Positions 1 to 12,421 of a DNA stretch of 12,421 nucleotides are shown one piece after another. How positions within the stretch are numbered: position 1 is the first letter of the stretch; each line of letters begins with the position of its first letter. The notes below the pieces were generated by a model. That model was not told where the DNA came from. It was given only the letters and a program-made list of their open reading frames with translations, and searched no databases. Source of the DNA: Candidatus Zixiibacteriota bacterium (lineage in GTDB: Bacteria > Zixibacteria > MSB-5A5 > GN15 > JAAZOE01). The position numbers were made by a program, and so were the translations under genes. Location: contig JBDREQ010000017.1 in NCBI GenBank assembly GCA_043819555.1, forward strand, positions 1 through 12,421. Reading direction: 5' to 3'.

Positions 1-363
1 CTTCCGACTACCATGGCTCCATAACAAGGCCGTACTCATAACCCTACGATAGTTCGTTGTTTCCGAAGTTGTTATTCTCGCGCTCTACCGAACCCGATGG
101 GGAATTTCTTAGTCCAATTAGTAAGGTGAAAATTCAGGCTATCTGCCATGAAATTATGTCCATAATTATTTGCAAATATTTACACACTTTGTGTCATGGA
201 AATGAAAAACACATGCGGGTAGATATCAATTAAAGGGGGCATTCAGTACGAGACTTGCGTTAAAGTTATGATATAGAAATCTTTAGGGTTTAGGGGTATC
301 GCTGAGTAGCGATATCGATACGATATATTGGCATAGTCGCTGAGAAAAATCAATGAAAAACCC

Positions 364-687
364 CCGGAACGGTGTTGCGCTCACCCATCGGTTTGAGCTT
401 TGACCCGGAATTTCAGGCGATAAAGAAACGAGAACCAGGTTAACATCCGGCAAGCGGTTGGGTTGCCATACCGACCGCAGCGCATCTAGAGCAGCTAACT
501 CCGAGCTGTTAAAGGGTTCGGCAGCAAAAACAAGCAAATGATCCAGCCTACCGTCACCGTCTTCATCTGTAGGCAGGTAGAAGGCGTGCCGATGGCCATT
601 AATGGGTTTGCCGTCTGGATGTTTCCCGCTGAAAACAGGCGATACACGGGTCGGGCCGTCGTTTTCAATGCGTTTATGAATCCCCAT
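364..687 (-). pseudogene. csb2: Internal fragment of type I-G (I-U) CRISPR-associated Csb2 (Cas5/Cas6-like RAMP, GSU0054 family); the ORF runs on to 283 through unrelated sequence
   Basis: Translation MGIHKRI...SPVFSGKHPDGKPINGHRHAFYLPTDEDGDGRLDHLLVFA.EPF..SELAALDALR...WVSATPF matches the recalled Csb2 signature (FSGK..G.P..H.HA.YLP.D.DGDG..DH; W.S.TPF). Similarity stops after SATPF (~367). In-frame sequence upstream of 687 is unrelated and hits a stop at 724-726. About 107 aa, versus several hundred for full-length Csb2. Confidence 0.8.
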
Positions 688-1037
688 TTGAGATATTAAA
701 AGGCAGCCAATATAACATGGTTTTTAGACAGTCAAATCGATGATATTAACGAAGCTCGCCACCGTAAGCGGATGCGGTATTAAAATCGTAATAAATCCTT
801 GTTGCCCCAAACGGCAGCTATGTTTCTGTTGGTCCTATGAGACTTTACGTACCTTTGTTGGAATAAGACCATCAATTAAGGGGTCTATTCAGATCAATTG
901 ATGAAGGAAATCCACCGAAAAACATCAATCTTTACAACGGCGGTTTGTTGGAACGGAACCATGATAGGCAAGATCCTGGTAAAAAGGCTTCGGTTTATCC
1001 TCACTATGACCAAGCAATTTTTGTGAACGCGTACTAT

Positions 1038-1889
1038 CTATTGTACCCCGGGAACACTAGCTTTGATTTCATATTGTGCAATTTCCGGCAACCCAATCTG
1101 TTCCAGCAAGGCATCGCGCTTTTTTCTTAACTTTACATCATGCGGTGAGATTTCAATCAAAGCTGAAATTTCAGCAAAAGCGTCATACCAAATCCCTGCA
1201 GCCGCATATATATTAGATGCTATTGCTTTATCTAAAAGAGATAGTTTGGCCTTCAACTCATCTGAAATTTCAATGTATTTGACAGCCCCCCATGCAAGAA
1301 TGTCTTTTGAGCGGCGGTTCGGATCGGGTATTATTGCTATAAACCACTTATAGACCAAACCTTGCTGGAGATGCACACCATAGTCGACTAACCGAATAGT
1401 CCGGATACCCGGCTGCACAGGAGCGCTAAGGCGCGTTTCTAAGAGTGGGTAGATTGCCTGATCCTCAATGACGGTTAGTTCGATGGGATGAGTTGTCAAT
1501 TCCCTAAGAAACCAGTAGAGTCGGGGTTGATCTCGGACTGTCAACGCCGTGTCATCCGGTGTAATAACGCATAGAAGAGAAGGGTATTCATCCAAAATAC
1601 CTCGTGTTCCTCCTGCTATACGACCTACCGGCGCGCCGCGAAGAGGAGGTCTGTAAGCCGGCATACGAGCAGGGGATGTTATCTCTTCCTTCTTTAGCTT
1701 TATATCCGGGGATCTTGATTTTCTTTTTTCAGGTACCATATTATCATCCATTTTGGATTTTTCGTCTATTGCCTGGACAATCTTTTGTAGTTCCTCCTTA
1801 ATTTGATCATCTGAGGCAAAAACTGACTGAGGCATCAGTAAAATATATCCTGCAATTATAATCCACGTTGAAAGGTTGATATTCGACAT
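1038..1889 (-). CDS. DUF928 domain-containing exported protein (283 aa)
   Basis: N-terminal signal-peptide-like segment (WIIIAGYILLMPQSVFA|S); G-A-P-x-G-R-x-A-G-G-T-R-G motif; LT...QP.LYWF; L..G..YKW; C-terminal YAAAGIWYDAF...P.D..L...LLEQIGL, all typical of DUF928. AGGAGG RBS at 1896-1901. Confidence 0.88.
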   Translation of the reverse strand: MSNINLSTWIIIAGYILLMPQSVFASDDQIKEELQKIVQAIDEKSKMDDNMVPEKRKSRSPDIKLKKEEITSPARMPAYRPPLRGAPVGRIAGGTRGILDEYPSLLCVITPDDTALTVRDQPRLYWFLRELTTHPIELTVIEDQAIYPLLETRLSAPVQPGIRTIRLVDYGVHLQQGLVYKWFIAIIPDPNRRSKDILAWGAVKYIEISDELKAKLSLLDKAIASNIYAAAGIWYDAFAEISALIEISPHDVKLRKKRDALLEQIGLPEIAQYEIKASVPGVQ

Positions 1890-1895
1890 AGCATG

Positions 1896-1901
1896 CCTCC
1901 T
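1896..1901 (-). promoter_or_regulatory. Shine-Dalgarno site of the DUF928 gene
   Basis: CCTCCT on + (AGGAGG on -), 6 nt upstream of the ATG at 1889. Confidence 0.8.
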
Positions 1902-1920
1902 GGAATTTATTTCTGGGTTT

Positions 1921-3822
1921 TCACATTCTGCCCAGGATTTGGTAAATGGTTATTTTCTGCTTCTTGCCTTTGAGGTTCTCTTTTCCAACCATCTGACTCT
2001 TGAATTGATCGCCCAGGTAATAGATAGTTGATTCTCCAATCAGAATGCGACAAAGACTTTCCTTAGCAAAGTTTTGGTCATAACTTTCAAGTCTTGCAGC
2101 GATATTGACCGTATCTCCTATAGTTGTATATTTTAATCTTCTTGTGCTTCCTAATGCTGCGGCCACTACAGATCCGGTAAAAATCCCGATGCGTATTCCT
2201 GTACTGGGAAAGTTCTGCTTACGCCAGAGATTATTTAGTCTGCGAATTTCTCTTTCCATGGCAAGGGCACAATTTACCGCATTGACAGCATCCTGGCTAA
2301 TCTCATCCTGGGTGTTTCGAGGTAGTGGTACGCCAAAATTGGCCTTGATACCGTCGCCGAAATAATCGTCAACGACACCCCCATGGTCCATCACCGCTTT
2401 GGTCATGGATTCCATATAAGTATTCAGCCAATCCACAAACGAATTCGGATCCAGCTTTTCAGACAGCGAAGTAAATCCTTTCAAATCTGAAAACAATACA
2501 GTAACGGTTAATTTTTGAGGACGAGGGCGGCCATTATTTAAGAATTCTTCTCGCTGCTGCCATATAGAATCGGCAACCTCAGGGGAGACGTATCTTGAAA
2601 ACAATTGCATCAGAAGTGACCGCTGCTTTTTCTCACGGTTCGACATATGAGCGGTAACAATAGAGGCGCAAATAAGCCAAGACATGGCTGGAGGAACAAC
2701 CGGAATCCACCATGCTCTCAAAAAGGCAAGATATGTAATCAAAAATAGGGTGAGAAGATTGGCTGAGCCAATCAGTGAAAAGTGCCAAGGCGACCTGATA
2801 CGGAACCCTATTAGGCCTCCCATCACACTCCAGATCAATATCCACACCATTTCTTGTTTTTCGCTGACACTTTTTCTGGGGCGTCTTCCCTCAAGGGCTA
2901 ATCTTAGCAGCTGGTTTACGATATGAGCGTGTACAACAACTCCAGATAGTTGCTGATGCATTCGAAATCTTCGACTGTGTGGTGTATAAAAAAAGTCTTT
3001 CACGCTTTGAGCCATAACGCCTATGATGATAATTTTGTCTCTAATATCCTTCGAAGGAACTTTCCCGGACAAAAGGCTTGTCAATGAAAATGTTTGAAAT
3101 ATCTCCGGGGTACTGCCAAAATCAACTAAAAATTGATATCCTCTTGCATCTGCTCGAACATATCCACCTTCGTTTGGTTCCAGGGGGGGAATAGTAGTTC
3201 CTCCAAGTGCAATATACTGCGGATTAGACAAATCAGGTTGCGGTAGAATGCCTTCGACCCGCAAATATTGTAATGCCAGTCGTAGGCTGAAAGAATAAAA
3301 TATTTTTTCACCATCATCTAAAAAAAGCAGCCCTCGACGAACAATTCCGCCAGGGTCAACCAAAATATCATTGAAGCCTACCCGGTCAGTATCACTGATC
3401 ACGTGAGGCGGCGGTACTCCATTATCCCCGAATTTCGATACCGCTATGATATATTGATTTTCTTTAAGAATTGAATCGAACTCCTCACTTCCGGGCGGCA
3501 CACCGATATCTCGAAAGATATCCAGACCTATTGCGCGCGGTTTATAACGAATGAGAGTATCAAGCACCTCCGCCATGGTTGCATCCGTAATTGGCCAGCG
3601 CCCCTGAGTTCGAATATCGTCTTCAGTTATTCCGATGATAACAATGGGTGGTGATGATCCGGAAGTTTCCGGCTGTAATCTGACAAATCCATCATACGCC
3701 AAAAGCTCAAGATACTCGAGGTACCCCGCACTGCGTAAGGCGATGATGGCCAAAAAAATAACTCCACTGACCAAAATTGTTGTAATATAGGGAAAAAATG
3801 GTAGACTGCGTAATTTAACCAT
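1921..3822 (-). CDS. CHASE2-domain membrane-bound class III adenylate/guanylate cyclase (633 aa)
   Basis: N-terminal TM helix; CHASE2 motifs (LELLAYD, IVIIGITEDDI..GRWP, PRAIGLDIFRD, D.GG.VRR, KIIIIG, GVVVHA); three TM helices; cyclase core LFSDLKGFT (D446), GD (D490), IRIGIFTGSVV, GDTVNIAARLE (N573/R577), LKGK. Confidence 0.95.
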   Translation of the reverse strand: MVKLRSLPFFPYITTILVSGVIFLAIIALRSAGYLEYLELLAYDGFVRLQPETSGSSPPIVIIGITEDDIRTQGRWPITDATMAEVLDTLIRYKPRAIGLDIFRDIGVPPGSEEFDSILKENQYIIAVSKFGDNGVPPPHVISDTDRVGFNDILVDPGGIVRRGLLFLDDGEKIFYSFSLRLALQYLRVEGILPQPDLSNPQYIALGGTTIPPLEPNEGGYVRADARGYQFLVDFGSTPEIFQTFSLTSLLSGKVPSKDIRDKIIIIGVMAQSVKDFFYTPHSRRFRMHQQLSGVVVHAHIVNQLLRLALEGRRPRKSVSEKQEMVWILIWSVMGGLIGFRIRSPWHFSLIGSANLLTLFLITYLAFLRAWWIPVVPPAMSWLICASIVTAHMSNREKKQRSLLMQLFSRYVSPEVADSIWQQREEFLNNGRPRPQKLTVTVLFSDLKGFTSLSEKLDPNSFVDWLNTYMESMTKAVMDHGGVVDDYFGDGIKANFGVPLPRNTQDEISQDAVNAVNCALAMEREIRRLNNLWRKQNFPSTGIRIGIFTGSVVAAALGSTRRLKYTTIGDTVNIAARLESYDQNFAKESLCRILIGESTIYYLGDQFKSQMVGKENLKGKKQKITIYQILGRM

Positions 3823-3837
3823 GATGGCTTTTCAGTT

Positions 3838-6252
3838 TTACAACCAGTTGCTAATCAATAGAAAAGGAGACCAATAGCCCGGGTGCTGAAAACGCCGATC
3901 ACCGAAAAGTCTCAATTGTGCACGCTGAAGAGCTTTGGCCCTGGTCGTCGTCGGCCCCTGAAGTTGGCGGTAAAATTCTCCAACCAAAATGGATGAAGCT
4001 AAATCATTAATATGCCAGAGCGTAGCAAGAGCACTTCTAGCACCGGCCTTAATGGCTATACCGGCAAGTCCTAAAGCAGCCAAATCATCACCAGCAGCAG
4101 TTTCACACGCGCTGAGTGTCAGGATTTCCAAAGGGTTATCACGAAATTGAAGCAGCCCAATATATCGATTTAGATTGTCAATTGATAGTTTTTCGTCAAA
4201 TGTAAGAAGGAACGTTTTGTCAACCTCATTTCCAAACTGGGCATGGGAAGCAATATGCAAAATGGTATATTGTTCATCATGTAAATATTTTTCAATATTC
4301 GAAATGAGGAAATCCTGATTGAGTAATAACTTACTGGCATAAAGATTTTGGATGGTCCGCAACTCTGAAGAAATATAAGGCATGGATGGAAATCCTTGAA
4401 CAGATTTCGTTAATGCAAATATCAGAGCTTTTCTAATCTCCGCTGCAATGGGTTTGGGGTCAGTAAGATCGAGACTCGGCGTAATCGCAAGTGCATATTT
4501 TTCGATTAGAAATTGATTGCCATCATGAAGGGCTGCCATAGGAATTGTCCGCAGAGGACCGTCTGGAACGAAGACCATTGTATCAATGGTGCTGGAATCC
4601 AAGTCGGATTCCATGGGGCGGATAAGCCAGTCGTAAAGCTTTTGGGCGTGAGGAAGAAATTCCCGGGTCGTTCGCTTTTCCAGCATTTTACGAAACGTCT
4701 TAACCTCTTGGGCGAGGGTTTCTTTTCTGACTTTCACAGTAAACCTCTTCAAACCATCAGGCAGAGTGAAAAGCACTTCGGTACGGTCTTTTAGTACGAT
4801 AGGATAAACAATCACCGCTGCCTTTGAGACTTCATCAAGCTTAGTAATTCCTAATCGGGCAGCATCTACACAATCGTCTTGATAGTAATTACGCAATTCA
4901 TAAATCTTTTGTAGCTCCACGACCTCACGCGCTTCAACAAGATATGGCTTATACTTATCGGGCTCCTTAATTGATGCAGCACGTTTAAGAAGCAAATCTG
5001 CTAATTCAAAACTAACTTGTGCAGTGCTTTCACGGATTGTGGAATGATACCTTCCATAACACCCGGACGTTTCTAAACGAATTGATTGAAGTGTATAGAG
5101 GGTACTCCTGTAATGCGAAATGGCGTTATCAATTTTATCCAATGATTTTAATATTCGTCCCGCTTGCCACTGCCACCTGAATAGTGCCTCACCGGCACTA
5201 ATTTCTTGTGCCTTAAAAATTGCCATTCGCGTTAAATGCTGTGCTTCCTGATACCGCTGTCCGTTTTCATATAAATTTCCCAAATAACCAAATGCATAGG
5301 ACAACGCGAGATTGTCATCAATTATTTCAGCAACATCGGCAGCCTCATTGAACATTTCTGAGGCTAGTCTCAAGAGTAAATTCTTTGATTCAGGAAAATA
5401 TGGAAATAAAGTTTGATATGCCAAACCTATATTGATCAGTCCATATGCTTTGATGTGTGAATCTTCCAAACTCCGAGTCTGAACCAAAGCTTCATACAGC
5501 AGCGATTTAGACTTCTCATATTGTCCGTTTCGCATTGTAGCCGTCGCCGCGTTTGTGAGTGCTATCCCTCTTAATTGACGGTTACCGATACTTTCTGAAA
5601 GCATCACGCTTTCCATGTATGCGTCATAAGCTTCATTGTATTTTTTCCCATTGGTGTAAAAGTTCCCCAGATTATTGAGAATGGATGCCGTAAGTTTGGG
5701 AACCCCCAAATTTCTAGACATCTTAAGACTTTCATCCAGATATCGATAAGCTTCATTTGTCTGACCCACTCCAAGGTAGATACTGCCGGTAAGATTTAAA
5801 GCCAGGGCTACTCGGATTTGGTCGCCCGAATCTTTTGCCACTTCAATAGCTGCTTTTGAACTTTCCAGGGCATTTTCGAATTGTCCGATGGACTGGTATG
5901 CCTGAGAGAGTTGAATAAGTGTTTCGCATTGTTTTTTAAGGTTTTTTTCTTTCCCGTATAAACGTACAGCATCTTCAAATTTTGAAATCGCTTGATCGAA
6001 AGCACCTCTTTGAAAATATTGTATACCTTCAGTTAGCAATTTTTTTGATGATTGTTCACTTGGTTGAGAGGATATGCTTGCTAATGTTTGATCTTCAACT
6101 CTCTTTTGGGGCGTGCAACCATAAGATAAAATTACAAGAATGCATGTCATCCATAGGCTGGGGGAAAAAAGAAAAAATAATAAAACCAATAACGGCCGGG
6201 TGTATTGACGCTTGCGCAGTTGCCTTTTTTTAATTACAATACTTAAGCTCAT
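3838..6252 (-). CDS. TPR-repeat + CHAT domain protease (clan CD, caspase/separase-like), probably exported or a lipoprotein (804 aa)
   Basis: Multiple TPR-like repeats (ALALNLTGSIY..G...EA..YL..SL; ASILNNLGNFY; LSYAFGYLGNLYE). CHAT motifs LYDWLIRP, FVPDGPLRTIPMAAL, ILHIASHA (H670), LTLSACETA (C716), AGARSALATLW, ALQRAQL, HPGYWSPF. Basic plus hydrophobic N-terminus ending LSYG-C46. Confidence 0.95.
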   Translation of the reverse strand: MSLSIVIKKRQLRKRQYTRPLLVLLFFLFSPSLWMTCILVILSYGCTPQKRVEDQTLASISSQPSEQSSKKLLTEGIQYFQRGAFDQAISKFEDAVRLYGKEKNLKKQCETLIQLSQAYQSIGQFENALESSKAAIEVAKDSGDQIRVALALNLTGSIYLGVGQTNEAYRYLDESLKMSRNLGVPKLTASILNNLGNFYTNGKKYNEAYDAYMESVMLSESIGNRQLRGIALTNAATATMRNGQYEKSKSLLYEALVQTRSLEDSHIKAYGLINIGLAYQTLFPYFPESKNLLLRLASEMFNEAADVAEIIDDNLALSYAFGYLGNLYENGQRYQEAQHLTRMAIFKAQEISAGEALFRWQWQAGRILKSLDKIDNAISHYRSTLYTLQSIRLETSGCYGRYHSTIRESTAQVSFELADLLLKRAASIKEPDKYKPYLVEAREVVELQKIYELRNYYQDDCVDAARLGITKLDEVSKAAVIVYPIVLKDRTEVLFTLPDGLKRFTVKVRKETLAQEVKTFRKMLEKRTTREFLPHAQKLYDWLIRPMESDLDSSTIDTMVFVPDGPLRTIPMAALHDGNQFLIEKYALAITPSLDLTDPKPIAAEIRKALIFALTKSVQGFPSMPYISSELRTIQNLYASKLLLNQDFLISNIEKYLHDEQYTILHIASHAQFGNEVDKTFLLTFDEKLSIDNLNRYIGLLQFRDNPLEILTLSACETAAGDDLAALGLAGIAIKAGARSALATLWHINDLASSILVGEFYRQLQGPTTTRAKALQRAQLRLFGDRRFQHPGYWSPFLLISNWL

Positions 6253-6313
6253 AACCTGCCCCTGCCATTTTCAAGAAGAATAAATGAAGTCAATCAATAT
6301 CTTCTATTACTCT

Positions 6314-8044
6314 TTAAAACGCTGAAACAGCAAATTGAAAACTAATTCCTTTGTCTTGCATATTATTTTCTATATCGATATCGACATCTCTAAGTTTATA
6401 GCCATAATAAATTTCAAATTGCGGTCTCAGACGAAGGGAAGGAAAAAAAGTAGCAGCCCATCTCAATCCAACTCCAATACTGTAAATGTTTCTAGGACCG
6501 GAAGGAGTCGGAAAGTCGGTATTCTTAGCCCATCCCCAATCAAAAAAAGGGACCACTTGGAGGTAATCAGCCCAGGGTTTATCACGTATCAACGAAATGC
6601 GAGATTCAAATGAGGCGACCACGGCATTGTCACGTACAAAAAAGTTTTCGGGGTATCCGCGAACGGTGTATCTACCCCCCACGGCAGCCTGTTCAAGCGA
6701 TATAAGAGGGTCGGCGGAAAATTGTAATAGAGTTCGAAAAATCAACTGGGTGTCCAATGGTTTAAAACGCCTTGCCCATTGAAACTGCCCCAGCCATAAA
6801 AAAAATTCCCCGTCCGGAAGTCCGGTTATACGTGTCGTAGCGTCAAGGGCATCGATTCCCAGGCTGAAACGAGATCTTGCCGCTATTACCTGTTTCTGTG
6901 TTCGATACATCCATTCCTGCGCAAAACGCAATGGGGTAACCTTAACTTCACCATCCACCTCACCAGGTTCAAATGAAAAAGGGTTGTCCAGTAAGGTTGT
7001 TTTTTGTTTTGCGTGTTCCCCGATAAGAGATAGTGCAAACTCCTGGCTTAAACTTCTGTAAATAGGGTATCTCAAAGCGATGGAGTATATATCTGTATCG
7101 GTTTCAATATCCAAATCTTCAAACGCTTCTCTAACAAGATCAAAATCATTTTTTCTGTACCTCAAACTTAAGGTTATGTCTCTAGCCGTGAAGGGGAATG
7201 AATACCAGGCATCGATTTTGGGTTTCAGCCCCTCCGCCTGGCCCCATGTAAAGCTTAAAATGTCACCGTTCCCCGTCAGACTAAGAGCCTCACCGGTAAG
7301 CTGTACCTGCTCACCTCCGACGCTATCGGATATGTAGTTGTCATATCCGGCCCAAAATTTGAGGGGTATCTTTTCTTCAACAACCAGGTTTAAATCACTT
7401 TCACCGCGTTTTACACCGGGTTTAAGTTCCGCATTGATTCTCTGAATGCGTGGGTCTTCCTGTAAAATTCGTAGCCTTTTCTGCAAATTCTCTATTTTTA
7501 CAGGCGGCCCGGCTCCAAGAGCAATCCGTTTCTTATAGTAGCTGTCACGAAGATACTTATTGTCTTCGATTTCTATGTTTTTCAACTCGCCTTCGATAAT
7601 GTGTAAGCTGATTACACCGTCAACCACGGTTTGATCCGGAATGACGGCACCGGATGTAATATACCCTTTGGTGATATAAAAAAGTGTCAGGTCCTTGCGA
7701 AGCACCTCCAGGTTTTCGCTTGTTAATTCGCGGTTTTCATAAGGCGCCGTTACTTTTGCCAGTTCTTCATCAGAAAAAACCGTGCTGCCCGTCACAATGA
7801 TTTTGCGAATATAAACGCGCTCAAAAGGTAATTCACCTGGTTTTTTTTGGGGAGGGGGAGATGGCAGTGGTAAGATCAATTTCGGAGGAGGACCGGGTGG
7901 TTTTTCTTCTATCAACGGCGGGCGTTTATCACCGGGTTGCCCGCTCGGTTCCATGGGAATCGGCTCTTGTGCAAAAGCTGAATTGCCTGCCATAAAGGCA
8001 ATAATCAATCCGGCCAGAATTAATGTAAATTTGTAGGCGTTCAT
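6314..8044 (-). CDS. ShlB/FhaC/HecB-family two-partner secretion outer-membrane transporter (TpsB); alternative GTG start at 8059
   Basis: Signal peptide ending AFA|Q; Pro-rich linker; POTRA-type segment (I.VTGSTVFS..EL......YEN.EL....L......T.FY..KGYITS); second POTRA (I.AELKPG...GES.L); Omp85 loop-6 motif TVRGY; FFDWG; C-terminal Phe (FQFAVSAF). Confidence 0.95.
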   Translation of the reverse strand: MNAYKFTLILAGLIIAFMAGNSAFAQEPIPMEPSGQPGDKRPPLIEEKPPGPPPKLILPLPSPPPQKKPGELPFERVYIRKIIVTGSTVFSDEELAKVTAPYENRELTSENLEVLRKDLTLFYITKGYITSGAVIPDQTVVDGVISLHIIEGELKNIEIEDNKYLRDSYYKKRIALGAGPPVKIENLQKRLRILQEDPRIQRINAELKPGVKRGESDLNLVVEEKIPLKFWAGYDNYISDSVGGEQVQLTGEALSLTGNGDILSFTWGQAEGLKPKIDAWYSFPFTARDITLSLRYRKNDFDLVREAFEDLDIETDTDIYSIALRYPIYRSLSQEFALSLIGEHAKQKTTLLDNPFSFEPGEVDGEVKVTPLRFAQEWMYRTQKQVIAARSRFSLGIDALDATTRITGLPDGEFFLWLGQFQWARRFKPLDTQLIFRTLLQFSADPLISLEQAAVGGRYTVRGYPENFFVRDNAVVASFESRISLIRDKPWADYLQVVPFFDWGWAKNTDFPTPSGPRNIYSIGVGLRWAATFFPSLRLRPQFEIYYGYKLRDVDIDIENNMQDKGISFQFAVSAF

Positions 8045-8096
8045 AGGTCCAGAGTTCACCCCCGCCCGACGGATGGCAGGCGGAATTCAGGGTTAC
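8033..8096. repeat. Short repeat element, copy 1 (GTAGGCGTTCA...GGGTTAC), overlapping the tpsB start codon
   Basis: 8033-8051 GTAGGCGTTCATAGGTCCA matches 8106-8124 GTAAGCGTTCACAGGTTCA at 16/19. Both copies end in GGTTAC. Internal GC hairpin CCGCCCGAC/GGCAGGCGG at 8062-8083. Confidence 0.55.
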
Positions 8097-8105
8097 CTTT
8101 CTTTC

Positions 8106-8173
8106 GTAAGCGTTCACAGGTTCAACGCTCATGAATCAACGGTTCAGATTGGACGTGAACCCTGAACGGTTAC
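8106..8173. repeat. Short inverted-repeat element, copy 2 (68 bp, REP/MITE-like)
   Basis: Left end GTAAGCGTTCA and right end TGAACGGTTAC (reverse complement GTAACCGTTCA) match at 10/11, extending imperfectly (GGTTCAACG / CGTGAACC). Internal GGTTCA units. No target duplication found. Confidence 0.7.
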
Positions 8174-8235
8174 CAAAATAGCTATTTCAGATGAATGCCA
8201 ACTTTTTAGTTGCCCGACCATATATGACATAATCA

Positions 8236-11175
8236 TCACGGTATGAGGGGGCTCGGCAAAAGACCACCCGGCTCAATGGGCAAGGCATCGCGGCCCTCAA
8301 CCGTAAAACTGCTGTATTTTCCTCCGGAAATCCGGGCAATGCAGGGTTCACGAAGAAGGGCGACAGCGCTCTTATATTCTTCGGATAAAGGTTTCAAGCT
8401 TTGGGCGACGACTTTGACTGGTGCGCGAATATCAACAACCCCGTCAATTCCCAATTGAGACGAAGCATCCACTACGCTATCCAGGTCGGCAATAAAAACA
8501 TCCGCAGTGATCCGGATGGTACCCCCTCTACCTTCAAAAGCATTCGCAATAATTTTGCTGTTTGACAGGGTGACAAACTCGGGGTCAATGTTGATGTTTC
8601 CGCCCACCGTATCACGACCCCCGCCAACGCTGGCGGTAATTTCGCTGTCCCATATAACCATAGACTCCGTATTAATTTTGATATTGCCGCCATCGGATTT
8701 TTTCGCTTCGGTGGTTACAGCACTGTCTTTCATCCAAAATGTATCTTTGGCTGTAATATCGATATTACCGGCATTACCTTCGCCGGAGCTTTCGGCCGAT
8801 ATCACTGTCCGATTAGTTAGCCGCACTTGCCGTGCCGTGAGGGTGATGTCGCCCCCGACAGCCTGTTCGGCAACTGTTGATATCGAGCTGTTGCTGCTAC
8901 TGATTGCATTATTGGCGTTGATATTGATATTTCCTCCATCGCCCCGACTTGTTGAAAACGCCCCTATCGTCGCGTGATTCTTAAGATTCAAATTGTTTGC
9001 CTGAATGTTAATATCGCCGGCATCGCCCGTAGCCTGATCGACAAAACCCTGGAATATAGTACTAGAAGTAAAAATGCCGGCATTTGGTCCATCAATAGAG
9101 ATCGAACTCGGATCAACGCCTCCAATGTCCACATGATTTGCGATGATGTCTATTTTGCCGCCCATTCCGGGCCCTGTCGTCCGGGCGGTGATCTGAGCAC
9201 CGTCCAGCACTTGCAATTTATCTGTTTCCACCCTGATATCTCCTGCACCGGTGGCGAATATACCACCAATGGCAAAAAGACCGGTAAATTCGTTCTCAGG
9301 ACTCGGGCCCGCAACTAAAGTATTGTCAGCCTCAACCGCTATATCGCCGGCTTCACCGGTACCAAAATTCGTGGAACTAAGATAAGAACCATCTGAAACC
9401 GTTAAATTGCTGGTTTTGACAATTATATTGCCACTGTTTCCGGGACTTTCAGAATAGGTTCCAATCTGACCGGACGCTTTCATCTGTAAGTCGTTAGCGT
9501 TAATGAGAATATCACCTCCGGTTCCGGTAGTAGCGGCACCGGCAACATTTGAATAAATACCTGCCGAAAACCCCCCAGGATTCTTGCCGGAGATAAGAAT
9601 ATCATCAGCTGTCACTTCTATGGTGCCTGCTTGCCCGGCCCCGCTGAATATGCCTGCATTGAATTGGGCGCCATCAAACAATTTCAGGGTGTCTGTGTTT
9701 ACGCTTATTTTGCCGCCATTGGGATCACCAATTCCAGTGGAAACCTGAGATGCCAATCCGGTAAAACCGCCTTCACCACCTTGGATGACAACCTCCTTTG
9801 CATTGACGGTAAGGTTGCCGGCATCACCGGAAGTGGCCGTGTACCACGGAGCGAACGTACTGGTCGATATGAAACATAGACTCGGTCCGCCGTCAATCTG
9901 CAAGCTATCCGTCTCTATCGTGATATCGCCTCCGATGCCGGAGCCGAAAACCTGGGCCAAGATGCCGGAAAATTCATTCAGATGCAAGCTGCCGGTTTTT
10001 ATAAATATGTCTCCACCGTCACCTGAGTAGAAAACCCTTGAAGCAATATCAGCGATTCGGGTGAATTCAGGTGCGCCGGTCAATTGAAAACTGCCTGCCT
10101 CAATCTCTATGTCTCCTGCATCTCCGGTAGCGCCTTGTAGGGATGACGTTGAGATTTCGGCAGCATTTAATTCCCCTGCTGTAAGAACCAAATCATCGGA
10201 TACCTTAATATCTACCCCGATACCGGGATGATCTATATCCCCGTTCGTTGCAGCTGACATGATGCTCTCGGTTAAAAAGAAATTTCCTCCCCGGATGATA
10301 ATATTACCGCCGGGGTTACCTATGGCATTAATGTACGCACTGCTGGAGATGTTAATATTCCCGAGACGATCGAACGACTCCATTTTCAAGTCGGGTACTT
10401 CTCCTGGTGCATTAAAAGCAACTTCCCCGGCAGAGGCGACGCTTGCAATGTTAACTCTTCCACTCGGAGCGACAATGACCTCTTGGGCTTGATCAGGTAT
10501 CCCACTGCCAACTATTTCAATGTCTCCGCCAACTAGAGAGAAGGTTTCGCCATGGGGAACTTGTAAACTACTTTGCTGGATTGTAATCCCGGCCGGGTTG
10601 CCGCCTAAAAATCCAAATGCCGATGGCGGATCAATAGAGAGTGTGCTATTTTCTGATAACCTGGCATAAAAAACACCATCATCTCCAAGTCGAAGAAAAT
10701 CCGCTGTGCTAACATGGAATGACCCGCTGACATCCAAGCTGGCATTTGGACCAAAGAGAACCCCACCCGGGTTTAGTAAATACAGGTTTGCCCCGTTGAT
10801 CTCTGATCTGAGAAGTCCATCAATGAAAGACTGGCTGCCTCCCGTAACCCGTCCAATAATATTATTAATCGTATTTGGACCGGTAAAAGTTGCACTTTCT
10901 CCTTGGAATAAATTGAATTGGCCAAAACTATGAAACTGATTGCTCCCGCGTATGGTACCCTCACTGATGGTATAGTTGGACTGATCTAAAGCAACATTGG
11001 AGCCCAAAGAACCGTCAGGAGTCATCGAGGGTTCCTGGGCATGATTGATAGCAGGTAGCGTATTTAAAACCAGGATTGCAAATATCAGGAAAGGGATTAC
11101 GTTTACATTGAATACAAATAGACGGGGTGGCTTTAAAAGCATTTTTTGCTCCTTTCTTATTTTTTTAACATTCAT
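8236..11175 (-). CDS. Filamentous haemagglutinin family TpsA exoprotein with TPS secretion domain and beta-helix repeats (979 aa; alternative start 11142)
   Basis: Signal peptide ending INHA|Q; TPS domain (NQFHSFGQFNL, NIIGRVTGG..S.IDG, ANLYLLNPGGVLFGPNASLDVSGSFHVST); about 18 G-x-(A/G)-G-(D/N)-I-x-I repeats; C-terminal C...SSF...GR..LP..P motif; adjacent to tpsB. Confidence 0.93.
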   Translation of the reverse strand: MNVKKIRKEQKMLLKPPRLFVFNVNVIPFLIFAILVLNTLPAINHAQEPSMTPDGSLGSNVALDQSNYTISEGTIRGSNQFHSFGQFNLFQGESATFTGPNTINNIIGRVTGGSQSFIDGLLRSEINGANLYLLNPGGVLFGPNASLDVSGSFHVSTADFLRLGDDGVFYARLSENSTLSIDPPSAFGFLGGNPAGITIQQSSLQVPHGETFSLVGGDIEIVGSGIPDQAQEVIVAPSGRVNIASVASAGEVAFNAPGEVPDLKMESFDRLGNINISSSAYINAIGNPGGNIIIRGGNFFLTESIMSAATNGDIDHPGIGVDIKVSDDLVLTAGELNAAEISTSSLQGATGDAGDIEIEAGSFQLTGAPEFTRIADIASRVFYSGDGGDIFIKTGSLHLNEFSGILAQVFGSGIGGDITIETDSLQIDGGPSLCFISTSTFAPWYTATSGDAGNLTVNAKEVVIQGGEGGFTGLASQVSTGIGDPNGGKISVNTDTLKLFDGAQFNAGIFSGAGQAGTIEVTADDILISGKNPGGFSAGIYSNVAGAATTGTGGDILINANDLQMKASGQIGTYSESPGNSGNIIVKTSNLTVSDGSYLSSTNFGTGEAGDIAVEADNTLVAGPSPENEFTGLFAIGGIFATGAGDIRVETDKLQVLDGAQITARTTGPGMGGKIDIIANHVDIGGVDPSSISIDGPNAGIFTSSTIFQGFVDQATGDAGDINIQANNLNLKNHATIGAFSTSRGDGGNININANNAISSSNSSISTVAEQAVGGDITLTARQVRLTNRTVISAESSGEGNAGNIDITAKDTFWMKDSAVTTEAKKSDGGNIKINTESMVIWDSEITASVGGGRDTVGGNINIDPEFVTLSNSKIIANAFEGRGGTIRITADVFIADLDSVVDASSQLGIDGVVDIRAPVKVVAQSLKPLSEEYKSAVALLREPCIARISGGKYSSFTVEGRDALPIEPGGLLPSPLIP
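8510..10320 (-). repeat. Protein-level beta-helix repeats within tpsA
   Basis: Recurrent units such as GDAGDIEIEA, GDGGDIFIKT, GIGGDITIET, GDAGNLTVNA, GQAGTIEVTA, GTGGDILINA, GNSGNIIVKT, GEAGDIAVEA, GDAGDINIQA, GNAGNIDITA, GRGGTIRITA, spaced roughly 28-45 aa apart. Boundaries approximate. Confidence 0.85.
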
Positions 11176-11269
11176 TAAATTAAAAGAAAGGAAGTTTTAA
11201 TTGACATTAAGCGAGAAATTCTAATAAGACAAATTTAGGATTAATTTATATTTACAGGTAATTAACTTT

Positions 11270-11361
11270 GATGGTTTCGTAAAAAGTCTGATTTTCCCTT
11301 TCATCCGGATTCCCGCGAAAGCGGGGATCCAGACGTTAAGATGACTTTTTACGATTTCATC
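11270..11361. mobile_element. 92-bp MITE-like element with terminal inverted repeats, 6-bp target-site duplication and internal REP-like hairpin
   Basis: TIRs GATGGTTTCGTAAAAAGTC (11270-11288) and GACTTTTTACGATTTCATC (11343-11361) match at 16/19. Flanked by AACTTT at both 11264-11269 and 11362-11367. Internal stem-loop GGATTCCCGC-GAAA-GCGGGGATCC at 11307-11330. Confidence 0.85.
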
Positions 11362-11478
11362 AACTTTATTTTTTGAATTGTATTTAAAATTTAAAGAAAT
11401 TTATCTTTTTTTCTTTCTCGACCAGATTATCAGGTATTAATGTTTTTTAAAGCTTGTATTATCCATAAACATAGCATG

Positions 11479-11507
11479 AATCGAAAGTCAATAGTTACCT
11501 TTCGATT
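11479..11507. other. Perfect 9-bp inverted repeat (possible operator or terminator)
   Basis: AATCGAAAG-N11-CTTTCGATT in the AT-rich spacer between the truncated 98-aa gene and tpsA. Confidence 0.4.
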
Positions 11508-11613
11508 TTATCCAATTAATCCAACTCGACTTTGGCCATTTTTCAATTTCGTCTTATTCTTAGAGCATCAAATCATAGAGCTTTTCACACTGAATTATGC
11601 CATATCAGGTCGA

Positions 11614-11910
11614 TTAGATGACTTTATCAAACAAAGCCAATGTGGAATCTGACTGGTCCAAATTCGAGTCAATGCCGATGCTAAGATTACTTCCTTCTCT
11701 CAATATAGATCCTAACCTCTGTATATCGATTTTTTCATTGCCTATCGTTTCTTTAAGCATTTTGCCAGATGCAACTCCCTGATCCTCATGAGCTTTAGCA
11801 TGAAGAGCGAGAGCCTTTTCCATACCTACTTCTTGTGCAACAACCTTGAAAAATACCCCGTACAGGCCATATAGTTTTGTTGCGACCTTGAAAACCTCAT
11901 CTTGTGCCAT
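11614..11910 (-). pseudogene. Probably C-terminally truncated small protein resembling the L-2-amino-thiazoline-4-carboxylate hydrolase / V4R-like family
   Basis: Strong AGGAGG RBS (11916-11921). N-half VAQEVGMEKALALHAKAHEDQG...MLKE resembles this family. The expected downstream C-P / Cys-containing half is absent in all three frames after STLALF (~11630). Confidence 0.5.
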
Positions 11911-11915
11911 TTTTT

Positions 11916-11921
11916 CCTCCT
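11916..11921 (-). promoter_or_regulatory. Shine-Dalgarno site of the 98-aa gene
   Basis: CCTCCT on + (AGGAGG on -), 5 nt upstream of the ATG at 11910. Confidence 0.8.
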
Positions 11922-12126
11922 TTTCAATAAAGGGAACAATCAGATTAAGGGCCTATTCGCCTATTCATAATGAGGATCAAATTCTGGGATAGAGAAGCGG
12001 TAGAGCAAAAATCGAATCTATGATTCTCACTCTGTACGTATCATATTTCTTATAGAAATCAATGGAACTTGAGGGTTTTAATTTTCATGACTTCGATACG
12101 ATAGCACTCACCAAGGCACCGTGTGG

Positions 12127-12417
12127 TCAGATCCTATTTAAGTGATCTCTCAGCTTCCCAGAACATTTAAAAGTGACGACCTTCCTCGGCGGCAGGATCA
12201 GGTCCTCATCGTTGGCCGGATTTCTCCCTCTGCGTTCCTTTTTGTCCCTGACCTGGAACTTCCCGAATCCCGATATTAAAACATCCTCACCGGATTCCAA
12301 TGTGCGCTTTGTGATTTCCAGAAGAGTTTCGGTGATGTCTGTGGCTTGTTTGAGGGAATAGCCGTTTGCGGTTTGGATAGCTGAAATGATATCCGCCTTG
12401 GTGAGGGTCTTTGGCAT
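12127..12417 (-). CDS. ihfA: Integration host factor subunit alpha (HU/IHF family, 96 aa)
   Basis: TLTKADII, LESGEDVLISGFGKFQVRDKKERRGRNP, ILPPRKVVTFKCSGKLRD are the IHF-alpha signature, including the intercalating-arm RNP. Confidence 0.93.
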   Translation of the reverse strand: MPKTLTKADIISAIQTANGYSLKQATDITETLLEITKRTLESGEDVLISGFGKFQVRDKKERRGRNPANDEDLILPPRKVVTFKCSGKLRDHLNRI

Positions 12418-12421
12418 AAGC

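Follow-up and report, generated by a model that had tools for sequence, protein, structure and literature searches.

The window, by which we mean the whole 12,421-nucleotide stretch of DNA analyzed, carries five stop-free open reading frames on its minus strand, in the order TpsA, TpsB, TPR-CHAT, CHASE2-cyclase and DUF928 (Table 1). The sequence-only reading had described five intact, co-oriented genes with final gaps of 61, 15 and 31 bp, and our measurements agree (176, 61, 15 and 31 bp in gene order). All five products have Pfam matches, every one above the cut-off. Each was also said to carry an export signal or membrane helices, and hydrophobic segments are indeed found in all of them, as judged from hydropathy and by eye without a signal-peptide predictor: residues 19-37 of TpsA, 6-24 of TpsB, 23-41 of TPR-CHAT (with a possible lipobox at Cys46), 10-24 of DUF928 (an export segment), and four helices of the cyclase (9-27, then 326-340, 350-368 and 373-391).

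Table 1. Coordinates of the genes and features discussed, counted from the first letter of the window
Feature	Position	Strand	Description
tpsA	8236-11175	minus	979 aa; signal region, TPS domain, repetitive beta-helix-type body, conserved C-terminal tail
TpsA C-terminal tail	8239-8445	minus	aa 911-979; invariant Cys945 (8341-8343); without Pfam model; proposed periplasmic tether for TPR-CHAT
tpsB	6314-8059	minus	581 aa; Omp85-type outer-membrane transporter, POTRA_2 and ShlB barrel, C-terminal Phe
TPR-CHAT	3838-6252	minus	804 aa; exported, predicted caspase-like protease; Pfam TPR and CHAT
TPR-CHAT Cys461	4870-4872	minus	invariant
TPR-CHAT His670	4243-4245	minus	dyad residue
TPR-CHAT Cys716	4105-4107	minus	dyad residue
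CHASE2-cyclase	1921-3822	minus	633 aa; CHASE2 sensor, 1+3 membrane helices, class III nucleotide cyclase
DUF928	1038-1889	minus	283 aa; exported; signal peptide, variable linker, conserved motif, Ig-like and TPR-like domain resembling MtxA
Most conserved DUF928 stretch	1599-1661	minus	aa 77-97; Pro/Gly/Arg-rich; Arg96 in 112/112 rows
Block common to L001	1055-11159		89% DNA identity across 10,116 bp

A second locus, L001, carries these five genes in identical order between unrelated flanks, and comparing it with the window gives dN/dS values of 0.20-0.32 for all five genes, indicating purifying selection. A public contig from a sequencing run (X1) spans positions 874-8204 of the window with 9 differences; it is not an independent confirmation, since that run may be the source sample. 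The contig of the window appears to be of deltaproteobacterial origin and not to belong with its bin.

The five-gene set is confirmed as a real module, beyond chance, and the co-occurrence foreseen by the sequence-only reading is borne out. Among 401 genomes of one phylum, the TpsA tail occurs in 6, all of them within the 7 that have DUF928. Leaving out the centre genome, the tail is found in 5/400, within 6/400 for DUF928 (hypergeometric p = 7e-11, which overstates the significance, as related genomes are not independent samples and one row of the search profile came from among the five). The CHAT subfamily was present in 5/5 of the tail/DUF928 genomes searched, and for the remaining two it lies within their loci. 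One genome of unknown completeness (G603) has CHAT adjoining DUF928 yet is absent from the CHASE2 and tail matches. Metagenome neighborhoods comprised 79 loci from the best 80 of 354 confirmed matches, which are not a random sample. The gene before DUF928, where there was one (56 loci), is a cyclase in 44, CHAT in 6 and another gene in 6, and TpsB follows DUF928 convergently in 32/79. Gene order is shuffled across loci while the set is retained through inversions and fusions. We have little doubt that the five genes form one functional module.

The TPS domain of TpsA (PF05860, residues 51-293, E = 6.7e-40) is its only Pfam match; repeats D1 and D2 are also present. Variation is greatest in its middle region, with 29-42% identity in 14/15 related loci that have a full TpsA and 84% in the near-identical L001. 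TpsB, encoded next to tpsA, matches PF08479 (POTRA) and PF03865 (barrel) above cut-off. By its genes, the pair is predicted to be a two-partner secretion (type Vb) system: a TPS domain with a signal beside a POTRA/Omp85-type barrel. The final 109 residues of TpsA match 3935 cluster representatives, and a tail Cys is present in 150/150 of the best matches; the window tail has a single Cys, and 82/150 related tails have at least two. Contact-dependent inhibition (CdiBAI) was considered and rejected: the tail (about 65 aa) is conserved, the next genes encode TpsB or CHAT/CHASE2, and only the TPS family matches TpsA.

The CHAT domain of TPR-CHAT (PF12770, E = 3.4e-56) has its catalytic Cys at the position named earlier, C716. 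His670 and Cys716, together with Asp750, are invariant in 76/76 aligned rows and in 120/120 long CHAT relatives (the best 120 of 328); a further cysteine, Cys398, accompanies Cys461. The TPR part is conserved as much as the other module genes. Fold comparison, made with a fused homologue rather than the window protein, gave matches to craspase Csx29, to DdvA and to separase, with a Foldseek E of 1.6e-16 to 8EEY, and the only hits of a TPR-CHAT profile search were weak ones to Csx29-type chains (E = 0.05 and 1.1). By fold and His-Cys dyad, TPR-CHAT is predicted to be a clan CD cysteine protease. Separases cleave after Arg yet craspases cleave after Met or Leu, so Arg specificity is only a guess here. 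Csx29 and separase are the best fold matches and have an allosterically gated His-Cys dyad; they differ in that they act in the cytoplasm under the control of Cas7-11/RNA or securin, whereas the protein here is exported. Type III-E Craspase was rejected, as the window has no Cas7-11 gene or Csx30 ORF and its CHAT protein has an N-terminal hydrophobic signal.

That the TpsA tail engages TPR-CHAT had been proposed from the letters alone, and genomic evidence now argues for it. TpsA-CHAT fusions carrying PF05860 make up 114 of the best 120 long CHAT relatives (of 328). Among the same 120, 112 have equivalents of both the tail Cys (C945) and C461, 8 have neither, and none has only one of them. The losses are confined to two lineages, and the pattern thus reflects two independent losses only; on starred branches the covariation test counted a single independent pair (p = 1). 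Exactly three cysteines lie past residue 45 in 50/112 (tail, C461-equivalent and catalytic), and 81/111 fusions have no Cys between the tail Cys and the C461-equivalent. An AlphaFold2 model of a natural fusion, confident in its TPR-CHAT part, did not reproduce tail-CHAT docking, since pLDDT falls below 50 in the segment of the tail that bears the Cys (residues 48-79). The tail most probably contacts TPR-CHAT, and a Cys945-Cys461 disulfide is a reasonably likely candidate for the tether.

In the cyclase, the CHASE2 sensor (residues 21-337) precedes a Guanylate_cyc domain (438-630). Catalytic residues D446, D490, N573 and R577 are intact, as they are in 39/39 loci, and the pocket contains D486, K493 and K564. 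The adenine-specifying Lys of class III adenylyl cyclases is absent, with Asp486 in its place. In Cya2 of Synechocystis (PDB 2W01), a CHASE2-regulated class III cyclase, Glu488 specifies GTP (PMC5995499, in part); Asp486 aligns with this residue, and both proteins have Lys at 564, which fits the basic residue expected two positions ahead of the second specificity determinant in Cya2-type guanylyl cyclases. Relative to Cya2, the window cyclase has Asp for Glu, Thr566 for Gly and an extra Lys493, so its pocket appears guanylyl-like but rewired. Since Asp486 occupies the guanine-specifying position, cGMP is likelier than cAMP, and we lean slightly toward cGMP as the output in this clade; cAMP or dual output is considerably less probable, and another nucleotide or an inactive cyclase somewhat less probable still. 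Consistent with the cyclic-nucleotide output foreseen earlier, 39 hand-picked neighbors include cNMP-binding proteins at 4 loci and, at 1 locus, a class II phosphodiesterase-like gene.

The most conserved stretch of DUF928, residues 77-97, lies mostly upstream of the Pfam model and is poorly ordered in the monomer model; it may be a cleavage or docking site. The DUF928 model resembles the C-terminal domain of MtxA (Z 9.9, rmsd 4.5, 156 aligned, 14% identity; next row Z 6.5; Foldseek E = 2.3e-5), and a profile search with DUF928 gave no match to the MtxA structure 4Z29. An Atlas cluster scoring 0.82 has MtxA families on 14-15% of its members and is a lead only. In magnetotactic bacteria, the gene after mtxA encodes a CHASE2 adenylate cyclase, and deletion of mtxA gave no phenotype (PMC4439547, in part). 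As modeled, DUF928 shows the MtxA-like pattern of an exported Ig-like plus TPR-like fold next to a CHASE2 cyclase; MtxA differs in its extra N-terminal beta region, and the parts of PMC4439547 consulted mention no TPS pair or protease with it.

Gene adjacency and the MtxA parallel favor DUF928 as a CHASE2 partner, as the sequence-only reading had it. The complex prediction it called for carried that claim part of the way, weakly supporting the DUF928-CHASE2 pair (0.55 against a best control of 0.09), with contacts agreeing between runs at 44% or more and partner pLDDT of at least 75. The mark used is reached by 116/157 solved complexes and 2/215 mismatches, and at scores of 0.60 or less by only 18 of the 157 together with both mismatches, counts that apply only roughly to the alignments used here. 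A sequence search for a similar complex found none. DUF928 likely binds CHASE2; that it is the protease substrate is close to an even question. Nor can it be a general CHASE2 ligand, because CHASE2 occurs in 237/401 genomes and DUF928 in 7/401.

Our best reading, which we favor by a little, is a relay from outside the envelope inward. TpsB would export the TpsA beta-helix, with secretion stopping early and the C-terminal tail remaining in the periplasm, as suggested by the folded TPR-CHAT that follows the tail in the fusions. The tail would hold periplasmic TPR-CHAT, on the genomic evidence probably by the Cys945-Cys461 disulfide. Contact with the filament, pulling or release might shift the tail and activate the protease, which could then cleave DUF928 in its Arg-containing stretch, which is conserved and flexible, or else cut the TpsA tail. 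Processing of DUF928, seated on the CHASE2 domain, would switch the cyclase, and the product, probably cGMP, would be read by cNMP-binding proteins elsewhere. The proteolysis, the signal and the direction of this relay are what we infer, beyond the parts themselves. A bolder version is tentative: the secretion-arrested filament would be a touch or tension antenna, and a thiol-disulfide-linked protease would cut DUF928 into a CHASE2 ligand, with a swappable output domain. The interchangeable CHASE2 outputs would be cAMP-type, the rewired cGMP-type here, and cytoplasmic CHAT in cyanobacteria.

The main rival, which we consider rather unlikely, is regulated adhesin release: CHAT would free a Cys-tail-anchored TpsA adhesin or coat protein, CHASE2 and DUF928 would regulate the protease or signal the condition of the coat, with the nucleotide co-ordinating attachment, and the signal would run mainly inside-out or in parallel. 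CdrA of Pseudomonas aeruginosa is such a TPS cargo, held by a cysteine hook and freed by periplasmic LapG under second-messenger control (PMC11898600, in part). The related tails with at least two cysteines could form a hook, and the frequent fusions place the protease at its would-be substrate. The window tail, however, has one Cys where the hook of CdrAB-LapG-LapD has two, and most fusions lack a cysteine between the tail Cys and C461; the single tail Cys is apparently paired with the protease. That protease is a clan CD CHAT, often fused to TpsA, and the membrane protein, CHASE2 plus Guanylate_cyc, keeps a full synthase active site and is predicted to make a cyclic mononucleotide rather than read c-di-GMP; LapD-type receptors are not known to have a full synthase active site. 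On these grounds, with LapG and LapD family definitions drawn partly from general knowledge, we rejected assignment to that system. Nor would adhesin release alone account for the restriction of DUF928 and the tail to the same few genomes.

TPR-CHAT might instead be a scaffold that bridges the tail and DUF928/CHASE2 and passes on a conformational change, its dyad serving self-processing or turnover. The conserved TPR part, a substrate that is itself only inferred, and the incomplete, resting CHAT site of DdvA (PMC11506125, in part) speak for this; the invariance of His670, Cys716 and Asp750 makes it improbable. Contact-dependent toxins occupy the C-terminus of TpsA-type proteins, where CHAT sits in the fusions, and CHAT could be cargo or a contact-delivered effector, with DUF928/CHASE2 giving protection or feedback. 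This is very improbable, given that CHAT in its split form carries an export signal of its own (lipobox-like in 7/23 loci) and lacks a TPS domain, that the C-terminus is conserved rather than polymorphic, and that no small variable immunity gene follows CHAT in the loci examined. Least credible are two unrelated modules, TpsA/TpsB/CHAT and CHASE2/DUF928, hitch-hiking on one mobile cassette. The block does move as a unit, as in L001, and cyanobacterial plasmids carry CHASE2-DUF928 with varied neighbors; yet the set survives inversions and fusions, one genome (G558) keeps DUF928, tail and CHAT on three different contigs, and in most loci CHAT, not TpsB, joins CHASE2/DUF928.

Precedents exist for parts of the preferred relay. 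In Sinorhizobium meliloti, the NsrA-CyaK/CyaD1/CyaD2-Clr pathway requires an outer-membrane protein to activate inner-membrane CHASE2 cyclases on an outside protein signal (PMC13001267 and PMC7529298, in part). Both have a CHASE2 class III cyclase, to which the module too is proposed to signal from the surface; compared by description, the module differs in its TpsA/TpsB surface part with a ShlB-type barrel, its intervening caspase-like protease and DUF928, and its guanylyl-like pocket. DdvA, an anti-sigma factor of Myxococcus xanthus (PDB 8RW5/8ROT) and the sole periplasmic TPR-CHAT studied, is proposed to start trans-envelope signaling by proteolysis; its dyad mutants resembled wild type at rest, and no activating signal was found (PMC11506125, in part). 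It has the same TPR-CHAT fold as the fused homologue, but spans the membrane as a single chain and releases an ECF sigma factor; the module has its protease as a separate protein or joined to TpsA, and a cyclase as its output. A DdvA-DdvS assignment was rejected, as only TPR and CHAT families match, with no zinc anti-sigma domain and no sigma gene in the window.

Our open-access literature search, with most subscription journals outside it, found no paper on the five-gene module and a single one in which DUF928 appears. The module is widely inherited and apparently unstudied, new as a unit although every part comes from a known family. Known two-partner secretion systems serve toxins and adhesins; one coupled to a second-messenger cyclase would have a new function. 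CHASE2 is a common sensor, and what such sensors detect is a long-open question; the available portions of the open-access CHASE2 papers compared here name no direct ligand. If DUF928 is a pro-ligand, the module would be a proteolytic cascade across the envelope with the first class of protein ligand of CHASE2 (the DUF928/MtxA fold), and would supply the first substrate and trigger of a periplasmic caspase-like protease, a point left by DdvA. It offers named candidates: the cysteine pair C945-C461, the cut site in DUF928 residues 77-97, and the binding pair DUF928-CHASE2.

The 12,421-base window is a complete contig carrying five intact genes on the minus strand, separated by gaps of 176, 61, 15 and 31 bp. 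Pfam assigns their products to a TPS passenger (TpsA), a POTRA/ShlB transporter (TpsB), a TPR-CHAT protease, a CHASE2 sensor with a class III cyclase, and DUF928. Open reading frames, gaps and families all match the co-oriented cluster, tightly spaced over its last three gaps, that had been described from the sequence alone. The export signal or transmembrane helices claimed for every product agree with a hydrophobic N-terminal segment in each of the five, and three further segments follow the sensor in the CHASE2 protein, all by hydropathy only. Each gene has a dN/dS of 0.20-0.32 when the window is compared with the near-identical block of L001, a deltaproteobacterial contig. Among related loci, TpsA has its variable region in the middle, which would suit a recognition region exposed on the surface. 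Scans of the window for promoters (25 versus 24.6) and terminators (12 versus 12.3) stayed at chance level. The 22 sequencing runs listed include no RNA data set carrying this DNA, which is neutral as to expression. The 134-residue reading frame beyond the cluster is probably a remnant.

Coordinates of the five genes and other features of the window
Feature	Position	Strand	Remarks
134-aa ORF	283-687	-	weak, sub-cut-off match to type I-G CRISPR Csb2, E 0.0099
DUF928	1038-1889	-	
CHASE2-cyclase	1921-3822	-	
TPR-CHAT	3838-6252	-	
tpsB	6314-8059	-	
Intergenic palindromic element	8086-8125		between tpsA and tpsB; many variant contigs match there
tpsA	8236-11175	-	
Intergenic palindromic element	11260-11371		strong fold, z -4.9; repeated in deltaproteobacterial genomes
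98-aa ORF	11614-11910	-	no family match
IHF-alpha-like gene	12127-12417	-	by family search

Judged by its distribution, this module is a conserved unit that is inherited together. In an unbiased test on one set of 401 genomes, DUF928 occurs in 7 and the C-terminal tail of TpsA in 6, all of them among the 7, with two of the six having contributed rows to the tail search profile. The exception is genome G603, where a TPR-CHAT gene adjoins DUF928 with TpsB nearby (L102:7273-10529); profile searches of that genome matched neither CHASE2 nor the tail. A survey of 79 metagenome DUF928 loci, taken from the best 80 of 354 confirmed hits and biased toward close relatives, agrees. DUF928 is preceded by the cyclase in 44, by CHAT in 6 and by another gene in 6 of the 56 loci with an upstream gene, the other 23 reaching the contig edge before any. 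CHASE2 is present in all 14 loci with 5 kb upstream, CHAT in 12, and TpsB and the TpsA tail in 10 each. The TPS pair is found on either side of DUF928, co-oriented when upstream and convergent when downstream; in 32 of the 79 loci, DUF928 is followed by an oppositely oriented TpsB. Gene-neighbourhood and phylogenetic profiling thus bear out the co-occurrence that the sequence-only reading had asserted. CHASE2 is far commoner (237 of 401 genomes), so DUF928 appears to serve a subset of CHASE2 proteins.

A search with the final 109 residues of TpsA matched 3935 cluster representatives; Cys945 occurs in all of the 150 best tail matches. Among the best 120 of 328 long CHAT relatives, 114 contain a TPS domain and are TpsA-tail-(TPR)-CHAT fusions. 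In split and fused forms that possess the tail, a non-catalytic cysteine of TPR-CHAT, Cys461, is invariant. Of these best 120, 112 have both the tail cysteine and Cys461 and 8 have neither, while the His-Cys dyad is kept in all 120. Because the dyad persists even where Cys461 is missing, Cys461 tracks the tail and not the active site. Beyond residue 45, 50 of the 112 have no cysteines other than the tail cysteine, the Cys461 equivalent and the catalytic cysteine. This pattern is most simply read as a disulfide that joins the tail to the protease. The losses are confined to two lineages, on which a tree test has no power. The idea that the tail engages TPR-CHAT gains from the fusions and the cysteine covariation, but an AlphaFold2 model of a natural tail-TPR-CHAT fusion leaves the cysteine-bearing part of the tail disordered.

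A further cysteine, Cys398 of CHAT, varies with the number in the tail. Across 19 loci, two of them read from total cysteine counts, 11 with a single tail cysteine have Cys398, as in the window, 5 with two are without it, 1 fits neither pattern and 2 are uninformative. From this pattern we speculate that each split form would carry a single disulfide together with a free thiol, available for exchange upon docking. An export signal of its own and the lack of a TPS domain make the split protease likely to be periplasmic; the tail would then remain inside, with the β-helix outside. A single-sequence search of the PDB with CHAT residues 440-804 gave no match.

In the DUF928 model (pLDDT 81.6), TPR-like helices follow an Ig-like sandwich. 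The C-terminal domain of MtxA, a protein of magnetotactic bacteria, matches this model best in structure (Z 9.9, rmsd 4.5, 156 residues aligned; next match Z 6.5). The portions of PMC4439547 on mtxA describe an exported product, a CHASE2 adenylate cyclase gene immediately after it, and a deletion without phenotype. DUF928 and MtxA are thus two proteins of one fold, at 14% identity, that both adjoin CHASE2 cyclases. Complex modelling of DUF928 with CHASE2, proposed with the original reading, gave 0.55 against 0.09 for the best control, with at least 44% of contacts shared between runs and a partner pLDDT of at least 75. Of 157 solved complexes, 116 reach the score mark, as do 2 of 215 mismatches; the range from the mark to 0.60 holds only 18 of the 157 and both mismatches, so the prediction lends weak support to binding. 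Sequence searches found no solved relative of either chain, and a single-sequence PDB search with CHASE2 gave no match.

Residues 77-97 of DUF928, rich in Pro, Gly and Arg, are its most conserved stretch (Arg96 in 112 of 112 rows) and have low confidence in the monomer model, the profile of a candidate cleavage or docking site. According to the relevant part of PMC11506125, separases cut after Arg and craspases after Met or Leu; given this difference, any cut site in DUF928 is a guess. No DUF928 fusion was found among 7999 candidates of 593-2000 residues, which is weak evidence. Five of the 79 loci have two DUF928 calls: the genes lie side by side at L028, L031, L065 and L066, and at L062 (2863-4320) one 486-residue protein carries a tandem pair.

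In the cyclase, D446, D490, N573 and R577 are kept in 39 of 39 loci. Pocket residues 486, 493 and 564 vary together between two states: an acid or Asn486 with Lys493 and Lys564 (26 loci and the window), and Lys or Gln486 with a hydrophobic 493 and Glu564 (13 loci). Window residue 486 aligns with Glu488 of the Synechocystis cyclase Cya2, whose change to Lys converts a guanylyl into an adenylyl cyclase (PMC5995499). The window's pocket thus looks guanylyl-like, with an additional Lys493 that is absent from the five PDB alignments shown, and cGMP would be the likelier output. The 39 hand-chosen neighbours include cNMP-binding proteins at 4 loci and a phosphodiesterase-like gene at 1. Three cyanobacterial plasmid loci were examined out of 17 hits, and in two of them the CHASE2 protein ahead of DUF928 has an N-terminal CHAT replacing the cyclase, so the output domain can be exchanged. 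At L004 (9149-11719) and L005 (9425-11767), such CHAT-CHASE2 fusions directly precede DUF928, giving the same sensor a caspase-like output in the cytoplasm. At L076 (4162-6333), a Cya2-type cyclase, 37% identical to the window's sensor, substitutes for the usual one upstream of CHAT-DUF928.

Of 285 genomes in the bin's phylum, the bin itself is the only one with DUF928; CHAT, in 211 of the 285, is uninformative. The module block is 89% identical to L001 across 10,116 bp, and only 3.3% of 299 bin chunks are more distant in tetranucleotide profile. Homologues of the flanking IHF gene share 37% identity or less with it in 40 relatives of the bin, and as much as 65% in genomes around G285. Within the bin, the palindromic element upstream of tpsA is present on this contig alone; a same-genus genome has 0 copies and genome G689 has 15. 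On these three lines of evidence, IHF identity, repeat and tetranucleotides, the entire contig looks deltaproteobacterial and foreign to the bin, either mis-binned or a recent island, which leaves the reading of the module unaffected. The two cNMP-binding proteins and two further cyclases encoded in the bin were set aside as partners, because receptors of an apparently unrelated genome are not assignable to the module.

The genes, their co-inheritance, the fusions and the conserved residues are established. We lean, by a modest degree, toward an outside-in relay as their explanation. The TpsA tail would be kept in the periplasm and joined to the protease by a disulfide; contact or tension on the filament would activate the protease, which would cleave DUF928; DUF928 may bind CHASE2, and the cyclase would make cGMP. 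The protease-gated envelope signalling first proposed keeps its genetic foundation and gains a little from the predicted complex, while its mechanism is largely one that we infer. Regulated release of an adhesin is a distinctly less probable account, and the two are not mutually exclusive. Anabaena TpsB proteins have reportedly been linked to S-layer secretion, which could bear on an adhesin or coat role. A scaffold acting without proteolysis is improbable, delivery of an effector more so, and hitch-hiking of the genes the least credible of all.

In its working, the relay would be closest to NsrA-CyaK, a surface protein acting on a CHASE2 cyclase in both; the protease step resembles that proposed for DdvA, and the anchor that of CdrA. 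By sequence, the module's TPS pair and its CHAT are genuine, but the features that define CDI, CdrAB-Lap, craspase and DdvA are missing, and on that basis it belongs to none of these systems. The literature covered, mainly open-access with few subscription journals, contained no study of this gene combination, none pairing CHASE2, cyclase and CHAT, and none pairing CHAT with hemagglutinin in cyanobacteria. The module is real, conserved and undescribed as a system, and its mechanism is cheaply testable.

Several loci depart from the usual arrangement. Genes for exported caspases (Peptidase_C14), two of them with WD40 repeats, are found at L079 (1-6869) and L084 (1664-3799) upstream of CHASE2-DUF928, where TPR-CHAT is truncated or missing. 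Replacement of CHAT by these caspases is no more likely than decay, since L079 retains a truncated CHAT. The excerpts of PMC2853523 and PMC3501461 speak solely of metacaspase-CHASE2 fusions, and a passage of PMC5587647, the one paper in the literature covered that names DUF928, describes a Nostoc CHASE2-DUF928-WD40 cluster. At L029 (3-1977), the TPR-CHAT gene is in pieces with CHASE2 and DUF928 intact, and the next gene encodes a fusion of metallo-beta-lactamase-fold and cNMP-binding domains. At L059 (1-2256), a FecR-domain gene and a CHASE2 gene are divergent from DUF928, linking the module to FecR-type CHASE2 partners.
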